Assembly: GCA_946410555.1 (NCBI GenBank)
Contig: CAMKAT010000001.1
Span: 47,108-111,107 of the forward strand
Direction: 5' to 3'
From: an uncultured Bacillales bacterium
GTDB lineage: Bacteria > Bacillota_I > Bacilli_A > RF39 > UBA660
Length of the DNA: 64,000 nt
Program-made: the position numbers and the translations under genes
Shown here: positions 1-64,000 of the stretch, piece by piece
Layout of the letters: every line of letters begins with the position of its first letter
Position numbering within the stretch: position 1 is the first letter of the stretch
The notes under the pieces: model-generated
What the model was told of the DNA's origin: nothing
Database searches by the model: none
What the model saw: only the letters and a program-made list of their open reading frames with translations

Positions 1-132
1 ACATATACAATTAAAAAATTAAGTAAAGATGAAAAGAAAGAGTTAGAAAGTTTACTTATTAAACCAACTGCATTTATTTATCTTGCTTCTTTCCAAGAAG
101 GTTTTGTTCTTGATAGTACAGCCTTAACATTT

Positions 133-1860
133 ATGATGTCAAATGAAGTAGATAGAACACTTGCTGAATTCTATTCATCATTAGATAATCTTGGAGATAC
201 AATGTTAAAACAATATGCTATCCAAGGTATCCAAGATGAATACAAGAATGTGGGAATTAACTTAGATGAATATCAAATGAGTTATTTATTTAAAGTCGGA
301 GGTTTAATGCTTCTTCTTACAGTCTTTGTAGCCATAATAATTATTATTAATTCATTTATATCAGCACGTGTTGCAGCTTCCTTTGGTTATGACTTAAGGG
401 AAGAAATGGTAAGAAAGATTACATATTTCACTAATGAAGATGTTAATAAATTTAATACATCAAGTTTAATTACTAGATGCACTAATGATATAAGTCAAAT
501 ACAAATGGCTTTAACATTATTTTTAAGACTTGTTTTATTTGCTCCAATCATGGGTATTGGTGCAGTTATTAAGTTGATGGGTAATAAGGCAGGAATGACT
601 TGGGTTATCGCAGCTGCTATCGGAGCAATAGTTCTTTTAGTAATGATTCTTTTATTTGTTGCACTTCCTAAGTTTAGAATGATTCAAAAGTTAATTGATA
701 GAATTAACCAAATAGTTAGGGAACAACTTAATGGTATCCCAGTAGTAAGAGCATTCTCAAATGAAGAATTAGAAACAGATAGATTCAATTCAGCAAATGA
801 TGATCTTATGAAAGTAAATCTATTCACTAATAAAATCATGGCTTGGTTATCACCAGCAATGACAATTATTATGAATGGAACTATGATACTTGTTTATTGG
901 GTAGCATTATCTAAGATTGATAATGGTACACTTCAAGTTGGTACACTTACAGCATTCTTAACTTATACAATGCATATCATTATGTCATTCATGATGTTAA
1001 GTATGTTATCAATCATGGGACCACGTGCTATGATTTCTCTAAATCGTATTAATGAGGTATTAAATACTGCTTCTAAGATGAAAGAAGTAAAAGTACCTGC
1101 TGATTATTCGAAATCAAAAAGAGGACTTGTAGAATTTAAAAATGTTTCGTTTAAATTCCCAGATGGTAGTGACTACGTACTTAAAGATATTACATTTACT
1201 GTTAAGAAGGGAACAACAACTGCAATCATCGGTGCAACTGGTTCTGGTAAGTCTGCACTTGTAAAATTAATTCCTAGATTATTTGATATAAGTAAAGGTG
1301 AAATCTTAGTTAATGGTGTTGATGTTAAAAAGACAAAACTAAAAGACTTAAGAGATTTAATTTCATATGTACCACAAAAAGGATATCTATTTAGTGGAAC
1401 AGTTGAATCAAATATTAAACTTAATAATCCACACTTAAGTGATGAAGAAATGGTTAAAGCAGCTGAAGTTGCATGCGCTAAAGATTTTATTGAAGAAAAA
1501 CGTAAAAAGTATAAATTTGAAATAGCTCAAGGTGGTAATAATGTCTCTGGTGGACAAAGACAAAGATTATGTATTGCACGTGCTATTGCAAAGAATGCTG
1601 ATATCTTAATTCTAGATGATTCACTATCAGCATTAGATTATAAAACTGATTCTTTAGTAAGAAAGAATTTAAATAAAAAACTTAAAGATGTAACAAAGAT
1701 TATAGTTGCTCAAAGAGTAGCTACAGTTATGAATGCAGATCAAATAATTGTTTTAGATAATGGAAAAATCGTTGGTAAAGGAACTCATAAAGATTTACTT
1801 AAGAAGTGTCCTATATATAAACAAATTGCATTATCGCAATTAAGAGAGGAGGAACTATAA
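133..1860 (+). CDS. ABC exporter, fused permease + ATP-binding subunit (first of a heterodimeric pair). The reading frame is open back to window position 1, so the true start may lie upstream of the window.
   Basis: N-terminal TM helices; Walker A GATGSGKS, ABC signature VSGGQRQR, Walker B ILILDD; stop overlaps the next start (TAATGG). Confidence 0.85.
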   Translation: MMSNEVDRTLAEFYSSLDNLGDTMLKQYAIQGIQDEYKNVGINLDEYQMSYLFKVGGLMLLLTVFVAIIIIINSFISARVAASFGYDLREEMVRKITYFTNEDVNKFNTSSLITRCTNDISQIQMALTLFLRLVLFAPIMGIGAVIKLMGNKAGMTWVIAAAIGAIVLLVMILLFVALPKFRMIQKLIDRINQIVREQLNGIPVVRAFSNEELETDRFNSANDDLMKVNLFTNKIMAWLSPAMTIIMNGTMILVYWVALSKIDNGTLQVGTLTAFLTYTMHIIMSFMMLSMLSIMGPRAMISLNRINEVLNTASKMKEVKVPADYSKSKRGLVEFKNVSFKFPDGSDYVLKDITFTVKKGTTTAIIGATGSGKSALVKLIPRLFDISKGEILVNGVDVKKTKLKDLRDLISYVPQKGYLFSGTVESNIKLNNPHLSDEEMVKAAEVACAKDFIEEKRKKYKFEIAQGGNNVSGGQRQRLCIARAIAKNADILILDDSLSALDYKTDSLVRKNLNKKLKDVTKIIVAQRVATVMNADQIIVLDNGKIVGKGTHKDLLKKCPIYKQIALSQLREEEL

Positions 1861-3680
1861 TGGCTAAGGAACAAAATAGACCTCCAAGACACAGAGGACC
1901 TATGGCTCCGGTTGAAAAAGCTAAAGATTTTAATGGAACTATTAAAAATATTTTTAAAAGCTTAGAAAAAGAAAAATATTTTATTCTAGTAGCTTTTATC
2001 TTTTCAATCGTTGCTACAGTATTCTCAATCTATGGACCTAAGATCTTAGGTAATGCTACTCAAGCTATATATGAAGGTGCAATAAAGAAAATAACTAACT
2101 CAGGTTCTATAGATATTGGTAAAGTACATGCAATACTTAAGAGTGCTTTACTTCTATATATTATTAGTGCTTTCTGTACTTATTTTGAAAGTTATTTAAT
2201 GTCTATAGCTACACAAAAGTATACTTATAGATTAAGAAGTATGATGGAAGAAAAACTTCATAAATTACCATTCTCATACTTTGATAAGAATCAAAGGGGA
2301 GAAACTTTATCTATATTTACTAATGATGTAGATAACTTACAAATATGTTTCAATCAAGCATTAACTCAAGCTATTACAAGTGTAACAACAGTTATTGGTA
2401 TTTTAGTTATGATGATATCAATTAATATCCAAATGACTATCGTTGCATTATTAATACTTCCATTAAGTATGATCTTTATGATTACTATAGTTAAAAAGAG
2501 TCAAAAGTACTTTAGTTTAAATCAAACTAACTTAGGACATGTAAATGGATCTATCGAAGAAATGTTCTCAGGACATAACATAGTTAAAACATTTAATGCT
2601 GAAGAACGTATGTTAAATGATTTTAATAAAAATAATAAAAAACTAAGAGATAGTGGTTGGAAGTCTCAATTCCTTGGAGGACTTATGCATCCAATCATGG
2701 CATCTATTGGTAACCTTGGTTATGTAGGTATCGCTATCGTTGGTGGTTATTATATCATCAAAGGTAGAATTAATGTAGGTGAGTTACAATCATTTATTAC
2801 TTACTCAAAGAACTTTACACAACCAATTTCATCACTAGCACAAGTATTTAATCAAATTCAATCAATGGTGGCATCAAGTGAAAGAATCTTCAATTTCCTA
2901 AATGAAAAAGAAGTTAAAGAAAATAAGAATGCTTATGATATTGATACTATCGAAGGAAATGTTGAATTTAAAAATGTATCATTTGGCTATGATGAATCAA
3001 AAATCATAATTAATAAATTTAGTGCTAAAGTTAAGAGTGGTGAGAAGGTTGCAATCGTTGGACCTACGGGCGCAGGTAAAACAACGATAGTTAAACTATT
3101 AATGCACTTCTATGACATAAATTCAGGAAGCATTCTTATTGATGGTAATGATATTAATGATATAAAAACTTCAAGTTTAAGAAGTAATATTTCTATGGTT
3201 TTACAAGATACATGGTTATTTAATGGAACTATCAGAGATAATCTTAAATATGGATGTCCTGAAGCATCTGATGAAGAAATGATTGAAGCAGCTAAAACTG
3301 CTAATGCACATAACTTCATTATGACTTTACCAGATAAGTATGATACTGTGATGGATGAAGAGTCTTCCAACATATCTCAAGGACAAAAACAACTTCTAAC
3401 TATTGCAAGAGCAATACTCGCTAATAATAGAATAATAATCCTTGATGAAGCTACTTCATCAGTAGATACAAGAACTGAAGAGTTAATCCAAGAATCTATG
3501 GATAATCTTATGAAAGGAAGAACTTCATTTGTAATCGCTCATAGACTTTCTACGATTAGAAATGCCGATTTAATTCTTGTTATGGATAAAGGAGATATTA
3601 TAGAATCAGGAACACATGATGAACTTCTTAAGAAGAAAGGCTTCTATGCAAATTTATATAATTCTCAATTTGATAAATAG
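1860..3680 (+). CDS. ABC exporter, fused permease + ATP-binding subunit (second subunit of the heterodimeric pair)
   Basis: 6-TM N-terminal domain; Walker A GPTGAGKTT, signature ISQGQKQL, Walker B IIILDEATS, H-loop AHRLST. Confidence 0.85.
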   Translation: MAKEQNRPPRHRGPMAPVEKAKDFNGTIKNIFKSLEKEKYFILVAFIFSIVATVFSIYGPKILGNATQAIYEGAIKKITNSGSIDIGKVHAILKSALLLYIISAFCTYFESYLMSIATQKYTYRLRSMMEEKLHKLPFSYFDKNQRGETLSIFTNDVDNLQICFNQALTQAITSVTTVIGILVMMISINIQMTIVALLILPLSMIFMITIVKKSQKYFSLNQTNLGHVNGSIEEMFSGHNIVKTFNAEERMLNDFNKNNKKLRDSGWKSQFLGGLMHPIMASIGNLGYVGIAIVGGYYIIKGRINVGELQSFITYSKNFTQPISSLAQVFNQIQSMVASSERIFNFLNEKEVKENKNAYDIDTIEGNVEFKNVSFGYDESKIIINKFSAKVKSGEKVAIVGPTGAGKTTIVKLLMHFYDINSGSILIDGNDINDIKTSSLRSNISMVLQDTWLFNGTIRDNLKYGCPEASDEEMIEAAKTANAHNFIMTLPDKYDTVMDEESSNISQGQKQLLTIARAILANNRIIILDEATSSVDTRTEELIQESMDNLMKGRTSFVIAHRLSTIRNADLILVMDKGDIIESGTHDELLKKKGFYANLYNSQFDK

Positions 3681-3693
3681 TTAGGAGTATTTT

Positions 3694-4719
3694 ATGAAAA
3701 AAAATCAAAATGAAGAATTAGTAAAAGATTTTATAGGAGTAAAATATAATTATTTTAAAACTAAAAGAATAAACATGTATGCACTTATATTTTCTTATCT
3801 ATATTTAGCATATAGAAAGATGTATTTATATTCATGTTTATCGTTTATATTAATTATTCTAATTAGTGTGATCTTTAAAAATATTGAGTACTCATTAATT
3901 ATTAATATATTTTTATGTTTATTTATAAATAAAATATATTTAAAATATGCAAGAAGACAAGTTACTAAGATAATAAGTAAAAATGATAAAGATTACATAA
4001 GCATAATTAAAAAGAAGGGAAGAACTAGCATTGCATCTTCCATTATTCTACTAAGTATAACATGGATACTTTTAAGCATTATATTTATTACTTACATTTA
4101 TAAAACAAATGCTTCTTATGAAGATAATGTACTTCTTGATTATATCTATGGTAATTCAAAAGTTAATGATACAAGTGGAGAAGTAATAGAGAATGCTTTT
4201 ATATCTTCTCGAGATTGTTTTCTTTATAGATGTCGAGTTAATCTAAATGATGACTTAGATAAAGAATATTCAATAAGAACTGATAATAATCAATTCTTTC
4301 TTAAATTAGATAATTATATTAATGAAATAGATTACAATGCATACTATAAAACTATTAATAAAAAGTATGTGATCACAGGTTATAAAATATTTAACAAAAA
4401 TACTCATGAAGAAATAATTAATGTTTCAAATGAAAATGAATTAAGGGAAAAATTAAACTTATTTAAAAAGGGTATTAATACTTCAACGTTTAAATTATTA
4501 TCAATTAATTCATCTTCAGTTTTCAAAAGACGAAGAGGAATAATTAGTTGTTATGAATTTACTTTACAAGATGAATCAAATAAAACATATTATATGTATT
4601 ATTTAAAGAATAATATTAATGATTATAAATTAAATGAATCATATATTATTAAGTTTAATTTAAATATTAATTCAGATGGTGAAGATACATACGAAATATT
4701 AGACATAAAAAAAGAATGA
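3694..4719 (+). CDS. Membrane protein with a DUF2628-like N-terminus (aromatic-rich, LAYRKMYL motif) and a C-terminal domain of unknown function
   Basis: RBS TAGGAG; two to four TM helices; YRKMY motif typical of DUF2628; ends in a bidirectional terminator. Confidence 0.5.
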   Translation: MKKNQNEELVKDFIGVKYNYFKTKRINMYALIFSYLYLAYRKMYLYSCLSFILIILISVIFKNIEYSLIINIFLCLFINKIYLKYARRQVTKIISKNDKDYISIIKKKGRTSIASSIILLSITWILLSIIFITYIYKTNASYEDNVLLDYIYGNSKVNDTSGEVIENAFISSRDCFLYRCRVNLNDDLDKEYSIRTDNNQFFLKLDNYINEIDYNAYYKTINKKYVITGYKIFNKNTHEEIINVSNENELREKLNLFKKGINTSTFKLLSINSSSVFKRRRGIISCYEFTLQDESNKTYYMYYLKNNINDYKLNESYIIKFNLNINSDGEDTYEILDIKKE

Positions 4720-4740
4720 CTTTGTCATTCTTTTATTTTT
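4712..4740. terminator. Bidirectional rho-independent terminator between convergent genes
   Basis: Perfect inverted repeat AAGAATGAC-TTT-GTCATTCTT flanked by T/A runs. Confidence 0.7.
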
Positions 4741-6406
4741 CTACTTCCATAACTACAGGTAAAACCATTGGTCTTCTTCCTGTTAGTTTATTAATATACA
4801 TACTTAATTCTAGAATAATCATATTCTTTAAATCAGTAATATTAGTTTTATTTTTAACAGCATTATTAGTAATCTCAGATACTTTATTTTCAATATCTTG
4901 AATTAATGCTTTATTATCATTAACCATTACAAAACCACGAGTAGTGATATTTGGTTTAATTAATAATTGATGAGTTTTCTTATCTAAGTTAAGAATAGTA
5001 ACTAAGATACCATCTTTACTCATTAATTTTCTATCTTTAAGAACTACTGAACCAACTTCACCAATTCTTGAACCATCTACATATACAGTTGAAGCTTGAA
5101 CTCTTCCTGATTTTTTAACTGTACCATCTTTATGTATTTTAACACAATCACCATTTTCACATAAGAATGAGTGTTCTCTTGGAACATCACATTGTTCTGC
5201 TAAAGTGATATGTTGTTTTAACATTCTATATTCACCATGGATAGGCATAAAGTATTCAGGTTTCAAAAGTCTTAACATCCATTGAAGTTCACCACTTCTT
5301 GCATGTCCTGATGTATGAAGTGATTCATCATCTTCATTAGTATAAACTTTAACTCCTTGTAGGTATAACTTATTAATTACATAATTAACTGATTTAGTAT
5401 TACCTGGGATAGGGTTAGAAGAGAATACTATTACATCATCTGGTAAAAGTTTAACTTGTTTATGAGTACCAGCTGCAATTCTTGATAAAGCTGCAAGTGG
5501 TTCACCTTGAGAACCTGTACAAAGAATAATATATTCATGTTTCTTTAAGTTCTTTGCAGTATTCATATCAATGAATATCGTAGGGTCATTTAAAAGTTCA
5601 TTCTTTAATGCTATTTCTTTAGCATTTTCCATACTTCTACCAAATACAACTATTTTTCTATTATTTTCTTTACAAGTTTCAACGATATGTTTAATACGAT
5701 ATATGTTAGAAGCAAAAGTAGCTAAAATAATTCTACTTGTTTGTTCTTTAGCAAATACATTACCTAAAGCTTGGTCTACAACTGATTCAGATGCAGAAAA
5801 ACCTGGAACTAATGCATTTGTAGATTCACTAAGTAATAGTTTAACTCCTTCATCTCCAAGACGAGCCATCTTATGAATATCAGCCATAGGTCCAATCGGA
5901 GTTAAGTCAAACTTAAAGTCTCCAGTATGAACTATCTTACCAAAAGGTGTATGAATAACAATTGCATAACTATCTGGAATTGAGTGAGTAGTATTAATGA
6001 AATCAACTGACATATATTTAAATTTTAATTCTGTTTCTTTATTATAAGCTTCTATCATATCAGTAGGTTGATTTCTATCTTCTAACTTCTTAACAATTAG
6101 ATCACATGCAATCTTAGGTGCATATATCTTAGGTATTTTAACATTTTGTAAAAGAAATGGTATACCGCCAATATGGTCTTCATGACCATGTGTAATAATT
6201 AAAGCTTTTATCTTATCTTCATTATTTTTAATATGAGTAAAATCTTGAATTACATAATCGATACCTAATAAATCATCTTCTGGAAACATAACTCCACAAT
6301 CGATTATAATTATTTCATCTTTATACTCAATACAATACATATTTTTTCCGACTTCGCCTAATCCCCCAAGGGCATAAACGGCAACAACGTCGTCTTGTGT
6401 TTTCAT
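4733..6406 (-). CDS. rnj: Ribonuclease J (metallo-beta-lactamase/beta-CASP RNase)
   Basis: Canonical HGHEDHIGG motif, beta-CASP and C-terminal domains, 557 aa; RBS AAGGAGG upstream on the minus strand. Confidence 0.9.
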   Translation of the reverse strand: MKTQDDVVAVYALGGLGEVGKNMYCIEYKDEIIIIDCGVMFPEDDLLGIDYVIQDFTHIKNNEDKIKALIITHGHEDHIGGIPFLLQNVKIPKIYAPKIACDLIVKKLEDRNQPTDMIEAYNKETELKFKYMSVDFINTTHSIPDSYAIVIHTPFGKIVHTGDFKFDLTPIGPMADIHKMARLGDEGVKLLLSESTNALVPGFSASESVVDQALGNVFAKEQTSRIILATFASNIYRIKHIVETCKENNRKIVVFGRSMENAKEIALKNELLNDPTIFIDMNTAKNLKKHEYIILCTGSQGEPLAALSRIAAGTHKQVKLLPDDVIVFSSNPIPGNTKSVNYVINKLYLQGVKVYTNEDDESLHTSGHARSGELQWMLRLLKPEYFMPIHGEYRMLKQHITLAEQCDVPREHSFLCENGDCVKIHKDGTVKKSGRVQASTVYVDGSRIGEVGSVVLKDRKLMSKDGILVTILNLDKKTHQLLIKPNITTRGFVMVNDNKALIQDIENKVSEITNNAVKNKTNITDLKNMIILELSMYINKLTGRRPMVLPVVMEVEK

Positions 6407-6539
6407 AAATTCCTCCTTAAAAATAAAAATTATAGAAGCTCATTTGATATATCAATAATACTACAAAAAGGTATTTTTGTCCAATATTTAGAGTATTCTT
6501 TTTGCAATTAAATAAATACTTTACTATAATTATATATAG

Positions 6540-7790
6540 GTGAATAGAATGAAGAAAAGACCAATGTTATTATTAGTACTTATTATAATAGTACTTCTTA
6601 TATATATAATAAATCCTAAAGAAATAAGTGTATTTAATAAGAGGAGTTCTACATCAGATATAACTGATACAGTATCTATAAACTCCAAGAAGTTAAAGGT
6701 AACTTATTACAAAGGAAACTTAATTGATGAGAAAATTCAATATGGAAATACATTTGATAAAGTATTAAGAATAGAAAATGTAAGTGATGCACAAGTATCT
6801 TATTCAATAAACTTCTCAGATTCAGAAATTAATAATGAAAAGTTAGTATATTACATGTATTATTCTGAAGACAATTCATCATTTAAAGAACTTCAAAGAG
6901 AAAGAAGTATAACAAGAGATTATACATTAAAATATAATCTTGGATTAGAATCAGGAAAAGTAATATATATTAAAATTACATTTAAAGCTTTAGATGATGA
7001 AACTGATACTATTCTAAAGGGTAGACTTTCAATCAAAGAAAATCTAACTAAAAAAGATATTTTTATTAATGATGTAATAAGTGTTAATAATAAAATTAAT
7101 GAACGCTTTGATGAAATAAACGGAGTATCTACCCCAGGAATATTTAAAGTAAATGTTAAGTCATTAGGAATAACTGATTTATCTATTGATGGCTATGTAG
7201 TTATTGATGCAACATTCATAGCTAATATAGATTATTACTTCTATATATATAGTGATTCATATATGTTAGATGAATATAAATATGAACCATCATTTAATAA
7301 ATCAAATATTAAAGATATAGATCCTGGAATTACATCAACATTCACTGAAGATAATGTATGTTCTCTATATTCACGAAATGGTTGTTCAAACTTCTTAGAC
7401 TTAGGAATTAATACAGGTAACTCTAAGAAATCATTTAAAGAAAATGTTGAAAAAGTAATAGATTTAGTTAAAGATTCTTTTGATACTTCAAGAAGAAGTA
7501 TTGTAGTAGTTAATGTAGAAAGTGATATTCAAAATCCAACTGATGTCAGAGGATTCATCCTTATTGATAATAGGGAAGGAAAGGCTGAATATTACCTATA
7601 TCTAACAGATAATTACTTTATGATCTCAGGATATAATATAACTAAACTTGGAGCAATTCTTACAAGTAATCCAACTATAAAAACGTTTGTAATAGATTCC
7701 TATAATTTATCTAGTGAATCAGCGCAAACAGTATGTTCATTCACAGGACTTGGAGAATGTGAAGATTATTCAGGAAATAGTTTAAACTAA
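6540..7790 (+). CDS. Hypothetical secreted or membrane-anchored protein (N-terminal signal anchor, beta-rich extracellular region)
   Basis: Hydrophobic N-terminus LLLVLIIIVLLIYIIN; no recognisable catalytic motifs. Confidence 0.4.
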   Translation: MNRMKKRPMLLLVLIIIVLLIYIINPKEISVFNKRSSTSDITDTVSINSKKLKVTYYKGNLIDEKIQYGNTFDKVLRIENVSDAQVSYSINFSDSEINNEKLVYYMYYSEDNSSFKELQRERSITRDYTLKYNLGLESGKVIYIKITFKALDDETDTILKGRLSIKENLTKKDIFINDVISVNNKINERFDEINGVSTPGIFKVNVKSLGITDLSIDGYVVIDATFIANIDYYFYIYSDSYMLDEYKYEPSFNKSNIKDIDPGITSTFTEDNVCSLYSRNGCSNFLDLGINTGNSKKSFKENVEKVIDLVKDSFDTSRRSIVVVNVESDIQNPTDVRGFILIDNREGKAEYYLYLTDNYFMISGYNITKLGAILTSNPTIKTFVIDSYNLSSESAQTVCSFTGLGECEDYSGNSLN

Positions 7791-7842
7791 ACTTTATAAT
7801 AAAAATAATTAATGATATAATACCAATAAGGATAGTGATAAT

Positions 7843-8370
7843 ATGGAATTTGATAATTTAACTAAAAAATTATACAAAGAAAATATTAATTGGATTTATT
7901 CTATTATCAAAGATTTAGACAGTAAGGGTATAGAAAATAAAGAAAAATATACTAATGATCCTTACAATCTAAATAATATGATAGTTTTAGGTTATTATTT
8001 TATGAATCTTCATATTATCTCTGAATATGAAGACTTAGATAGTGATACTAAGAATGCAATATTAACAAGTGTAATAAATGGAGCAAGTTCATATAACCAA
8101 AGTGAACTTTCTCGTATTTATAAGAAACCACTTGATTTAAATAGAATAGTAGAAGACTATAACTCTATAGTTAGAAAAACAAAATTATATTCTAAAGAAG
8201 ATAGTGTAAAAGCAAGAATTGTTGCAATTGATGATGTATATCGTAGAATATATGACACTGTAAATAAAAAACATTTAATGGTATTCACTAGGATATTTAT
8301 GGCATCCTTCCATGAATATGAAGAAAGAATTGATAAAATACTTAAAGATTATTTGAAAGAGGAGAAATAA
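7843..8370 (+). CDS. Hypothetical cytoplasmic alpha-helical protein
   Basis: ORF with AT-rich codon usage; stop overlaps the next start (TAATGG). Confidence 0.4.
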   Translation: MEFDNLTKKLYKENINWIYSIIKDLDSKGIENKEKYTNDPYNLNNMIVLGYYFMNLHIISEYEDLDSDTKNAILTSVINGASSYNQSELSRIYKKPLDLNRIVEDYNSIVRKTKLYSKEDSVKARIVAIDDVYRRIYDTVNKKHLMVFTRIFMASFHEYEERIDKILKDYLKEEK

Positions 8371-8825
8371 TGGTATCAGAAGATAAAGTAAGACAAATAA
8401 TTAGCTCATTAAAAGAAACAAGTGTTTATTCTTTTGATTTAGAACAATTTAAACAATTATTAACTCTTTTAAATAAATTAGAGTTAGCTTTATTTAAAGA
8501 AACATTAATTAAAGATGGAGAAACAACTATACTTTCTCAATATGAACTAATCGAAGAAGAAGTATATGATAATATAGATAGAAAAATAGAAATACTTGAA
8601 AATGGTGAAATGATTAATATGTTTAAAGCATCATTACTTACTAATAAGTATTTAGATTATATGAAACATCTAAACATAAATGATTTAACTAATCTAAAGT
8701 TCTATGTATCTAATAAAGTTAATGTGGATAATAAAGATAATTTAAGTGGTTCTATTAAATTACTTAGAATAATATCTAGACTTCTTAAAGAAAAAGAAAC
8801 TCATAAATTAAATTTTAATGAATAG
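8370..8825 (+). CDS. Hypothetical protein, translationally coupled to the upstream ORF
   Basis: ATG overlaps the upstream stop; followed by the terminator AATAGAtaagTCTATT plus T-run. Confidence 0.4.
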   Translation: MVSEDKVRQIISSLKETSVYSFDLEQFKQLLTLLNKLELALFKETLIKDGETTILSQYELIEEEVYDNIDRKIEILENGEMINMFKASLLTNKYLDYMKHLNINDLTNLKFYVSNKVNVDNKDNLSGSIKLLRIISRLLKEKETHKLNFNE

Positions 8826-8855
8826 ATAAGTCTATTCATTTTTTTTATATATTTA

Positions 8856-8890
8856 GACACAAAAAAATACTTGAGATAAACTCAAGTATT
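8856..8890 (-). terminator. Terminator of rpsD
   Basis: Hairpin ATACTTGAG-ATAAA-CTCAAGTAT, followed by a T-run on the minus strand. Confidence 0.6.
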
Positions 8891-8893
8891 TTA

Positions 8894-9496
8894 TTATCTG
8901 TTGTAGTATTCAACGATTAGTGATTCGTTAATATCAGCAGAAAGTTCTGATCTTTCAGGATATCTAACAAATTTACCAGTCATCTTCTTAGCATCAAATT
9001 CAACGAATGGAGCAACAGTAGTGTTAGCTTCAATTGCGTTTTTGATTACTGGATGTTCAAGAGATCTTTCTTTAACAGTAATGATATCTCCTGGTTTAAC
9101 TTCGTATGAAGGAATATCTACTTTAGAACCATTAACTAGGATATGTCCATGGTTAACGATTTGTCTAGCAGCTCTTCTAGTTGGAGCCATTCCCATTCTA
9201 TATACTACGTTATCTAATCTAGCTTCAAGTAATCTTAAGAAGTTTTCACCATGTACACCTTTAAGTTTAGCAGCTTTAAGGAATAATCTCTTAAATTGTT
9301 TTTCATTTAAACCATACATGAATCTAACTTTTTGTTTTTCATTTAATTGGATACCATATTCAGAAACTTTTCCTCTTCTTCCAGTACCATGTTGTCCTGG
9401 AGCATATGGTCTCTTAGCTAAATCTTTACCATTTTCTAATGTAGAAAATCCGTATCTTCTAGATTTTTTATAAGCTGGTCCTGTATATCTTGCCAT
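8894..9496 (-). CDS. rpsD: 30S ribosomal protein S4
   Basis: [17 protein letters not shown]-terminus, S4 RNA-binding domain, 200 aa. Confidence 0.95.
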
Positions 9497-9700
9497 TTAT
9501 AAATTCTCCTTTCTATATATTTCATAGTAAGGAAGTTTATCTTTCTACTAGGGTGTTTAATAATCTTTCCCTTAAGGCAGTCTTAAGTTACTAGAGTTGT
9601 TTCAATTAAACACATTAATAGTTAGAAAAAACCACTGCCATAACTACGCAATTAGTAATATACAAGAATTTAGTACATTTGTCAAGGAATTAAGTACTTT
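9497..9700 (-). promoter_or_regulatory. Long structured 5' leader of rpsD, a probable S4 autoregulatory site
   Basis: About 200 nt untranslated GC-enriched region upstream of rpsD. S4 autoregulation through the leader is established in Bacillus. The structure was not computed. Confidence 0.35.
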
Positions 9701-9760
9701 AGAATAGAATTAACTTTATTATTATGATAGAATTATTTTAAGAATAGGGTGATGTGTGAT

Positions 9761-12169
9761 ATGGCAAACTTACAAGATCATTTTAAATTTGATTATAAGA
9801 AAATACTTCCTAATGTAAGTAATATCATTCAAGGTAAAAAATATAGAATTACAGTACTTAGTGAACTTTTAGTTAGACTAGAGTATTCAGAAACTGGTGA
9901 ATTTGAAGATAGACCAACTGAACTTGTTCAAACTAGAAAGTTTCCTAATATTAAATTTGATAAAAAAGAAGATAATAATTACTTATATATAACAACTAGT
10001 TATTTCAAACTTTATTATAGAAAAGAATTTCCTTTCTTAGGAACAAAAATGTCACCTGAACAAAATTTAAAAATAGAATTAACTAATACTGATAAGTATT
10101 GGTATTTTAATCATCCTGAAGTAAGAAACTTTGGAACTGTTGGTTATTCACTTGAAGGTAAGATGGGTTCTCCAAAGTATGAAAAAGGATTATACTCAGT
10201 TGATGGATTTGTATCTTTAGATGACTCTAAGAGTTTAATATTTAATGAAGATGGTTCTTTAGGTAAAAGAACTGATACAAGAATAGATACTTATGTATTT
10301 ATGTATCGAAGAGACTTTGGAGCTTGTCTTAAAGATTACTTTACTTTAACAGGTTATCCTCCATTAATACCAAGATATTCTCTAGGTGTATGGTGGAATA
10401 GAAATACAGAATATAATTCAAAAGGTATAGAAAAGTTAGTACATAAATTTACTAAACATAGAATACCTGTATCAATAATCATGTTAGGAGATCATTGGCA
10501 TCGTAAAAATCCTAAGATGCAATCTGGATTATCTTTTGATGAAACATTATTCAAGAGACCTAAGAGAATGACAGACTTCCTTCATGGAAGAAACATCAGA
10601 CTTGCACTTAAAATTAATCCAAACGAAGGTATATCTCCAAAAGAAGATTACTATTTACCGTTCAAAGCAGCCAGTGGTGCCGAAGGCAATGGTGTTATTC
10701 CATTTAATGTATTTAATGTAAATATATTATCTGCATACTTTGATTATTTTATTCATCCATTAATGAATTATGGAGTAGACTTCTTCTGGCTTGATTATAA
10801 TAATAAAAATGATTTAGCTACTTTAAGAGCGTTAACTCATTATCATTTTGATGATTTTAAACAAATCGTTAACAGGAGAGGTATGACTTTCTCAAGAAAT
10901 GGTATGATTGCAGCTCATAAATACCCAATTCATTACACTGGTGAAACAGATGTAAATTGGAAGAACTTAGAAGCAATGCCACATTATAATGCAGCGGCTT
11001 CAAATATAGGTATTTCATGGATATCAAATGATATTGGTGGATTCAAAAATGGAACTGAAGATGGAGAGTTATTCTCAAGGTTTGTTCAATTTGGATGTTT
11101 CTCACCAATACTTAGACTTTCAGCTGATGAAGGTGAGTATTATAAAAGAGAACCATGGAAATGGGATATTCAAACTCAAGCAATTGTATCTAGATATTTA
11201 AAACTTAGACACGAGCTTATACCTTATTTATATAGTGAAGCATATAGATATCATAAAGTTGGTATGCCACTAGTACAACCACTTTATTATCAAAACCCAG
11301 AAATCTATGATGAACCACTTTATAGAAATGAATATATATTTGGTTCTTCATTATTAGTAGCTCCAATAACTACTAAAGATGATCCATTAATGAATAGAGC
11401 AGTTGTTAAACTTGCGCTACCTGATGGAGTTTGGTATGACTTTACTAATGGAAAAAAGTTTACTGGCGGAAGAAGATATACAACATTCTATAAAGATGAA
11501 GATTATCCAGTATTTGCTAAGGCAGGAACAATTCTTCCTTTAGCAATTCTTGATGAGAATGATTTAAATAATACAGATGCACCAAGAGCAATGGAAATCC
11601 AAGCATTCCCTGGAGATTCTTGTACATATGAGTTATATGAGGATGATGGTGTATCATCATTATATGAAAAAGATTTCTTTATACTTACTGAAATCGATTA
11701 TACATATCAAAAAAATAATGTAACAATTTCTATAAGACCTGTTGCAGGTAAGAGTGGTATTATTCCTCCTTATAGAAGTTATCGTTTAAGATTTAGAAAT
11801 ATGAATGAACCTAATGAAATATCAGCAATGAGTGGTTCAGATAAAGTAACTATCACAGATGCTTATGTAGATGATAATGACTTTGTAGTAGAGCTACCTC
11901 CATTATCAACATTAAAGCAAATTACAGTTAACTGTAAGGGTGATGATTTAGAGTTAAATCAAGAGAGACTTATTAACTATGATATTGAATCTATTCTTAG
12001 CGATTTACCAATACCTACGAAAGTTAAGAACATGATAGGTGATATTCTTCTTAAAGATACATCAGTTCAAGAAAAACGTATCGCAGTACGTAAGTTATCT
12101 AGAATTGGATTAAATCAAAAATATGTTAACTTATTCTTAAAACTTCTTGAATATATGGCAGAAGTGTAA
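9761..12169 (+). CDS. Glycoside hydrolase family 31 (alpha-glucosidase or alpha-xylosidase like)
   Basis: GH31-like signatures FFWLDYN (nucleophile region) and SNDIGGF (acid/base region). Start moved to the ATG at 9761, which follows RBS AGGGTGA; the track start is a GTG inside that RBS. Confidence 0.75.
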   Translation: MANLQDHFKFDYKKILPNVSNIIQGKKYRITVLSELLVRLEYSETGEFEDRPTELVQTRKFPNIKFDKKEDNNYLYITTSYFKLYYRKEFPFLGTKMSPEQNLKIELTNTDKYWYFNHPEVRNFGTVGYSLEGKMGSPKYEKGLYSVDGFVSLDDSKSLIFNEDGSLGKRTDTRIDTYVFMYRRDFGACLKDYFTLTGYPPLIPRYSLGVWWNRNTEYNSKGIEKLVHKFTKHRIPVSIIMLGDHWHRKNPKMQSGLSFDETLFKRPKRMTDFLHGRNIRLALKINPNEGISPKEDYYLPFKAASGAEGNGVIPFNVFNVNILSAYFDYFIHPLMNYGVDFFWLDYNNKNDLATLRALTHYHFDDFKQIVNRRGMTFSRNGMIAAHKYPIHYTGETDVNWKNLEAMPHYNAAASNIGISWISNDIGGFKNGTEDGELFSRFVQFGCFSPILRLSADEGEYYKREPWKWDIQTQAIVSRYLKLRHELIPYLYSEAYRYHKVGMPLVQPLYYQNPEIYDEPLYRNEYIFGSSLLVAPITTKDDPLMNRAVVKLALPDGVWYDFTNGKKFTGGRRYTTFYKDEDYPVFAKAGTILPLAILDENDLNNTDAPRAMEIQAFPGDSCTYELYEDDGVSSLYEKDFFILTEIDYTYQKNNVTISIRPVAGKSGIIPPYRSYRLRFRNMNEPNEISAMSGSDKVTITDAYVDDNDFVVELPPLSTLKQITVNCKGDDLELNQERLINYDIESILSDLPIPTKVKNMIGDILLKDTSVQEKRIAVRKLSRIGLNQKYVNLFLKLLEYMAEV

Positions 12170-12175
12170 AGTAAG

Positions 12176-12208
12176 GCTATAGATATAAAATCTATAGTTT
12201 TTTTATTG
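12176..12208 (+). terminator. Rho-independent terminator
   Basis: CTATAGAT-ATAAA-ATCTATAG followed by a T7 run. Confidence 0.6.
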
Positions 12209-12280
12209 CATTAATTTATAAATAACATACAATTAGATTAGGATAGTATGTTTATATAGTATAGGAGGAAGATATAAAAA

Positions 12281-13885
12281 ATGAAAAATGTTTTTAAAAA
12301 GATTGGTAAAAGTGCATTAGCTTTATCTATTCTAGCTAATACATTTACACCACTTGCAGTTACGGCTGACGTTACACCGGTACCTGCAACAATAACTTTT
12401 ACAGTAACAGATACAGCAAAATACAAGATAACTAAAAATAATAATAATGATCCATTTGAATTAGTTGTAACAGATAAAACTGATACTAATACTGAAACTA
12501 ATAATTCACGTATTAGAGTTAAAACTGGTAATGGAGAAGTTAATGAAGGAATATCTGCTACATGTACAACAGAAAACGTTACATGTAAATTTGTAATTGA
12601 AAGTGTTGGAGAATATTCTTTAGATTATAATCCTGGATTTATTGATATAAGTGAAGGAACAAGTAAAATAGATGATAAGGCTAAATTTGTAGGAAATAAA
12701 GACTTCTCAATTTCACAAGCAACAATGGGTCCAAGTTTTGATGGACATGCAGTTCTTGTATGGTCATGCGGAGAATCAGAAGCAAAGGTTTGTTATCATG
12801 AATATACTCATTTAAATGAAGAAGGTCATGATGTAATCTTTGAATCAGCAGCTAATATCGCAGATGATCATGATTCAAGTGAAAAATTTAATGTAGATGC
12901 TAAAGTTAAATTCTTCTCACCTTGGGAATTATTTGAACCTAAGAAAATAGATATAGATAAACAAGCTACAACTCCAATAGATCCTGAATCTTTAGTTGGA
13001 CCTGATGGAATTGATTATATGCCAGTTGGAGAACCAACTGAAAACAACGCATTTGTATCATATGGTAATAGAAACTTTAAAGCAATTATTTATGGTGATA
13101 AGTATAAAGCTCTTAAGATTGGAGATTTATCAACATTAACTTACTATCCAGGAGCTTGGGAAAATAAACTAACAAGAAGAGAATCATTTGATATCTCAGG
13201 AACTACTAAAGAAAATCCAACGGAATTTGATATGGTTTTACTAGAATCTAAAATTAATCTTCAAAAAATAGATTTAAATGGATTTACTATTAAATCAATT
13301 GAAGCATTAGATGTACCTGAAGGTGCTGTAACAATCACTAAAAAAGGTGATGGATCTTATGATTTTGATTTCGCATCAAGATTCTTTAACAAAGTAGTAT
13401 TTAAATTAACTGATGAAGATGATAAAGAATACTTCTTCAGAATTAATAGACAAGCTATGGCAATTGATGTTGATGGAGATAAAGTACATAATTGGACTAT
13501 TACTAGTGAATTATATTTTGATAGAAATACATCATGGGAAGATTACTCAGTAAATGCTAGAATTCTTTATAAAGATGGTTCTGCGAAAATAGTTAAATTA
13601 TATAATGCTAAACATATTGATGATGGTTTAGGAAATGGTGCAGATGTTTATGAAAATGATGAACAAAGTCCAGTAAGACCTGAATGGCCAAAAGGAAAAG
13701 GATTAAAAAGAGCAGTTTTCAAAACTAAAATTGATAATTCAGAAATGTTAAATGTTGATAAGATTTACATAAATGTAGAAATGAATGGAAGTACAGATTC
13801 TACTTATGCTGGTAACTATGCTGGTAGTGGAAAAGGTGAAATTATCGATATGACTGAAGAAGGATATCAAAGGAGAATGAAATAA
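12281..13885 (+). CDS. Secreted surface-associated protein of unknown function
   Basis: Signal peptide KSALALSILANTFTPLAVTA; 534 aa, beta-rich; RBS ATAGGAGGAAG. Confidence 0.5.
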   Translation: MKNVFKKIGKSALALSILANTFTPLAVTADVTPVPATITFTVTDTAKYKITKNNNNDPFELVVTDKTDTNTETNNSRIRVKTGNGEVNEGISATCTTENVTCKFVIESVGEYSLDYNPGFIDISEGTSKIDDKAKFVGNKDFSISQATMGPSFDGHAVLVWSCGESEAKVCYHEYTHLNEEGHDVIFESAANIADDHDSSEKFNVDAKVKFFSPWELFEPKKIDIDKQATTPIDPESLVGPDGIDYMPVGEPTENNAFVSYGNRNFKAIIYGDKYKALKIGDLSTLTYYPGAWENKLTRRESFDISGTTKENPTEFDMVLLESKINLQKIDLNGFTIKSIEALDVPEGAVTITKKGDGSYDFDFASRFFNKVVFKLTDEDDKEYFFRINRQAMAIDVDGDKVHNWTITSELYFDRNTSWEDYSVNARILYKDGSAKIVKLYNAKHIDDGLGNGADVYENDEQSPVRPEWPKGKGLKRAVFKTKIDNSEMLNVDKIYINVEMNGSTDSTYAGNYAGSGKGEIIDMTEEGYQRRMK

Positions 13886-14442
13886 TGAAAAAGATAATTG
13901 TATTATTATTACTATTAGTACTTCCAGTAACAGTATTCGCAGCTGAAGCTCCTAAAGTAACAAAATTAGAATTAAAAAATGATAAACAAGTAATTACATA
14001 TACTGGTGAAATGGAAGACGGATCACTTGCAGTTATGTGTAAATTATATAATTCTAATAATGAAGAATTAGACTACTTATCAACTGCTGTAGATACAAAT
14101 AAATTCGAAGGAAAATTTACAGTATCTAAAAATGATACATATAAAGTATCATGTGCTAACTATGAAGGTGGAGATATTAAATCTGAAACTATTAAAGTAG
14201 CAAATGCAAATCCAAAAACTGGAGATGAAGTAGAAATTTATTGTATAGTATTTGCAGTTTCAGTTGCAGCTGTTGTTATTGCTTTAATGTATCCTAAATA
14301 CTTAAAGAAAAATAGAAAATCAACTGCGCCAGCAGTTAAGAGATCAACAACTAAAAAAACTACTACACCAAAGAAAACAACTACAACTAAGAAAGCAGCT
14401 ACAAAGAAAACAACTGCTAAAAAGACAACAAAAAAGAAATAA
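13885..14442 (+). CDS. Cell-surface protein with the sortase-type sorting signal NPKTGDE, followed by a TM segment and a long K/T-rich basic tail
   Basis: Signal peptide, then NPKTG motif, hydrophobic stretch and KKNRK, plus a 40-aa TKK-repeat tail. Translationally coupled to the upstream ORF (ATAATG). Confidence 0.55.
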   Translation: MKKIIVLLLLLVLPVTVFAAEAPKVTKLELKNDKQVITYTGEMEDGSLAVMCKLYNSNNEELDYLSTAVDTNKFEGKFTVSKNDTYKVSCANYEGGDIKSETIKVANANPKTGDEVEIYCIVFAVSVAAVVIALMYPKYLKKNRKSTAPAVKRSTTKKTTTPKKTTTTKKAATKKTTAKKTTKKK

Positions 14443-14445
14443 GAT

Positions 14446-14476
14446 GAAACTCAAGATTAATTCTTGAGTTTTTTTA
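14446..14476 (+). terminator. Rho-independent terminator
   Basis: AACTCAAGA-TTAA-TTCTTGAGTT followed by T7. Confidence 0.7.
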
Positions 14477-14607
14477 TGTTTCTACATTTATATTCTTCAA
14501 ATGAATTTATAATTGCTAGAAAATATATTCTTATTTCTAATATGTAAACTATATAAGTGATACAAATGATTAAAGTATTTAAATGATATAATTATTAAGG
14601 TGAGATT

Positions 14608-15135
14608 ATGCAAAAGAAGAAATACAGCTTTTATGAAATAATAACTATTATTTGGTTTATATATGTATTAATTGGTGCTATATCATTAATACCTACATAT
14701 CTAAATATAAAATTCGGATTAGAAATGCCTTATATTATAGATTATATTATTGAACCAGTTTCAAATGTGTTTACATTAACATTTGTTTATTCTCCATATG
14801 TATATCTATTATTATGTTTATTTGATCCACATGAGAAACCATTTAATTTTAAATATGTAATTATTAATATAATAGATTCTATACTTTGTTTCTTTACTAT
14901 TATAATTTATCCATTTCCATTTGGAATATTCTTATATGAAGACCACAGAGTAATCTTTTATTGTTTAAGTTTATTCTTTGCATTCTTCCCTGTAGTAGTA
15001 GAAAATTATATGTATAATAAAATCTCTAATAAGAATAGTTTTAAAGTAATAACAAGATTATTAATGATATTTATAATAATAGTAATAGCTTTAATTCTTT
15101 CTTCATGCAATGGATTAGGAGATAACTTTGGATAA
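14608..15135 (+). CDS. Polytopic membrane protein of unknown function
   Basis: Four to five hydrophobic helices, 175 aa. Confidence 0.4.
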   Translation: MQKKKYSFYEIITIIWFIYVLIGAISLIPTYLNIKFGLEMPYIIDYIIEPVSNVFTLTFVYSPYVYLLLCLFDPHEKPFNFKYVIINIIDSILCFFTIIIYPFPFGIFLYEDHRVIFYCLSLFFAFFPVVVENYMYNKISNKNSFKVITRLLMIFIIIVIALILSSCNGLGDNFG

Positions 15136-15143
15136 AATAATAC

Positions 15144-15171
15144 TTGAAACTATATAATTAATTATGTATAA
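15144..15171 (+). promoter_or_regulatory. SigA-type promoter for the T-box-leuS operon
   Basis: -35 TTGAAA, 16-nt spacer, extended -10 TGTATAAT. Confidence 0.5.
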
Positions 15172-15177
15172 TGTGTT

Positions 15178-15370
15178 TTAAGCAAGTGAAGGAAAAGTAG
15201 TAGTTTACAGAGTACTTAAAGAGAGTTCACGGTTGGTGTAAGTGAATAGTATGAAGTTTATGAACTTGTTTCTGGATGTATTAGGATGAACCCTTTATAG
15301 TTCAATAAAGTATAAAATTAAGGTGGTACCACGGTCTTTCGTCCTTTGGATGAAAGGCTTTTTTTATTTT
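15178..15370 (+). ncRNA. T-box riboswitch leader (leucine, specifier CUU)
   Basis: Conserved T-box AATTAAGGTGGTACCACGG at 15316-15334; candidate specifier CTT at 15215-15217 followed by AAGAGAG; terminator hairpin and T7 run at about 15335-15370. Confidence 0.8.
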
Positions 15371-15385
15371 AAGGAGGAATTAATT

Positions 15386-15745
15386 ATGAATACAATAGGT
15401 TATATATTTGTATGTTTACTTATCTTTATAGTAGTGCTCTCATTCTTAAGACTCGTTACTATTATGAATGTTAAGAAGAAAACTGAAGAGATTTCTGTAC
15501 CTTTAAAATATATTAAGAAAAAATATAATTTAAAGTTTAGAGAAAGAAAATCAAAACAAGTACGATTATATATTGATATAGTAAATACTATAGCAATAGT
15601 AATACCAGTATATTTATTACTGTTTATTGATTTAAAAATAAATAAAATATTATTATATTTAATCATGTTAATTGTATTCATAGTACTAGTTATTAGTGGA
15701 TATAATTTAATAGGTATAATCATGAAGAGAAAGGACGATAAATAA
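15386..15745 (+). CDS. Small 3-TM membrane protein (119 aa) lying between the T-box and leuS
   Basis: RBS AAGGAGG 8 nt upstream of the ATG; stop overlaps the leuS ATG (TAATG). The track start at 15323 (MVPR) lies inside the T-box motif ATGGTACCACG and is an artefact. Confidence 0.55.
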   Translation: MNTIGYIFVCLLIFIVVLSFLRLVTIMNVKKKTEEISVPLKYIKKKYNLKFRERKSKQVRLYIDIVNTIAIVIPVYLLLFIDLKINKILLYLIMLIVFIVLVISGYNLIGIIMKRKDDK

Positions 15746-18156
15746 TGGAATATAATTTTAAAGAAATTGAAAAAAAGTGGCAAAAATATTGGGATGATAA
15801 GAAAACATTTGAATGCAAAAATGAAGGTAAAAATCCATACTATATCTTAGTAGAATTTCCATATCCTTCAGGAGCAGGTCTACATGTAGGACATGTAAGG
15901 AGTTATACTGCACAAGATGCAATCGCAAGAATGATGCGTATGCAAGGTCACAATGTATTATATCCAATGGGATGGGATGCATTTGGTGCACCAGCAGAAC
16001 AATATGCAATTAAGAATCATATTCATCCAAAAGATGCCGTAAGAGAAAATATTAAAACATTTAAAACTCAAATGAAGACTCTAGGTTTCTCATTTGATTG
16101 GAGTAGAGAATTCTCTACAACTGACCCAGATTACTATAAATGGACTCAATGGCAATTCCTACAATTTTATAAACATGGAATGGCTTATAAAGATACAATT
16201 CCAGTAAATTGGTGTCCACAATGTAAGACTGTACTTTCAAATGAAGATGCAGCAGGTGGAGTATGTGAAAGATGTGGTTCATCTGTAGTTCAAAAAGAAA
16301 AGAGTCAATGGATGTTAAAGATGTCTTCTTATTCAGAAGATCTACTTACTGGTCTTGCAGATACTAATTTTGCAGATAAAGTAAAACTAGCTCAAATTAA
16401 CTGGATCGGTAAATCTACAGGTGTAGAAGTTAATGTTGATATTGTAGGTGGAGGTAAGTTTAGTATATTTACTACTTGTCCAGAAACTATTTATGGTATT
16501 ACATTCTTTGTAATAGCTCCAGATGGAAAACTAATTAAAGAACTTATGCCAAGAGTAGAAAATCCAGATGAAATTAATAAATACATTGAAGAAACTAAAA
16601 AGAAATCTGCAATGGATAGAACTGAACTTAATAAAGGTAAAACTGGTGTAGAAGTTAAAGGTATTAAAGCTATTAATCCAGTTAATGGAAAAGAAGTTCC
16701 AATCTTCCTTGGAGACTTTGTACTTGGAGATTATGGTACAGGTGCAGTTATGGCTGTTCCTTCACATGATCAAAGAGACTTTGAATATGCTAAAGAACAC
16801 AATCTAGAAATTATTAAAGTAATAGACTGTGGTGATATTACAGAACATGCTATTGAAAAGACAGAATACATGCATCATGATTATAAGATGATTAATTCTG
16901 AAGAATTTAATGGTATGGTAGTAGATGAAGCAAGAGAAAGAATCTCTGATATGCTTGAAGAAAAAGGTATAGGTAAGAGAGTTAATAATTATAAAATGAG
17001 GGACTGGATCTTCTCTAGACAAAGATTCTGGGGTGAACCAATTCCAATGATTAACTGTCCTGACTGTGGTTGGGTACCAGTTCCTGAAGAAGAATTACCT
17101 CTATTACTTCCAGATGTAGCAGAATATGAACCAACTGATAATGGTGAATCTCCACTTGCAAAGATTACTGATTGGGTAAATTGCAAATGTCCAAAGTGTG
17201 GTAAAGATGCAACAAGAGAAACAGATACAATGCCAAACTGGGCAGGTTCTTCATGGTACTTCCTAAGATTTATGGATGCACATAATGATAAAGAATTCGC
17301 ATCAATGGATGCAATGAAATATTGGAACAAGGTTAATTGGTATAATGGTGGAATGGAACATGCTGCTAGACACTTACTATATGCAAGATTCTGGGTTCAA
17401 TTCTTATATAATATTGGTTTAGTTCCAAATAAAGAAATGATTGACACAAGAGTATCTCATGGTATGGTACTTGGATCAAATAATGAAAAAATGTCTAAAT
17501 CTAAGGGTAATGTAATTAATCCTGATGATATAGCAAATGAATTTGGTGCAGATACTCTAAGAGTTTATGAAATGTTCATGGGTGATTATCAACAAGATGC
17601 ACCATGGAGTACAGATTCTTTAAAGGGATGCAAACGTTTTATAGATAAAGTAATAAGAATTAAAGATAAAGTAACTGATTCAGAAGAATATACTAAATCA
17701 CTTGAATCTATTCAACATAAAACTATTAAGAAAGTTCAAGAAGATTTAAAAACTATGGGTTACAACACAGCAGTCAGTGCATTAATGATTTTAACTAATG
17801 CATATGATGATCAAGAAACTATTACTAAAGCAGATTATAGATTACTATTAACTCTATTAAATCCAATTGCGCCTCATGTAACTGAAGAGTTAAATGAACA
17901 ATTAGGATATAAGCCAATCTGTGAATCAACTTGGCCAACATATGATGAATCAAAAACTATTGAAACTGAAAAAGAAATTGGAGTTCAAGTTAATGGTAAA
18001 CTTAGAGCTACTATTAAAGTTAATGTAGATGATTCAGAAGATTCATTAAAAGAAAAAGCATTGAAAGAAGAAAATGTTAAAAAGTTTACTGATGGTCATG
18101 AAATAGTTAAAGTAATAGCTATCAAAGGTAGAATTGTTAATATCGTTGTTAAATAA
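15745..18156 (+). CDS. leuS: Leucyl-tRNA synthetase
   Basis: HIGH motif (PYPSGAGLHVGH), KMSKS (KMSKSKGN), editing domain, 803 aa. Confidence 0.97.
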   Translation: MEYNFKEIEKKWQKYWDDKKTFECKNEGKNPYYILVEFPYPSGAGLHVGHVRSYTAQDAIARMMRMQGHNVLYPMGWDAFGAPAEQYAIKNHIHPKDAVRENIKTFKTQMKTLGFSFDWSREFSTTDPDYYKWTQWQFLQFYKHGMAYKDTIPVNWCPQCKTVLSNEDAAGGVCERCGSSVVQKEKSQWMLKMSSYSEDLLTGLADTNFADKVKLAQINWIGKSTGVEVNVDIVGGGKFSIFTTCPETIYGITFFVIAPDGKLIKELMPRVENPDEINKYIEETKKKSAMDRTELNKGKTGVEVKGIKAINPVNGKEVPIFLGDFVLGDYGTGAVMAVPSHDQRDFEYAKEHNLEIIKVIDCGDITEHAIEKTEYMHHDYKMINSEEFNGMVVDEARERISDMLEEKGIGKRVNNYKMRDWIFSRQRFWGEPIPMINCPDCGWVPVPEEELPLLLPDVAEYEPTDNGESPLAKITDWVNCKCPKCGKDATRETDTMPNWAGSSWYFLRFMDAHNDKEFASMDAMKYWNKVNWYNGGMEHAARHLLYARFWVQFLYNIGLVPNKEMIDTRVSHGMVLGSNNEKMSKSKGNVINPDDIANEFGADTLRVYEMFMGDYQQDAPWSTDSLKGCKRFIDKVIRIKDKVTDSEEYTKSLESIQHKTIKKVQEDLKTMGYNTAVSALMILTNAYDDQETITKADYRLLLTLLNPIAPHVTEELNEQLGYKPICESTWPTYDESKTIETEKEIGVQVNGKLRATIKVNVDDSEDSLKEKALKEENVKKFTDGHEIVKVIAIKGRIVNIVVK

Positions 18157-18181
18157 GGAAGTTAATCTTCCTTATTTTTTA
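18155..18181 (+). terminator. Rho-independent terminator of leuS
   Basis: AAGGAAG-TTAAT-CTTCCTT followed by a T-run. Confidence 0.7.
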
Positions 18182-18242
18182 TTTTTTACTTAATAATTGT
18201 TACTTTGCTCTTAAAATGATAAGATAAATATGGAGAAAGCTT

Positions 18243-18998
18243 ATGAAATGTAAGAAATGTAATAGTGAAATAGAAGATAAATTATTAATATGTCCTAAAT
18301 GTGGAGCTATTTTAAAAGAAGAAAATGAGAAATATCATCATAATTATGCTAATGAATCATTGAGGTTATTTGCATCAAAATTAACTGAAGAAGAATATGA
18401 TTCTGATTATGATAATAAAACTAATCAAAGAACTTCGATTAAACCTTTATTAAAAAATAGTCTTTTTTGGATAGTTAATTTATTAGTAGTTATTTCTTTT
18501 ATAATTGTTTTATTCCTTATACATGATATTAAACATATAAATATTGGTATATTATCTTTAATATTTATTATTTATGAATTAAGTAGTATTTCATATCAAT
18601 GTTTATTTTATAAAGCATATAAAGAACCATACTATGGAATAATACCAATATATAGACTTAAAGTATTATTTGAGATATGTAATAACGAAGGAAGTACAAA
18701 AAACTCAAGAACTTTGTTAGGTATTATTTTAGCTTATGTAATATGGTATTTACTATCTTTTTCACCAATGTATGGTCTTTGGTTTATATTCTTTGAAGAA
18801 GCATTTATTATAATTACAATTGTATCGATTATTCTTTATATAAGATTACGTATTAAAGTGCTAGGGGATTTATCTATGAGATTTACATCTAACCAAAAAT
18901 CTAGTATATATGCTATTCTTTTTCCATATATAGTAATATCAATTTATGCTTTTAGTAGTAAATATAAATATACTAAACTAAATGATTCTTATCTATAA
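18243..18998 (+). CDS. Membrane protein with an N-terminal CxxC-x-CxxC zinc ribbon
   Basis: KCNSEIEDKLLICPKCG at the N-terminus, then four TM helices. Confidence 0.45.
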   Translation: MKCKKCNSEIEDKLLICPKCGAILKEENEKYHHNYANESLRLFASKLTEEEYDSDYDNKTNQRTSIKPLLKNSLFWIVNLLVVISFIIVLFLIHDIKHINIGILSLIFIIYELSSISYQCLFYKAYKEPYYGIIPIYRLKVLFEICNNEGSTKNSRTLLGIILAYVIWYLLSFSPMYGLWFIFFEEAFIIITIVSIILYIRLRIKVLGDLSMRFTSNQKSSIYAILFPYIVISIYAFSSKYKYTKLNDSYL

Positions 18999-19021
18999 AA
19001 AAACTCATCAATTGATGAGTT

Positions 19022-19408
19022 TTATTTTGTTAATAAATCAAAAGTTTTATCTATATTATTTTGATCTGCATATTGATAATGGAAATCAGTATCTTCATAT
19101 ACAGGAATTAAATGAACATGATAATGTTTAACTAATTGTTCAGAACCATAGTTATTAACTATTTTAAGTCCACAAGTACCTAACTTATCATAAATTAAGT
19201 CTTTCATTTTTTTAGCAACACTATGAATATGAGTTAATGTTTCATCATCAATTTCTGTAAAATCAGTTATATGTTTTTTAGAAACAATTAACATATGCCC
19301 ATTAGTATTTGGATTAGCATCCATAAAAACAGTTACTATTTCATCTTCAAAAACAACTTTTGTTGGTATCTCACCATTTGCTAATTTGCAAAAAATACAA
19401 TCTTTCAT
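19022..19408 (-). CDS. HIT-family (histidine triad) nucleotide hydrolase
   Basis: Histidine triad HYHVHLIP, 128 aa. Confidence 0.85.
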   Translation of the reverse strand: MKDCIFCKLANGEIPTKVVFEDEIVTVFMDANPNTNGHMLIVSKKHITDFTEIDDETLTHIHSVAKKMKDLIYDKLGTCGLKIVNNYGSEQLVKHYHVHLIPVYEDTDFHYQYADQNNIDKTFDLLTK

Positions 19409-19477
19409 ATAATCACCAAAATAAATATAACATATTTTTAAAACTTATTGTATAATATGAGAACAGGTGGTGAAGAA

Positions 19478-19912
19478 ATGATAGAATTAAATACTTTTTC
19501 GTTAGAAAAGTACTCTGGTGCTAAAAAAGAACATAGAGAAGTTATCAACTCTTTAAAAGAAGATGTTTATACTAGAAATACAATCTCTAGAGATCTTAAT
19601 GGATTCATTGAAAAGATTGAAGAAAAATCTAAAGATAATAATGATAATTTACTCGGAACATATGTAGCTTATAAAAGCGAAATAGCTAGAGGTATTTGCG
19701 GAATTGATAAAAATGGTTCAAGATATGAAACTTTCCAATCTATATTACCAGAGTATAGAGGTGAAGGATTTGACTTTATGTTAGAAGATCAATTCGAAGA
19801 ATACTTAACTTATGAAGTTGGTTTGAAGAAAATTGGAAAAGAATCTTTTATTAAAGAAGAAACTCCAGTTAAGAAAAGAACATTAAAACAAGATAATAAG
19901 AATCAAAGATAA
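19478..19912 (+). CDS. Hypothetical small protein, possibly with a GNAT-like fold
   Basis: Start moved to the ATG at 19478 after RBS AGGTGGTGA. Weak resemblance to GNAT motif A (EYRGEGFDF). Confidence 0.35.
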   Translation: MIELNTFSLEKYSGAKKEHREVINSLKEDVYTRNTISRDLNGFIEKIEEKSKDNNDNLLGTYVAYKSEIARGICGIDKNGSRYETFQSILPEYRGEGFDFMLEDQFEEYLTYEVGLKKIGKESFIKEETPVKKRTLKQDNKNQR

Positions 19913-19993
19913 GTTGTTGAACTTATCTTTTTATGTTATAATTTATATATCTGAGTGCCTTATTAATTTATTATTTTGAAAGGAGAATTACTA

Positions 19994-21631
19994 ATGAGTA
20001 AAATTAGAATTTTCGCATTAGGAGGTCTTAATGAAAGTGGTAAGAACACTTATGTAGTTGAAGTAGATGAATCTATATTTGTCTTTGACTGTGGACTTAA
20101 ATATGCGAATGACAATATGTATGGAATAGATTATATAATTCCAGACTATTCTTATTTAATCGAAAATAAAAAGAGAATTAAGGGTGTATTTATAACACAT
20201 GCTCACTTAGAACAAATGGGTGGGGTAAGTGATTTAATTAATGCAATCCCAGATATAAAAATATATGCAACTAAATATACTAAAGAATATATGATACTTG
20301 AGGGTGTTAATAAAGATAATATCGAAGAGATTAAGGCACATAAAAAGATTAACTTCGGTGATGTATCTATATTCCCAATTAATGTATCTCATTCAGTACC
20401 AGATGCTGTTATGTATGTAGTTAACACTAAAGATGGTGCTATTTGTTATACAGGTGATTTTATTATTGATCCTACTATGATAGATTCATATGGAATGGAT
20501 TTAGGAAAAGTAGCTTATGTAGGTAAACAAGGAGTTTTATGTTTACTTTCTGAATCTAGTTTTTCAGAAAAGAAAGGACATACTAGTCCTCACCATAGAT
20601 TAACTTCTTGGTTTAAAGATAATATTAATCAAGCTGAAGGAAGAATTATTGTTTCAATCCTTCCAGTGCACCTTTATGCAATCCAAGAATTATTTGATGC
20701 ATCAGTTAACATGCATAGAAAAATAGTTATCATGGGTAACAAATTACAAAAGATTATTTCTATGGCTAAGACTGAAGGATATTTAAAATTCAATGATGAT
20801 ATCGTAGGTAATATGTCTGATATTGAAAGAAAAGATTCTATTATCTTAGTATGTGATGATAGAAAGACCCCAACTGGAGCTTTAAATAAAATCGTTACTG
20901 AAAATGATAAGTTTATTCATCTTAAAGATACTGATACTGTTCTTTTTGCAGAACCAGTATATGATGACACTGAAAAGACAGTAGTTAAAATGAGAGATGC
21001 AATTGCTCAAAAGAATGTTAATACAATCGTATTACCAAAAGATAAAACTGTATTACATCATGCATCTTCAGAAGATTTAATGATTATGTTAAACTTATTA
21101 AATCCTAAATACTATATGCCAGTTAAGGGTGAATATAGACTTATGGTTAATAATGCAAATTTAGCTGATGAATTACATATGCCAAAAGAAAATATCATTC
21201 TTAAACAAAATGGTGATGTTGTAGAATTCCAAGATGGAAAACTTCTAACTGATAAGTTTGATAAGATTAAAATCAATGAAACTTTAATTGATGGTAAAAC
21301 TTCTGATGATATCGGTGAACTTGTTATTAAAGATAGAGAAATGTTAGGAGAAAATGGTATCCTTCTAATAAGTGCTACTTTAGATAAGAAAACAAGAAAG
21401 ATTCTTGTTGGACCTGAGATTACTACGAGAGGTTTCATCTATGTAAGAGATTCATATAAAATGATCGAAGAAATTAAGAAAATTTCTAAAGAAATCATTG
21501 AAAGAAATGTATCTCCAAAATACGTAGATTTTAATGCTATTAAAAATGAATTAAGAGAAGATTTATCTAAATACTTCTTTGAAGAAACTGGTACTAAACC
21601 AATGATTATTGATGTTATTCAAGAGGTTTAA
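19994..21631 (+). CDS. RNase J paralogue (J2-like) whose metal-binding motif is degenerate: HAHLEQ instead of HGHEDH
   Basis: Full RNase J architecture (MBL, beta-CASP, C-terminal domain), but the signature reads THAHLEQMGG. Start moved to the ATG at 19994, because the track TTG at 19976 lies inside RBS AAAGGAGAA. Confidence 0.85.
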   Translation: MSKIRIFALGGLNESGKNTYVVEVDESIFVFDCGLKYANDNMYGIDYIIPDYSYLIENKKRIKGVFITHAHLEQMGGVSDLINAIPDIKIYATKYTKEYMILEGVNKDNIEEIKAHKKINFGDVSIFPINVSHSVPDAVMYVVNTKDGAICYTGDFIIDPTMIDSYGMDLGKVAYVGKQGVLCLLSESSFSEKKGHTSPHHRLTSWFKDNINQAEGRIIVSILPVHLYAIQELFDASVNMHRKIVIMGNKLQKIISMAKTEGYLKFNDDIVGNMSDIERKDSIILVCDDRKTPTGALNKIVTENDKFIHLKDTDTVLFAEPVYDDTEKTVVKMRDAIAQKNVNTIVLPKDKTVLHHASSEDLMIMLNLLNPKYYMPVKGEYRLMVNNANLADELHMPKENIILKQNGDVVEFQDGKLLTDKFDKIKINETLIDGKTSDDIGELVIKDREMLGENGILLISATLDKKTRKILVGPEITTRGFIYVRDSYKMIEEIKKISKEIIERNVSPKYVDFNAIKNELREDLSKYFFEETGTKPMIIDVIQEV

Positions 21632-21633
21632 TT

Positions 21634-21792
21634 ATGGCAATAAAAGTAAATAAAAAAGAAGTTGATGTTGAAACTGAAATCATGAATAAGTTAAGTGAAT
21701 ATGGACTTTCAATTGACTTTGGAGATGATGATTCAGAAGAAAAAGAAACTGAAAATAAAAATGAAGAAAAAGAAAAGGAAGCAAATAACTAA
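21634..21792 (+). CDS. Small acidic protein (52 aa), not in the ORF track
   Basis: RBS AAGAGG 8 nt upstream; sequence MAIKVNKKEVDVETEIMNKLSEYGLSIDFGDDDSEEKETENKNEEKEKEANN; followed by a terminator hairpin (GGAAGCAAA...TTTGCTCC, then T6). Confidence 0.4.
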   Translation: MAIKVNKKEVDVETEIMNKLSEYGLSIDFGDDDSEEKETENKNEEKEKEANN

Positions 21793-21879
21793 TTTTGCTC
21801 CTTTTTTAGTGCTCTGATATTAAGTTTTTGTAGAATATAGGTACTTAAAATGTTAAAATATTTTAAAGGTGTGGTGGTT

Positions 21880-23157
21880 ATGAAAGAGAGTGTTTTACCT
21901 GCTGATATCTATACTGTAGTTAATCAAACAGTATTAACAGAGAATGATAAAAAAGTACTTATAAATTTATATCAACCAATCATTGGAGCTGAAGCAATTT
22001 CTTTATATCTAACATTTTGGAATGATTTAGGTAAAAGAGACTTAATGTCATCTGATTATTCACATCATCATTTAATGGTAGTGTTAAAATCTAGACTAGA
22101 TAAAATTATTGAAGCTCGTACTTGTTTAGAAGCAATTGGTCTTCTAAAAAGTTATATAAGAAAAAATGAAAATTTAAATGAATATTTATATGAACTATTC
22201 TCACCACTAAGCCCATATGATTTTCTTAATCATCCAGTATTAAGTGTATTACTTAGAAATAATATCGGAGAAGAAGAATATAACATTATAGTTAATGAGT
22301 ATAAAAAACATAATATAAGAAAAGATTCATATGAAGAAATAACTTCTTCAATGAATGAAACATTTAGAAGTATTCCTTCAACTAGTCTTGAAGAAATAAG
22401 AAAAGAAGAAACTCTAGGACCTAACATTGAAGATAGAATAGACTTCGACTTAGTTATTAAATCTATTCCAACTGGACTAGTTAATGCAAGAACATTTAAT
22501 AAAAGAGTTAAGTCTTTAATTAATCAATTATCATTTGTTTATAATATAGATACTATAAAGATGATAGAGTTAATAAGATTATCAATCGAAGATGTAGGAT
22601 TAATTAATAAAGATAAACTAATTCAAAATGCAAGAAAGAGTTATGAATTTAATAATAATGGAAGATTACCAACACTAATATTTAGAAGTCAACCAGAATA
22701 CTTAAAGACACCTGATGGTGATACTTCAAATGAAGGACGTATTATTAAAGTATTTGAAAATACTACACCTAATGACTTCTTAAAAGCAAGAAATAAAGGA
22801 GCATCTCCAAGTAAATATGATTTACAAACTCTAGAAATACTTGCAGTTAATTATGAACTTCCTGCGGGAGTAATAAATGTTTTAGTAGATTTCTCAATCA
22901 AAGTTAATAATGGAAAGTTAACTCGTAATTACATAGAGACAATAGCATCTACTTTTAAACGTAGAGGAATTAAAACAGTTCCTGATGCAATGAATGAGTT
23001 AAAGAAAGCCCATAAGAATAAAACTAAAACAATAAAGGTAGAACCTAAAAAGGAAATCAAAGCAGTTCCTGTATGGGTAAATCAAACATTAGAATCTAAT
23101 GAATTAAGTGCAGAAGAGTTAAAAGAATTAGAAGAAGAATTTAAAGATTTCAGGTGA
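21880..23157 (+). CDS. dnaB: Replication initiation and membrane-attachment protein of the Firmicutes DnaB/DnaD-like helicase-loader family. This is not the replicative helicase.
   Basis: Immediately upstream of dnaI; about 425 aa; DnaD-like C-terminal domain with a YxxxIxxxF/W-type motif (NYIETIASTF). Start taken at the ATG at 21880 after GGTGG. Confidence 0.6.
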   Translation: MKESVLPADIYTVVNQTVLTENDKKVLINLYQPIIGAEAISLYLTFWNDLGKRDLMSSDYSHHHLMVVLKSRLDKIIEARTCLEAIGLLKSYIRKNENLNEYLYELFSPLSPYDFLNHPVLSVLLRNNIGEEEYNIIVNEYKKHNIRKDSYEEITSSMNETFRSIPSTSLEEIRKEETLGPNIEDRIDFDLVIKSIPTGLVNARTFNKRVKSLINQLSFVYNIDTIKMIELIRLSIEDVGLINKDKLIQNARKSYEFNNNGRLPTLIFRSQPEYLKTPDGDTSNEGRIIKVFENTTPNDFLKARNKGASPSKYDLQTLEILAVNYELPAGVINVLVDFSIKVNNGKLTRNYIETIASTFKRRGIKTVPDAMNELKKAHKNKTKTIKVEPKKEIKAVPVWVNQTLESNELSAEELKELEEEFKDFR

Positions 23158-23161
23158 TTAT

Positions 23162-24085
23162 ATGAAACAACCAATTTATAAAGATGAATCAAAACTTAGT
23201 TATGAATATTTAGAAGCAGTTAAAGACACTGATTTTAAAAAGATGGTAGCAAGAATTAAAGCTAGTGATGATCTTGCTAAGAAATATACATCTAAGATTC
23301 AAAAGTGTGTTGAAGAGTTAAAAACTTGTTCTAAATGTAAAGGTTTAAGTGAATGCAAGAATGCTTGTCCAGGACTTGTTTTATATCCAAGGGTAGATGG
23401 TAATATGATTACTTTTGAATATCATGAATGCAAATACTTAAAAGAAAAGAAAGAAGAGGAAGCACTTAAGAAAAAACGTGAAGAAGAGAATACTGCTTAC
23501 TTCTATAATGAACCATTACAAATTAAAAATGCATCAATGGCTGAAATTGATTTAACTGATAAGAATAGATTAAAAGCTATTAAATGGATTAAAGACTTTT
23601 ATAAAAAATATAATAAAGATAAACATATCAAAGGAGTATATTTACATGGCTCTTTTGGATCAGGTAAAACATATATTTTAGCAGCACTTTTAAATGAACT
23701 TGCTAAGAATGGTACATCAATAGTAATTATGTATTATCCACAATTATTAAGAAAATTAAAAGAAACATTTAATAAGAGTGATGATAATAGTTACAGTGAT
23801 ACTATGAATAAACTTATGACTACTGATATTCTTTTAATTGATGATATCGGAGCAGAAAACATTACTCCTTGGAGTAGAGATGAAGTCTTAGGTACAATCG
23901 TACAATATAGAATGGAAGAATCTCTACCAACATTCTTTACTTCTAATTTAACTATTGATGAATTAGAAGCTCATTTATCAGAAACAAAGAACTCTGTAGA
24001 TTTAGTTAAAGCAAAAAGAATTATTGAAAGAATTAAAACATTAACTGATGATATTGAATTAGTTAGTAAAAATCGCAGGGCCTAG
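23162..24085 (+). CDS. dnaI: Primosomal protein DnaI (AAA+ helicase loader)
   Basis: N-terminal Cys-rich zinc domain (CSKCKGLSECKNACPG), Walker A GSFGSGKTY, Walker B LLIDDIG, 307 aa. Confidence 0.85.
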   Translation: MKQPIYKDESKLSYEYLEAVKDTDFKKMVARIKASDDLAKKYTSKIQKCVEELKTCSKCKGLSECKNACPGLVLYPRVDGNMITFEYHECKYLKEKKEEEALKKKREEENTAYFYNEPLQIKNASMAEIDLTDKNRLKAIKWIKDFYKKYNKDKHIKGVYLHGSFGSGKTYILAALLNELAKNGTSIVIMYYPQLLRKLKETFNKSDDNSYSDTMNKLMTTDILLIDDIGAENITPWSRDEVLGTIVQYRMEESLPTFFTSNLTIDELEAHLSETKNSVDLVKAKRIIERIKTLTDDIELVSKNRRA

Positions 24086-24138
24086 TTATTGAATAAATAT
24101 TAATATTAACTTATAATTTACTTGAATGGAGGGCATCT

Positions 24139-25368
24139 ATGAAAAAAATAAGAAATATGGTTTTAGTATTTGCTTTATTCTTTACATGTATGGTTAGTGC
24201 AAAAGCTAATATTTATAGTACACGTAATGATTGTATAGCAGATGCTGGAGGTAACACTAATCTTTCTACTGTTTCAACTAAAACAACAGTTAGATCATGT
24301 GTACAAAACTATTGTAATGCTCAACTTGGAACTTATGATACATATATGGTTAAAGAAGTAGTTGCTTATGGAACATGCGCAAATGGAAATAGAAATCCAT
24401 ATAAGACTAAAGTTTTTGGATATAACAGAACAGGTGCATGTGCAACACCACAACGATTAGCTGAAATAGTATATACTAATATGGATATTATATATGATTG
24501 TACTAGAACTTCTAATGGTAGTGCTTATAGTCAATCAGGTAATACTACTAAGAAAACTACTACAGGAAGTGGTGGAGGTAATGCTACAAGTCCAACTACT
24601 AAACCAACTACCAAAAGAACTGGTCCAACTACAACTGCTAAGATAGGTGGTAATGATACAACTACAACAACAAGAGTTACAACTCCAGGTGAAAATACTA
24701 CTGAAACAACTACAACAACTAGAGTATTAACAAATGATGCGTCCATTAAGAAAATTGTTATTAATGATAAATTTGATTTAGGATATAAAGAAGAAACTAA
24801 AGAATATGCAATCAAAGTTCCTTATAGTTTAAATGACTTTGATGTATATGTAGAAACTAGTGACCCATATGCTAAAGTAGAAGTTTATGGAACTAACTCA
24901 GTTTCATCTCTTGGTGGAGTTATTGATATTGTTGTTACAAGTAGTGATGAATCAACAACTAATCAAGTTAAAATAAATGTATCAAGATATACTAAAGAAG
25001 AAGGAGATTGTTCTCTAGTTGATATTTATATTAAAAACTATAGTTTAGATTTTTCATCTACTAAAGAACAATATACTTTAAACTTAACTAATAAAGATAG
25101 ATTTTTAGAGATTGAAGCAACTCCAAGTAATCCATCTTCAATTTATACAATCAAAGGAAATGAAAAATTAAAGAATAATAGTAAGATTGAAATCTTAGTA
25201 GAAGCAGTTGATGGTACAACGTGTACTTATGTAATTACTACTAAGAAATCATCTAAATTATTACTTTATTTACTAATTGCTGTAGTCGTAGGTGTAGGTT
25301 TATACTTTGCTATTAAGAAACTTATTGAACTTGCAACTAAAGGTAAAAATAGATATAGATATGAATAG
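24139..25368 (+). CDS. Surface protein with a Cys-rich N-domain, Thr-rich linker, two Ig/cadherin-like beta-sandwich repeats and a C-terminal TM anchor
   Basis: Signal peptide; eight Cys in the first 110 aa; poly-T/G linker; C-terminal LLLYLLIAVVVGVGLYFAIKK anchor. Confidence 0.5.
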   Translation: MKKIRNMVLVFALFFTCMVSAKANIYSTRNDCIADAGGNTNLSTVSTKTTVRSCVQNYCNAQLGTYDTYMVKEVVAYGTCANGNRNPYKTKVFGYNRTGACATPQRLAEIVYTNMDIIYDCTRTSNGSAYSQSGNTTKKTTTGSGGGNATSPTTKPTTKRTGPTTTAKIGGNDTTTTTRVTTPGENTTETTTTTRVLTNDASIKKIVINDKFDLGYKEETKEYAIKVPYSLNDFDVYVETSDPYAKVEVYGTNSVSSLGGVIDIVVTSSDESTTNQVKINVSRYTKEEGDCSLVDIYIKNYSLDFSSTKEQYTLNLTNKDRFLEIEATPSNPSSIYTIKGNEKLKNNSKIEILVEAVDGTTCTYVITTKKSSKLLLYLLIAVVVGVGLYFAIKKLIELATKGKNRYRYE

Positions 25369-25395
25369 ACATTTAATATGTCTATTTTATTTTGC
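25365..25395 (+). terminator. Rho-independent terminator
   Basis: TAGACAT-TTAAT-ATGTCTA followed by a T-rich tract. Confidence 0.55.
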
Positions 25396-25450
25396 TCTCT
25401 TGTTAATAGATTTAATTATAGTTATAATTATATTAAAGTAGGGTGATAGA

Positions 25451-25969
25451 ATGAGAGATGCAATTGCAGGAGCATGGTTATACTCATTAATACTTGTATT
25501 TGTAGTTATACTAGTAGCTTTTATTGCAATATCAATAAATTATAATAAAACATATAAATTAAAAACAACTGTGGTTAATATAATTGAAGAGTATCAAGGA
25601 GTTAACCCTGAGAGTGTTAAAAAAGTCGGAGGATTCTTAGCAGCTAATGCTTTTCGAACAGAAAGATATTGTAATAAAGTTGTTAATAAAGGTGAAAGAT
25701 ATATTGGTATAACTGATGGTAAGTTAAGTCCTATGTATGAAAGTGGTTCTCCTGCTGAGAAAACTGCTAAACCACAACAAGTATGTATAAGTAGAGACGC
25801 TCATACTTCAAATTATGATGGTAAGTCAGCATATACAGATTATTACTATAATATATATATGTCTTTTGATTTCTCATTACCAGTATTCGGAGACATATTT
25901 AAGTTCTCAGTTAACGGTTCAACAAATGCTATATACTATCCAGTAGATACTAATAACTGGGGTAATTAA
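25451..25969 (+). CDS. TadE/TadF-like pseudopilin candidate (N-terminal TM, C-terminal YPVD motif), paralogue A
   Basis: MRDAIAGAWLYSLILVFVVILVAF N-terminus; paralogous to 26383..26955 (shared MR-D/E-AI-G-W start and a C-terminal YPVD). Confidence 0.4.
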   Translation: MRDAIAGAWLYSLILVFVVILVAFIAISINYNKTYKLKTTVVNIIEEYQGVNPESVKKVGGFLAANAFRTERYCNKVVNKGERYIGITDGKLSPMYESGSPAEKTAKPQQVCISRDAHTSNYDGKSAYTDYYYNIYMSFDFSLPVFGDIFKFSVNGSTNAIYYPVDTNNWGN

Positions 25970-26056
25970 AAAAAGTGTAAAAACTTTTTACAATTTTATT
26001 GAATATAGAAAGTAAATATATTATGATATACATATAATAAGGAGGAGATTGATAAA

Positions 26057-26353
26057 ATGAAAGACGCAACAGGCGAATTAAGTATGACAGCAGTTGCAGT
26101 AGTAGCCATCGCTGCAATCGCATTATTATTTCAACAATTTGTATGGCCAGTAATTCAAAGAAACATTCAAACCAATGCATATTGTTCACAAACACAATCA
26201 TGTGAATGTGGTAAAGGTAAAAAAGTTGATGCAGAAGTTGGAACAATTACTTCAAATTCAGATAAAACTTGTTCATGCATTTATCTTGATGACGCAGGTA
26301 AAACTCATGGAGTATTATGTCCAAACAATGCTACTGACGCAGCATCTAAATAA
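26057..26353 (+). CDS. Flp-like mini-pilin candidate (98 aa) with six C-terminal cysteines
   Basis: Strong RBS AAGGAGG. MKDATG-ELSMTAVAVVAIAAIALLF resembles Flp prepilins (G, then a hydrophobic helix) but lacks the canonical E5/Y6. Cysteines at 44, 49, 51, 72, 74 and 88. Confidence 0.4.
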   Translation: MKDATGELSMTAVAVVAIAAIALLFQQFVWPVIQRNIQTNAYCSQTQSCECGKGKKVDAEVGTITSNSDKTCSCIYLDDAGKTHGVLCPNNATDAASK

Positions 26354-26382
26354 TAAATTCTAAAAATTAAAGGAAAAATTAA

Positions 26383-26955
26383 ATGAGAGAGGCTATAGGA
26401 GCGACATGGATTTTCGGAATTGTTATTGTATTTATAGTATTATTTACTGGATACTTAGCATTTTCAGTTAATTATGCCAAAGCCTTTACAATTAAAGATA
26501 AAATAGTTGATGTTTTAGAAAAATATAATGGGCCTGGTAAGAGAAACTCAAGTAGTTTTACCGGGCCTGTTTTAGATGAAATTAATGCTGGTATGAAAAG
26601 TATTAGATATAGTTCTAAAGGTAGTTGTTATAACGTAGGACTAGAAGTTTTTGAAAATGATAAAACTAAATTACAAAATAGATCAAAAACTATCATGGGT
26701 GTTACTAATGCAACTGCTGAAGTATATGCTAATAGTGCATTAACATTTAAACAAAGTAAAAACTATCATTATTGTGTAATTAGACAACAACAAGATAAAC
26801 TTGATGAGAAAAGTATAGGATTTTCAAATTATTTTGTAGCAACATTCTTTAGTATGCATGTTGAGATAATCAATTTACATTTGAATTTCTTTGTTACAGG
26901 ACAAACTAAAAATATTAGTTATCCAGTAGATGGTTTCTTATCATTTGAGGAGTGA
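26383..26955 (+). CDS. TadE/TadF-like pseudopilin candidate, paralogue B
   Basis: MREAIGATWIFGIVIVFIVLF N-terminus; C-terminal ISYPVDGF. Confidence 0.4.
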   Translation: MREAIGATWIFGIVIVFIVLFTGYLAFSVNYAKAFTIKDKIVDVLEKYNGPGKRNSSSFTGPVLDEINAGMKSIRYSSKGSCYNVGLEVFENDKTKLQNRSKTIMGVTNATAEVYANSALTFKQSKNYHYCVIRQQQDKLDEKSIGFSNYFVATFFSMHVEIINLHLNFFVTGQTKNISYPVDGFLSFEE

Positions 26956-27977
26956 ATAGAATGAACGTAATAGTTACAAATCAAAATAAAGCATTATTAG
27001 ATCAATTAAATGTAGATATAATTAAAAAAATCGAAGGTGAATATGAAGTATCTGAATTATTATCTAAGTTCGTTAATTTACAATTTGATAAATTAATAAT
27101 TGATATTACTTCAATTAAGAATTATACAGATAATGCAGTAATGACTTCATTTGCAAAATCAGTTGATCCAAATAGAGTTATCATTTTACTTAATGATAAT
27201 CCAACTGTTAATACAAGACCTTATATAGTTAATTTGATTAATAATGGAATTTATAATTTTTCTAGAAATATCGAAGGAGTAAAATACTTATATAATACTC
27301 CAAATACACTAGCTAGTGTACAATCTATTTTAAACCCACCTGTAAAGACTGAAAGTGCACCAACTGTAAATGCAATAGTTAATACTCAACCAACTACTAC
27401 TGAAAGTAGTAATGAAGTATATGCAAATAATAATTCCAATTTAAGAATCCCAATATTTGGAAAAAAGATTATTGGTTTATCCAATACGACAATGCATGCA
27501 GGTGCATCAACATTAACAAACATGATGGTAAGACAACTTAATAATAAAGGAATTCCTGCTATTGGAATCGAAATGAATAGACAAGACTTAATCTATTATA
27601 GAAGTGATAAATTATTCTCAGCTATGAGTAGATTAGACTTAGAAAGAGTTGTTAAAGATCACAACGATGCTGCAGCTATAATCATTGATTTAAATGATTT
27701 CCCTGAAGCAGATAAATATTGTAATTCAATTATTTATCTAGTTGAACCATCATTCATTAGATTAACTAAATGCATAAGAAGAAATAAAAATGCATTTGTT
27801 GAAAAGAAAAATGAAAAGGTAGTTTTAAATATGAGTTTTGTTTCAGATGATGAATTATATGATTTTGAAATTGAAACAGGAGTAAAAGTATTTGATAATA
27901 TTCCACCATTAAATGATAGAGATCAAGATGCTGGAGAAATAAACGAATTCTTACGTAAATTAGGATTTAATATTTAA
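26952..27977 (+). CDS. TadZ/CpaE-like protein: receiver-like N-domain plus a ParA/MinD-like domain with a degenerate P-loop
   Basis: N-terminal beta-alpha repeats resemble a REC fold but lack an evident phospho-acceptor. The second domain reads KKIIGLSNTTMHAGASTLT where ParA/MinD has KGGVGKTT, and a Walker-B-like AAIIIDLND follows. Confidence 0.45.
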   Translation: MNRMNVIVTNQNKALLDQLNVDIIKKIEGEYEVSELLSKFVNLQFDKLIIDITSIKNYTDNAVMTSFAKSVDPNRVIILLNDNPTVNTRPYIVNLINNGIYNFSRNIEGVKYLYNTPNTLASVQSILNPPVKTESAPTVNAIVNTQPTTTESSNEVYANNNSNLRIPIFGKKIIGLSNTTMHAGASTLTNMMVRQLNNKGIPAIGIEMNRQDLIYYRSDKLFSAMSRLDLERVVKDHNDAAAIIIDLNDFPEADKYCNSIIYLVEPSFIRLTKCIRRNKNAFVEKKNEKVVLNMSFVSDDELYDFEIETGVKVFDNIPPLNDRDQDAGEINEFLRKLGFNI

Positions 27978-28045
27978 CAGTCAAATAATTAATTTTAGTT
28001 GACATTACTTAAAGCAATAATTTATAATATCTTTAGAAAAGAGGA

Positions 28046-28399
28046 ATGAATATGTTATTAGCGAGCGAATCCATTGGTACTTTTTGTAGCAAGACTGCAG
28101 GTTTATTACAATATGTTGGATATGCATTAACAATTTTCAAAATTGCTATTCCACTAATCATCATTATCTTTGGTATGATGGATTTTGGTAAAGCTGTTGT
28201 ATCTGAAAAAGATGAAGACGTTAAAAAACAAGCAGTAAAATTATTAAGAAGAGCAATCGCTGGTGTAATTATTTTCTTTATTCCAACATTAGTAATTTGG
28301 ATTTTCGAAACTGTTAATGATTACAGTAGTGAAGCTGGACAATTTAATACTTGCAAAGAATGTTTATTACATCCAGGTAGTTGTCCTGCAGGAGAATAA
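28046..28399 (+). CDS. Small 2-3 TM membrane protein with a C-terminal Cys motif (CKECLLHPGSCPAGE)
   Basis: RBS AAGAGGAATGA; 117 aa; VirB2/TrbC-like size and topology (speculative). Confidence 0.35.
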   Translation: MNMLLASESIGTFCSKTAGLLQYVGYALTIFKIAIPLIIIIFGMMDFGKAVVSEKDEDVKKQAVKLLRRAIAGVIIFFIPTLVIWIFETVNDYSSEAGQFNTCKECLLHPGSCPAGE

Positions 28400-28409
28400 T
28401 TAAATATTA

Positions 28410-28437
28410 AAGGAAATTATATTTCCTTTTTTATTTT
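28410..28437 (+). terminator. Rho-independent terminator
   Basis: AGGAAAT-TAT-ATTTCCT followed by T6. Confidence 0.6.
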
Positions 28438-28487
28438 GTCTAAATTTAAAAGTATGTTATAATCTCATACGTGAAAGGGTGCTTTTT

Positions 28488-29117
28488 ATGAGATTAAGAA
28501 GAGTTAAAAATGCTTTAGAAACTGTTGAAAACAGTAAATATATAATATTAAAACCGGAGAGTCACAAGGGTAAGTTTAATGAAATATTTGGCAATAATAA
28601 TCCTATTTACTTAGAAATAGGTATGGGTAAGGGAGATTTTATTATTCAAAATGCTATTAATCATCCTGAGAATAATTACATTGGTTTAGAAAAATATGAA
28701 TCAGTACAAATGAGAGCTGTTCAAAAGTTAGAATGTTTAGATATTCCTAACTTAAGACTTATTCATATGGATGCTGAAAACTTAAATGAAGTTTTTGATA
28801 AAGAAATAGACACTATTTTCTTAAACTTCTCAGATCCATGGCCTAAGAATAGACATGCAAAAAGAAGACTTACTAGTTCATTTTTCTTAAATATTTATGA
28901 TTCTACATTCAAAGGTAAACCTCATATTATTCAAAAAACAGATAATATTGGTTTATTTGCATCATCAATTGTATCTCTTAGTGAATATGGATATACTATT
29001 CATAATTGTTCACTTGATTTACATAATGAAGATATGGAAAATTTCGAAACTGAATATGAACATAAATTCTCATCTAAGGGTCAAAAAATTAATTATTTAG
29101 ATGCTGTAAAAGAATAG
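28488..29117 (+). CDS. trmB: tRNA (guanine46-N7)-methyltransferase
   Basis: SAM-binding motif LEIGMGKGDF and TrmB-type FSDPWPK motif; start at the ATG at 28488, because the track GTG at 28479 lies inside the RBS. Confidence 0.85.
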   Translation: MRLRRVKNALETVENSKYIILKPESHKGKFNEIFGNNNPIYLEIGMGKGDFIIQNAINHPENNYIGLEKYESVQMRAVQKLECLDIPNLRLIHMDAENLNEVFDKEIDTIFLNFSDPWPKNRHAKRRLTSSFFLNIYDSTFKGKPHIIQKTDNIGLFASSIVSLSEYGYTIHNCSLDLHNEDMENFETEYEHKFSSKGQKINYLDAVKE

Positions 29118-29235
29118 TCAAATTTGACTATTCTTTTTTTATCTTATGCTATAATATTTATTGTAGGAGTATATATAAATAATGTTTTAAAAATAAATAA
29201 AGTTTGTTATAATTAACTAGAAGAGTAGGTGTATT

Positions 29236-29868
29236 ATGAGAAAAAAACTTGTATTAATCCTAACTATGTTAATATTAACAACAGGTTGTGTAAACATTCA
29301 AAATGCTTCTATTGAAGAAATAGTAAATGAAGTATTAAACAGTAAAGAGACTGGCTACAATCATACTAATGATGGGTTTAAATATTATTTACCATCAGGT
29401 ATTGATGTGATATATAAAGATGAGTATAATGAAATACTAAAGAGTAAAGGATATACTTACTATTTATATGTTGATTTAGTTAAATATATTAACAATAGTG
29501 TAGATACAGTTAAGGAAGAAAAAGATATTTATTATAGTCATGTATTTAAGAAAGATGATAACGAAGGTATAGTAAATGTTTATTTTAAAGAAAAGAATTC
29601 TTACTTAGTTGTGCTTGAATATAACCACGCTAAAGTAGAAGTTTATGTTAAAAAGCAAGATATTAATGATGCTGTAGCTAATGCAATAATTATTACTTCA
29701 TCTATTAATTATAATAAGAATATAATTCAAAATATGATAGGTAAAGACTTAACTACAGTTGAAGAAGAAGTAAACGTATTTGAAATCAAAGATGATAGCT
29801 CATCTACATTACAAATTGATGATACATATCATGAAGATGAGAAATACGATAGTGAGATTATTAGATAA
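29236..29868 (+). CDS. Lipoprotein of unknown function
   Basis: Lipobox LILTTGC at residues 14-20. Confidence 0.55.
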   Translation: MRKKLVLILTMLILTTGCVNIQNASIEEIVNEVLNSKETGYNHTNDGFKYYLPSGIDVIYKDEYNEILKSKGYTYYLYVDLVKYINNSVDTVKEEKDIYYSHVFKKDDNEGIVNVYFKEKNSYLVVLEYNHAKVEVYVKKQDINDAVANAIIITSSINYNKNIIQNMIGKDLTTVEEEVNVFEIKDDSSSTLQIDDTYHEDEKYDSEIIR

Positions 29869-29879
29869 GGAGAATTGTA

Positions 29880-30938
29880 ATGGGACTACTAGATAAAGTT
29901 AAAGGTATTCTATTTGATGAAACAGAAGAAGATGAAAACGTTGAAGAACTACCAAAAAGAGAACCTAAAAAGAATAAACATAAACAAAGTTTTATAGACT
30001 ACAACAAAGAAGAAGATACAATTAAAGAAGTTAAAGTCGACTATAATACTAAAGAAGAAAAGATGAGTTTTCCTGTTGATGACTTTGAACCTGTAACAAG
30101 AACTCGTTCTAATATTTCATACGATAGTTTTGAAGAACCAAAAAGAGAGATTCAAGAAGTTAAAAGAGAAATGCCTGAACCAGTTCGTCATATTGAACCA
30201 ACTCGTCCAAGTGTTACACAAGAAGTTAAACGTAAAGAACCTGAAACAAGAAGTAGATATGAACTACCTCCTAAAAAGGAGGTTGTACATGAACATAGAG
30301 ATTATAAGAAACTTCTTAATGATGCAAAAGAATCAGAGAAAAAACCATTTGTAGTTACTCCAATTATTAGTCCGGTATATGGAATAATTGATAAGAACTA
30401 CAAACCTGAAGAAATCGTAGAAAAGAAACCAGTTCAAATTGATCAAGTTCGTGAAAGAATGTTTGGACCAGTTAGTTATAATGCTGAACCAATTCCTGAA
30501 CCAATCAAATATGAAGAATCAAATGAAACTTTAACTGAAAAGTTAATTAAAGAAAATGAACGTATTAAAGCATCAGAAGAATTAGAACCAATTTCAGAAT
30601 TTGATGAAATCGTAGAAGAACCAACAATGGAAATTGATAACTCAAATGTTGTTGAAGAAATCCCTGAAGAAAAAACTTCACCATCACTTGATATTTCAGA
30701 TTTAATTAATGAAGTTGAATCAACAAATTATGATACTAATTCTTATGAAGAAGATTACTTCAAAGATGTAAAAGAGGAATATAGTAATAGTGACTATGCT
30801 GAAGAAGAACCAACTGAAGAATTTCATATAGAGGCTGAACCTAGAAAAGCTGAGGTTAAAGAACATCTAGACGATACAATTGAAACTGATCTTTTCAATT
30901 TAATAGATTCAATGTATAAAACAGATGAAAGGGAGTAA
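29880..30938 (+). CDS. Highly charged E/K/P-rich protein of unknown function with an amphipathic N-terminus (MGLLDKVKGILFDE)
   Basis: Low-complexity acidic or basic repeats; no TM segment. Confidence 0.4.
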   Translation: MGLLDKVKGILFDETEEDENVEELPKREPKKNKHKQSFIDYNKEEDTIKEVKVDYNTKEEKMSFPVDDFEPVTRTRSNISYDSFEEPKREIQEVKREMPEPVRHIEPTRPSVTQEVKRKEPETRSRYELPPKKEVVHEHRDYKKLLNDAKESEKKPFVVTPIISPVYGIIDKNYKPEEIVEKKPVQIDQVRERMFGPVSYNAEPIPEPIKYEESNETLTEKLIKENERIKASEELEPISEFDEIVEEPTMEIDNSNVVEEIPEEKTSPSLDISDLINEVESTNYDTNSYEEDYFKDVKEEYSNSDYAEEEPTEEFHIEAEPRKAEVKEHLDDTIETDLFNLIDSMYKTDERE

Positions 30939-30942
30939 TTAA

Positions 30943-31257
30943 ATGGAAGTATTAAGCACAGTATTACCAATAGTTATTGATTGTTTACTTTGTTGTTTAC
31001 TAGTAGCTATCATAGTTCTAATTATTAAAGTAATTGGAATTATAGATGATGCTCGTTTACTTATCGATAATATAATTGATAAAGTAAATACAGTTAATGG
31101 ACTATTTAAAGTAATTAAAAGAATTGATACTGGAATCAATGGTGTAGCTAAAAGAATAGTAGACATCATAGAACGTGCTATTAATAAACTACCTAGTAAT
31201 AATAAAACCAGTGATGAAGAAATTGAATTAGAAGAAATTTTGAAAGGAAGGAAATAA
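30943..31257 (+). CDS. DUF948/YtxG-like small membrane protein
   Basis: One N-terminal TM and a coiled C-terminus; paired with the YtxH-like gene, as in the Bacillus ytxGHJ operon. Confidence 0.4.
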   Translation: MEVLSTVLPIVIDCLLCCLLVAIIVLIIKVIGIIDDARLLIDNIIDKVNTVNGLFKVIKRIDTGINGVAKRIVDIIERAINKLPSNNKTSDEEIELEEILKGRK

Positions 31258-31259
31258 GA

Positions 31260-31655
31260 ATGGCAAAGGGTAATTTTGGAAAATTTGTTTTAGGACTTGG
31301 AATTGGAGCTTGTGTTGGAGCTCTACTTACTCCAAGAACAGGAGAAGAAAATAGAAAACTTTTAAAAGAGAAAGCAAATGATGCTTATGGTAAAGCAAAA
31401 CAAATCGATTTTGATGCTTTAAAAACTAAATTATATGACGAATACTATGGTTTAAAAGAAAAACTTGAAACTATGGATCAAGAACAAGCTAAAGAATTCG
31501 CTTATGAAAAAGCAAAAGAATTAGAAGCAAAAGCAGATAAAGTTATTGCTAAAGCAATCGAAGAAAATAAACCAAAAGTAGAAAAATCACTAATTGAGCT
31601 TAAGAAAAAATTAGCTGTTACTTTAAAAGATTTATCAAAGAAATTAGAAGACTAA
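31260..31655 (+). CDS. YtxH-like general stress protein (DUF948 family)
   Basis: MAKGNFGKFVLGLGIGACVGALLTPRTGEENRK N-terminus typical of YtxH; 131 aa. Confidence 0.55.
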   Translation: MAKGNFGKFVLGLGIGACVGALLTPRTGEENRKLLKEKANDAYGKAKQIDFDALKTKLYDEYYGLKEKLETMDQEQAKEFAYEKAKELEAKADKVIAKAIEENKPKVEKSLIELKKKLAVTLKDLSKKLED

Positions 31656-31734
31656 TCTTCTAATTTTTTTTATTTAGTCTTATTGAATATAAATATTTGA
31701 TACTTTATAATTATTATAGGAAGGAATTGATAAT

Positions 31735-32730
31735 ATGGATGAGACTAAAAATGTAAATCAAGTAAGTGCAAATACGCCACCTCAAAAGATTGAAGTCGAA
31801 CCAGTTCAAACTGAAGGATCAATTCCAATCTCAGAAGTTCAAGCGATACCAGTTCAACCAGTAACACAGGTAGAACCAAAAACTCCAACTTCTGCACAAA
31901 CTGCAACAAGCGTTGATATTCCAGTTCCAGAAACTCCAAAAGAAGTCGTAGAAACTAATATTAAAGAAGGAGAAATTGTTCCTGAAACTGATGTTGAAGT
32001 ACTGGTAGAAAACAAAGAACTTAAAACTATTGAAACTACTAATACTAAAAAGAAACTTAAGATTAATTTAAGTTTTTTGAATAAAAAAATACCATTTTTA
32101 TTTGTGGTAGTAATCGCAGTGTTAACACTTTTAATTGGAGTTACTCTAGGGTCTACATTATTTCCAAAGACAGTATATTCTAATGCAACTTCATCAACTG
32201 CTAACAAAAATACATCAGCACGTGTTAGCGATGGAAAGAATAATAAAACAATCGCTGGTGATTATACATTCAGTATTCCAGATAAATACTATTATGATAA
32301 AACAAATAATGGTGTATTAGTATATGATACTAATGATACATTTAGAATATTTATTAAACCAATCGAAGTAAATTATGATGATATAGCTAATGCTAAGACT
32401 AGTATTAAAGCTACACTTAATAATGCAGATATCAGAGTGTCTAGTATTAAAGAGATTACTGTTAACGATCATTCATATTTAGTTGCAGAAACTATAGATA
32501 ACTTACAAAATAGACTTTTAGCATTTACTAAAGGTGGAGATAACAGCTTCTATTTTGAAATTGTAACTGAGGCTAATAAGTATGATTATGATTGCTTAGA
32601 TCTTGCAGATGATATTGCAAGTAATGCTGAAGCCATAGGCCAAAAATCAACTATGGAATCAATCACAGTTAATGATATTTCTAAGTTAATTATATCTACA
32701 GCAAATGCTTATAAGTCACTTGAAAGTTAG
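31735..32730 (+). CDS. Bitopic membrane protein with a P/V/T/E-rich cytoplasmic N-region and an extracellular C-domain
   Basis: Single TM at about residues 120-145. Confidence 0.4.
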   Translation: MDETKNVNQVSANTPPQKIEVEPVQTEGSIPISEVQAIPVQPVTQVEPKTPTSAQTATSVDIPVPETPKEVVETNIKEGEIVPETDVEVLVENKELKTIETTNTKKKLKINLSFLNKKIPFLFVVVIAVLTLLIGVTLGSTLFPKTVYSNATSSTANKNTSARVSDGKNNKTIAGDYTFSIPDKYYYDKTNNGVLVYDTNDTFRIFIKPIEVNYDDIANAKTSIKATLNNADIRVSSIKEITVNDHSYLVAETIDNLQNRLLAFTKGGDNSFYFEIVTEANKYDYDCLDLADDIASNAEAIGQKSTMESITVNDISKLIISTANAYKSLES

Positions 32731-32732
32731 AG

Positions 32733-32761
32733 TTGACGAGTAATAAAATTTATTCTATAAT
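32733..32761 (+). promoter_or_regulatory. SigA-type promoter for T-box-tyrS
   Basis: -35 TTGACG, 17-nt spacer, -10 TATAAT. Confidence 0.5.
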
Positions 32762-32767
32762 TAACTC

Positions 32768-32919
32768 AATTGATGAAGAAAGGCCTTACAACCCTGGAGT
32801 CAAATCGTGTATTCGCGTTAAGGATTTAAAGATGATTATAAAGATCATGAAGTAGGATGGTACCACGAGTTAAATCGTTCCTACATCATGGTCTTTTTTT
32901 ATTAGAAAGAAGGAATATT
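32768..32919 (+). ncRNA. T-box riboswitch leader (tyrosine, specifier UAC)
   Basis: T-box AGGATGGTACCACGAG at 32854-32869; candidate specifier TAC at 32787-32789; terminator arms GATCATGAAGTAGG and CCTACATCATGGTC followed by T7. Confidence 0.75.
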
Positions 32920-34110
32920 ATGGCAATGACATGTTATGAAGATTTAATGTACAGAGGTCTTATTAAAGATATGACTAATAATGAAGACTTCGAAAAGAAA
33001 TTAAATGAAGGTGGAATGACTTTTTATTGGGGAACTGATCCAACCGCAGACTCACTTCATATTGGACATTATTCATCTCTTTTAACTGCTAAGAGACTTA
33101 AAAAGTATGGACATCATCCAATTCTTTTAGTAGGTGGAGCAACAGCCTTAATCGGAGATCCAAGACCAACTGCTGAAAGAGAAATAATTGATAAAAAAGT
33201 CGTAGAATCAAATATCGAAGGAATAAAGAAACAAGTGTTAGATTTATTTGATAATGATGTTGAAGTAGTTAATAACTATGATTGGATTAAAGATTTTACT
33301 TTTATAGATTTCCTAAGAGATGTAGGTAAATACATTAATGTTAACTACATGTTAAATAAAGATATTATTTCAAGAAGATTAGAAACTGGTATTACATATG
33401 CAGAATTTTCTTATACATTATTACAAGGATATGACTTTGTTCATTTATTTAAAGAAAAAAATTGTATAATGCAAGCTGCTGGTTCTGACCAATGGGGTAA
33501 TATTACTACTGGGGTAGAATTAATTGGTAAAATGTTAGGAAAAGAAGCATATGCATTTACTATGCCATTAATCTTAGATGCTAATGGTAATAAATTTGGT
33601 AAATCTGAGGGTAATGCTTTATGGTTAAATAAAGATAAAACTCCTTCATATGATATTTATCAATACTTAATTAACTCTAGTGATACTAAAGTTGAAGAAT
33701 ACTTAAAAGTATTTACTTTCTTAACAAAAGAAGAAATCGAAGATTTAATGGCTAAACATATGGAAAAACCAGAATTAAGATTAGCTCAAAAAACTTTAGC
33801 TTATGAGTTTATTAAAGATTTACATGGTGAAGAAGAAGCAAAAGCTGCAAAAGCTAAGAGTGAAGCTTTATTCGGAGGTTCTACTGAAGATTTAGAAGCA
33901 ACTGAAGTTCATGCAGAATCGAGAAATATCTTAGATATCATGTTAGCTGCTGAACTTATTCCATCAAAGAGCGAAGGAAGAAGACTTGTTGAACAAGGTG
34001 GAGTTTCAGTTGATAATGAAAAAATCTTAGATCCAAAAGCAGAAGTAACTAAAGATGAATTTGTACTTCAAAAGGGTAAGAAAAAGATTGTTAAAATTAA
34101 ATTAGTATAA
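32920..34110 (+). CDS. tyrS: Tyrosyl-tRNA synthetase
   Basis: HIGH (SLHIGHY), KMSKS-like KFGKSEGN, C-terminal S4-like domain. Start moved to the ATG at 32920; the track start at 32857 lies in the T-box motif. Confidence 0.95.
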   Translation: MAMTCYEDLMYRGLIKDMTNNEDFEKKLNEGGMTFYWGTDPTADSLHIGHYSSLLTAKRLKKYGHHPILLVGGATALIGDPRPTAEREIIDKKVVESNIEGIKKQVLDLFDNDVEVVNNYDWIKDFTFIDFLRDVGKYINVNYMLNKDIISRRLETGITYAEFSYTLLQGYDFVHLFKEKNCIMQAAGSDQWGNITTGVELIGKMLGKEAYAFTMPLILDANGNKFGKSEGNALWLNKDKTPSYDIYQYLINSSDTKVEEYLKVFTFLTKEEIEDLMAKHMEKPELRLAQKTLAYEFIKDLHGEEEAKAAKAKSEALFGGSTEDLEATEVHAESRNILDIMLAAELIPSKSEGRRLVEQGGVSVDNEKILDPKAEVTKDEFVLQKGKKKIVKIKLV

Positions 34111-34115
34111 AAAAA

Positions 34116-34150
34116 TAAGTAGAAGTTAAATAACTTCTACTTTTTCATTT
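34116..34150. terminator. Bidirectional terminator between tyrS and the convergent minus-strand gene
   Basis: GTAGAAGTTA-AA-TAACTTCTAC flanked by A/T runs. Confidence 0.65.
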
Positions 34151-34472
34151 CTTTAATATATCTTTTTAATTGTTTTGAATTAGGTCCAAGTATAATCTTT
34201 AATTGATTATCTATTTCAACAATTCCTTGAGCTCCTAATTTAGTTAAACCTTCTTTATCAGCAAGACTGATATCTTTAAGTGTAACTTTGAATCTAGACA
34301 TTGTAGATTCAGAATCTAATATATTATCTTTTCCTCCAAGACATTTAACTAGTTTATTAATATCCATATTAAAGTCTTTATGATTTAATTTTACAATTAC
34401 AAGTGCAATTATTAATAATACTCCAACAATAATGGCGTATTGCATTATATACTCTGTATTCATATTTATCAC
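34137..34472 (-). CDS. Membrane-anchored PTS EIIB(Glc)-like domain protein in which the phospho-Cys position is Thr
   Basis: The C-terminal 75 aa align to E. coli PtsG IIB (GGKENITNLDACITRLRV against GGKDNILDSESTMSRFKV), with C replaced by T at the phosphorylation site; N-terminal TM; RBS AGGTGA. Confidence 0.6.
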   Translation of the reverse strand: MINMNTEYIMQYAIIVGVLLIIALVIVKLNHKDFNMDINKLVKCLGGKDNILDSESTMSRFKVTLKDISLADKEGLTKLGAQGIVEIDNQLKIILGPNSKQLKRYIKEMKK

Positions 34473-34550
34473 CTAAAAATATAATACAATAAAAACATTA
34501 ATATTTCAATTCCCCCAAAATAATTGTATAATTTAGAAAGGTGATACGTA

Positions 34551-35345
34551 ATGAAAAAAGTATTATTTAGAGTATTTGCTTATTTAATAGACGCATTTAT
34601 CTTAGGACTTATAATGACTATTTTAGTTACCTTTATTCCATTCTTTAATAATGATAAAATAACTGAACTAGCAAAAAGTAATACATCTGAAGTTAAAGAA
34701 TATACTGAGTTTAGTATAAAGTTAGATTCTTATTTAGAAGATTCTAAAATAACTAATGAAGAATTTGATTCTATCAAAGAACATTTTCCAATTCTTTCTG
34801 ATGAATTAAAAGATCTTGTTGATAAAGATACTTCTAAAGAAGAAGTAGTTACTAAAATAACTAATAGAGTTAAAAAAGATATGATTACTTTAGAATATAA
34901 AACAAGTAGATTAAGTCTAGCTAGATATATTTTAGAATTTATCTTAACTGTTATTTATTTAGGATATATTCAATTTGTTCTTAAAGGACAAACCTTAGGT
35001 AAGAAGTGGTTAAGATTATACGTAGTTAATGATTCTAATGAAGTACCATCATTAAAGGTATTCTTAATTAGAAGTTTATTTACATCTACAGTTATATTCT
35101 CACTTATAAATTCAATTGTTTCTTTATGTGTTAAGAATAATGTTTACTTCAATGTATATAAGTATTTATCAGGTATATCTACTTTATATGTCGTAGGTAT
35201 ATTTGCATTTATATTATTTAGAGATGATCAAAAAGGATTACATGATTTACTTCTTCATACTCATATTAAATTATTGAATAAAGATAATACTGAATATGTA
35301 CAAGAAGTATTCAATGAAGGTAAAGATGAAAAAGATTCTAATTAA
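34551..35345 (+). CDS. RDD-family membrane protein
   Basis: N-terminal [18 protein letters not shown]-type motif; 264 aa with several TM helices. Confidence 0.55.
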
Positions 35346-35532
35346 ACTAATTGAACTTTATCAAGCAACACCAATTAGTGCTCATAGTAGTTGTAAGTTT
35401 ACTCCGACATGTTCTGAATATACTAAAGAAGCTATTCAAAAATATGGATCACTAAGAGGTACATTCAAAGGAATAAAAAGAATACTAAGATGTAATCCAT
35501 TTAATAAAGGTGGATACGATCCAGTAAAGTAG
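35326..35532 (+). CDS. yidD: Membrane protein insertion efficiency factor YidD
   Basis: [12 protein letters not shown]...[13 protein letters not shown] conserved YidD motifs; start uncertain (35296, 35314 or 35326). Confidence 0.8.
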
Positions 35533-35539
35533 GGATGAT

Positions 35540-36034
35540 ATGGGATTAATAATTAATTTAATAGTAGTAGCTTTAATCGTAGGGTTATTAACTTTCTTTT
35601 ATTGTATTTTTTATAACAAACTTATTACTCATAAGAATAAAGCTAATATAGTATGGAATAACATAGTAAAAGAAGTTAATGTAAGATTTAATCTTATAAC
35701 TCAACTAAGAGATGCAACAGCTACTATCGTAGATGAAGAAACAAAGAATAATTTAAATAGAGTAATAGATAGTTATAAAACTAAAGTAGCAATCGAAGAT
35801 ATAATTAATGTTTATTATGAAGCAAATGCAATCATAGTAAATGTATTATCTAAGATTAATAGTGTTGAATGGAATAATGCATTTAATGATTCCTTTAATA
35901 GAATTGAAGAATTAAGAAGAGAATATAATGATGTTATTCTAAAGATAAATAATTTAGTTAAGATGTTTCCAACAAGCTTAATAGCTAAGATAAATGGAAT
36001 AGCACCTTGGATCTTCTTTAGAGGAGTAGAATAA
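35540..36034 (+). CDS. lemA: LemA-family protein
   Basis: N-terminal TM followed by a LemA-like region (YNKLI...VWNNI). Confidence 0.6.
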   Translation: MGLIINLIVVALIVGLLTFFYCIFYNKLITHKNKANIVWNNIVKEVNVRFNLITQLRDATATIVDEETKNNLNRVIDSYKTKVAIEDIINVYYEANAIIVNVLSKINSVEWNNAFNDSFNRIEELRREYNDVILKINNLVKMFPTSLIAKINGIAPWIFFRGVE

Positions 36035-36035
36035 A

Positions 36036-36066
36036 AAAACTAGCAATTATTTGCTAGTATTTTTTA
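36036..36066. terminator. Bidirectional terminator
   Basis: AACTAGCAA-TTAT-TTGCTAGT flanked by A and T runs. Confidence 0.65.
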
Positions 36067-36709
36067 TGTATTCATTATAAGCAAGTATATCTACATTTTT
36101 ATAATCATTTTTAATTTTTAAATCATTCTTTTTAAATAGTTTTTCCATAAATCTATTTAGTAGATATGGATTTCTAATAAATAGTGGTCCTAAGAAGTAA
36201 GTACCATAGAATTCATTAACATGAATACCATCTTTATTAATAAAGAAGTGATCTTTAATCTTAGCTTCACTATTTCTATTAACAAATGCAATAATAGGAG
36301 AATTAATAACTTCATTGTTTTCAATTACTTTTTCTTCAACTACATATTCTTTTAAATATAAAGTTTTAAATGGTAATAAATTTAAGCATTCTTTATTATC
36401 AATAGATTCTCCGAATAATTCAAATGAATTACCAGTAGCTATTATAAATTTATCTTTAAATAACTTTTTTAATTGAAATTGATATTTTAATATATCTTGA
36501 CGAGCAAGTTCTTGAGATTCTCTAGAACCATTACCAATATATATTAAACTATATTTATTAAAATCTATTTTATCTTTGATAGATAATCTATCTATTTCAT
36601 ATTTAACATTTTGGTTATCTAAGTAATCTCTGATAGCAACCATGTTTCCATCTTCACCAGATAGATTCATTAAATCATAATATAAATGTAATATCTTAAT
36701 ACTTTTCAT
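36047..36709 (-). CDS. gatD: Lipid II isoglutaminyl synthase, glutaminase subunit GatD (CobQ-type GATase)
   Basis: CobB/CobQ-like GATase domain, 220 aa, translationally coupled downstream of the murT-like gene. Confidence 0.7.
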   Translation of the reverse strand: MKSIKILHLYYDLMNLSGEDGNMVAIRDYLDNQNVKYEIDRLSIKDKIDFNKYSLIYIGNGSRESQELARQDILKYQFQLKKLFKDKFIIATGNSFELFGESIDNKECLNLLPFKTLYLKEYVVEEKVIENNEVINSPIIAFVNRNSEAKIKDHFFINKDGIHVNEFYGTYFLGPLFIRNPYLLNRFMEKLFKKNDLKIKNDYKNVDILAYNEYIKNTSK

Positions 36710-38061
36710 TATTTAACCTCCTTAAGAGATTCAAGGATTGGTCCCATAGTATCAACGAATACCATTGAATAAATATTTCCTTTAGAATTATTCTTAATCT
36801 TTTTAAGTAAATTATTTCTATAATCATCTACTAAGATGATTTTCTTTTTATTTACTTTATTATGAATAAGTACTGAATATATATCATATTTAAACTTACC
36901 AATAACATATATTTTATCTATAGACTTATCATCTAAGACACTAAAGTTAATATCATATAACCAAGATAAATCATTGAACTTATATCTTCTTGATACATTA
37001 TCAAAACCAATAATTACAGTTTTATCTCCAGGCATACTTTTAATATAAGAAAGACTTGATTCATAACTTAAATTATTTTCATGTTTAGAATCTAACATTT
37101 CAATTCTTCTTTTACCTAGGTATGGGAATTCTTCAAGTTTAGATGAGAATGTATCGAAAGATTTAATAATTTGTTGATCCTCTAAACCTAATTCTTTTAG
37201 TAGAGCATATGCAGCAGTAAAAGCATAAGCACTAAACATAAAGCTTGAATTAATATTTACTTTATTACCATTAATCTTTAATGTTCTAGAAAGTAGGTTA
37301 ACATTACTTCCTTCATATTTAATAGGATCTCTTCTGAATGTACATTTAGGACATTTATAATCACCAAGATGACCATAATGATAATAGTTATATTTAATCT
37401 TTGAACCACACTTAGGACAATAAGCACCATCAACTGGAATAGTAGGACTACTAGTATCTCCCTTAGTTTTAGCTATTCCGTATTTAACTAGCTTACCAGT
37501 ATGATCTATTGTGAATCTATTAACTAGAATATCATCACCATTAATAATTAATTCAGTATCATTATCAATTGAACCTAAGATTTTTTTATAAACTACTTCA
37601 GGAGCTCCATTACGAGCGACTTGATCTCTTGTTAAATTAGTTACTACTAAGTGAGTTAATTTATTCTTATCAAATACTTTATTAATATATGATTCATCAA
37701 GTTCCATTAATACAATATCTGCTTTTATCTTTTTACTTATTACACTTGTATTATTTAAAAATAGAGTAGCAGCAGCGTTATAAAGATTAGAACCATTCTT
37801 ATTCCAAACTACATTATAACCATTTTCCTTTAAAACATGAGCTACTAATTTAGTAGTAGTTCCTTTACCTGATGAACCAGTAATACCAATACGTAATTCA
37901 GGATATTCAAGTTCATTTAAAATATTCTTATTTATCTTAGATGCATAATAACCTGGAGTAACTGATCCATCTTTCTTAAGTATTGGTTTTAATACTTTGC
38001 AACCAACACTTATAGTTTTATTAACAATAATTGCTAAGCTATTTTTCATAAGTATCACCAT
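36709..38061 (-). CDS. murT: Lipid II isoglutaminyl synthase, Mur-ligase-like subunit MurT
   Basis: Mur ligase ATP-binding region (GITGSSGKGTT), Cys4 zinc ribbon (CPKCGSKIKYNYYHYGHLGDYKCPKC), DUF1727-like C-terminus. Confidence 0.75.
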   Translation of the reverse strand: MVILMKNSLAIIVNKTISVGCKVLKPILKKDGSVTPGYYASKINKNILNELEYPELRIGITGSSGKGTTTKLVAHVLKENGYNVVWNKNGSNLYNAAATLFLNNTSVISKKIKADIVLMELDESYINKVFDKNKLTHLVVTNLTRDQVARNGAPEVVYKKILGSIDNDTELIINGDDILVNRFTIDHTGKLVKYGIAKTKGDTSSPTIPVDGAYCPKCGSKIKYNYYHYGHLGDYKCPKCTFRRDPIKYEGSNVNLLSRTLKINGNKVNINSSFMFSAYAFTAAYALLKELGLEDQQIIKSFDTFSSKLEEFPYLGKRRIEMLDSKHENNLSYESSLSYIKSMPGDKTVIIGFDNVSRRYKFNDLSWLYDINFSVLDDKSIDKIYVIGKFKYDIYSVLIHNKVNKKKIILVDDYRNNLLKKIKNNSKGNIYSMVFVDTMGPILESLKEVK

Positions 38062-38171
38062 TTACATTATATCATGTTAAGTACTTTAAGATAACCCGAA
38101 AATATAGAGTTTATCTTTTATTTTAATAATACTTATAGTATAATTTATAAAAGATATGGAAGGTGCTAAAC

Positions 38172-39413
38172 ATGAGAGAGATTATTGCATCCATCGATAT
38201 TGGTGGAGAAAAAATTAAACTTGTTGTTGCTGAAATACTTCGTGATAAGCTTAATATTTTATGCGCATTAAGTGAAGAATCTCGTGGTGTTAAGAAGGGT
38301 GCAATTTGTGAACCTGATGAAACTGGATATGCTTTAAAGAAATTACTTAAGAAAGCTGAAGAAATGTTAGGTACTAAAATATCTAAAGCATTAGTAACAG
38401 TTAATGAAGACTCTGCTGACTTTAAAGTTGGTGAAGGAACTATTACTATTACTAGCGATGATAAAGAAATAAGTGTTGGAGATATAACACGTGTTTTAAA
38501 GCAATCAGTAGGAGAAAACATTCATAAAGGTAATGACCTAGTAACAGTAGTTCCTATTTCATTTAAAGTAGATGGAGTAAAAGTACATAATCCAAAAGAA
38601 ATGAAAGGATCTAAACTATCTGTTAAAAGTGTAATAGTTTCAGTTCCTAAAAGAGAGATATATACAACTGCTAAAACTTTAGAAAAAGTAGGAGTAGAAG
38701 TAGTAGATGTAATTATTCCATCAATTGGTACTTATTGGGCACATAAGAATGTATCTACTGATACTGAAACAGGTATTATTATTGACCTTGGATATGATAC
38801 TACTAAGATATCTGTATTTAATAAAGGTATTATTGTTAATAACTTAGTTATTGGTGTTGGTGGTAAAAACGTTGATAATGATATTTCATTTATATATAAA
38901 GTTACTAAAGAACAAGCATGTGACTTAAAGAAAAAGTTAGCACTTGCTAACAAGAAAAATGCTAGAGAATCAGAAAAAGTAACTCTTGTTAATACTTTAG
39001 GACAAAAGATAACTATCAATCAAAAAGAGTTAACAGAAGTAGTTATGAGCCGCTTTAGAGAGATACTAAACATGGCCAAAAACGAAATTAACTACTTAAC
39101 AAAGAAAGAAATTAGTTATATAATTATAAGTGGAGGATTGAGTGAAACTCGTGACTTTCCTTTAGAAGTAGAAAGTGTATTTGGAACCAAAGCAAATGCT
39201 GGGAAGATAATGGTTGTAGGTGCACGTAGTAATGAATACGCCACAGCTATCGGAATGATTAAGTTTTTTGATTATAAACTTAAACTTAGAGATAGAGACT
39301 TTTCAACATTTACTCAAGATGAAATAGACATTATATGTGGTGGTGGAGAAAAAAGAATTAATTTAGGGGATTCTGTACTAGGAAAAGTATTTGGAATTTT
39401 CTTTGATAATTAA
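38172..39413 (+). CDS. ftsA: Cell division protein FtsA
   Basis: Actin-like ATPase motifs ([27 protein letters not shown]); directly upstream of ftsZ; start at the ATG at 38172, because the track GTG at 38163 lies inside RBS GGAAGGTG. Confidence 0.9.
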
Positions 39414-39424
39414 GGAGTGAATTT

Positions 39425-40507
39425 ATGAATAACGGATTAGAAATGAATCAAATAGCTAAAATCAAAGTCATCGGTGTAGGTGGCGGTGGTTGTAACGCTG
39501 TTAATAGAATGATTAAAGCTGGTGTTAAAGGTGTTGAGTTCATCGTAGCTAACACTGATAAACAAGTTTTAGATGCATCTCCAGCACAAACTAAGTTACA
39601 AATTGGTGAAAAATTAACTAATGGACTTGGAGCAGGAGCTAACCCAGAAATCGGAAGAGAAGCAGCTGAAGAATCTAAAGATGAAATTAGACAAGCTTTA
39701 GACGGAGCTGATATGATCTTCGTAACTTGTGGTATGGGTGGAGGAACAGGAACTGGAGCTTCTCCAATCATTGCAGAAATTGCACAAGATATTGGAGCCC
39801 TAACAGTTGGTATTGTTACTAAACCATTCAAGTTCGAAGGTAAAAGAAGAATGGAACAAGCAATTATCGGTGTTGATGAGTTAAGAAAACATGTTGATAC
39901 ATTAATTGTTATTCCAAATGATAAATTAAGAGATATTATTGATAAATCAACTTCAATGCTAGATGCATTTAGTGAAGTAGATAATGTATTACATAGAGGT
40001 GTTCAATCAATTTCAGACCTTATCGCAGTATCAGGTTTAGTAAACCTAGACTTTGCTGACGTTAGAGCAATCATGGAAAAACGTGGAAACGCTTTAATTG
40101 GTATTGGTCTTGGAACTGGTGAAGATAGAGCAGTTAAAGCAGCTCAACAAGCTGTATCAAGTCCATTACTTGAAACTTCAATCGTTGGAGCTACTGATGC
40201 AATTATCAATGTAACTGGTGGTAAATCACTTACATTATTCGAAGCAGAAGATGCAGCTGAAGTTGTTAGAGAAGCAGCTTCTACTGATATCAATATAATC
40301 TTCGGTGCTGTAATTAATGAGTCACTAAATGATGAAGTAATCGTTACAGTAATCGCTACAGGATATGAAGATAACTTAGGAGCTATGGAACCTCAAACTT
40401 CTTATACTCAAACTGAAGAAGTTATTTCTGAACCAATTAAACCTATGAGTGTAATTGATGATGAATATGATATTCCTCCATTCCTAAGAGATAGAGATAA
40501 TATTTAA
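39425..40507 (+). CDS. ftsZ: Cell division GTPase FtsZ
   Basis: [13 protein letters not shown] and GGGTGTG tubulin signature motifs. Confidence 0.97.
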
Positions 40508-40511
40508 TAAT

Positions 40512-40540
40512 AAATCACTTCAAAAGAAGTGATTTTTTTT
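40512..40540 (+). terminator. Rho-independent terminator of ftsZ
   Basis: AAATCACTTC-AAAA-GAAGTGATTT followed by T8. Confidence 0.75.
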
Positions 40541-40574
40541 GTTTTAAATTATATAATTTATGGTAGGTGATACT

Positions 40575-43172
40575 ATGTATAATAAGTCAATTAATGAAGT
40601 GTTTGAATTAGTAAAATCAACTAAAGATGGTTTAACAACTAATGAAGCTAACAAAAGACTTAATTCAAATGGTAAGAATGTATTAAACTTCAAAAAGAAA
40701 AAAAGTATATTTAAAATGATTATTGAAGAATTAACTGCTTCTTTAACTATAATTCTTTTATTAACAGCTGCTTTTTCACTTGTAATTGGTGAAACAGTAG
40801 ACGCTTGTGTAATCTTAGGAATAGTAATTGTAGATGTTATTATCGGAGTCGTTGAAGAGAATAAAGCTATTGATGCTGCGGATGCATTATCTAAAATGAT
40901 CATTACTAAAGCATTAGTGCTTAGAGATGGTAAAAAGATGGAAATTAATTCTGAAGACTTGGTAATCGGAGATATCATGTATCTTGAAAGTGGTATGAAG
41001 ATTACTGTTGATGGTAGAGTTATTGAATCAAGTAATTTACTTGTTAACGAATCAAGTTTAACTGGTGAATCTCTATCTGTTGAAAAGAATAGTAATACTA
41101 TCGAAGGTAAAAAAGCCTTAGCTGATAGACATAATATGGTTTATGCTGGAACTTCAGTTATGTCAGGAAGAGCAGTCGTTGTAGTTACTGCAACTTCACT
41201 TGAAACAGAGTTAGGTGCAATTGCAAAGAAAGTTGAAGAAACAAAAGAAGAAAAATCCCCATTAACAATTCGTATGGAGAAATTCTCTAAACAAATTAGT
41301 ATTATTATCTTAGTAATCGCAGTTATTACTACTGCTATATTATTCTTAAAAGGATATGAAATTAAAAATATTATTCTTTCAGTAATTGCTTTATCAGTCT
41401 CAGCACTTCCTGAAGGATTAGCACTAGCTCAAACCATGGCACTAACAGTAGCCAGTAGAAGAATGGCAAGAGAAAACGTAATTTGTAAAAAGTTAAATTC
41501 AGTTGAATCCTTAGGTAGTTGTACAGTTATAGCAAGTGATAAAACTGGTACATTAACTGTTAATGAACAAACTGCTAAAAGAATACTTTTACCTAATGGT
41601 GAAGAGTTTAATATCACAGGAACTGGATATGATGTTGAAGGTACAATAGAAAATCAATTTTCTAAGAATTATAAAAATGCTGAAAGAATCGTAAGTCTAT
41701 GTGCTTATAATAATGAAGCTACATTTAAGAAAAATGTTTCATTTTCTGGAGACTCAATTGATATAGCATTCTTAGTATTAAAGGAAAAGATAGATGCTAA
41801 GTTAGATATTAAAATAGAAAAAGTAATTCCTTATGAATCTGAAAATCAATATTCTGCGATCTTTTATAGAGAGAATGGAGAATTAAGATGTACTTCTAAA
41901 GGATCTTTAGAAAAGATTATGGAATTTTCTAAAAAAAGTAAGAAGTATGAAGAACAAAATGAATACTTAACTAGTGATGGATTTAGAGTAATCGCAGTAT
42001 GTGATGGAAAAGTAGATAAAATTGGAAAAATAAAGAATCTTGAATTTTTAGGAATGGTTGGATTTATTGATCCAGTAAGAGAAGAAGCAAAATACTCAAT
42101 TAAAGAATGTATTAATGCAGGTATTAAAGTTTTAATGGTTACTGGAGATCATCCAAATACAGCATTCTCAATTGCACAAACTTTAAATATTTGTAAATCA
42201 AGAGATGAAGTTATCACAGGACTTGAACTTGAAGAAGCAGAAAAACTTGGTGAAAAATATTTTGATGATTTAGTTTCTAAAAAGAGAGTATTCTCAAGAG
42301 TAACACCAACAGATAAATTATCAATTGTAGAATCACTTAAGAGACAAGGTGAGTTCGTAGCAGTTACAGGTGATGGCGTCAATGACGCTCCAGCTATTAA
42401 AGCAGCTAACATTGGTATTTCTATGGGAAGTGGAACAGATGTTGCAAAAGAAACTGCAAGTATGATTATCGCAGACGATGATTTTACATCTATAGTAAAT
42501 GGTATTAAAGAAGGAAGAATAGCTTATTCTAATATTAGAAAAATAACTCTATTCTTAATATCTTGTGGAATATCTGAGATATTATTTTTCTTAACTTCGA
42601 TAATTATGAATCTACCAATTCCACTTGTAGCTATTCAACTTTTATGGTTGAACTTAGTTACTGATGGTCTTCAAGATATAGCACTTTCATTTGAAAGAAA
42701 TAGTAAAGAAATAATGAATCAAAAACCAAGAAGTACTAAAGAATCTTTATTTGATGAATATATGTTACAAGAAGTAATTATATATGGTTTAGCAATTACT
42801 TTTGCTGTCATGGGATTATGGATTTATTTAAATAGAATTGGTGTTGATTTAGTATATGCAAGAAGTGCAGTAGTTATGCTTATGGTATTTATTCAAAATG
42901 TACATGTATTAAATTGTAAGTCTGAAAGAAATAGTATAATAAAGACTAAAATATTTGATAATCCATTGGTAGTATTCACAATTGTTTCATCAATTGTACT
43001 TGAAATAACTATTACTCAAGTGCCAGTACTTGCTAAGATATTAAAGGTTACTCCTTTAAAACATAGTGAAATATTTAGTCTATTTGTCTTATCTTTAGTA
43101 ATAATTTTAGTAAGCGAAATTTTTAAAGGTGTAAGAAGTAGAATAGATTATATAAAAGAAAATAATATGTAA
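40575..43172 (+). CDS. P-type cation-transporting ATPase (P2-type, Ca2+-ATPase-like)
   Basis: DKTGTLT phosphorylation motif, TGES, TGDGVNDAPAIK hinge, 10 TM helices; start at the ATG at 40575 after AGGTGA. Confidence 0.85.
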   Translation: MYNKSINEVFELVKSTKDGLTTNEANKRLNSNGKNVLNFKKKKSIFKMIIEELTASLTIILLLTAAFSLVIGETVDACVILGIVIVDVIIGVVEENKAIDAADALSKMIITKALVLRDGKKMEINSEDLVIGDIMYLESGMKITVDGRVIESSNLLVNESSLTGESLSVEKNSNTIEGKKALADRHNMVYAGTSVMSGRAVVVVTATSLETELGAIAKKVEETKEEKSPLTIRMEKFSKQISIIILVIAVITTAILFLKGYEIKNIILSVIALSVSALPEGLALAQTMALTVASRRMARENVICKKLNSVESLGSCTVIASDKTGTLTVNEQTAKRILLPNGEEFNITGTGYDVEGTIENQFSKNYKNAERIVSLCAYNNEATFKKNVSFSGDSIDIAFLVLKEKIDAKLDIKIEKVIPYESENQYSAIFYRENGELRCTSKGSLEKIMEFSKKSKKYEEQNEYLTSDGFRVIAVCDGKVDKIGKIKNLEFLGMVGFIDPVREEAKYSIKECINAGIKVLMVTGDHPNTAFSIAQTLNICKSRDEVITGLELEEAEKLGEKYFDDLVSKKRVFSRVTPTDKLSIVESLKRQGEFVAVTGDGVNDAPAIKAANIGISMGSGTDVAKETASMIIADDDFTSIVNGIKEGRIAYSNIRKITLFLISCGISEILFFLTSIIMNLPIPLVAIQLLWLNLVTDGLQDIALSFERNSKEIMNQKPRSTKESLFDEYMLQEVIIYGLAITFAVMGLWIYLNRIGVDLVYARSAVVMLMVFIQNVHVLNCKSERNSIIKTKIFDNPLVVFTIVSSIVLEITITQVPVLAKILKVTPLKHSEIFSLFVLSLVIILVSEIFKGVRSRIDYIKENNM

Positions 43173-43178
43173 AGAAGA

Positions 43179-43206
43179 GTTATGTATCTAACATAACTTT
43201 TTTTTG
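43179..43206 (+). terminator. Rho-independent terminator
   Basis: GTTATGT-ATCTA-ACATAAC followed by T8. Confidence 0.7.
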
Positions 43207-43238
43207 TGTGATAAAATAAATTGATGAGGTGTTTTTTA

Positions 43239-44771
43239 ATGGAAAAGAAACCAAAAAAGAAAAAAGTAAAAAGACATTTAAATCCTATATTTTATAAGAT
43301 ACTTACATTCTTACTTATCGTAGTAACTGTAGTAACTTTTTCATATATAACTATTAAAGAAATATTTAGTTTATATTCTTTAATACCATTTATGATCGCA
43401 GCAATAGTGTTCATAATTATTATTGCAATTGTAATGAATAGTAAACTAAGAAGATGGGTTAAGAACCTTTTCTCATTATTAGTAATTATAGTAATCGCAG
43501 TAGAATCATTATTTGCAATATATGGAACTCAAGCATTTGCTTTATTAAATAAGATTAAAGATACTGGTATAAGGGTAGAAACATATGGAGTATATGTAAA
43601 TGCAGGTTCTAGTTATTCTGATATTAAAGATTTAACTAATAAAACAATTACTTATCTACATATGGAAAATGATTCACAAATTCAAACAGCATTAGATAAG
43701 TTAGATAAAGATACAAATTTAGAATACACACTAGACTCTAAAGATAATTTAGAAGACTTAATTAAATACTTTAGTGATGGTAAAACTGATGCTATCTTCA
43801 TGAGTAGAAGCTATGAAGATATTGTTAAAGAAGAATATCCTGAAGAACATTCTAAATTAAAACTAATTTATTCATTTGATATTATTAATTATGTTAAAAC
43901 TGAAACAAGTGGAAAAGATGTAACTAAAGATACATTCACTGTTTATATAAGTGGTATTGATACTTCTGGTAAAGTTGGATCAAAAGCAAGAACAGATGTT
44001 AATATTCTATTAACTATTAATCCTAAGACACATCAAATACTTATGATTAATACACCAAGAGATTATTATGTTCCACTTAAAACAAGTGGGAAGAATGATA
44101 AACTTACTCACTCAGGTATTTATGGTATCGAAGAAAGTATAGGTACATTAGAAAATTACTATGAAACTAATATTGATTACTATGTAAGAATTAACTTTAC
44201 TTCATTTATTAAGATAGTTAATTCACTTGGTGGAATTGATGTAGAAGTATCTAAATCATTCTGTGAACAAGACAGTAAGAGAGACTTTGATAATCAAATC
44301 TGCTTAAAGAAGGGTAAACAAAAACTTAATGGTGAACAAGCCCTAGCTTATGCAAGACATAGAAAGACACTATCTAATGGTGATATGACTCGTGGTGAAA
44401 ACCAAATGGAAATCTTAAAAGCGATTATGAATAAAGCAATGAGTCCAGCAATAATCAAAGGCTATAGTGGTCTTATTAATGCACTTTCTGGAAATATTAT
44501 TACTAATATGTCTAGTGAAACAATGACTGCTTTTGCTAAGAAACAATTATCTAAGAATACTGAATGGACATTCACAAGCCTATCAGCTGAAGGTGAATCA
44601 CAAACAAAACCATGTTATTCATTAGGTAATGCGAGAGCATCTGTAGTTGTTCCAGATGAAGCAAGTATAGAAAGAATAAAGAATGCTTTAAAGAACATTT
44701 ATAATGATAAATCTGATTTACTTTATACTGAAGAAACTACTACAACAAGTAGTACAACTACTAAAAGGTAA
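43239..44771 (+). CDS. LytR-CpsA-Psr (LCP) family cell-wall polymer transferase with a multi-TM N-terminal domain
   Basis: LCP core (DVNILLTINPKTHQILMINTPRDYY, LNGEQALAYARHR); start at the ATG at 43239 after GAGGTG, because the track TTG at 43221 is upstream of that RBS. Confidence 0.8.
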   Translation: MEKKPKKKKVKRHLNPIFYKILTFLLIVVTVVTFSYITIKEIFSLYSLIPFMIAAIVFIIIIAIVMNSKLRRWVKNLFSLLVIIVIAVESLFAIYGTQAFALLNKIKDTGIRVETYGVYVNAGSSYSDIKDLTNKTITYLHMENDSQIQTALDKLDKDTNLEYTLDSKDNLEDLIKYFSDGKTDAIFMSRSYEDIVKEEYPEEHSKLKLIYSFDIINYVKTETSGKDVTKDTFTVYISGIDTSGKVGSKARTDVNILLTINPKTHQILMINTPRDYYVPLKTSGKNDKLTHSGIYGIEESIGTLENYYETNIDYYVRINFTSFIKIVNSLGGIDVEVSKSFCEQDSKRDFDNQICLKKGKQKLNGEQALAYARHRKTLSNGDMTRGENQMEILKAIMNKAMSPAIIKGYSGLINALSGNIITNMSSETMTAFAKKQLSKNTEWTFTSLSAEGESQTKPCYSLGNARASVVVPDEASIERIKNALKNIYNDKSDLLYTEETTTTSSTTTKR

Positions 44772-44803
44772 GTTAACCAAAAAAGGTTGACTTACTTTTT
44801 TTA
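44768..44803 (+). terminator. Rho-independent terminator
   Basis: GTAAGTTAACC-AAAAAA-GGTTGACTTAC followed by T7. Confidence 0.7.
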
Positions 44804-44846
44804 TTATGTTATTATTAGTACATAAAGAAAAAGGAGGCACTTTAGA

Positions 44847-45188
44847 ATGGCTGTAAAATTAAGATTAAAAAGAATGGGTTCTAAACAAAAACCATTTTAT
44901 AGAATTATAGTTGCTGATTCAAGAAGTCCAAGAGACGGAAGATTCATCGCTACAGTTGGTACTTACAATCCATTACTTGCTGATAACAAATATTCTGTTA
45001 AAGAAGAAGAAATTATCACTTGGTTAAACAATGGAGCTCAACCTACTGATACAGTAAAAAGCATTTTAACTCAAACTGGTGTTTGGGCTAAGTACAAATC
45101 AACTAAAACTGTAAAAGCTGAAAAAACAACTAAGAAAGCTGCAACTAAGAAAACTACTGCTAAAAAAACTACTAAGAAAGAGGCTTAG
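44847..45188 (+). CDS. rpsP: 30S ribosomal protein S16 with a K/T/A-rich C-terminal extension
   Basis: [33 protein letters not shown] start; 113 aa, of which about 30 aa form the basic tail. Confidence 0.9.
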
Positions 45189-45191
45189 TTT

Positions 45192-45443
45192 ATGCATGAA
45201 CAATTAGTAACTTTTACTGAAAACTTAGTTAAATCTTTAGTTAGTGATCCAGAACTTGTAAAAGTTCAAGAATTCCTAGGAGATGAAGGAGTAATCCAAC
45301 TAGAAATTATGGTTCCTGAAGATGAAATGGGTTCAGTAATTGGTAAGGGTGGAAAAATGGCTAAAGCAATTCGTGTTTTAGTACAAGCTGCTGCTTACAA
45401 CATGAATATTAAGAGAGTATCTGTTAATATTGATTCATTCTAA
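45192..45443 (+). CDS. KH-domain RNA-binding protein (YlqC-like)
   Basis: GxxG KH loop (VIGKGGKMAKAIR); conserved position after rpsP. Confidence 0.8.
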   Translation: MHEQLVTFTENLVKSLVSDPELVKVQEFLGDEGVIQLEIMVPEDEMGSVIGKGGKMAKAIRVLVQAAAYNMNIKRVSVNIDSF

Positions 45444-45470
45444 GATGAGTATTTACTCATCTTTTTTTTG
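45444..45470 (+). terminator. Rho-independent terminator
   Basis: GATGAGTA-TTT-ACTCATC followed by T8. Confidence 0.7.
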
Positions 45471-45480
45471 ATACTTGTAG

Positions 45481-45522
45481 TTAGCACTTAACTATTGACA
45501 GTGCTAATTTGAGTGCTATAAT
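45481..45522 (+). promoter_or_regulatory. CIRCE-like HrcA operator overlapping a SigA promoter upstream of htpG
   Basis: TTAGCACTT-N9-CAGTGCTAA (consensus TTAGCACTC-N9-GAGTGCTAA) at 45481-45507, with a further AGTGCTA half-site at 45512-45518. -35 TTGACA (45495-45500) and -10 TATAAT (45517-45522), 16-nt spacer. Confidence 0.65.
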
Positions 45523-45551
45523 TATTTATGTAGACATAAGGAGGATACATT

Positions 45552-47429
45552 ATGAAAAAACAATTTAAGGCGGAATCCAAAAAGTTAATGGATTTAATGA
45601 TAAACTCAATTTATACAAACAAGGATATTTTCTTAAGAGAAATTATTTCTAATGCAAGTGATGCAATTGATAAACTATATTACAATTCACTTACTGATGA
45701 ATCTATTCTTTTAAAGAAAAAAGATTATGCTATTAACATTAAAACTGATGTTAATAAAAGAACTATTACTATTAGTGATAATGGTATTGGTATGACTAAA
45801 GAAGAGTTAGAAACTAACTTAGGTACAATTGCTAAGTCAGGTTCACTAGACTTTAAAGAGTCTAATGAACATAAAAAGAACATTGATATCATAGGTCAAT
45901 TTGGTGTTGGTTTCTATTCAGCATTCATGGTTGCTAAAAAAGTTGAAGTTATTTCTAAAAAATATGGAACTGAAGAAACTAATAAATGGGTTTCTGAGGG
46001 AATTGATGGGTACTCAATCGAAAGTGCTGATAAAGCTACTAATGGTACTGATATCATTATTACTCTTAAAGATAATACTGAAGATGAACATTATGATGAT
46101 TTCTTAAATCAAGATACTATTGCTAGATTAGTTAAAATGTATTCTAACTATATTACTTATCCAATTAAGATGAGTATGGTAAAAAGAGATTGGAATAAAG
46201 ACAAAAAAGAATATGATGAACATACTGAAATAGAAACATTAAATGATATGATTCCATTATGGAAAAAATCTAAATCATCTATTAAAGAAGAAGATTATAA
46301 TAACTTCTATAAAGGATTATTTAATGATTATGAAACTCCAGCAAGAGTAATTCATACTTCAGCTGAAGGTCTAGTTTCATTTAATTCACTTTTATTTATA
46401 CCTTCAAATACACCATATGATTTCTATACTAAAGATTATGAAAAAGGATTAAAACTATATTCAAATGGTGTACTTATAATGGATAAGTGCAAAGATCTTT
46501 TACCTGATTATTATTCATTTGTTAAAGGTGTTGTAGATACTCCTGATTTATCACTTAATATTTCAAGAGAAATGTTACAACAAGATAGAAGTCTAAAAGT
46601 AATAGCTAAGAATATTGAATCAAAGATTAAGAAAGAATTATTAGCACTTCAAAATGATAATAGAGATGAATATGTTAAATTCTTTAAAAACTTTGGTATG
46701 AATATTAAGTTTAATATTTATAACGAATTTGGAATGAAGAAAGATGAGTTACAAGATTTACTTATCTATGAATCAAGTAAAGATGAAAAGTTTATTACTT
46801 TAAAAGAATATGTTGAAAGAAACAAAGATAAAGAAGAGAAGAATATTTACTATGTATGTGGTGAATCTGTTGAAAAGATTTCTAAACTTCCAATCGTTGA
46901 AGAATTTAAAGATAAAGATATCGAAGTTCTTTATTGTACTAACTACATGGATGAATTCGTTATGCAAACTATTCGTGAATATGAAGGACTTAGTGTATTA
47001 AATATTACTTCTGATAAAGTAGATTTATCTACTGAAGAAGAAAAAGAAGATTTAAAGAAAAAGAATGAAGAAGCTAAAGACATGTTTAAAGTTATGGCTG
47101 ATTCATTAAGTGATGTTTCAACAGTTAAGTTTACTAATAAACTTAAGAATCATCCTGTATGTTTAACAAGCGAAGGTGAAGTATCAATTGAAATGGAAAA
47201 AGTAATTAATGCTATGCCTACAGATGAACATATTGATGCTAAAAAAGTTCTAGAAATAAATGAATCACATGAGATAGCTAAAAAGATTAAAGAGTTATAT
47301 GAAACAGATAAAGATGCTCTTAAAGATTACACTAAGATTCTTTATGCTCAAGCCCGTTTAATCGAAGGATTACCAATTGATAATCCTACTGAAATTACAA
47401 ATTTAATTTGTAATGTGTTATCTAAATAA
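45552..47429 (+). CDS. htpG: Chaperone HtpG (Hsp90)
   Basis: GHKL ATPase motifs (ISNASDA, GQFGVGFYSAF) and Hsp90 middle and C-terminal domains, 625 aa. Confidence 0.95.
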   Translation: MKKQFKAESKKLMDLMINSIYTNKDIFLREIISNASDAIDKLYYNSLTDESILLKKKDYAINIKTDVNKRTITISDNGIGMTKEELETNLGTIAKSGSLDFKESNEHKKNIDIIGQFGVGFYSAFMVAKKVEVISKKYGTEETNKWVSEGIDGYSIESADKATNGTDIIITLKDNTEDEHYDDFLNQDTIARLVKMYSNYITYPIKMSMVKRDWNKDKKEYDEHTEIETLNDMIPLWKKSKSSIKEEDYNNFYKGLFNDYETPARVIHTSAEGLVSFNSLLFIPSNTPYDFYTKDYEKGLKLYSNGVLIMDKCKDLLPDYYSFVKGVVDTPDLSLNISREMLQQDRSLKVIAKNIESKIKKELLALQNDNRDEYVKFFKNFGMNIKFNIYNEFGMKKDELQDLLIYESSKDEKFITLKEYVERNKDKEEKNIYYVCGESVEKISKLPIVEEFKDKDIEVLYCTNYMDEFVMQTIREYEGLSVLNITSDKVDLSTEEEKEDLKKKNEEAKDMFKVMADSLSDVSTVKFTNKLKNHPVCLTSEGEVSIEMEKVINAMPTDEHIDAKKVLEINESHEIAKKIKELYETDKDALKDYTKILYAQARLIEGLPIDNPTEITNLICNVLSK

Positions 47430-47437
47430 GGAGATAT

Positions 47438-47956
47438 ATGGAAGAAATAGTAAATAATATATTAGAAGAAATGAAAGGAATCTCTTATGGTTGGGTAGAA
47501 CCAAATGGAGTAAAACATTTTAAATCAAAACAAAATTACTTTAAAGAATTCTATAGAATAATGACTATAGATGAAATTAAAGAATATAAGGTAGGAACCT
47601 GTTTTGAAAGTGCAAAGTATGCTGCATACTTACTTAAAGAAAAAGGGCTTAAACCTAGATCATTTATGATTAATTATGATGATCCTAATAAGCTTGCTAA
47701 ACATACATTCACAGTAGTAAATGATGATGAATATTACTATTGGGTTGAAACTTCATGGGTTAATGACAAAATTAAATTTGATTCACTTGAAGATTTAATT
47801 GAAGCAGTTATAAAGAGATATCCAAGAATGTATTTAATTGAAAACTTAAATAGAGATTTAATTCATGTATATGAAATAGATGAATTTTATGATCACATGT
47901 CATTAAATGATTTTGTTGAAAAAATTAAAACAAATGAAAAGGTAATAGTTAAATAG
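47438..47956 (+). CDS. Hypothetical protein; possible Cys-His-Asp (transglutaminase/papain-like) fold
   Basis: Candidate catalytic Cys (GTCFESAKY) and His (AKHTFTVV); this is speculative. Confidence 0.3.
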   Translation: MEEIVNNILEEMKGISYGWVEPNGVKHFKSKQNYFKEFYRIMTIDEIKEYKVGTCFESAKYAAYLLKEKGLKPRSFMINYDDPNKLAKHTFTVVNDDEYYYWVETSWVNDKIKFDSLEDLIEAVIKRYPRMYLIENLNRDLIHVYEIDEFYDHMSLNDFVEKIKTNEKVIVK

Positions 47957-49403
47957 CTATTACCTTTTTAGTTAGTAAACATAATAATGATAAGACAATT
48001 ATTAAACAATTTAGGGACAATTCATCTCCAGTGGAGACTAAAGATTTAGAAATAGTATCTGATTCTTCATCAGTTGGGTGGTTTATTATTATGTCTACTT
48101 CAGAATCATTATTTAATATTTTCTCATCGTTTAAATGAATAAGGTTGATTGGAGATTTCTTATAGTCATGATTACTATGAATTACAGTTTCGACTAGGGT
48201 ATATCCATCTTTTCCTTTGGCTTGTACTAACAAATAATCACCAAGTTTAAGATGTAAATCAAATTTACCATCTTTATCAGTTGTATAAGTTCTAATTAAA
48301 TTTCCTTTATCATCGTTAAGTTCGAATATGGCATTTTCTTCAGGAAATTCATTATCATAAGTTTTATAAATAGTATAGTTATTATAAATAGGGTCGATAT
48401 AAAAGTTTTTAACAATCTCACTATTAATGTAATTAGAGAAAGTATATTCTTTATCATTTAACACATAATTATCAGGAACACTCTCAAGATAATATTTATG
48501 ATTAGAAGTGTCATTGAATGTATAAGTTGAATTACATGGAATAGAGTTACCATCAACATTAACTGAACACTCATTAATTATTTCTTTATTTTCAGAATCT
48601 TTAACAAATACTGTTAGTTTAACGGGTTTAATATCTAGTTCTATTGATTGATTTAACTCTGGTATATTACCAGCCATAAGTAAACTTTGATTATCACCAT
48701 CAGTGAATATCTTATAGTTTTCATTATATTCTTTTTTCTTATTAAAAAATATTGTTTTCTTTCCAACTTTATCGAAAGTAATACTAAATGTATTATTACT
48801 ATTTATAGATACATCCGTAGAAGTATAATTTATTAGTGTCTTAGATTTATCTTCAAAATTAATTATATTACCAATATGTAAATCTTGTTCAGTTACTAAA
48901 TTAAGCTTCTTAGAATGTTCATTTATTTTACTTTCGATATTCTTAATATAAAAAGTTAAATCTAATATTTCACCTTCACCAAATAGTTTAGTGGAATATA
49001 CAGGATAACTACCAGTTAATTCTTTCCATATAATACTTTGAGTAGCTAGACTATATCTATGATCTATATTATTACCATAAAGATAACCATAATGAGCAGC
49101 AAGTAGTATTCTAATCTTATTTTCACTAGTCATATTATAATTATTATCTAGACTATATGTATTTCCTAACTTCTTACCAGGTTCAATACAATAGACTGGA
49201 TTGTTATTTATATAATAGGAAACTGCTTTATCAGAAAACTGTGTACCATCACTATTGTATCTTGTGTAGTAATAATCACTATTAACTTTTACAACGTTAT
49301 ATGCATATACCTTTGTTATAGATAAAAAACATACAACAAAAGAAAATATTACAATAACAATTTTTTTCATTAATCCTCCTTTCCAGTTACTATGATTGCA
49401 CAT
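47949..49403 (-). CDS. Cell-wall-anchored surface protein with the sortase-type sorting signal LVSTGDE
   Basis: Signal peptide; C-terminal LVSTGDE, then a hydrophobic segment and KK tail; beta-rich repeats (possible Cna-B-like); RBS GGAAAGGAGGA. Confidence 0.55.
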   Translation of the reverse strand: MCNHSNWKGGLMKKIVIVIFSFVVCFLSITKVYAYNVVKVNSDYYYTRYNSDGTQFSDKAVSYYINNNPVYCIEPGKKLGNTYSLDNNYNMTSENKIRILLAAHYGYLYGNNIDHRYSLATQSIIWKELTGSYPVYSTKLFGEGEILDLTFYIKNIESKINEHSKKLNLVTEQDLHIGNIINFEDKSKTLINYTSTDVSINSNNTFSITFDKVGKKTIFFNKKKEYNENYKIFTDGDNQSLLMAGNIPELNQSIELDIKPVKLTVFVKDSENKEIINECSVNVDGNSIPCNSTYTFNDTSNHKYYLESVPDNYVLNDKEYTFSNYINSEIVKNFYIDPIYNNYTIYKTYDNEFPEENAIFELNDDKGNLIRTYTTDKDGKFDLHLKLGDYLLVQAKGKDGYTLVETVIHSNHDYKKSPINLIHLNDEKILNNDSEVDIIINHPTDEESDTISKSLVSTGDELSLNCLIIVLSLLCLLTKKVIAI

Positions 49404-49474
49404 TCCGATGTCGTTTTTTTAGACTTTGTGTCGAAAACTAAAAAAATATGTTAAAATATTTATGAGGTAATAAT

Positions 49475-49975
49475 ATGAAATACTTAGTTGTATCAGATAT
49501 TCATGGTGTAAAAGCCTATATAAGTGAGTTAGAAAGAATAATAAAAATAGAGTCTCCAGATAAAATAGTAATCCTTGGAGATATACTTAGTAATACTAGT
49601 GATGATTATTTCTTAGCAGAACTTCTTAATTTATATAAAGATAAAATAATTGGTATCAGAGGTAATAATGATACTTACTATACTGAAAAACTTTTAGACT
49701 TTGATTTAAATGATTATCATATAGAAAGAATAAACAATAAAAACTTTTTCTTTACTCATGGACATCTTTTATATTCATTTGATTTAAATAATGTAGACAT
49801 TATTATCATGGGTCATACTCATGAATCAGGTGAATATGATTTCAATGGAATTAAAATAGTTAATCCTGGTTCAATTGCACTTCCAAGAGATTTTAGACAT
49901 ACATATATGATTATTAGTGATAAAATATATATAAAGGATTTAGATCAAAACATATTAAAGGAGGTATCAATATGA
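49475..49975 (+). CDS. YfcE-like metallophosphoesterase
   Basis: MPP motifs VSDIHG, GDIL, GNND, GHTHE. Confidence 0.75.
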   Translation: MKYLVVSDIHGVKAYISELERIIKIESPDKIVILGDILSNTSDDYFLAELLNLYKDKIIGIRGNNDTYYTEKLLDFDLNDYHIERINNKNFFFTHGHLLYSFDLNNVDIIIMGHTHESGEYDFNGIKIVNPGSIALPRDFRHTYMIISDKIYIKDLDQNILKEVSI

Positions 49976-50496
49976 GAAATAATGAAAAAAAGGAATTTTT
50001 TCTAACACTTGAAAAAGAGTATGATGAAGTAACTCTTCAAGAACTTACAAATATCGTAGAAAAAATAGAAAAAGAAAAATTAAAATATAAGGAATCTTAT
50101 GGTTTATTAAAATCAAGAAAAGTAAGAGAAATATATGCTTGTTTAGGAATGGCTTATTATAAAGGTTATGATTATGCTATGAATAGAATACTTCCTGTCG
50201 AAGCCTTATTTGTTAAACAAGAATTATTAAAATTTAGAGATTCAATCAGAGAAAATACAGTTAGAGATTTTGTAAAAGACTATGATGATGAAGATTTTAA
50301 ATTCTTAGAAACTTTAGTTTTTGAAGATGATAAAATTTTAAATTATGAACAAAAATTTTTATATATAAATGAATTAAGATATTTAAATGGTGAAATAGAA
50401 TGTGCTATTCCAAAAATAGATGTAAGAAAGAAAGACATACCAAGACAAAGACAAAGAAAAAGAAAAAAAGAAATACCTCAACTTGAAGAGGAATAG
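49972..50496 (+). CDS. Hypothetical protein with a basic C-terminal tail
   Basis: ATGA overlap with the upstream gene; no recognisable motifs. Confidence 0.35.
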   Translation: MRNNEKKEFFLTLEKEYDEVTLQELTNIVEKIEKEKLKYKESYGLLKSRKVREIYACLGMAYYKGYDYAMNRILPVEALFVKQELLKFRDSIRENTVRDFVKDYDDEDFKFLETLVFEDDKILNYEQKFLYINELRYLNGEIECAIPKIDVRKKDIPRQRQRKRKKEIPQLEEE

Positions 50497-50531
50497 TGTA
50501 TATGATATTCTTTATTTAGGAGTGATAAATT

Positions 50532-51101
50532 ATGGAAATTTTAATGGCATTCGCAGTAGTATTTTTATTTGTAATGTTATTCTCATTTGTATTAGCAATC
50601 ATTGGAATTATTGCTTTATACAAAACTTTTGAAAAAGCAGGTGTGGAAGGATGGAAAGCAATTATTCCTTTCTATAACTATTATGTAATGACTAAGGATG
50701 TAGCTAAGATTGAAGAATTCTGGTTCTTCTTACTTTTATTAGCAATAGTTCCTGTCATTGGACAATTAATCGCAGCTGTAGCAATGTTTAACATTCACTA
50801 TTCAGTAGTAAGAAGATTTAGTGAAGCTTCAGACATCAGAGTTTTAGGAACAATATTCTTTCCAATTTATGTATTATTCTCAGGCTTTGGTAATTTAAAA
50901 TATGATAATAGTGAAATGAGTAGAAATGGATTCTTCCAAGATTCTACAATTGATAATATCAGAGGTGGAAGTGGAAAGTATACAGGATCTACTAATTCAA
51001 CTAGTAGTTCAAGTTCTACAAGCTCTAAGTTCTGCAAAAACTGTGGAAACAAAGTAAATGAGAACGATAAGTTTTGTCAAAGCTGTGGAAATAAATTATA
51101 A
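50532..51101 (+). CDS. Membrane protein with a C-terminal zinc ribbon
   Basis: Three TM helices; C-terminal CKNCGNKVNENDKFCQSCGNK. Confidence 0.45.
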   Translation: MEILMAFAVVFLFVMLFSFVLAIIGIIALYKTFEKAGVEGWKAIIPFYNYYVMTKDVAKIEEFWFFLLLLAIVPVIGQLIAAVAMFNIHYSVVRRFSEASDIRVLGTIFFPIYVLFSGFGNLKYDNSEMSRNGFFQDSTIDNIRGGSGKYTGSTNSTSSSSSTSSKFCKNCGNKVNENDKFCQSCGNKL

Positions 51102-51103
51102 TT

Positions 51104-51128
51104 AACTCGTAATAACGAGTTTTTTTAT
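51104..51128 (+). terminator. Rho-independent terminator
   Basis: AACTCGT-AATAA-CGAGTT followed by T7. Confidence 0.65.
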
Positions 51129-51143
51129 TAAGAAGGTGTATTT

Positions 51144-51797
51144 ATGAAAGTCTTATTAACAGGTTCATCAAGTGGGTTAGGAGTAAACTTAGCTAAAAGA
51201 TTACTTGAAGAAGGTAACTTCGTAATTCTTCATTATAATAATCATTCAGATGAGATAAATAAATTACATGAAGAGTATCCTAATTCATTAATGTATAAAT
51301 GTGATTTATCAAGCGAAGCTGAAGTTCATCAAATGTATTTAGATCTTAAAGATAAAGAAATAGATTGCATTATTAATAACGCTGCAATTGAAATTAATTC
51401 TAATCTTGAAGAGAAAACATATAAGTCATTCATAGATGTATATAAAGTAAACTTAATAGCACCTTTTATGATAATTAGATATTTTGCACCATTAATGAAA
51501 ACAGGTTCAATAATAAACATATCAAGTGATAACGCAATTGATTCATATGATGAAATATCAAGTGAATATGATTGTTCTAAAGTATCTCTTAATTTAATAA
51601 CAAAGATCTATGCAGATAAATATAAAAACTTAAGAATAAATGCAATATGTTTTGGTTGGTTAGATACTAAGATGAATAACTTTGATGAAGATATAAAAAA
51701 ATTAATTGATTTTGTACCTATGGATAAAGCAGTCGAAGAAATAATGAATTCAATGGTTACAAAAAAATCAGGTACAATAAATATAGTAAGTAAGTAA
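51144..51797 (+). CDS. Short-chain dehydrogenase/reductase (SDR) family protein
   Basis: TGSSSGLG cofactor-binding motif; NAA active-site region; 217 aa. Confidence 0.65.
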   Translation: MKVLLTGSSSGLGVNLAKRLLEEGNFVILHYNNHSDEINKLHEEYPNSLMYKCDLSSEAEVHQMYLDLKDKEIDCIINNAAIEINSNLEEKTYKSFIDVYKVNLIAPFMIIRYFAPLMKTGSIINISSDNAIDSYDEISSEYDCSKVSLNLITKIYADKYKNLRINAICFGWLDTKMNNFDEDIKKLIDFVPMDKAVEEIMNSMVTKKSGTINIVSK

Positions 51798-51809
51798 TGG
51801 TGATTTAAC

Positions 51810-53273
51810 ATGATGAGTAAAGAATATTATTTAAATGAGTTAAAAGTAAGACTTTATGAAGAAGTAGGGTATTACATACAACTTAAAAAAGATTATGAAG
51901 CTAAAAAGACAAGCGTAGATTGTTTATATGATTTAGATAGTTTATTATCTGATTATAATATTTATGATATCTATGACAATAGATTTCAAGTTAGTGCACT
52001 TCTTGAATATATTTTTGATAAAGAAGCCTTTGAACAAATAAATGATAAATTTAATGAAGTACTTTATTCAAATTTTAATAACTCGGGATATCCAACATTA
52101 CCTGATGAAGAAATTTATAGAAAACTATTAGTAATCAGAGATGTAATATATGATGAATATTTAAAAGAAAAAAGAGAAGTTAAAAAATCAGAAAATGAAG
52201 TTGTTAAAGGTGAATACTTAATTAAAAAGTTCAAATATATTCATTCTTGTTTAAAAGAAGGTAGAGAACTTAAAGGTAATTCTATCTCAGTTATTAAACA
52301 ATTTATGGAAGAAAAGTCTTATTCACCTCAAAAACAAATCTTAGTTCTTGAAGCAATCAAAGGACATAATATTAAAGCACATAATCATTTAACTGAGGTT
52401 CCTAGATCATATATTGAAAAGATGATTAATACTTACTTAAGAAAATTTGAAATTCCTGAAGAAGTAGAAAATCAATATAGTAAAGAGTGTTTTCCAAAAG
52501 CTATTTCTTATTATAAAATAATTCATGAAATTGATTCAAATGAAATAAATGCCTATTTAGAATATCTACCTAAGGCGGAAAAAGATTCTGATGTAGAAAT
52601 GTTTAAATACATTTATTTAAGTTTTATGAATTTAATAATTGATGATATCCATGAATCAATCAGAGATATAAGTGATTTAGAAATATATAATGATTCTGAT
52701 TATGTTACAATCGCTATCGAAGATTACAAAAATAATTTAAAGAAATATATTACAGTATTCAATTACTTTAAACAAGAGTTATCTAAACTTCATGAAGATA
52801 TTAAAGAATATGAAGAAAAAGAAGAACTTGATGAACAAGAAAATAATGAATATGTTAATAGACTTGTTTATTTAAAATCTAATGGAGTATCTACTTTAGA
52901 AAAAGATTTAAAGGATATAAATAGAGAATATTATGATAGAGTATATTCATTACTTGAAAGAAAGAAATTAGGAACACTTACTTCAAGAAAAGATAGAGTT
53001 ATGAAATCTACTAATGATAAACTTGCAGGTTTTGGAAAACTTGAAGAAGATCAAGTTCGTATTATGTACAAGCCACTTGGAAATAACATTTATTTAATTA
53101 TTGGTGGATTTGTTAAAAAGGCAACTAAGGATTTAACTGGTTATTTAGCACTTGCTAATGAATACAATAGTGTAGAACTTCCTCCGATTGAAGAAATGCT
53201 TGAAGAAGCACCTGCACTCGAGGAAAGTTTACTTACATATATAAATTCTAACAAAAGAAGACAAGATCGTTAA
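51810..53273 (+). CDS. Large alpha-helical protein of unknown function, upstream of the amidoligase-like gene
   Basis: 487 aa, no TM; terminator after the stop (AGACAAGAT...CTTGTCT plus T-run). Confidence 0.4.
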   Translation: MMSKEYYLNELKVRLYEEVGYYIQLKKDYEAKKTSVDCLYDLDSLLSDYNIYDIYDNRFQVSALLEYIFDKEAFEQINDKFNEVLYSNFNNSGYPTLPDEEIYRKLLVIRDVIYDEYLKEKREVKKSENEVVKGEYLIKKFKYIHSCLKEGRELKGNSISVIKQFMEEKSYSPQKQILVLEAIKGHNIKAHNHLTEVPRSYIEKMINTYLRKFEIPEEVENQYSKECFPKAISYYKIIHEIDSNEINAYLEYLPKAEKDSDVEMFKYIYLSFMNLIIDDIHESIRDISDLEIYNDSDYVTIAIEDYKNNLKKYITVFNYFKQELSKLHEDIKEYEEKEELDEQENNEYVNRLVYLKSNGVSTLEKDLKDINREYYDRVYSLLERKKLGTLTSRKDRVMKSTNDKLAGFGKLEEDQVRIMYKPLGNNIYLIIGGFVKKATKDLTGYLALANEYNSVELPPIEEMLEEAPALEESLLTYINSNKRRQDR

Positions 53274-53327
53274 AACTTGTCTTTTTTAAATTTTTAATTA
53301 TAATAATCCAATAAGAAAAGAGGTGAT

Positions 53328-54314
53328 ATGATGACTTTTTCAGATAAAGATAATACTCAAGTTTCTAAACTAAATAAGAATGAATTAATAGAGTATAAAG
53401 AAGCATTAAGTGAATACTTTATTGATTATAGAGATACTTTAAAGTTAGATGAAAGAATTCAATTTGGTATAGAAATAGAATATGATAAATTTCCTAAAGA
53501 AAGAGTGGATGATTTTATAGCAATAAGATATCCAAAATGGGAATCTAAGTTTGAGACATCTTTACATTATGGAGGAGAAGTTACATCACCAATACTTAAT
53601 GATAATAAGGATTCATGGGAATCAATCAGAGAAGTTTGTGATTTTTTAAGAATTGCTGGTGCACAAGAAAGTGAAGAAGCAGGTGCTCACATTCATGTTG
53701 GTGCAGATATCATGGGAATAAATATTTATAGATGGATTAAGTTAGTTAAATTAATTTTAGCCTACGAAAATATTTTATATAGATATTCAGCAGGAGAATA
53801 TACTCGTTTAAGAGATAACTTTAATTCAGTTTGTTATCCTTTTGCTTTAGATTTATTAGAGGATTATAACTGTATTAAACATTTAGGTGTATCTAATAAT
53901 GTTGTATATAAGTTATTAAATAAATCTAGATTCCAATCTATTAATTTTAAAAATGTAGAACAAAATAACATAACAGATAGAATGAGAAAGAATACAATTG
54001 AATTTAGATTTCCTAATGCAACACTAGAACCAATTATATGGCAAAATAATACAAATACATTTGTTAGATTTTTACTAGCAACAAGAAAAGAATTAGATGA
54101 AGAATATATAGAGTATAGAATGAATTGTTTAGGTGATCACTTCGATAATGGTTTCTATGATTATATTGATGAAGAAGGAGCACTTCATTTTGCTGATCAA
54201 ATATTTGATAATGATTTGGATAAAGCAGCATTCTTAAGACAATACTATAAAGACTTTTCTAACATCGATCCTTACACACAATATAAATTAACAAAAAGAT
54301 TTATTAACAACTAA
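53328..54314 (+). CDS. Putative amidoligase (Amidoligase_2 / glutamine-synthetase-like carboxylate-amine ligase family)
   Basis: N-terminal GIEIEYD (GxExE-type) and downstream GAHIHVG motifs, reminiscent of the Pfam Amidoligase_2 family; needs HMM confirmation. Confidence 0.45.
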   Translation: MMTFSDKDNTQVSKLNKNELIEYKEALSEYFIDYRDTLKLDERIQFGIEIEYDKFPKERVDDFIAIRYPKWESKFETSLHYGGEVTSPILNDNKDSWESIREVCDFLRIAGAQESEEAGAHIHVGADIMGINIYRWIKLVKLILAYENILYRYSAGEYTRLRDNFNSVCYPFALDLLEDYNCIKHLGVSNNVVYKLLNKSRFQSINFKNVEQNNITDRMRKNTIEFRFPNATLEPIIWQNNTNTFVRFLLATRKELDEEYIEYRMNCLGDHFDNGFYDYIDEEGALHFADQIFDNDLDKAAFLRQYYKDFSNIDPYTQYKLTKRFINN

Positions 54315-54377
54315 AAAAGAATACTTAGTATCCTTTTTTTTATGGTATAATTTTCTTGTATTGTGGAGGGTGTATAA

Positions 54378-55820
54378 ATGAAATATGATTTAATCGTAGT
54401 TGGAATGGGTCCAAGTGCAGCTTTCCTTGCATATGAACTTATTCAACTTGGAAATAAAAAAAATGTTCTTTTAATTGATCAAGGAAAAAATATTAAAAAT
54501 AGATCTTGTCCAATTGAAAAAACTGGTAAATGTATGAAATGCAAACCATTTTGTAACATCACTTGTGGATTCAGTGGAGCTGGTGCATTTAGTGACGGAA
54601 AGCTTCTTTCATATCATATGTCTAGCTTAGGTAATTCTAATGATATGTATCTAGGTGGAAATGGTGGAGGTTATATTAAAGAATACCTAACTGAAGAGGA
54701 AATCAAAGATTTACTTGTCTATACAGATAATGTATATCTTGATTTTGGAGCAGATACTCATCTTGAAGGATTAGAATATAAAGATGAAATTAAAAAACTT
54801 CAAGAAAAAGCTGCTGAACAAGACTTAAGTTTAGTATCTTGTCCTATTAGACATTTAGGAACAGAAAAAGCTCATATTTTATATACAAAGATTCAAGATT
54901 ATCTTGAAGAAAACAATATAAACATGATGTATGAGACTGAAGTAAAAGATTTAATTACTGATGGAGATTCTATCAAGGGTGTAGTTATTAAACATAATTC
55001 ATCTACAGAAACTGAAGAAGTATATGCTGATGAAGTTGTACTTGCTGTTGGTAGAAAAGGAGCTTCATGGTTAAGTAATATGTGTAAGGTTCATAACATT
55101 AACACTAAGATTGGTGCAGTTGATATTGGCATTCGTTATGAGTTACCAGATAGTGTTATGAAAGATATTAATAAATACATGTATGAAGGAAAGTTCATTG
55201 GAAGACTTAAACCATATGAGGATAAAGTAAGAACATTCTGTCAAAACCCAAGTGGATTTGTAGCAGCAGAAGTTTATGATAATGGTTTAACTTTAGTTAA
55301 TGGACATTCATATAAAGATAAAAAGAGTACTAATACAAATTTAGCTATATTAGTAACTCATCATTTTACAACACCATTTGATAAGCCAATTGAATTTGGT
55401 GAAAATGTTGCAAGAAACTTAAATAGTTTAGCTAATGGTCATGTAATGGTACAAAGACTTGGAGATATTAAAAGAGGTGGAAGAAGTCACGAACATTCAC
55501 TTACTAATAACTCAGTTGTACCTACACTTAAAGATGCAGTTGCTGGTGACCTAACTTATAGTGTTGGCTATAGAACAATGACTGATATACTTACATTTAT
55601 AAATGCAGTTGATAAAGTAGTTCCAGGATTTGCTGGAGATGATAATCTACTTTATGGACCTGAAATAAAATTCTATAGTAATGAAATAAAATTAGATAAA
55701 AACTTCGAAACAAATATTAAGGGGCTATATTCAATAGGAGATGGAGGAGGACTAACAACAGGTTTAATGATGGCTTCAGCTTCCGGAGTTAAGCTTGCAA
55801 GAATTATAAGTCAAAAGTAA
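54378..55820 (+). CDS. FAD-dependent oxidoreductase with an N-terminal Cys cluster (COG2509-like uncharacterised FAD-dependent dehydrogenase)
   Basis: Rossmann DLIVVGMGPSAAFLAYEL; Cys cluster CPIEKTGKCMKCKPFCNITC; C-terminal GDGGGLT FAD motif. Confidence 0.6.
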   Translation: MKYDLIVVGMGPSAAFLAYELIQLGNKKNVLLIDQGKNIKNRSCPIEKTGKCMKCKPFCNITCGFSGAGAFSDGKLLSYHMSSLGNSNDMYLGGNGGGYIKEYLTEEEIKDLLVYTDNVYLDFGADTHLEGLEYKDEIKKLQEKAAEQDLSLVSCPIRHLGTEKAHILYTKIQDYLEENNINMMYETEVKDLITDGDSIKGVVIKHNSSTETEEVYADEVVLAVGRKGASWLSNMCKVHNINTKIGAVDIGIRYELPDSVMKDINKYMYEGKFIGRLKPYEDKVRTFCQNPSGFVAAEVYDNGLTLVNGHSYKDKKSTNTNLAILVTHHFTTPFDKPIEFGENVARNLNSLANGHVMVQRLGDIKRGGRSHEHSLTNNSVVPTLKDAVAGDLTYSVGYRTMTDILTFINAVDKVVPGFAGDDNLLYGPEIKFYSNEIKLDKNFETNIKGLYSIGDGGGLTTGLMMASASGVKLARIISQK

Positions 55821-55888
55821 GATGATAGTATATAGATATTGTTCAAATGAAGAAGAATATAAAGAAATTATAAAAAGATTGGTTAAAC

Positions 55889-56254
55889 ATGGATGTTAAT
55901 AAAAAACTAGAAAGTTTAAGTAAATCAAAATTCAGATCATCATTTCATTTAAATAAGAAGTTAATTTCTTATATAGATGAAAAAGGAATGGATACTGTAA
56001 AAAGACATACCGTAGATTTTATTACAACTCACTTAAGTGATGCGAATCCTTTAAATGATGGAAAACAAACTCCTATGAAGGGACACCCTACATTCATAGC
56101 AATGCATGCATGTGCTTGTTGCTGCAGATCTTGTCTATATAAATGGCATGGAATTGAAAAAGGAAAAGCATTAACTTCTGATGAAAAGAATTATATTTAT
56201 AAATTATTAATTACATGGATAAAGAAAGAATATGAATCTAAAAGAACTTTTTAA
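55889..56254 (+). CDS. Small Cys-rich protein (DUF4186-like)
   Basis: MHACACCCRSCLYKWHG motif; 121 aa; terminator overlaps the stop. Confidence 0.4.
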   Translation: MDVNKKLESLSKSKFRSSFHLNKKLISYIDEKGMDTVKRHTVDFITTHLSDANPLNDGKQTPMKGHPTFIAMHACACCCRSCLYKWHGIEKGKALTSDEKNYIYKLLITWIKKEYESKRTF

Positions 56255-56311
56255 GTTCTTTTTTCTTTATCTAAAAATAATGTTATAATAATTTCAAGGT
56301 AGGGTGAGAAT

Positions 56312-57070
56312 ATGATTAAGAGTAAGGATTATTTAATTAATACAACACATGATAAGGCTAAAATAATATATCCAGATTCAAATTTAAAATATGAATATAA
56401 TGATATATCAGAGATTGATAAAATAACTTTCAATTTAACTGAAGAAAAATTAAAGAAAGAGTTAAAAGAAAGTAATGGAAAACTTCTTAGAGGACCAGTC
56501 TTTATATATGAAAAACCAATTAATAGAAATATAGGTAATATGTATAAAGTGTTTGTAAATGAAACTACTTCTAAGAGTGAAAAATATCTAGCAGATTTTG
56601 AGAAATATATAGATGAAAGAATGGCTAGAGTTAAAGCTAAAAGTACTGATAAAGATGTTCATCTTCAACTTGCAGAAACAGAAATTTTCTATCAATACAT
56701 TGAAGAAATGCTTGATGAGGTAATCAGAGCATTTATTGATGGAGCTGTTCCTGTTTACGAAATGATTAGTGTAAGATCATTGATGCCAAATGATATTGCT
56801 ACTCACATAGTAAGAGTAAAGAATGATTACAAATCATTTAATGTAGATGAAAAGAAAAAAGAATTAAGACATATTGGAAGATCACTAAGTGGATACAAAG
56901 CACTTAGAAATTTCTTAATGGAATATATTAAATTTAAAAATGATGAATATGGTGGATTAAATAGAACATTATTTAACTATGCAGGTAGAACTATCAAAGG
57001 TAAATATTATCCAACTGAAAAAATAATGAATCAATTAAATGAAGAAATTAAGGAGAAAAAATTAAAATGA
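56312..57070 (+). CDS. Hypothetical protein
   Basis: 252 aa; translationally coupled (ATGA) to the next ORF. Confidence 0.35.
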   Translation: MIKSKDYLINTTHDKAKIIYPDSNLKYEYNDISEIDKITFNLTEEKLKKELKESNGKLLRGPVFIYEKPINRNIGNMYKVFVNETTSKSEKYLADFEKYIDERMARVKAKSTDKDVHLQLAETEIFYQYIEEMLDEVIRAFIDGAVPVYEMISVRSLMPNDIATHIVRVKNDYKSFNVDEKKKELRHIGRSLSGYKALRNFLMEYIKFKNDEYGGLNRTLFNYAGRTIKGKYYPTEKIMNQLNEEIKEKKLK

Positions 57071-57750
57071 ATTTAAATTTTTTAAAAGATAATCTAAAAG
57101 ATTATGTATGTCCTGTTTCTAGAAAAGAATATTTAGAATATTTACTTAATCTAGAAATAACTCCATTTAGTAATATTAAAGAATTAAATAATTTAGAAAT
57201 GAATAAACTAGAAGCAGAAATACTTAAATATAATTTAACAACTAAAGCCATTAATTCTATAAGTAGAAATTTACCAGATTATACTAAATTAGTTATTAAT
57301 AATTTTAGAAGTTTTGATTTAGAAGTAGGTCTTAATAGTTCATGGCAAATAGTTAATATGAATATCGGAGAAACAGGAAGTAAAATTACTTTCTATGATA
57401 GAAGTACACTTCTTAAAGATAATTTTGATTTAAATAATAAGTTAGATGAACTTGAAGAAGAATATTATCATAACTATGGTGTTTATTATGATCGATTAAA
57501 AGGAACACCTGAAGAAGTAGAATTAGGAACTAAAATCGAAGATCTTAAAAACAGAATATATGATTTAACTATGATGGTAAAAGATAAAGAAATATTTACT
57601 CTAGATAAAGCTTTAAGACAAGATTTATTACTTCCTGATGAAGAAAAAGAATTAATACATAGTGATGAAACATATAATACTTATAGTACTACTAATAATA
57701 GAAATATTAGGGTATATAAGAAAATTATTAGAAAAGATAACTATCTGTAA
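57067..57750 (+). CDS. Hypothetical protein
   Basis: 227 aa; followed by the terminator AAGACAAG-TAAT-CTTGTCTT plus T-run. Confidence 0.35.
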   Translation: MNLNFLKDNLKDYVCPVSRKEYLEYLLNLEITPFSNIKELNNLEMNKLEAEILKYNLTTKAINSISRNLPDYTKLVINNFRSFDLEVGLNSSWQIVNMNIGETGSKITFYDRSTLLKDNFDLNNKLDELEEEYYHNYGVYYDRLKGTPEEVELGTKIEDLKNRIYDLTMMVKDKEIFTLDKALRQDLLLPDEEKELIHSDETYNTYSTTNNRNIRVYKKIIRKDNYL

Positions 57751-57825
57751 AGAAACATGACAAAGACAAGTAATCTTGTCTTTTTTTATTTTTTTATTTT
57801 ATAATTAATATAGGTGAGTGAGTTT

Positions 57826-58806
57826 ATGAGAAAAGTGAATAAGAGAAAAAAGAAAAAATTTAGTTTAAAGAAATGGTTAAAAGGATTCACACTTGTTGAA
57901 CTATTAGCAGTCATAGTAATCCTTGCAATCATTATGATTATAGCTATTCCAAATGTATTAAATGTAATGGAACAAACTAAGAAAAAATCATTCGGTGAAT
58001 ATATATTAAAAGTATCAAAAGCAACCGAAGATAAATATATGAAGGAACAACTAACTACAGGTAATAGTAATATATGTTTAATATATGATATTACAAAAGA
58101 TTTAGATTTACCATCAACTGGTGATTATAAGGGATATACAATAGTTAATACTGATAATAATGATCATATTATTTATATAACTTTGTATGATAAAGATTAC
58201 ATGGTATATGGTCTTAAGAATACTCAAATTGATTCAGTTGATATCAAAAAATTCACAAATGAAGATGATGCAGGTCTAACTAAAGAAAACCTTGCAGGTG
58301 TAGCAAAATGTTCTACATTTACTTATAAAGAAAAAACAACAATCGAAGAGAGTAAAACCGGTACTGCTTCAAGTAACCCAACTAATAGTCAACCTAAGGG
58401 CTTATTAACAGGTACTAAAAGAGGTAAGAATAATTGGGTTGGAGTTTATAATAATGGTGATTTGGTAGGATGCTACAGTCTTGTATCAAAATATATCGGA
58501 GATCCTAAAAACAATCTTATATTATCTCAATATGGTGGAACAGAAGAAAACTATTGTACAACTGCAACAAGCACTGATCCTAACGTATGTGAACAAGGTA
58601 AGTCTACAGTTTGTTGTACTGGAAATCAAGGTGATAAAGTATATAATGCCTTAACATTTAGTGAATCTCCTACATATCCAAAAAGCTGTGGCATTATTTA
58701 TGCTAAAGTTAATCCAACAGTAGATCCTGACTTCTATTTATTTATGCAAACTTCTTTAAAATATGGTGGAGGAGAACTTCCAGCAAATGGAGTATATGAA
58801 GAATAA
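57826..58806 (+). CDS. Type IV pilin (prepilin N-terminal cleavage/methylation domain) with a long poly-lysine leader and a Cys-rich C-terminus
   Basis: KG/FTLVELLAVIVILAIIMIIAIPN class-III signal; about 20-aa basic leader; start at the ATG at 57826, because the track GTG at 57814 lies inside RBS AGGTGAGTGAG. Confidence 0.75.
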   Translation: MRKVNKRKKKKFSLKKWLKGFTLVELLAVIVILAIIMIIAIPNVLNVMEQTKKKSFGEYILKVSKATEDKYMKEQLTTGNSNICLIYDITKDLDLPSTGDYKGYTIVNTDNNDHIIYITLYDKDYMVYGLKNTQIDSVDIKKFTNEDDAGLTKENLAGVAKCSTFTYKEKTTIEESKTGTASSNPTNSQPKGLLTGTKRGKNNWVGVYNNGDLVGCYSLVSKYIGDPKNNLILSQYGGTEENYCTTATSTDPNVCEQGKSTVCCTGNQGDKVYNALTFSESPTYPKSCGIIYAKVNPTVDPDFYLFMQTSLKYGGGELPANGVYEE

Positions 58807-58890
58807 CTTTACGTTATTCTTTTTTTATTCATAATATTACTTGAGTAAAAATATTTAAAACTTTATACTTATATTAAGAGGTAGGTTTAT

Positions 58891-59619
58891 ATGCAAAAAG
58901 TAAGTAAGAAGAAAAAGAAAAAGTTTAATTTTAAAGAATGGATCAAAGGATTTACATTAGTTGAATTATTAGCAGTAATAGTAATTCTTGCAATCATAAT
59001 GATAATAGCAATTCCAAATGTATTAAATGTAATGGAACAATCAAAGAAAAAATCATTTATTACATTTGCTCAAAAGATTAATAAACAAGTTCAAGAAAAA
59101 TACTTACAAGATAGTATGACTAAGAGTTATCCAATAAGTAGTGGATATAATTACATAACTTATAATATAGATGAGTTAGGCATTTCAAGCGTAGGTAATT
59201 ATCGTGGAATTGCAAGTATACTAATAGATACAAGAGGTTCTGAAGAATCATTCTTTGTTCAAATATTTCTTGCTGATGATGACTATTATATTTCCTACGA
59301 TGCCAAAAAAGAATTTGGGGCTGCTAATTTAGATGTTGCATCTTTATCAAAAACATCTGAAATAGAATCTCAATTTGTAGCTTCTGGTATGACAAATTTC
59401 AAAGTTAAAAATTTTGCCAATAAAGAACTATTTAAAAATGTACTAGATAATTTCGGATGTAATACAATTGATGTGCATTTAATAGATGGAGTAACAACTA
59501 ATGAACTAATAAGCATTCCAAATCACTCATCTAATTTTTCAGGAGATACATGTACTGGTAATGATTTTCAAAATGCTATGGTGTTAGCACTTACAAAATC
59601 ATATACAGACTCATTATAA
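58891..59619 (+). CDS. Type IV pilin, paralogue B
   Basis: Leader MQKVSKKKKKKFNFKEWIKG, then G/FTLVELLAVIVILAIIMIIAIPN; about 75% identical to the next gene. Confidence 0.75.
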   Translation: MQKVSKKKKKKFNFKEWIKGFTLVELLAVIVILAIIMIIAIPNVLNVMEQSKKKSFITFAQKINKQVQEKYLQDSMTKSYPISSGYNYITYNIDELGISSVGNYRGIASILIDTRGSEESFFVQIFLADDDYYISYDAKKEFGAANLDVASLSKTSEIESQFVASGMTNFKVKNFANKELFKNVLDNFGCNTIDVHLIDGVTTNELISIPNHSSNFSGDTCTGNDFQNAMVLALTKSYTDSL

Positions 59620-59712
59620 AAGAATAACTTTACGTTATTCTTTTTTTTATTAATAAAATTACTTGAGTAAAACTTTTTAAAACTTTATACTTAAAATAAG
59701 AGGTAGGTTTAT

Positions 59713-60441
59713 ATGAAAAAAGTAAGTAAGAAGAAAAAGAAAAAGTTTATTTTTAAAGAATGGATCAAAGGATTTACATTAGTTGAATTACTAGCAGTAA
59801 TAGTAATTCTTGCAATCATAATGATAATAGCAATTCCAAATGTATTAAATGTAATGGAACAATCAAAGAAAAAATCATTTATTACATTTGCTCAAAAGAT
59901 TAATAAACAAGTTCAAGAAAAATACTTACAAGATAGTATGACTAAGAGTTATCCATTAAAAAATGGAACTAATTACATAATTTATAATATAGATGAGTTA
60001 GGCATTTCAAGCGTAGGTAATTATCATGGATGTGCAAGTATACTAATAAATACAAGAAATTCTGAAGAATCATTTTATGTTCAAATATTTCTTGCTGATG
60101 ATGACTATTATCTTATTTATGATGCAAATAAAGACTTTGGGTCTGCTGATTTAGATGTTGCATCTATATCAAAAACATCTGAAGTAGAATCTCAACTTTT
60201 AGCTTCAGGTATGACAGATTTCAAAATTAAAAATTTTGCTAATAAAGAATTATTTAAAATTGGACTAGAAAATTACGGATGTAATACAGTTGATCTGCAT
60301 TTAATAGATGGAGTAACAACTAATGAACTAACAAGTATTCCTAATCACTCATCTAATTATTCAGGCGATACATGTACTGGTAATGATTTTCAAAAAGCTC
60401 TGTTGTTAGGATTTACAAAATTATATACTGATTCATTATAA
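59713..60441 (+). CDS. Type IV pilin, paralogue C (tandem duplicate of B)
   Basis: The first 75 aa are nearly identical to B; the shared C-terminal NEL-SIPNHSSN-SGDTCTGNDFQ region is conserved and the middle is divergent. Confidence 0.75.
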   Translation: MKKVSKKKKKKFIFKEWIKGFTLVELLAVIVILAIIMIIAIPNVLNVMEQSKKKSFITFAQKINKQVQEKYLQDSMTKSYPLKNGTNYIIYNIDELGISSVGNYHGCASILINTRNSEESFYVQIFLADDDYYLIYDANKDFGSADLDVASISKTSEVESQLLASGMTDFKIKNFANKELFKIGLENYGCNTVDLHLIDGVTTNELTSIPNHSSNYSGDTCTGNDFQKALLLGFTKLYTDSL

Positions 60442-60540
60442 AAGAATAACTTAGGTTATTCTTTTTTTAGTTGTATTGTATAATTTACTCATTTTCAGTA
60501 TAATTATATTTGTAGAATAATGGAGTAAAGAAGGGTGATT

Positions 60541-62595
60541 ATGAATACTAATGCAACAATACTTGTTATCAGTTTTATATTTATTTTCATAACATCAGTT
60601 CTTTATTTCACTAAGAAAAAAGTCCTAGATAAAGAGAATGTATTTTTATCTATTCTTTTAATAATAAGTCTTTTCTGTTTAGGTTTTGAATACTTAAACA
60701 TTACTTTTATAAATAGTAATACAATTGGATTTCCATCGATTATCCATAATACATATGAAATATTTTTAATAATATGGATTACTATATTTTTCTTATATTA
60801 TATAACTTTAATAATACCTTCGGATGATAAAAAATCATTATCTACGATACTGGTAGAAACAGGGGTTTTATTCATTTATCTTTTAGCAGTAGCAGTAATA
60901 ATTACTTTAATTCCATCTAATTTAGTGATGGGTAAAGAATTGTTCTATGAGTCAGGAAAAAGAATATTCTTTATTATATTTATAGTATGTTTTTATATGT
61001 TATATCTAGATATAAATATATTCTTAAATAAAGATAAGAATATAAGAAAATTACTTCCATTAATAACTTTTCAATTGCTATTTTTCTCTGGAATAATAGT
61101 TAGAAAATATGTATTATCTCCAGAGCAAATAATGCCATCATTTGTTATTTCGCTTGTAGTACTTATTATGACTAATACAATTGAAAATCAAGATTTAAAA
61201 TTTATTACTGAGTTATCAGTAGCCAAACAAGAAACTGAAAAAGCTACTCGAGCTAAATCAGACTTCTTATCAAGTATGTCACATGAAATAAGAACTCCTT
61301 TGAATGCAATCATAGGATTATCAGAAGTCATTGCTGAAGAAGATGTAAGTGATTCAGTTAGAAAAGAACTTAAAGATATTAATTATGCTTCTCAAACTCT
61401 TCTAGAAATCGTGGGAAACATCCTAGATATCAACAAAATTGAATCTAATAAGATAGAAATTCAAAATATGAATTATTATCCAAATGAAATAGTTAATGAA
61501 CTTCTTAAGATGAATAAAGTAAGAATCGGAGATAAAGATATTAAGTTAGAATCTCATATCTCACCAGATGTTCCTTATGAACTTGTTGGTGATAAAATTC
61601 ATATTAAACAAATTATTAATAATCTTTTAAGTAATGCTATTAAATATACTGATAAAGGATCAGTATCACTTAACTTATTTGCTAAGAATGATGGCTTTGT
61701 ATGTCACTTAATTATTCAAGTCGTAGATACGGGTAAGGGAATTAAGATTAGTGATTATAATAAATTATTTAATAAGTTTGAAAGATTAGATACAGAGATT
61801 AATTCTACAATCGAAGGTTCTGGTTTAGGACTTGCAATTACAAAAAGATTAGTTCAACTTCTTAATGGATCGATCAGAGTAAAAAGTACTTTTGGAGAAG
61901 GTTCTATCTTTGAAGTAGAAATACCTCAATCAATAAGTATGATGATTAATCCAAAACAAGTTGAATTAGAATATAGAATTGAGCAAATTGAATCAGGTGA
62001 ATATGAACTTAATAAAGCTTCAATTAAGAAAATACTTCTTTGTGATGATTCTCAAATCAATTTAAGAATTGCAACATCACATTTAAAAGGAGAATTTTTA
62101 AAAATAGATACTTGTTTATCTGGTAGAGATGCTATTGAATTAGCTCGTAAGAATCATTATGATTTAATCTTCTTAGATTTAAAAATGCCTAACATGGATG
62201 GATTTAAAACTTTAGATGAACTAAAACGAATCAAAGGATTTAATACACCAGTAATTGCATTCACAGCAGTCGAAGAAGATGTAGAATCAACTTGTTTAAA
62301 TGCAGGCTTCTCAGGATTCTTGATTAAACCATTCTCTAAAGAACAAATAGTTAATAAAGTAAATGAATATACTAGTAACTATAAAGAACTTAGAAATAAT
62401 TTCAAAACTGAAACTATTGAAAAAGAAGATGAAGGTTTAACTAATAAAAAAGAGTCAGTAGAAATAGAACCACTTAAACCAGTCGTAGATATTAAACCAC
62501 AAGTTATTAATGATACACCTGTAGTTCAAATACCAAAATCTACACCTAATGAAAGCACTATTCAACCAAGTATTAATTTTGATAAGAAAGAGTAA
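60541..62595 (+). CDS. Hybrid sensor histidine kinase: 7-TM sensor domain, HisKA, HATPase and a C-terminal receiver
   Basis: H-box SHEIRTPLNAIIG; N, G1 and G2 boxes (NAIKYTD, DTGKGI, GSGLGLAI); receiver with DD...D...K (ILLCDDSQ, FLDLKMP). Confidence 0.8.
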   Translation: MNTNATILVISFIFIFITSVLYFTKKKVLDKENVFLSILLIISLFCLGFEYLNITFINSNTIGFPSIIHNTYEIFLIIWITIFFLYYITLIIPSDDKKSLSTILVETGVLFIYLLAVAVIITLIPSNLVMGKELFYESGKRIFFIIFIVCFYMLYLDINIFLNKDKNIRKLLPLITFQLLFFSGIIVRKYVLSPEQIMPSFVISLVVLIMTNTIENQDLKFITELSVAKQETEKATRAKSDFLSSMSHEIRTPLNAIIGLSEVIAEEDVSDSVRKELKDINYASQTLLEIVGNILDINKIESNKIEIQNMNYYPNEIVNELLKMNKVRIGDKDIKLESHISPDVPYELVGDKIHIKQIINNLLSNAIKYTDKGSVSLNLFAKNDGFVCHLIIQVVDTGKGIKISDYNKLFNKFERLDTEINSTIEGSGLGLAITKRLVQLLNGSIRVKSTFGEGSIFEVEIPQSISMMINPKQVELEYRIEQIESGEYELNKASIKKILLCDDSQINLRIATSHLKGEFLKIDTCLSGRDAIELARKNHYDLIFLDLKMPNMDGFKTLDELKRIKGFNTPVIAFTAVEEDVESTCLNAGFSGFLIKPFSKEQIVNKVNEYTSNYKELRNNFKTETIEKEDEGLTNKKESVEIEPLKPVVDIKPQVINDTPVVQIPKSTPNESTIQPSINFDKKE

Positions 62596-62654
62596 AACTG
62601 TTATAAAAAAATAAAAGTTTTACTTTTTTTGTTTTATAATATATATGTGATATT

Positions 62655-63392
62655 ATGAAAAATAAAGGCTCAAGTATAATAATTTTATTTTTATGTATAT
62701 TATTAATTATATGCATTTATATATTTATAAATAGTGAATCTTCATTAGGAAGTAGTGATACAACAACTACAACTACAACTGTAACTACTACAAGTGAGAC
62801 AATTTATAATAATGATTCAATTCCGGATTATACAGGTAGTGCATATATTGCAATAAATGAAAATAAACCAAACTTTATTGATAGTGATTATAGTACAACT
62901 TCATTTGAAACTTATAGTCCTTTAGATAGCTTAGGCAGATGTGGAGTTGCTTATGCAAACATCGGTGTTGATTTAATGCCAACTGAAAAAAGAGGTAGTA
63001 TATCAAATGTTAAACCATCAGGATGGCAATCAGTTAAATATGATAATGTTCCTGGTAAATATTTATATAATAGATGTCATTTAATTGGTTATCAATTAAC
63101 CGGAGAAAATGATAATGAAAAGAATTTAATTACTTGTACTAGATTTATGAATGCTTCTACGATGTTATATTTTGAAGACTTAACTGCAGATTATATTAAG
63201 AAAACAAATAATCATGTATTGTATAGAGTAACACCTGTATATACAGATGATGATTTAGTAGCTAAAGGAGTTCAAATGGAAATATCTTCAGTGGAAGATA
63301 AATGTTCATCTCTTTGCTATAATGTATTTGTATATAATGTTCAAGATGGAATAAAAATAGATTATAAAACAGGTTTATCTGAAAGGAGTTAA
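62655..63392 (+). CDS. Secreted or membrane-anchored DNA/RNA non-specific endonuclease (EndA / DNA-entry-nuclease-like)
   Basis: Signal anchor, poly-Thr linker, catalytic region NRCHLIGYQL (RGH-type nuclease motif) and C-terminal domain. Confidence 0.6.
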   Translation: MKNKGSSIIILFLCILLIICIYIFINSESSLGSSDTTTTTTTVTTTSETIYNNDSIPDYTGSAYIAINENKPNFIDSDYSTTSFETYSPLDSLGRCGVAYANIGVDLMPTEKRGSISNVKPSGWQSVKYDNVPGKYLYNRCHLIGYQLTGENDNEKNLITCTRFMNASTMLYFEDLTADYIKKTNNHVLYRVTPVYTDDDLVAKGVQMEISSVEDKCSSLCYNVFVYNVQDGIKIDYKTGLSERS

Positions 63393-63394
63393 TT

Positions 63395-64000
63395 ATGATT
63401 AAATATATCGATATTATAGCTATTATTTTATTTGTTCTTTATTCTTTAATTTTCTTTAAAATGAACAAAAAGAAAAAGAATAAAAAGAAAGGTTTAGTTA
63501 AATATATTAAAGTAATATTAGTATTCCTAATTATTATTGGAATGATTCATGTTCTTGCATCAATCGGTCATAAAGAAAATAAGGAAGAAGGTAAAACTAC
63601 TACAACTACAAACGAAGTAGTAACTAATGATATTGAAGAGTCAACTACAACTGAAGTAACTATAACTTCAACTACAACAACTGCAAGAAATACAAGTGGT
63701 ACTTTTGCCAAGATTAATCATGACTTAAGTGGGTCCGAAGATAGAGGTAAAACATCTAAAGGATATTCTATTCAAGTTAAGAATGGAATTACTTATATTG
63801 ATGGATATATGGTAGCTAATAAAACATATTCTTTACCTTCATCATTTAATCCTGGAAAACTAGATTCAGTTGTTTCTAGTGCAGCAGATAAAATGTTTGC
63901 AGCTGCTAAAAGTGAAAAGGGTTATAAGATGTGGGCACAATCAGGATTCAGATCTTATTCAACTCAAGAAAGTATTTATAATAGATATGTAAGTAATGAT
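63395..64000 (+). CDS. D-alanyl-D-alanine carboxypeptidase (VanY/peptidase M15B-like); partial, continues beyond the window
   Basis: N-terminal TM, Thr-rich linker, SGFRSYSTQ motif; the ORF is open to the window end. Confidence 0.6.
   Translation, partial: MIKYIDIIAIILFVLYSLIFFKMNKKKKNKKKGLVKYIKVILVFLIIIGMIHVLASIGHKENKEEGKTTTTTNEVVTNDIEESTTTEVTITSTTTTARNTSGTFAKINHDLSGSEDRGKTSKGYSIQVKNGITYIDGYMVANKTYSLPSSFNPGKLDSVVSSAADKMFAAAKSEKGYKMWAQSGFRSYSTQESIYNRYVSND

Follow-up and report, generated by a model that had tools for sequence, protein, structure and literature searches.

An otherwise standard T-box/aminoacyl-tRNA synthetase (aaRS) operon carries, in an uncultured Bacillales bacterium and in most of the clade around it, a conserved extra first cistron that encodes a small membrane protein of an undescribed family. 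The gene lies directly 5' of leuS, and the association of the two dates back to the common ancestor of a large low-GC clade of uncultured gut Bacilli. Why place a membrane protein ahead of a leucyl-tRNA synthetase (LeuRS)? Our best explanation, which we hold to be reasonably probable, is a two-gene operon under a tRNA-Leu-sensing T-box in which the linkage is mainly one of expression. This retains the core of an earlier note on the same DNA, which had read a Leu T-box ahead of a three-transmembrane (three-TM) mini-protein gene overlapping leuS.

The window, by which we mean the whole stretch of DNA analysed, comprises 64,000 nt of assembly GCA_946410555.1 (contig CAMKAT010000001.1, positions 47,108-111,107, forward strand), assigned by GTDB to Bacteria; Bacillota_I; Bacilli_A; RF39; UBA660. 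On the + strand, the operon runs from promoter through Leu T-box, terminator, Shine-Dalgarno sequence (SD), 119-codon ORF and leuS to a closing terminator:

15144-15172, + strand: sigma-70-type promoter, TTGAAA, 17-nt spacer, TATAAT (11/12 consensus match)
15177-15349, + strand: T-box leader, RF00230 (Rfam, 96.3 bits, E 6.9e-20, full-length model)
15333-15370, + strand: T-box intrinsic terminator, 12-bp stem at 15333-15359 with 3-nt loop, then T-run (terminator scan, RNA fold)
15372-15378, + strand: SD of the small ORF, AAGGAGG, 7 nt 5' of its ATG (sequence reading)
15386-15745, + strand: small ORF, 119-aa three-TM membrane protein, ATG at 15386, TAA at 15743-15745 (ORF reading, homologues)
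15731-15735, + strand: weak leuS SD, AAGGA, inside the last small-ORF codons, 9 nt 5' of the leuS ATG
15745-18156, + strand: leuS, leucyl-tRNA synthetase, 803 aa, ATG at 15745 (Pfam domains)
18151-18187, + strand: operon-closing intrinsic terminator, 11-bp stem, then T-run (terminator scan)

The leucine T-box operon

The regulatory part of the operon is, by its sequence, a canonical Leu T-box, for which tRNA-Leu binding and read-through are predicted. It is the sole Rfam T-box in the 64-kb window, covers model positions 1-219 and exceeds the gathering score of 93, and it shows the other sequence-level features of RF00230 as well: a Leu specifier, a T-box sequence with the UGGN bulge, and overlap between terminator and antiterminator. 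The specifier loop GAA-CUU-G lies at 15262-15268, and an RF00230 alignment, suggested in the earlier note as a check of the specifier, places CUU at 15265-15267; in 47 aligned related leaders this column reads CUU, CUC or CUA, all Leu codons. The T-box sequence itself, GGUGGUACCACG (15322-15333), extends into the 5' side of the terminator stem, with the antiterminator pairing taken from the Rfam alignment. After the stem, TTTTTTTATTTT reaches about 15370, where the earlier note had put the end of the terminator, as terminator scan and RNA fold now do too (fold -19 kcal/mol, z -3.15). Between 15180 and 15357 the leader keeps 93-98% nucleotide identity to three relatives (L001, L002 and L005) despite a dS of about 0.7-0.9 in the flanking genes; constraint appears to act on nearly every position, unpaired ones included.

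The putative promoter is the best promoter-like match in 14400-18400 and ends 5 nt before the T-box begins, the call being a consensus match only in an AT-rich region where promoter-like sites are as numerous as expected from shuffled sequence. Promoter-like hexamers are present within the small ORF as well, at 15502-15529 and 15677-15706, but in a region with 29 such sites against 30.3 +/- 6.1 after shuffling they speak neither for nor against a separate leuS promoter. On this layout, the small ORF and leuS are very probably co-transcribed and T-box-regulated in the window. The leuS product carries the Pfam domains PF00133 (tRNA-synt_1), PF13603 (tRNA-synt_1_2, LeuRS editing, E 7.9e-57) and PF08264 (Anticodon_1), that is, the catalytic, LeuRS-specific editing and anticodon-binding domains of a class Ia LeuRS.

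At the junction, the last A of the small-ORF TAA is also the A of the leuS ATG at 15745, forming the TAATG overlap that the earlier note had described (TAA 15743-15745, ATG 15745). This is the geometry of a coupled pair, with a stop/start overlap or short spacer and the leuS SD lying within the upstream ORF. Across relatives, the leuS SD is mostly 4-5 nt long in ORF-bearing loci versus 5-7 nt in ORF-less loci, and the short embedded SD together with the overlaps makes termination-reinitiation coupling plausible. Independent initiation at leuS may also occur because folding predicts the junction RNA (15690-15790) to be unstructured (MFE -1.3 kcal/mol, z +2.2), a prediction that also speaks against sequestration of the leuS start in RNA structure, and coupling may contribute little; whether it matters materially for leuS expression seems to us evenly balanced. 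The obligatory co-translation asserted in the earlier note is therefore overstated, given the separate leuS SD in that junction RNA. Single-nucleotide stop/start overlaps also occur at window positions 1860, 8370, 13885 and 36709 and appear to be a habit of this compact genome, so TAATG alone says little. The embedded SD also explains in part a conserved K-K-K-G/E tail of the upstream protein.

A GH31 gene lies upstream of the operon at 9749-12169, and one is likewise found 5' of the block in 38 ORF-bearing loci. In most relatives the GH31 gene directly abuts the T-box; in the window, three genes outside Pfam families occupy the interval 12281-15135, encoding a 534-aa secreted-looking protein, a 185-aa protein with a K/T-rich anchored tail (the gene to which the overlap at 13885 belongs) and a 175-aa multi-transmembrane protein. 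Their products share 37-76% amino-acid identity among relatives, versus 92% for the GH31 protein compared with that of L002. Directly 3' of leuS, at 18243-18998, a gene kept in the same position in L001 (37% identity) encodes a 251-aa protein with an N-terminal zinc-ribbon (a sub-threshold Pfam match) and several hydrophobic segments. In six related loci from metagenome-assembled genomes (MAGs) labelled Bacilli, Tenericutes or Mollicutes (L086, L088, L090-L092 and L094), the sporulation genes Cse60, CotE and CotJB flank the leuS locus, and these reduced-genome gut lineages may therefore be spore formers.

The first cistron and its product

We have next to no doubt that the small ORF is a real membrane-protein gene. 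As the earlier note had read it, a 119-aa hydrophobic ORF led by AAGGAGG (15372-15378) opens at the ATG at 15386, before leuS. At the base composition of the window, 119 stop-free codons would arise by chance with a probability of about 9e-6. Ten homologues, 60-98% identical, were retrieved by protein search; nearly all are exactly 119 aa long and none has a Pfam domain. Their contigs show a uniform order of T-box motif, ORF and leuS with a 1-nt overlap. Compared with L001, L002 and L005, the ORF aligns over 119 codons free of gaps, the differences rank third, first and second by codon position (for example, 56/36/13), and dN/dS is 0.16-0.26. Across the wider family, dN/dS ranges from 0.12 to 0.39 (32 pairs), versus mostly 0.04-0.2 for leuS in the same pairs; the substitution pattern points to a fast-evolving protein under purifying selection. 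The start choice was scored, the start position is the same in relatives, and more than 55 loci keep the frame open and collinear. The conservation comparison proposed in the earlier note thus found the ORF present and conserved at the amino-acid level in relatives. An antisense ORF of 127 aa overlaps the small ORF (15400-15783, - strand); we rejected it as a gene and regard it as a by-product of composition, given that a frame of at least 100 aa is open there in just 3 of 56 related loci.

Kyte-Doolittle hydropathy gives the 119-aa protein three hydrophobic segments, and AlphaFold2, run on a 106-sequence alignment, places helices at residues 3-31, 53-80 and 87-118 plus a short helix at 38-46 (pLDDT 84.5, pTM 0.75). 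The loop at 28-60, which is rich in K/R (13 residues), holds this short amphipathic helix, and the protein ends in the tail KRKDDK; because of these two basic elements, the positive-inside rule predicts an N-terminus outside and a C-terminus inside. Conserved positions in 278 sequences, in window numbering, are E39, Y/F47, D/N50, K53, I71, I102, Y/F106, G110 and the basic tail. The conserved elements facing the cytoplasm are the amphipathic helix motif E-V-x-[YF]-L-x-x-K-[YF]-x-L-D-x-x-K, the residues Y/F106-x-x-x-G110 where TM3 ends, and the basic tail; the length of the K-rich linker is variable. Leucine makes up 15% of the protein, and its 18 Leu codons include 13 UUA and a single CUU.

A profile search collected 168 clusters at 90% identity and an exhaustive one 786 clusters at 50% identity (E <= 1e-3), all unnamed. 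Scanning 56 members singly against Pfam, NCBIfam, PHROGs and PADLOC gave no significant match, only scattered sub-threshold ones, none common to more than four members; against the PDB, the best sequence-profile E was 0.17 and the best Foldseek E 5.6. AzlD/BrnE branched-chain amino-acid exporter subunits and holins were considered as identities and rejected, there being no significant profile match, as was the JGI label 'YjjP (DUF1212)' attached to one family member, which has no Pfam support. No paralogue of the small protein turned up in the window, be it near leuS or farther off, and we found no paper linking a small membrane protein with leuS. By these searches, the small-ORF products make up an undescribed membrane-protein family.

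The ORF-leuS pair across gut Bacilli

Searching with the window LeuS against one genome per species returned 80 loci, from gut and rumen MAGs labelled Bacilli, Tenericutes, Mollicutes, Erysipelotrichaceae or 'Clostridium sp. CAG:594', with Clostridia as more distant matches. Directly 5' of leuS, about 58 of the 66 Bacilli-type loci carry a three-TM ORF of 110-171 aa. Measured in 56 loci, the spacing between ORF stop and leuS ATG is most often 0 (12 loci), +7 (10), -2 (7), -3 (5) or +10 (4), the others falling between -11 and +25 except for two outliers at -83 and +48. Even in the wider clade, the upstream ORFs remain collinear with the window protein at an identity of just 13-29%. Sampling the family by protein search, independently of leuS, told the same story from the other side: 11 of 12 members sit directly 5' of leuS, usually overlapping it, and most of the 12 follow a Leu T-box. 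The exception, P0080, occurs on 72-122 contigs between a DHH-family gene and cotE, with no T-box; it is nested in the family, at 52% identity to the ORF of L037 and 41-46% to the T-box-less subgroup. The arrangement that the earlier note called unusual is thus the rule within this lineage.

Four arrangements can be told apart. The majority have T-box, ORF and leuS in that order, with the specifier CUU but CUC in L058 and L061 and CUA in L031 and L052. In seven loci (L017, L022, L027, L039, L045, L050 and L055) the ORF precedes leuS with no Rfam T-box, and in five of them (not L022 and L045) it starts about 30-130 nt 3' of a GH31 gene. Three loci (L038, L051 and L056) have a T-box straight before leuS and no ORF, and the remaining type has neither ORF nor T-box 5' of leuS. 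In a neighbour-joining tree of LeuS, loci that lack the ORF branch from within ORF-bearing groups in at least 4-6 places, with the proviso that leuS itself is prone to replacement. In the Clostridia outgroup, a gene of about 120 aa, which from a look at its sequence we take to be RsfS-like, ends 2-4 nt before leuS. Taken together, these contexts imply that the ORF-leuS pair is old in the clade, that the T-box is not its tie and that the ORF is dispensable for LeuRS. The ORF thus appears to have been lost repeatedly, and the T-box to have been lost in several ORF-bearing lineages. The pair persists in those lineages, and the T-box is therefore not the defining link; nor was the ORF inserted ahead of leuS, as the earlier note had it, being ancestral in the clade and no recent insertion.

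Several loci depart from these arrangements. In L088 (2824-7241), a 284-aa Bro-N-domain gene stands between the T-box and the small ORF that precedes leuS, and the LeuS there is 948 aa long with a NUDIX domain match inside the synthetase. L059 (1557-2998) has a 320-aa YhcG/DUF1016 PDDEXK-nuclease gene between a T-box motif and the small ORF and leuS, a second case, beside L088, of a gene typical of mobile elements lodged in the leader. In L028 (1231-2872), a strong T-box (147.9 bits) precedes a 464-aa gene, presumably AsnRS-like by the look of its sequence, that ends 126 nt 5' of an ORF-less leuS, and L017 has an additional T-box 1.5 kb 3' of leuS (6931-7122).

The two genes of the pair do not share one history. 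The window and L001, L002 and L005 agree at 93-98% of nucleotides in the T-box and 63-71% in the ORF, and yet the window LeuS is only 55-62% identical to those of L001 and L002; between the window and L001, nucleotide identity is 93-98% in the T-box but drops to about 57% immediately after the start of leuS. Conversely, the window LeuS is 92% identical to that of L006 and about 80% identical to those of many gut Bacilli MAGs, while the L006 small ORF matches that of the window at only 33%. A second subclade shows the same pattern: the ORFs of L089-L091 are 72-79% identical to those of L046 and L094, their LeuS proteins just 55-57%. Overall, ORFs that are 63-79% identical are paired, in two separate subclades, with LeuS types that are 47-57% identical. 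We rejected alignment error as the source of the discrepancy between the window and L001 (LeuS 55%, small ORF 65%), since sliding-window identity, BLAST and dN/dS show a real second LeuS type, and dS is similar across the locus (about 0.7-0.9), so the mosaic is no artefact of very different divergence times. It looks as if a deeply divergent leuS took the place of the original one in situ, the breakpoint lying close to the ORF/leuS junction and the ORF being kept. The divergent LeuS genes lie at 3170-5584 in L001, at 6188-7456 in L002 and in L089-L091, as compared with 15745-18156 in the window and with L046 and L094. A tightly co-evolving interface between LeuRS and the small protein would be hard to reconcile with this mosaic.

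A probable expression linkage and its alternatives

Under the expression linkage that we favour, charged tRNA-Leu would allow the terminator at 15333-15359 to form, and neither gene would be expressed. By the well-established T-box mechanism, uncharged tRNA-Leu would pair through its anticodon with the CUU specifier and through its acceptor end with the T-box bulge, stabilising the antiterminator so that transcription reads through. The geometry of the transcript suggests that ribosomes would load at the strong SD, translate the 119-aa protein and stop at the UAA overlapping the leuS AUG, and that leuS would be translated in part by termination-reinitiation and in part from its own weak, accessible SD. 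Sharing the promoter, leader and ribosome traffic of leuS, the small protein would be made whenever LeuRS is made. We prefer such a linkage over a protein complex because of the nested ORF losses, the seven T-box-less loci, the unlinked P0080, the ORF/LeuS mosaic and the GH31 synteny: the GH31 gene is conserved upstream almost as well, so the whole block is simply syntenic. We infer that the small protein is unnecessary for LeuRS catalysis, and it is probably not a tightly co-evolving physical partner of LeuRS.

A doubtful but substantive alternative is that the small protein works together with LeuRS or serves leucine supply, and that the genes are arranged as they are for the sake of co-regulation by tRNA-Leu charging and stoichiometric co-translation; it could then tether LeuRS or tRNA-Leu to the membrane, or organise them there, through its polybasic cytoplasmic loop, or be a small subunit in leucine transport or sensing. 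Overlap-linked adjacency over deep divergence is a classic signature of functionally linked genes, and here adjacency to leuS and the frame overlap are kept in the 11 of 12 independently sampled members at 13-30% identity, outlasting even the T-box; a role with LeuRS or leucine therefore keeps some probability. Conservation within the protein is, moreover, concentrated on its cytoplasm-facing elements, and T-box-controlled membrane proteins are usually amino-acid-related (PMC2494555). However, the small protein resembles no transporter or known family, the ORF has repeatedly been lost while leuS stayed, and the abundant P0080 resides away from leuS, next to cotE. A co-evolving interface is made less likely by the pairing of one ORF type with LeuS types that are only 47-57% identical. 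The embedded leuS SD accounts for part of the conserved basic tail, and the GH31 gene, which has no conceivable link to LeuRS, is conserved upstream too. A direct functional link of the small protein to LeuRS or leucine is thus, in our view, unlikely. Of the three identities offered in the earlier note, the best fit is that of a conserved unknown partner of leuS in this lineage, if partner is taken to mean gene neighbour at the least; a leucine-responsive membrane factor stands solely in the sense of co-regulation by the T-box.

The third identity, a leader-like element, does not survive. If the ORF were a regulatory uORF or leader, the act of translation would matter, through stalling at Leu codons or opening of the leuS start, and the peptide would be irrelevant. 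The ORF would suit such a role in that it lies between the leader RNA and the gene under control, overlaps the leuS start with its stop and has a Leu content of 15%, but 119 codons far exceed known leader peptides, and the conserved sequence, length and three-TM architecture, the dN/dS of about 0.25 and the confident AlphaFold2 fold from the alignment indicate selection on the product. Only 1 of the 18 Leu codons is the specifier CUU and 13 are UUA, the leuS start region is not sequestered, and a family member persists away from leuS; we consider this reading very improbable. It is barely credible that chance or faulty annotation produced the open frame and that the leader is merely long: AT-rich DNA does yield I/L/F/K-rich hydrophobic-looking peptides, and the 127-aa antisense ORF is also open in the window, but a run of 119 stop-free codons (about 9e-6) that is open and collinear in more than 55 loci with a coding-type substitution pattern, opposite an antisense frame reaching 100 aa in only 3 of 56, is no such by-product.

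T-box/synthetase operons are textbook material and targets of antibiotic programmes, and to a T-box specialist the arrangement is not very surprising. The operon resembles the canonical T-box-leuS unit of Bacillus and other Firmicutes (RF00230) in its promoter, the Leu specifier in Stem I, the T-box sequence, the terminator/antiterminator pair and the regulation of leuS, and the canonical form itself is seen in the relatives L038, L051 and L056, where the T-box ends about 35-40 nt before leuS. In the window and most of the clade, by contrast, a membrane-protein gene of 110-180 aa is the first cistron and leuS the second, with its ribosome-binding site inside the first. The rtpA-ycbK (anti-TRAP) operon of B. 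subtilis likewise has a T-box that responds to tRNA charging and controls a small protein other than a synthetase along with a membrane protein; anti-TRAP, however, is a soluble zinc-binding regulator with a known target, and that operon contains no synthetase and nothing homologous to the proteins described here. Its T-box is reportedly a Trp one (Sarsero et al. 2000, cited in PMC2494555). Habitual co-transcription of leuS with a small unrelated gene is also seen in the presumed rsfS-leuS pair of Clostridia and in the leuS-lptE pair of E. coli, although RsfS is a soluble ribosome-silencing factor and LptE an outer-membrane lipoprotein, both unrelated to the small-ORF family, and neither pair is known to be T-box controlled. 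Closer in layout, 8% of T-boxes were found upstream of genes of unknown or unrelated function, and uncharacterised streptococcal hypothetical genes are listed between T-box and synthetase gene ('tRNA-ligase related hypothetical'; Wels et al. 2008, PMC2494555). Those cases belong to a different family and were not shown to be conserved, whereas the present family has 786 clusters, purifying selection and a confident fold.

The results define a new family with a clear genomic signature that appears in no database description, and they correct annotation in poorly known gut Bacilli seen solely in metagenome assemblies. Natural experiments on coupling and on a role with LeuRS are provided by lineages that have or lack the T-box, that have or lack the ORF, and that carry one or the other of the two LeuS types. 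We consider it quite improbable that these reduced-genome gut Bacilli use the small protein as a membrane-bound partner dedicated to LeuRS or tRNA-Leu; with its polybasic cytoplasmic loop and conserved amphipathic helix it might then draw either of them to the membrane, the site of synthesis of leucine-rich membrane proteins, or it might instead relay leucine status to a membrane process. If it were such a partner, it would represent a new type of bacterial synthetase accessory factor; if not, it would be a well-documented case of operon architecture keeping a gene in the leader.

Follow-up and report, generated by a model that had tools for sequence, protein, structure and literature searches.

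What apparatus, if any, is encoded by six co-directional genes lying between dnaI and trmB in an uncultured gut bacterium of a small-genome, Bacilli/Mollicutes-like lineage? The window (the whole stretch of 64,000 nucleotides analysed here) had been read, from its sequence alone, as holding a reduced Tad/Flp-like filament locus that lacks a secretion ATPase. ORF calling in the window returns six intact genes where that reading had placed them, all on the plus strand, and the flanking proteins are DnaI (NF006505, E 8e-76) and TrmB (NF001080, E 1e-48). The features are as follows.

24139-25368, plus strand: gene A, 409 aa
25451-25969, plus strand: gene B, 172 aa
26057-26353, plus strand: gene C, 98 aa
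26383-26955, plus strand: gene D, 190 aa
26952-27977 (ORF; preferred 26961-27977), plus strand: gene E, 338 aa from ATG 26961
27999-28028, plus strand: sigma-70 consensus (TTGACA, 18 nt spacer, TATAAT)
28046-28399, plus strand: gene F, 117 aa

For E, GTG 26952 is a possible start, and homologues and public gene calls begin at ATG 26961. Synteny of the A–F block extends to 32 related GTDB species, and thus its arrangement is not due to chance; 28 of these loci have trmB downstream and 25 have dnaI upstream. The ORFs are intact, and E is 49–72% identical across the species. We consider it likely that the six genes supply the subunits and accessory proteins of a Tad-type pilus (type IVc-like, CpaF-driven) that has diverged strongly and is linked in evolution to a monoderm-type (MPF-FATA-like) T4SS encoded on the chromosome. 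The comparisons below involve a close clade, whose 32 loci are arranged around a block like that of the window, and a distant clade of 48 species.

Protein A had been described as a Cys-rich surface protein with cadherin-like repeats and a TM anchor, and this description holds. A signal peptide is followed by a Cys-rich N-terminal domain (seven Cys in the N-terminal part) and a Thr/Ser-rich linker (T/S 46% over residues 130–200), the chain ends in a TM helix and a basic tail, and the protein matches Cadherin-like PF12733 (E 1.2e-6) over two stretches, that is, two beta-sandwich domains. In 25 of the 32 close-clade loci its gene opens the pilin block on the 5' side, and it does so too at loci where a T4SS comes after the block (L095, L097, L102 and L104). 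Protein A is a candidate for the adhesin of the module.

The next three genes bear most directly on the pilus question. B and D are the paralogues that they had been taken for (BLASTP E 2e-18, 21% identity), with a shared type of start (MRDAIAGAW in B, MREAIGATW in D) and end (YYPVD in B, SYPVD in D). B combines the N-terminal signature MRDAIAG with a TM helix and two conserved Cys, and the structure model of D shows an N-terminal helix of 45 residues and a head of alpha/beta type, which suggests a pilin-like "lollipop" shape. Their family has 1498 representatives at E<=1e-3 (about 1500 at the 50% identity level) and matches no Pfam family; the proposed assignment to TadE/TadF fails at the HMM level, PF07811 (TadE) matching none of 83 family members and PF13400 matching two, at E 0.078. 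C, which starts MKDATGELSMTAVAVVAIAAIALLF, is indeed a 98-residue protein with six Cys in its C-terminal part (positions 43, 49, 51, 72, 74 and 88). Across its family, whose members span 50–109 aa, the N-terminus is near-invariant (MK[DE]A[TSA]GE[LA][SN][ML]T, with invariant columns A4, G6, E7 and T11) and leads into a hydrophobic helix, and the C-terminal part is hypervariable and Cys-rich. One locus (L007) carries C in three tandem copies. Here too the more specific label, Flp-like, had to be dropped: PF04964 (Flp_Fap) matches neither the window's C at E<=1 nor any of 24 family members, and the Flp motif G/XXXXEY is absent, the corresponding stretch being MKDATG-ELSMTAV, with Glu +1 and Thr +5 invariant across the family.

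What unites these proteins is their N-terminus. B, D and C have M-[KR]-[ED]-A-x-G in common, and their residues 1–20 align in register (hhalign); the slightly broader M-[KR]-[ED]-[AS]-x-G, which precedes a hydrophobic helix, is common to C, B/D and DUF5411, which can be aligned, again in register, over residues 1–20 only. Major and minor pilins of one type IV filament system are usually related through their N-terminal part. The type IVa/Com prepilin motif G-F-T-L-x-E (Glu +5) is absent from B, C and D, and none of the three has an N_methyl match. We regard C as the candidate major pilin and B and D as candidate minor pilins.

E had been proposed to be a TadZ/CpaE-like receiver fused to a degenerate ParA protein. 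As an architecture this stands: the structure model shows a CpaE-like, receiver-like N-domain, a disordered linker at about residues 130–167 and a C-terminal ParA/MinD-fold domain, and all 82 family members have Ala or Ser at the lysine position of the GK[ST] P-loop. Because the P-loop lacks its lysine, the modelled protein is probably a non-catalytic scaffold. Family membership by HMM does not stand, E having no Pfam, NCBIfam or PDB-sequence match, with ParA, CbiA and CpaE HMMs included. Membership of the Tad/Flp family fails for the locus as a whole, because B, C, D and E match no TadE, Flp_Fap or CpaE/ParA HMM and G/XXXXEY is missing; what survives of the original label is a CpaF-driven system whose ATPase gene is not at this site. 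One could instead see in a ParA/MinD-like protein and bitopic membrane proteins, encoded beside the dnaB-dnaI replication genes and free of Tad HMM matches, an unrelated cell-envelope or division/segregation module that is only superficially pilus-like. We hold this to be highly improbable, since the dnaI neighbourhood is limited to one sub-clade: the 48 other species have other flanks, and 40 of them carry the genes in a cpaF cluster.

In those 40 distant species, the genes directly upstream of the C/B/D-E-F block encode DUF5411 (PF17424, E 1e-47 to 1e-51 in distant-clade loci), a CpaB/RcpC-like protein, a CpaF-like T2SSE ATPase and two membrane proteins; the latter occupy the "platform" position, and no similarity between them and T2SSF, TadB or TadC was detected. 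E and cpaF thus share one cluster there and in the close-clade locus L024 (cpaB-cpaB-cpaF-2 membrane genes-B-C-D-E-F-murJ-trmB), but not in the window. Similarly, C adjoins the cpaF block in distant relatives and not in the window, and lies directly 3' of the tadC-position gene in L043, L101, L109, L131 and L139. In known systems, proteins of TadZ/CpaE architecture partner with CpaF/TadA.

The absence of TadA/CpaF, TadB/C and TadV from the locus, on which the sequence-only reading had insisted, extends to the whole window: phmmer found no CpaF-like ATPase, platform-position membrane protein (neither of the two), CpaB, DUF5411, TrbL or VirB4 in any frame of the 64 kb, and a crude regular expression for a GxGD[KR] A24-type membrane protein (prepilin peptidase) found none in the window or in L001–L083. 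That reading had left two options, a minimal or novel module using machinery encoded elsewhere or a family with only a superficial likeness to Tad components, and the sibling genomes favour machinery encoded elsewhere. A cpaB-cpaB-cpaF block occurs at a separate site of the same genome in two species arranged like the window: E MCH5167342.1 and CpaF MCH5167159.1 both carry the label "Erysipelotrichales bacterium" and are 183 accessions apart, and for E MBO5475308.1 and CpaF MBO5475952.1 alike the longest contig on record is 675,510 bp. Sample ERZ28655052 likewise contains both a window-like E locus and a cpaF locus. The cpaF locus is flanked by ftsW..Rce1-like genes and by sufC-sufBD-sufS-nifU (the suf operon), and we infer that it is present in the window's own genome. 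The system is dispersed instead of "reduced" or "minimal"; distant relatives encode all of it in one cluster. The missing ATPase and the splitting of the supercluster in the close clade would also suit a locus left over from an ancestral Tad/T4SS island, now decaying or domesticated, that makes no filament and whose motors were lost or moved. We find this quite unlikely: the six ORFs are intact, their order, length and key motifs are kept across 32 species, the sibling cpaF block is intact and highly conserved (67–89% identity among more than 120 clusters), and identical D proteins occur in multiple samples, which argues for a stable gene.

The T4SS side of the proposal begins with F. The 117-aa membrane protein with a CxxC...CP tail was read correctly; it forms a two-TM hairpin, a topology read from the sequence, with a conserved N-terminal C14 and a C-terminal CxxC...C, and it ends CKECLLHPGSCP. 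It is not an anonymous protein, however, since its family matches PF18895 (T4SS_pilin; 17 of 33 members, best 8.5e-6) and NF045849 (the Mbov_0395 pilin-like family; 11 of 33), the window's F itself falling below the cut-off of both (E 0.034 and 14.7 bits against 26.6 for PF18895; E 0.038 for NF045849). By these family-level matches F is probably a distant VirB2-like T4SS pilin. Monoderm T4SSs are generally described as having no VirB2-like pilins. F follows E in all loci compared. In relatives, up to six F-domain genes form arrays at one locus, and F-domain genes lie immediately upstream of a TrbL/VirB6-like gene (TrbL-TcpE-VirB4), which is not the case in the window. TrbL adjoins the block in 34 of the 48 distant-clade species and VirB4 in 27; 23 have both ATPases in one locus, and in 23 a monoderm-type T4SS lies downstream (VirB6/TrbL-like, TcpE-like, VirB4 and an M23 hydrolase). 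Three close-clade loci (L008, L013 and L102) read dnaI-A-...-E-F-TrbL-...-VirB4. The T4SS genes beside F in relatives match MMCAP2_0566, Mbov_0397 VirB4 (E 1.5e-102), TcpE and T4SS-DNA_transf (E 9e-55); compared with Mbov_0397, VirB4 is divided among three ORFs, VirD4 was seen in the T4SS loci of closer relatives only, and the fetched flanks showed no relaxase.

Such neighbourhoods raise the question of whether B, C, D and E are T4SS accessory parts, belonging to a mating channel or surface structures, with which cpaF merely co-travels. L095, L097, L102 and L104 have the order A-F-C-B-E-F followed by TrbL...VirB4, with no cpaF in the 2–5 kb upstream, and F, a T4SS-type pilin, always comes after E. 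The converse arrangement exists as well: L050, L051, L059 and L070 read cpaF-...-B/D-E-F with no T4SS gene downstream (within less than 1 kb in L050 and about 7–10 kb in the others), and T4SS modules without B, C, D or E occur (e.g., L089, L090, L103 and L128). Moreover, E has the architecture of a known CpaF/TadA partner, and the build of C, B and D is that of type IV-filament pilins and not that of known monoderm T4SS parts. We therefore deem the accessory role unlikely and retain a CpaF-driven pilus coupled to a T4SS.

In such a pilus system, C would form the fibre as its major pilin, B and D would prime or cap it as minor pilins, A would serve as a membrane-anchored, cadherin-like adhesin, and E, as a TadZ/CpaE-like, catalytically dead ParA-type scaffold, would dock or position the motor. 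That motor would consist of the CpaF-like ATPase, the two polytopic membrane proteins at the tadB/tadC position and the CpaB-like proteins, whose genes in window-like genomes lie next to the suf operon, a second housekeeping site. F would be the VirB2-like pilin of a T4SS whose core (VirB6-like, TcpE/VirB3-like, VirB4, M23 and NlpC/P60 hydrolases and VirD4) may sit at a third site, after rplT. From this set of parts we infer an output in which cell or substrate contact is coupled to the transfer or uptake of DNA or protein.

The system resembles the Tad/Flp systems (A. actinomycetemcomitans tad, Caulobacter cpa and Bifidobacterium tad) in its CpaF/TadA-type T2SSE ATPase, CpaB/RcpC-like protein and two membrane genes after the ATPase, in its TadZ/CpaE-like receiver plus ParA protein, and in a very small major pilin with a conserved hydrophobic N-terminus whose signature is shared by larger pilin-like proteins. 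It differs from them in the absence of HMM matches to Flp, TadE/F, TadB/C and CpaE, in having M-[KR]-[ED]-[AS]-x-G and a leader no longer than six residues in place of G/XXXXEY, in the absence of a visible TadV/CpaA peptidase (window and L001–L083) and of the P-loop lysine of E, in the placement of the pilins after the platform genes, and in the split, in the window's clade, over at least two chromosomal sites. Divergent Tad-like clusters have been predicted in gut Clostridia, namely a CpaF + PilC/GspF-like + DUF5411 system (Miller et al. 2022, PMC9523054) and the TANB77 pilus cluster (PMC11680825). These also come from uncultured gut Firmicutes and pair CpaF with pilin-like proteins known by context, topology and fold alone, and DUF5411 recurs in our distant-clade loci; however, the present genomes are Bacilli/Mollicutes-like MAGs with other B/D, C and E families and a split organisation, and the coupling to a T4SS and the VirB2-like pilin are in neither paper.

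On the T4SS side, the nearest comparison is the MPF-FATA T4SS and Mycoplasma ICE core (Mbov_0395, MMCAP2_0566 and the VirB4 Mbov_0397): F resembles PF18895/NF045849, and its neighbours in relatives match mycoplasma ICE families, VirB4 and VirD4. Here, by contrast, the VirB2-like gene comes after a block of Tad-type pilin genes and a gene for a TadZ-like protein, no VirB4 or VirB6 gene accompanies it in the window, and VirB4 of relatives is in three ORFs. A pilus and a T4SS are known to cooperate in the IncI1 plasmid R64, where a type IVb thin pilus stabilises mating in liquid. R64 likewise encodes a type IV-filament pilus together with a DNA-transfer T4SS, but it is a diderm plasmid with a relaxase and oriT, its pilus is type IVb and not Tad-type, and its subunits have no homology to those described here. 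The R64 pairing is also cited in a study of Patescibacteria, which carry chromosomal, mostly relaxase-less T4SSs with arrays of VirB2-like pilins (bioRxiv 10.1101/2025.01.22.634366); the relatives' arrays of F genes, their chromosomal position beside housekeeping genes and the lack of a relaxase in the fetched flanks are similar. The Tad-like pilus and the relaxase-less monoderm T4SS might form one composite apparatus fixed in the chromosome of these bacteria, with E and F as the bridge and "leaderless" or minimally processed pilins that dispense with a classical prepilin peptidase; it would serve contact-dependent acquisition of DNA or nutrients, by analogy with the Patescibacteria proposal. 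We offer this as a tentative and rather doubtful extension.

For six "hypothetical proteins" there is now a model that can be tested, in which they make up the subunit half of a Tad-type pilus genetically coupled to a chromosomal T4SS with VirB2-like pilins. The locus was rightly called uncharacterised, as no curated model exists for the B/D, C and E families despite the many B/D representatives. Systems of this kind can be spread across two or three housekeeping sites, and cluster-based detectors (TXSScan, CONJScan) would therefore miss them. Should the pilus and the T4SS work jointly, these Bacilli would resemble Patescibacteria in serving a dependent lifestyle with surface filaments and a relaxase-less T4SS.

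Two smaller observations concern distribution and expression. The B/D, C and E families are conserved in more than 100 uncultured species of the gut and rumen, whose genomes measure about 1–1.5 Mb. This AT-rich DNA has about as many promoter-like sites as chance would give (44 vs 53.5 expected), and the sigma-70 consensus, the sole 12/12 match in the scan and 18 nt upstream of F, is a possible internal promoter for this gene.

The locus between dnaI and trmB is a real finding, and the sequence-only reading of it was right in kind and wrong in detail: a set of Tad-like subunit genes with its ATPase elsewhere holds, membership in the Tad/Flp families and a minimal system do not, and a link to a T4SS had been overlooked. 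The six co-directional ORFs lie exactly where they had been placed, and the lack of a secretion ATPase in the locus extends to the whole window, no relative of a CpaF-type ATPase, the platform-position proteins (two polytopic membrane proteins encoded after cpaF, in tadB/tadC position), CpaB, DUF5411, TrbL or VirB4 being found in any frame of the 64 kb.

Features of the locus in the window
23162-24085, dnaI, 5' flank of the block
24139-28399, plus strand, genes A (surface protein), B and D (paralogous pilin-like proteins), C (candidate major pilin), E (TadZ/CpaE-like) and F (VirB2-like)
26952 or 26961, start of the E ORF: GTG 26952, overlapping the D stop codon, in the mechanical ORF; ATG 26961 in homologues and public gene calls
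27999-28028, sigma-70 consensus (TTGACA, 18-nt spacer, TATAAT) directly 5' of F, the sole 12/12 site
28479-29117, trmB, 3' flank of the block

The window is AT-rich (G+C about 27%) and translates cleanly under genetic code 11. Gaps between the A-F genes are 5-87 nt and no terminator-like sites occur inside the block; the predicted sigma-70 site may allow F to be transcribed independently of A-E. The start of E is most likely ATG 26961, giving 338 aa. Two nearby ORFs have no family match: a strongly acidic one of 52 aa that lies between rnj and dnaB (21634-21792) and whose position is kept in relatives (4731-4904 in locus L001, 4675-4833 in locus L002), and a 210-aa predicted lipoprotein just 3' of trmB (29236-29868), found at the same position in 28/32 close-clade loci.

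By sequence-family criteria, B, C, D and E are not Tad/Flp members. HMM scans matched TadE to 0/83 B/D members and Flp_Fap to 0/24 C members, Pfam and NCBIfam gave no match for any of the four at E<=1, and the Flp G/XXXXEY and type IVa GFTLxE motifs are both missing. B (172 aa) is paralogous to D (190 aa), with E 2e-18, and C (98 aa, six Cys) begins with MKDATG, as first described. The N-terminus of the C family, MK[DE]A[TSA]GE[LA][SN][ML]T followed by a helix, is near-invariant and the remainder is hypervariable and Cys-rich. The sole feature common to C, B/D and DUF5411 is M-[KR]-[ED]-[AS]-x-G plus a helix, in register; hhalign aligned B/D with DUF5411, and B/D with C, over the N-terminal 20 residues only. 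Such a relationship, by N-terminal signature and helix alone, is typical of the major and minor pilins that belong to one machine. In one relative (L007 8705-9466) the mini-pilin occurs in three tandem copies that are identical in the N-terminal half and diverge in the C-terminal half. Protein A (409 aa) carries a signal peptide and a C-terminal TM helix; its N-terminal part contains seven Cys, it has a linker rich in Thr/Ser, and it matches Cadherin-like PF12733 (E 1.2e-6).

Since a crude regex search of the window and loci L001-L083 saw no A24 prepilin peptidase, one speculative possibility for processing the short MK[DE]A.G leader of the pilins, should it be processed at all, is an Rce1-like intramembrane protease, offered as a lead. 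Genes for such a protease (CPBP, PF02517) lie next to cpaB and divergent from it in two relatives (L084 7568-8224; L086 7586-8311).

In the AF2 model of E (pLDDT 79), residues 1-127 form a flavodoxin/receiver-like domain, joined through a variable, disordered linker to a SIMIBI NTPase domain; this predicted domain order is the TadZ/CpaE architecture. E is probably a non-hydrolysing scaffold, because its P-loop, I-I-G-x-x-N-x-T-x-x-[AS]-G-[AS]-[ST]-[ST], contains no lysine in 82/82 members. The family profile matched no PDB sequence. Its 296 homologues, none with a protein name, come from uncultured gut and rumen MAGs labelled 'Bacilli / Mollicutes / Tenericutes / Erysipelotrichales'; one named carrier, Ca. 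Faecisoma, is filed under Mycoplasmatota.

Gene neighborhoods supply the missing machinery. When one genome per GTDB species was scanned, the family turned up in 148 species; 80 loci were fetched. The block is conserved in synteny with the window in 32 close species (E identity 49-72%), with trmB 3' in 28/32 loci and dnaI and A 5' in 25/32. In 48 distant species (E 34-39% identical), the C/B/D-E-F block sits inside a long co-directional supercluster.

Gene order of the supercluster in distant species
First part: DUF5411, CpaB/RcpC-like SAF protein, T2SSE ATPase, two conserved polytopic membrane proteins
Middle: C and/or B/D genes, then E, F and more F-domain genes
Last part: TrbL/VirB6-like, TcpE/VirB3-like, split VirB4, M23 peptidoglycan hydrolase

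Matches to DUF5411 (PF17424, E 1e-47 to 1e-51), the T2SSE ATPase (PF00437, E 1e-26 to 1e-29; close-clade orthologues are named 'CpaF family protein' by NCBI) and VirB4 (NF045975, E 1.5e-102) identify these components. The block has the cpaF block as a neighbor in 40/48 distant species, TrbL in 34/48 and VirB4 in 27/48, and both ATPases, CpaF-like and VirB4, fall within one fetched locus in 23/48. The label 'platform' is positional, because comparing the TadB-like with the TadC-like family by hhalign gave no sign of paralogy past the N-terminus; profile searches of these families against PDB sequences gave no match. Instead of one ORF, the VirB4 homologue has three in a row, of ~105 aa (TcpE/VirB3-like), ~190 aa and ~597 aa (L013 5523-8194; also L055 16284-18908), which jointly span residues 5-891 of NF045975, a model of a single 894-aa mycoplasma ICE ATPase. 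Also present in T4SS modules of relatives are an NlpC/P60 hydrolase and the coupling protein VirD4 (PF02534, E 9e-55), annotated in loci L090 and L128.

Protein F (117 aa, with a CxxC...C-P C-terminal end) resembles T4SS pilins. In the window it has sub-threshold matches only, to T4SS_pilin (PF18895) and NF045849 (mycoplasma ICE 'pilin-like'); across its family, 17/33 members match PF18895 (best 8.5e-6) and 11/33 match NF045849. F-domain genes, of which one locus can carry an array of up to six, directly precede the VirB6-like gene of relatives. The domain also forms the C-terminal membrane anchor in a set of large, secreted, Cys-containing proteins (270-590 aa); fusions and arrays lie at L055 11531-13309, L056 11013-16540 and L062 11039-17477.

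The proposal that the machinery is encoded elsewhere is supported by loci of intermediate and dispersed organization. In the close-clade locus L024 the order is cpaB-cpaB-cpaF-two membrane genes-B-C-D-E-F-murJ-trmB, and in L008, L013 and L102 it is dnaI-A-...-E-F-TrbL-...-VirB4. With the L024 CpaF as query, >120 clusters (67-89% identity) were retrieved, whose separate cpaF locus is a housekeeping site where pilin genes are absent.

Gene order of the separate cpaF locus
First part: ftsW, Metallophos (-), Rce1-like (-), cpaB, cpaB-like, cpaF, two membrane genes
Continuation: sufC-sufBD-sufS-nifU, serS, ftsK

Three lines link this locus to window-like genomes: E (MCH5167342.1, J1F35_05555) of locus L028 and CpaF MCH5167159.1 share one organism label, 183 accessions apart; E (MBO5475308.1) of locus L025 and CpaF MBO5475952.1 have the same recorded longest contig (675,510 bp); and the metagenome ERZ28655052 contains a window-like E locus (scaffold_645) and a cpaF locus (scaffold_207). 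Scanning metagenomes with the L013 VirB4 revealed that the T4SS module can be free-standing, its closest relatives (81-87% identity) placing it after infC-rpmI-rplT with no pilin block upstream. The system is thus not minimal, its cpaF and T4SS loci being dispersed over other sites in relatives; it occupies as many as three chromosomal sites in the window's sub-clade, and we infer the same for the window's own genome. The flanks of these loci (suf, serS, ftsK, infC-rpmI-rplT) are all outside the window, and therefore the absence of these loci from the window is uninformative about loss.

Other identities were weighed. A competence (ComG) pseudopilus, a sporulation operon and a mobile ICE are all rejected from motifs and context: the window locus is syntenic within a housekeeping neighborhood, and neither integrase nor relaxase was seen among those genes of the fetched flanks that had been annotated or scanned. 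The T4SS part in relatives resembles mycoplasma ICE cores and, with VirD4, no relaxase in the flanks and F-domain arrays reminiscent of VirB2 arrays, matches the chromosomal, relaxase-less MPF-FATA-like T4SS of Patescibacteria (10.1101/2025.01.22.634366). In gut Clostridia, divergent Tad-like systems recognisable by context and fold only have been predicted, one with CpaF, a PilC-like protein and DUF5411 (PMC9523054) and the TANB77 cluster (PMC11680825). We found no literature on CpaF together with VirB4 in Firmicutes/Erysipelotrichales. Judging from literature searches without a match, the B/D, C and E families appear undescribed, as do the consistent physical linkage between a Tad-type module and a monoderm T4SS that has VirB2-like pilins, the distribution of the system over separate housekeeping sites, and the unusual pilin N-terminus with no evident peptidase.

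From homology, context and fold we infer individual roles for A-F. The CpaF-like motor, with its membrane platform, would polymerise C, while B and D would prime or cap the fibre, and E would dock or position the motor, as TadZ does TadA. Adhesion would be supplied by A, and F would be on the side of the T4SS. Contact, along with DNA or protein transfer or uptake, is the probable output.

In many relatives a MurJ/Polysacc_synt-type flippase gene lies between F and trmB (e.g. L001 11615-13264, L169 11707-13341), joined in L169, from a sister species, by a small Cse60-like ORF; the window has neither. Neighbor genes in L169 match the sporulation families CotE and Spore_Cse60 (2273-2779 and 11529-11696), which is unexpected in small-genome Mollicutes-like Bacilli.

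Follow-up and report, generated by a model that had tools for sequence, protein, structure and literature searches.

Three prepilin-type genes, two of them tandem duplicates with signs of gene conversion between strains, in an uncultured member of the gut Bacilli

Among described systems, the closest counterpart of the locus studied here is found in Streptococcus sanguinis, whose type IVa-like major pilins PilE1 and PilE2 (PilA1 to PilA3 in strain CGMH010) are highly similar paralogues encoded in tandem, two or three by strain. They have 18-aa leaders, Phe1, and Glu5, and their genes lie with those of modular pilins in a complete pil locus (PilD, PilF, PilT, and the rest). Raynaud et al. 2021 define a modular pilin as one whose pilin module, at the N terminus, is joined through a linker to an extra module that is not specific to pilus biology; examples are PilB (vWA module) and PilC (lectin module) of S. 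sanguinis and CofB of ETEC. Type IVb pilins (TcpA, BfpA, and PilS) pair leaders of 15 to 30 aa with a larger mature protein. In Neisseria, segments are transferred nonreciprocally between the pilin paralogues pilE and pilS, altering the exposed part of the subunit. Lastly, the monoderm prepilin ComGC is roughly 100 aa long, with a fold that lacks a beta-sheet.

We analyzed a 64-kb stretch of DNA, referred to here as the window, in which three intact prepilin-type genes (A, B, and C) were read directly as open reading frames between 57826 and 60441, at the positions given by a first-pass annotation (Table 1). A GTG at 57814, 5' of the ATG of gene A, lies within the ribosome-binding site (RBS). 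As in S. sanguinis, the host is a monoderm, highly similar pilin paralogues stand in tandem with a modular pilin alongside, and a long leader (20 aa) precedes Phe1 and Glu5. In contrast to S. sanguinis, the genes are orphaned from their machinery, the globular domains have no detectable sequence similarity to the streptococcal ones, B and C exceed the S. sanguinis pilins by about 80 aa, and the leader is poly-Lys, its conserved end reading F-x-[FL]-K-[KE]-W-[LI]-K-G. We consider it probable that A, B, and C are three paralogous type IV pilin genes whose filament is built by machinery encoded elsewhere, with B and C as the filament body and A as a modular pilin. In this explanation, the host is an uncultured, cell-walled, 27%-GC member of the gut Bacilli; we found nothing specific in the literature on RF39, RFN20, or Tenericutes in combination with pilins.

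Table 1. Positions of the genes, their parts, and the candidate transcription signals in the window
Feature	Position	Strand	Description
Hairpin terminator with T-run	57762..57783	+	Closes upstream operon (252-aa and 227-aa ORFs); terminator scan, fold dG -9.7 kcal/mol
Promoter-like site, gene A	57776..57805	+	TTGTCT-18-TATAAT, then RBS AGGTGAG; consensus match
Gene A	57826..58806	+	326-aa modular prepilin; ATG start; leader codons 1-20 at 57826-57885
C-module of gene A	58384..58803	+	About residues 187-326; Cys-rich, beta-rich; family alignment, AF2 model
Hairpin terminator after A	58799..58826	+	AAGAATAAC-tttac-GTTATTCTT with T-run; dG -8.8 kcal/mol; left edge of 822-nt repeat unit
Tandem duplication	58799..60468	+	Two units of 821-822 nt, each with terminator, promoter, RBS, and pilin gene
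Promoter-like site, gene B	58841..58869	+	TTGAGT-17-TATACT, then RBS AAGAGGTAGG; exact duplicate upstream of C
Gene B	58891..59619	+	242-aa prepilin (20-aa leader, 222-aa mature protein)
Hairpin terminator after B	59620..59647	+	dG -9.3 kcal/mol
Promoter-like site, gene C	59663..59691	+	TTGAGT-17-TATACT
Gene C	59713..60441	+	242-aa prepilin, tandem paralogue of B
Gene-conversion tract	59956..60117	+	Codons 82-135 of gene C, beta-sheet region; carries B sequence in contig L001
Hairpin terminator after C	60441..60468	+	Divergent, with 75% identity to the terminators after A and B; dG -10.1 kcal/mol

Because the upstream operon is closed by a terminator, gene A would begin a new transcript. Judged by sequence signals, A, B, and C are each a predicted transcription unit of their own, with a promoter-like site, RBS, and hairpin terminator apiece; shuffled sequence gives promoter-like consensus matches at least as often. 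Over 28 nt, the terminators that follow A and B are 100% identical (repeat family D2). We rejected a mobile island as the source of the pilin genes, since their GC content (26 to 29%) matches that of the window (27%) and their neighbors are housekeeping genes. The immediate surroundings comprise two unknown ORFs (252 and 227 aa), a hybrid histidine kinase, and a nuclease. Neither unknown ORF has a match in Pfam and NCBIfam scans, and as no homologue of either adjoins pilins in 86 loci, there is no evidence that they belong to the pilin system.

All three proteins carry a class III signal peptide, namely, a hydrophilic leader up to Gly-1 followed by about 21 hydrophobic residues broken by Glu5. 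Gly-1, Phe1, and Glu5 can be read directly (KG followed by FTLVELLAVIVILAIIMIIAIP in A, B, and C), and an identical FTLVELLAVIVILAIIMIIAIPNVLNVMEQ directly follows the leader in each. That the proteins are prepilin-type, as first annotated, was staked on the prepilin N-methylation models, and A, B, and C all score above the curated cut-offs of PF07963 (24.3 to 24.4 bits; cut-off, 21.2) and TIGR02532 (24.8 to 25.6 bits; cut-off, 16.3). Between A and B, the codons of this N-terminal helix (alpha1N) differ by eight synonymous changes and one nonsynonymous change, indicating strong purifying selection, and the helix is nearly invariant over 127 family members. The 20-aa leader and the mature length of 222 to 306 aa recall type IVb pilins, whereas Phe as residue 1, the N terminus FTLVELL, and an alpha1N of the type IVa/ComGC kind set the proteins apart from them; no type IVb operon (tcp, bfp, or pil-R64 type) surrounds A, B, and C in the window.

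The leaders of A, B, and C (MRKVNKRKKKKFSLKKWLKG, MQKVSKKKKKKFNFKEWIKG, and MKKVSKKKKKKFIFKEWIKG, respectively) are each 20 aa long, contain 9 to 11 Lys and Arg residues and at most one acidic residue, and end in Gly. The first-pass annotation was correct in describing a long, basic leader common to the three proteins, but overstated its oddity: published leaders measure 6 to 26 aa, or about 15 to 30 aa in type IVb pilins, so 20 aa is not out of range, and long Lys-rich leaders are the majority form among the closest homologues. In the leader-coding tract AAG and AAA codons alternate, so that the longest A-runs reach only 5 to 6 nt, too short for a convincing slippage switch, and phase variation through the poly-A/poly-Lys tract was rejected. 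An in-frame difference in leader length separates two near-identical alleles (P0125 and P0003, 97% identical), which have four and six Lys residues, respectively. Leaders of 16 to 25 aa with poly-Lys and leaders of 5 to 8 aa occur in one genome, even in adjacent genes. It is conceivable, if doubtful, that conserved poly-Lys leaders of 16 to 25 aa ending in an amphipathic [FI]-x-[LF]-K-[KE]-[WFY]-[LI]-K-G box mark a separate class of prepilin sorting or processing, and that the clade's scattered pilins, which would number dozens, often be modular, and reach 1200 aa, are all displayed by a single, general-purpose type IV filament machine encoded apart from them. Such a leader might hold back cleavage or target subunits to one machine or to a given place in the filament.

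The structure of B, whose prediction had been suggested at first annotation, was modeled with AlphaFold (AF2; pLDDT, 88.4; pTM, 0.78). Pilins have a lollipop fold, in which a helix of about 53 residues packs on an antiparallel beta-sheet. The model shows a possibly corresponding order of elements, a long N-terminal helix (55 residues, 23 to 77) followed by a four-stranded sheet (strands within 86 to 137), with an extra alpha/beta C-terminal part; Cys190 and Cys221 are conserved. A Foldseek search of the PDB with either model (A or B) gave no hit at an E value of ≤0.001, and sequence similarity to PDB entries extends no further than the N-terminal helix.

These features bear on the possibility that A, B, and C are subunits of a competence (Com) pilus that serves DNA uptake rather than adhesion or motility. 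ComGC shares with them a near-identical N-terminal helix motif and is their best-scoring full-family NCBIfam model; a membrane-anchored nuclease of the EndA/NucA type (PF13930, E value of 5e-26) is encoded 2.2 kb downstream, and comG operons are type IV filament systems inherited vertically in Erysipelotrichales. However, the ComGC match (NF040999; A, 35.1 bits; B, 39.9; C, 38.6) is half of the 75-bit equivalog cut-off and covers the N-terminal helix alone. Further, the mature proteins (222 aa for B and C and 306 aa for A) are two to three times the size of ComGC, the B model includes a sheet, and the three genes lie outside any comG operon. We therefore regard a Com pilus as unlikely.

Pilus machinery is indeed lacking around the genes, as the first-pass annotation had stated of their immediate surroundings. 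Six-frame translation of the 64-kb window yielded no further prepilin motif and no PilD-type motif, tblastn with PilB/T/C/D/M/N/O against it gave no match, and its sole GspE-style Walker A match (position 1231) falls in an ORF that, on visual reading, resembles an ABC-type transporter. Pilin genes are scattered in 80 related loci of uncultured Bacilli as well. A T2SSE ATPase adjoins pilins in two of these loci (L047 and L070; PF00437, E values of 1e-123 to 1e-129), no ATPase lies within 10 kb in the other 78, and no PilC or PilD homologue was seen in any of the 80. The metagenome-assembled genome RUG840 combines an ATPase-bearing pilin locus with three other, scattered pilin loci.

This arrangement could also be explained if A, B, and C were not filament subunits and the class III signal peptide merely anchored and displayed surface proteins in a lineage-specific expansion, for which the Sulfolobus bindosome is a proposed precedent. 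Related genomes do hold many scattered prepilin-type genes (130 to 1200 aa; locus L066 has as many as seven large ones side by side), almost none of them beside machinery. Against this explanation, which we judge improbable, the invariant Glu5 and the near-invariant 21-residue helix constitute the filament assembly interface and are under purifying selection across the paralogues, and the two ATPases noted above do adjoin pilins.

Genes B and C are recent tandem duplicates, including terminator and promoter, as first annotated. Pairwise comparison at an offset of 822 nt gave 92.3% DNA identity over the coding sequences and 84% protein identity. Identity is 97% over 300 nt extending from the promoter to within the coding sequence; codons 1 to 81 are almost the same in both genes, and the differences are spread across residues 82 to 242. 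The diversified region is thus the whole globular portion rather than the central part named in the first-pass annotation: among seven alleles, 54 of 161 sites vary in residues 82 to 242, versus 6 of the first 81. Similarly, dS between B and C is 0.025 in codons 1 to 75 and 0.123 beyond, and dN/dS in the globular part is 0.91.

Comparison with other assemblies strengthened the earlier suggestion of variation. A separately assembled contig, L001, carries both copies at the same spacing and is 99.3% identical to the window over 2,203 nt. All 15 mismatches fall at positions 59956 to 60117 of gene C, and each is the base found in the paralogous B. Because every difference switches C to the B state, this stretch constitutes a conversion tract, and the sequences indicate gene conversion from B into C in another strain. 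Copy number, which had been proposed for comparison, differs as well: a contig of GCA_016648615.1 has three copies of the unit.

The transfer looks unidirectional and spans 100 to 160 nt, as might be seen in antigenic variation of the Neisseria kind, in which one pilin gene is expressed and a silent cassette acts as donor. Both B and C look expressible, however: C is a full-length ORF whose promoter-like site, RBS, start codon, and terminator were duplicated with it, and the window contains no silent cassettes or truncated promoterless copies, making a Neisseria-style system very unlikely here. That the duplication is an assembly artefact, a concern raised at first annotation, is barely credible and was rejected: repeats can be mis-joined in metagenome assemblies, and contig L002 ends within the B-C spacer, but two further independent assemblies carry copies spaced as here (two in one, three in the other), 56 positions distinguish B from C, and the fine mosaic near 60075 to 60120 is on too small a scale to result from switching between k-mer paths.

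Gene A has a modular build. Its leader (residues 1 to 20) and alpha1N with Glu5 belong to a pilin module that extends to about residue 165 and is homologous to that of B (48% identity over residues 1 to 127); a linker rich in Thr, Ser, and Pro and a conserved C-module follow. Six of the eight Cys residues lie in the C-module and two in the pilin module, bearing out the Cys-rich C-domain of the original description. The AF2 model of A is moderate (pLDDT, 74; pTM, 0.47). By analogy with the modular pilins described above, which likewise add a C-terminal module after a short linker, the C-module is probably ligand binding. It differs from theirs in matching no Pfam family and in having no solved structural neighbor and few relatives. 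A word-index search with residues 159 to 326 (module and linker) found one close relative, and an exhaustive search with the module alone (187 to 326) found 13 representative relatives among 1.84 billion proteins. The module is conserved in about 10 pilin-like representatives, and 3 of the 13 relatives are giant proteins rich in Big_3_5 (Ig-like) repeats; the weak relation to these repeats is a faint hint that the module may have an Ig-like fold.

Returning to the filament reading, we propose that each prepilin would enter the membrane with the Lys-rich leader on the cytoplasmic side, following the positive-inside rule. A prepilin peptidase encoded elsewhere would cut after Gly20 and methylate Phe1. 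The processed subunit, carrying Glu5 in an invariant hydrophobic helix, would then enter a type IV filament through an ATPase and platform machine, either ComG-like or PilB-like, also encoded elsewhere. B and C may be alternative or copolymerizing filament-body subunits, and A, as a modular pilin, is most likely an adhesin of low abundance presented at the tip. In B and C the assembly helix would stay the same, and the exposed globular portion would drift and be recombined through gene conversion and the gain or loss of copies, which would result in strain-level surface variation. Several observations count against the filament reading: the mature length of B and C (222 aa) is high for a subunit of the filament body; the machinery is absent from the window and from most related loci; no solved pilin matches the models; and the model of A is of moderate quality.

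The locus is a neat, if rather unremarkable, representative of a known kind of surface-filament gene family, and these findings leave the present understanding of type IV pilus function unchanged. The type IV filaments of monoderms have received little study, and hardly any in the uncultured low-GC Bacilli that are common in animal guts. Here, pilin paralogues that are kept uniform in the assembly helix and vary in the exposed domain form a compact natural case in which a conversion tract, as well as strains that differ in copy number, can be seen directly. The locus also contributes two pilin globular domains and an additional module without solved or annotated relatives. Across the clade, the large, scattered pilin repertoire could shape adhesion and interactions with the host or with phages.

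Three ORFs for prepilin-type proteins (genes A, B, and C) lie on one strand between positions 57826 and 60472; a GTG four codons 5' of the gene A ATG falls within the Shine-Dalgarno sequence AGGTGAG. Each leader is 20 residues long, contains 9 to 11 Lys/Arg and no more than a single acidic residue, and closes with Lys-Gly, followed by an identical FTLVELLAVIVILAIIMIIAIPNVLNVMEQ. Leader length and residues K3, V4, K6, K8-K11, F12, K15, W17, K19, and G20 are constant among the three. The first-pass annotation had called these leaders about 20 aa long, Lys/Arg-rich, and much longer and more basic than type IVa or ComGC leaders; length and composition hold, but the oddity is overstated, since described prepilin leaders span 6 to 26 aa (type IVb, about 15 to 30 aa) and type IVa-like ones reach 18 aa.

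Coordinates of features in the window and in related loci (L-numbers)
Feature	Sequence	Position	Strand	Size or content
Gene A	window	57826-58806		326 aa counted from ATG
Gene B	window	58891-59619		242 aa
Gene C	window	59713-60441		242 aa
B-type leaders	window	58891-58950, 59713-59772		
L001 mismatch tract in gene C	window	59956-60117		codons 82-135
Hybrid histidine kinase	window	60535-62595		multi-transmembrane N-terminus, then HisKA, HATPase, REC
DNA/RNA non-specific endonuclease	window	62655-63392		membrane-anchored; PF13930, E 5e-26
Two adjacent secreted or anchored proteins	window	12281-14442		534 aa, 185 aa
Envelope gene run	window	24139-28399	+	
Cys-rich protein of run	window	26057-26353		98 aa; transmembrane segment at N-terminus
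Two-transmembrane protein of run	window	28046-28399		117 aa
Ribosomal protein S16	window	44847-45188		
Covalent-adhesin-type surface protein	window	47949-49403	-	484 aa; thioester (TED) and SpaA-type domains, C-terminal anchor
Kinase homologue	L041	1487-3346		
Kinase homologue	L071	2679-4481		
T2SSE ATPase	L047	1654-2847	-	397 aa
T2SSE ATPase	L070	5342-6691	-	449 aa
Tandem pilins	L047	3937-6203		four, 167 aa, adjoining the ATPase
Consecutive large prepilin-type genes	L066	5987-19081		seven, 367-687 aa past cleavage site
Single prepilin	L071	9992-13624		1,200 aa
117-aa-protein homologue	L033	2117-3346		
117-aa-protein homologue	L085	2253-2501		

All three proteins exceed the curated cutoffs of PF07963 (24.3 to 24.4 bits; cutoff, 21.2) and TIGR02532 (24.8 to 25.6 bits; cutoff, 16.3), models whose failure to recognize them had been named as grounds for rejecting the assignment. 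Full-length models, among them those of ComGC, GspG, PilA, and the ComG minor pilins, score far under their cutoffs and align only with the N-terminal helix. It is unlikely that A, B, and C are dedicated competence-pilus subunits. Erysipelotrichales inherit their comG operons vertically. Six-frame translation of the window reveals no further prepilin motif, and the GC content of the pilin genes matches that of the window (27%).

Genes A and B are older paralogues that share a pilin module (48% identity, residues 1 to 127). Within the N-terminal assembly helix (alpha1N, codons 21 to 52), their codons differ eight times synonymously and once non-synonymously, indicating that the helix is kept by purifying selection. 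Between B and C, identity of this helix reaches synonymous sites and thus reflects recent duplication or homogenization. An AlphaFold model of B, built from a 56-sequence alignment, is confident (pLDDT 88.4, pTM 0.78) and consists of a helix (residues 23 to 77), four strands between 86 and 137, and an extra alpha/beta part (155 to 241). Cys190 and Cys221, which 90% or more of the family retains, recall the disulfide-bounded D-region of classical pilins. Past its pilin module, gene A continues with a T/S/P-rich linker and a Cys-rich, mostly beta-strand module (LLTGxKxGxNNWVGVY...GCY...NYCT...C...KSTxCCT...CG...GGxLPxxGVYE); the model of A as a whole is of moderate confidence only (pLDDT 74, pTM 0.47). 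Among 1.84 billion representative proteins scanned exhaustively with HMMER, this module has just 13 relatives: about 10 pilin-like proteins of 200 to 340 aa and three giant proteins whose repeats are Big_3_5 Ig-like domains by Pfam.

A word-index search returned 1,546 matches, nearly all unnamed metagenome proteins, and profile scanning, with each species represented by one genome, found over 336 relatives. Of these, the 80 best come almost entirely from MAGs of uncultured gut bacteria labeled "Bacilli bacterium," "Tenericutes," or "Erysipelotrichaceae," where prepilin-type genes for 130 to 1,200 aa stand singly or in rows of up to seven, surrounded by housekeeping genes. Leader length in the family is bimodal: leaders of about 6 aa (MKKNKG) prevail across species, and the closest homologues of B mostly have Lys-rich leaders of 16 to 25 aa ending in [FI]-x-[LF]-K-[KE]-[WFY]-[LI]-K-G. 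Both kinds occur in adjacent genes at one locus (L006).

As first noted for the adjacent genes, pilus machinery is missing: no T2SSE assembly ATPase, platform protein, prepilin peptidase, or PilM/N/O is encoded anywhere in the 64-kb window. For related loci, the tblastn queries were PilB/T/C/D/M/N/O from the complete pil cluster of a Halobacillus (L042) and clade ATPases; no PilC or PilD homologue was found in any locus, and only in L047 and L070 did pilin genes adjoin a T2SSE ATPase, which is genuine by its Pfam match (PF00437, E 1e-123 to 1e-129). These two ATPases, transcribed divergently from the pilin genes, lack the long N-terminal domains of PilB; neither has a platform-protein gene beside it, and both have a penicillin-binding protein gene nearby. 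For A, B, and C, filament-free surface display of the bindosome kind is also unlikely, slightly more so than a role in a competence pilus.

The immediate neighbors are two ORFs (252 and 227 aa) without a family match, a hybrid histidine kinase just 3' of gene C, and, 2.2 kb downstream of the pilins, a nuclease whose family includes the competence nucleases EndA and NucA. Kinase homologues (34 to 41% identity) adjoin pilin genes in two other MAG loci, directly preceding the pilin at 3480 in L041. This proximity may indicate a regulatory link, but with only three of 80 loci it might also be coincidental. Putative housekeeping genes recognized by eye elsewhere in the window (FtsA, FtsZ, LeuRS, TyrRS, HtpG, RNase J, and DnaD/DnaI) and a Pfam-confirmed LytR-CpsA-Psr protein indicate a walled Gram-positive host.

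Genes B and C are offset by 822 nt, and each repeat unit comprises the preceding gene's hairpin terminator, a promoter-like TTGAGT-17-TATACT, the RBS AAGAGGTAGG, and the gene up to its stop codon. The 28-nt terminators 3' of A and B are identical and that 3' of C is 75% identical; all three, with folding energies of -8.8 to -10.1 kcal/mol, precede a T-run. The coding sequences share 92.3% DNA and 84% protein identity, with 3 differences in the first 243 nt and 53 in the remaining 486 nt; dS is 0.025 in codons 1 to 75 and 0.123 beyond, with a dN/dS of 0.91 for the globular part. Tandem duplication including terminator and promoter, as originally proposed, is thus borne out, but the diversification is not central: among seven 242-aa alleles, 6 variable sites fall within residues 1 to 81 and 54 within 82 to 242, so the diversified region is the entire globular domain.

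A contig from an independent ENA assembly (L001) carries B followed, at unchanged spacing, by another 242-aa gene; it aligns with the window without gaps for 2,203 nt at 99.3% identity. All 15 mismatches lie in one tract of gene C, and all 15 match the base of B at the paralogous position, which is the signature of a probable gene-conversion tract between the tandem copies. Exchange within a silent-cassette system is a very improbable reading of genes that each carry a promoter-like element and RBS. Least credible is an assembly artefact, named initially as a possible refutation: C-state and B-state sites alternate within a few bases near 60075-60120, which speaks against a simple path switch by the assembler, and the copies recur both in L001 and in a 5,862-bp contig of GCA_016648615.1, which has, in order, the 227-aa upstream ORF, A (326 aa), three genes of the B/C type (242, 240, and 242 aa), and the kinase. 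The number of copies thus varies between strains. Two alleles that are 97% identical (P0125 and P0003) differ in frame by four versus six Lys, suggesting that the AAG/AAA run of B-type leaders undergoes slippage and that the precise length of the leader is little constrained.

Other envelope genes occur in the window. A run of unannotated genes, none of which matches Pfam or NCBIfam over threshold, may form another envelope or filament module. It encodes a 409-aa Cadherin-like surface protein, 172- and 190-aa paralogues starting MR[DE]AIGA.W before a hydrophobic segment, a Cys-rich protein, a 341-aa protein whose C-terminal half resembles, by eye only, a degenerate ParA/MinD domain, and a 117-aa protein weakly similar to Mbov_0395/MPN385 pilin-like conjugal proteins (E 0.006 to 0.04, far below cutoff). 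Two related loci encode homologues of the last (33 to 35% identity by tblastn), one of which, in L033, forms the N-terminus of a 409-aa protein whose gene lies immediately 5' of a 331-aa pilin gene. A covalent-adhesin-type protein is also present, as are two secreted or anchored proteins, encoded side by side, that match no family; the smaller has a Lys/Thr-rich tail like that of ribosomal protein S16.

The major pilins of Streptococcus sanguinis are two or three nearly identical proteins encoded in tandem, each with an 18-aa leader, and its modular minor pilins bear adhesive modules. Catalogued modular pilins number over 1,200, with 264 architectures, and many more were expected to lack annotation. 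Together with the long leaders already described, these precedents place the locus among known kinds; particular to it are the poly-Lys leader with a conserved end-box, the unannotated globular domains, the lack of linked machinery, and the directly visible conversion tract. Most probably, A, B, and C are functional prepilins; cleavage would occur after Gly20, and an unlinked type IV filament machine would assemble the subunits, with B and C as putative variable subunits of the filament body and A as a modular adhesin that would be presented at the tip. The MAG RUG840 has an ATPase-linked pilin locus and three other pilin loci, and by analogy we infer that the source organism would likewise have one machine and many scattered subunit genes.
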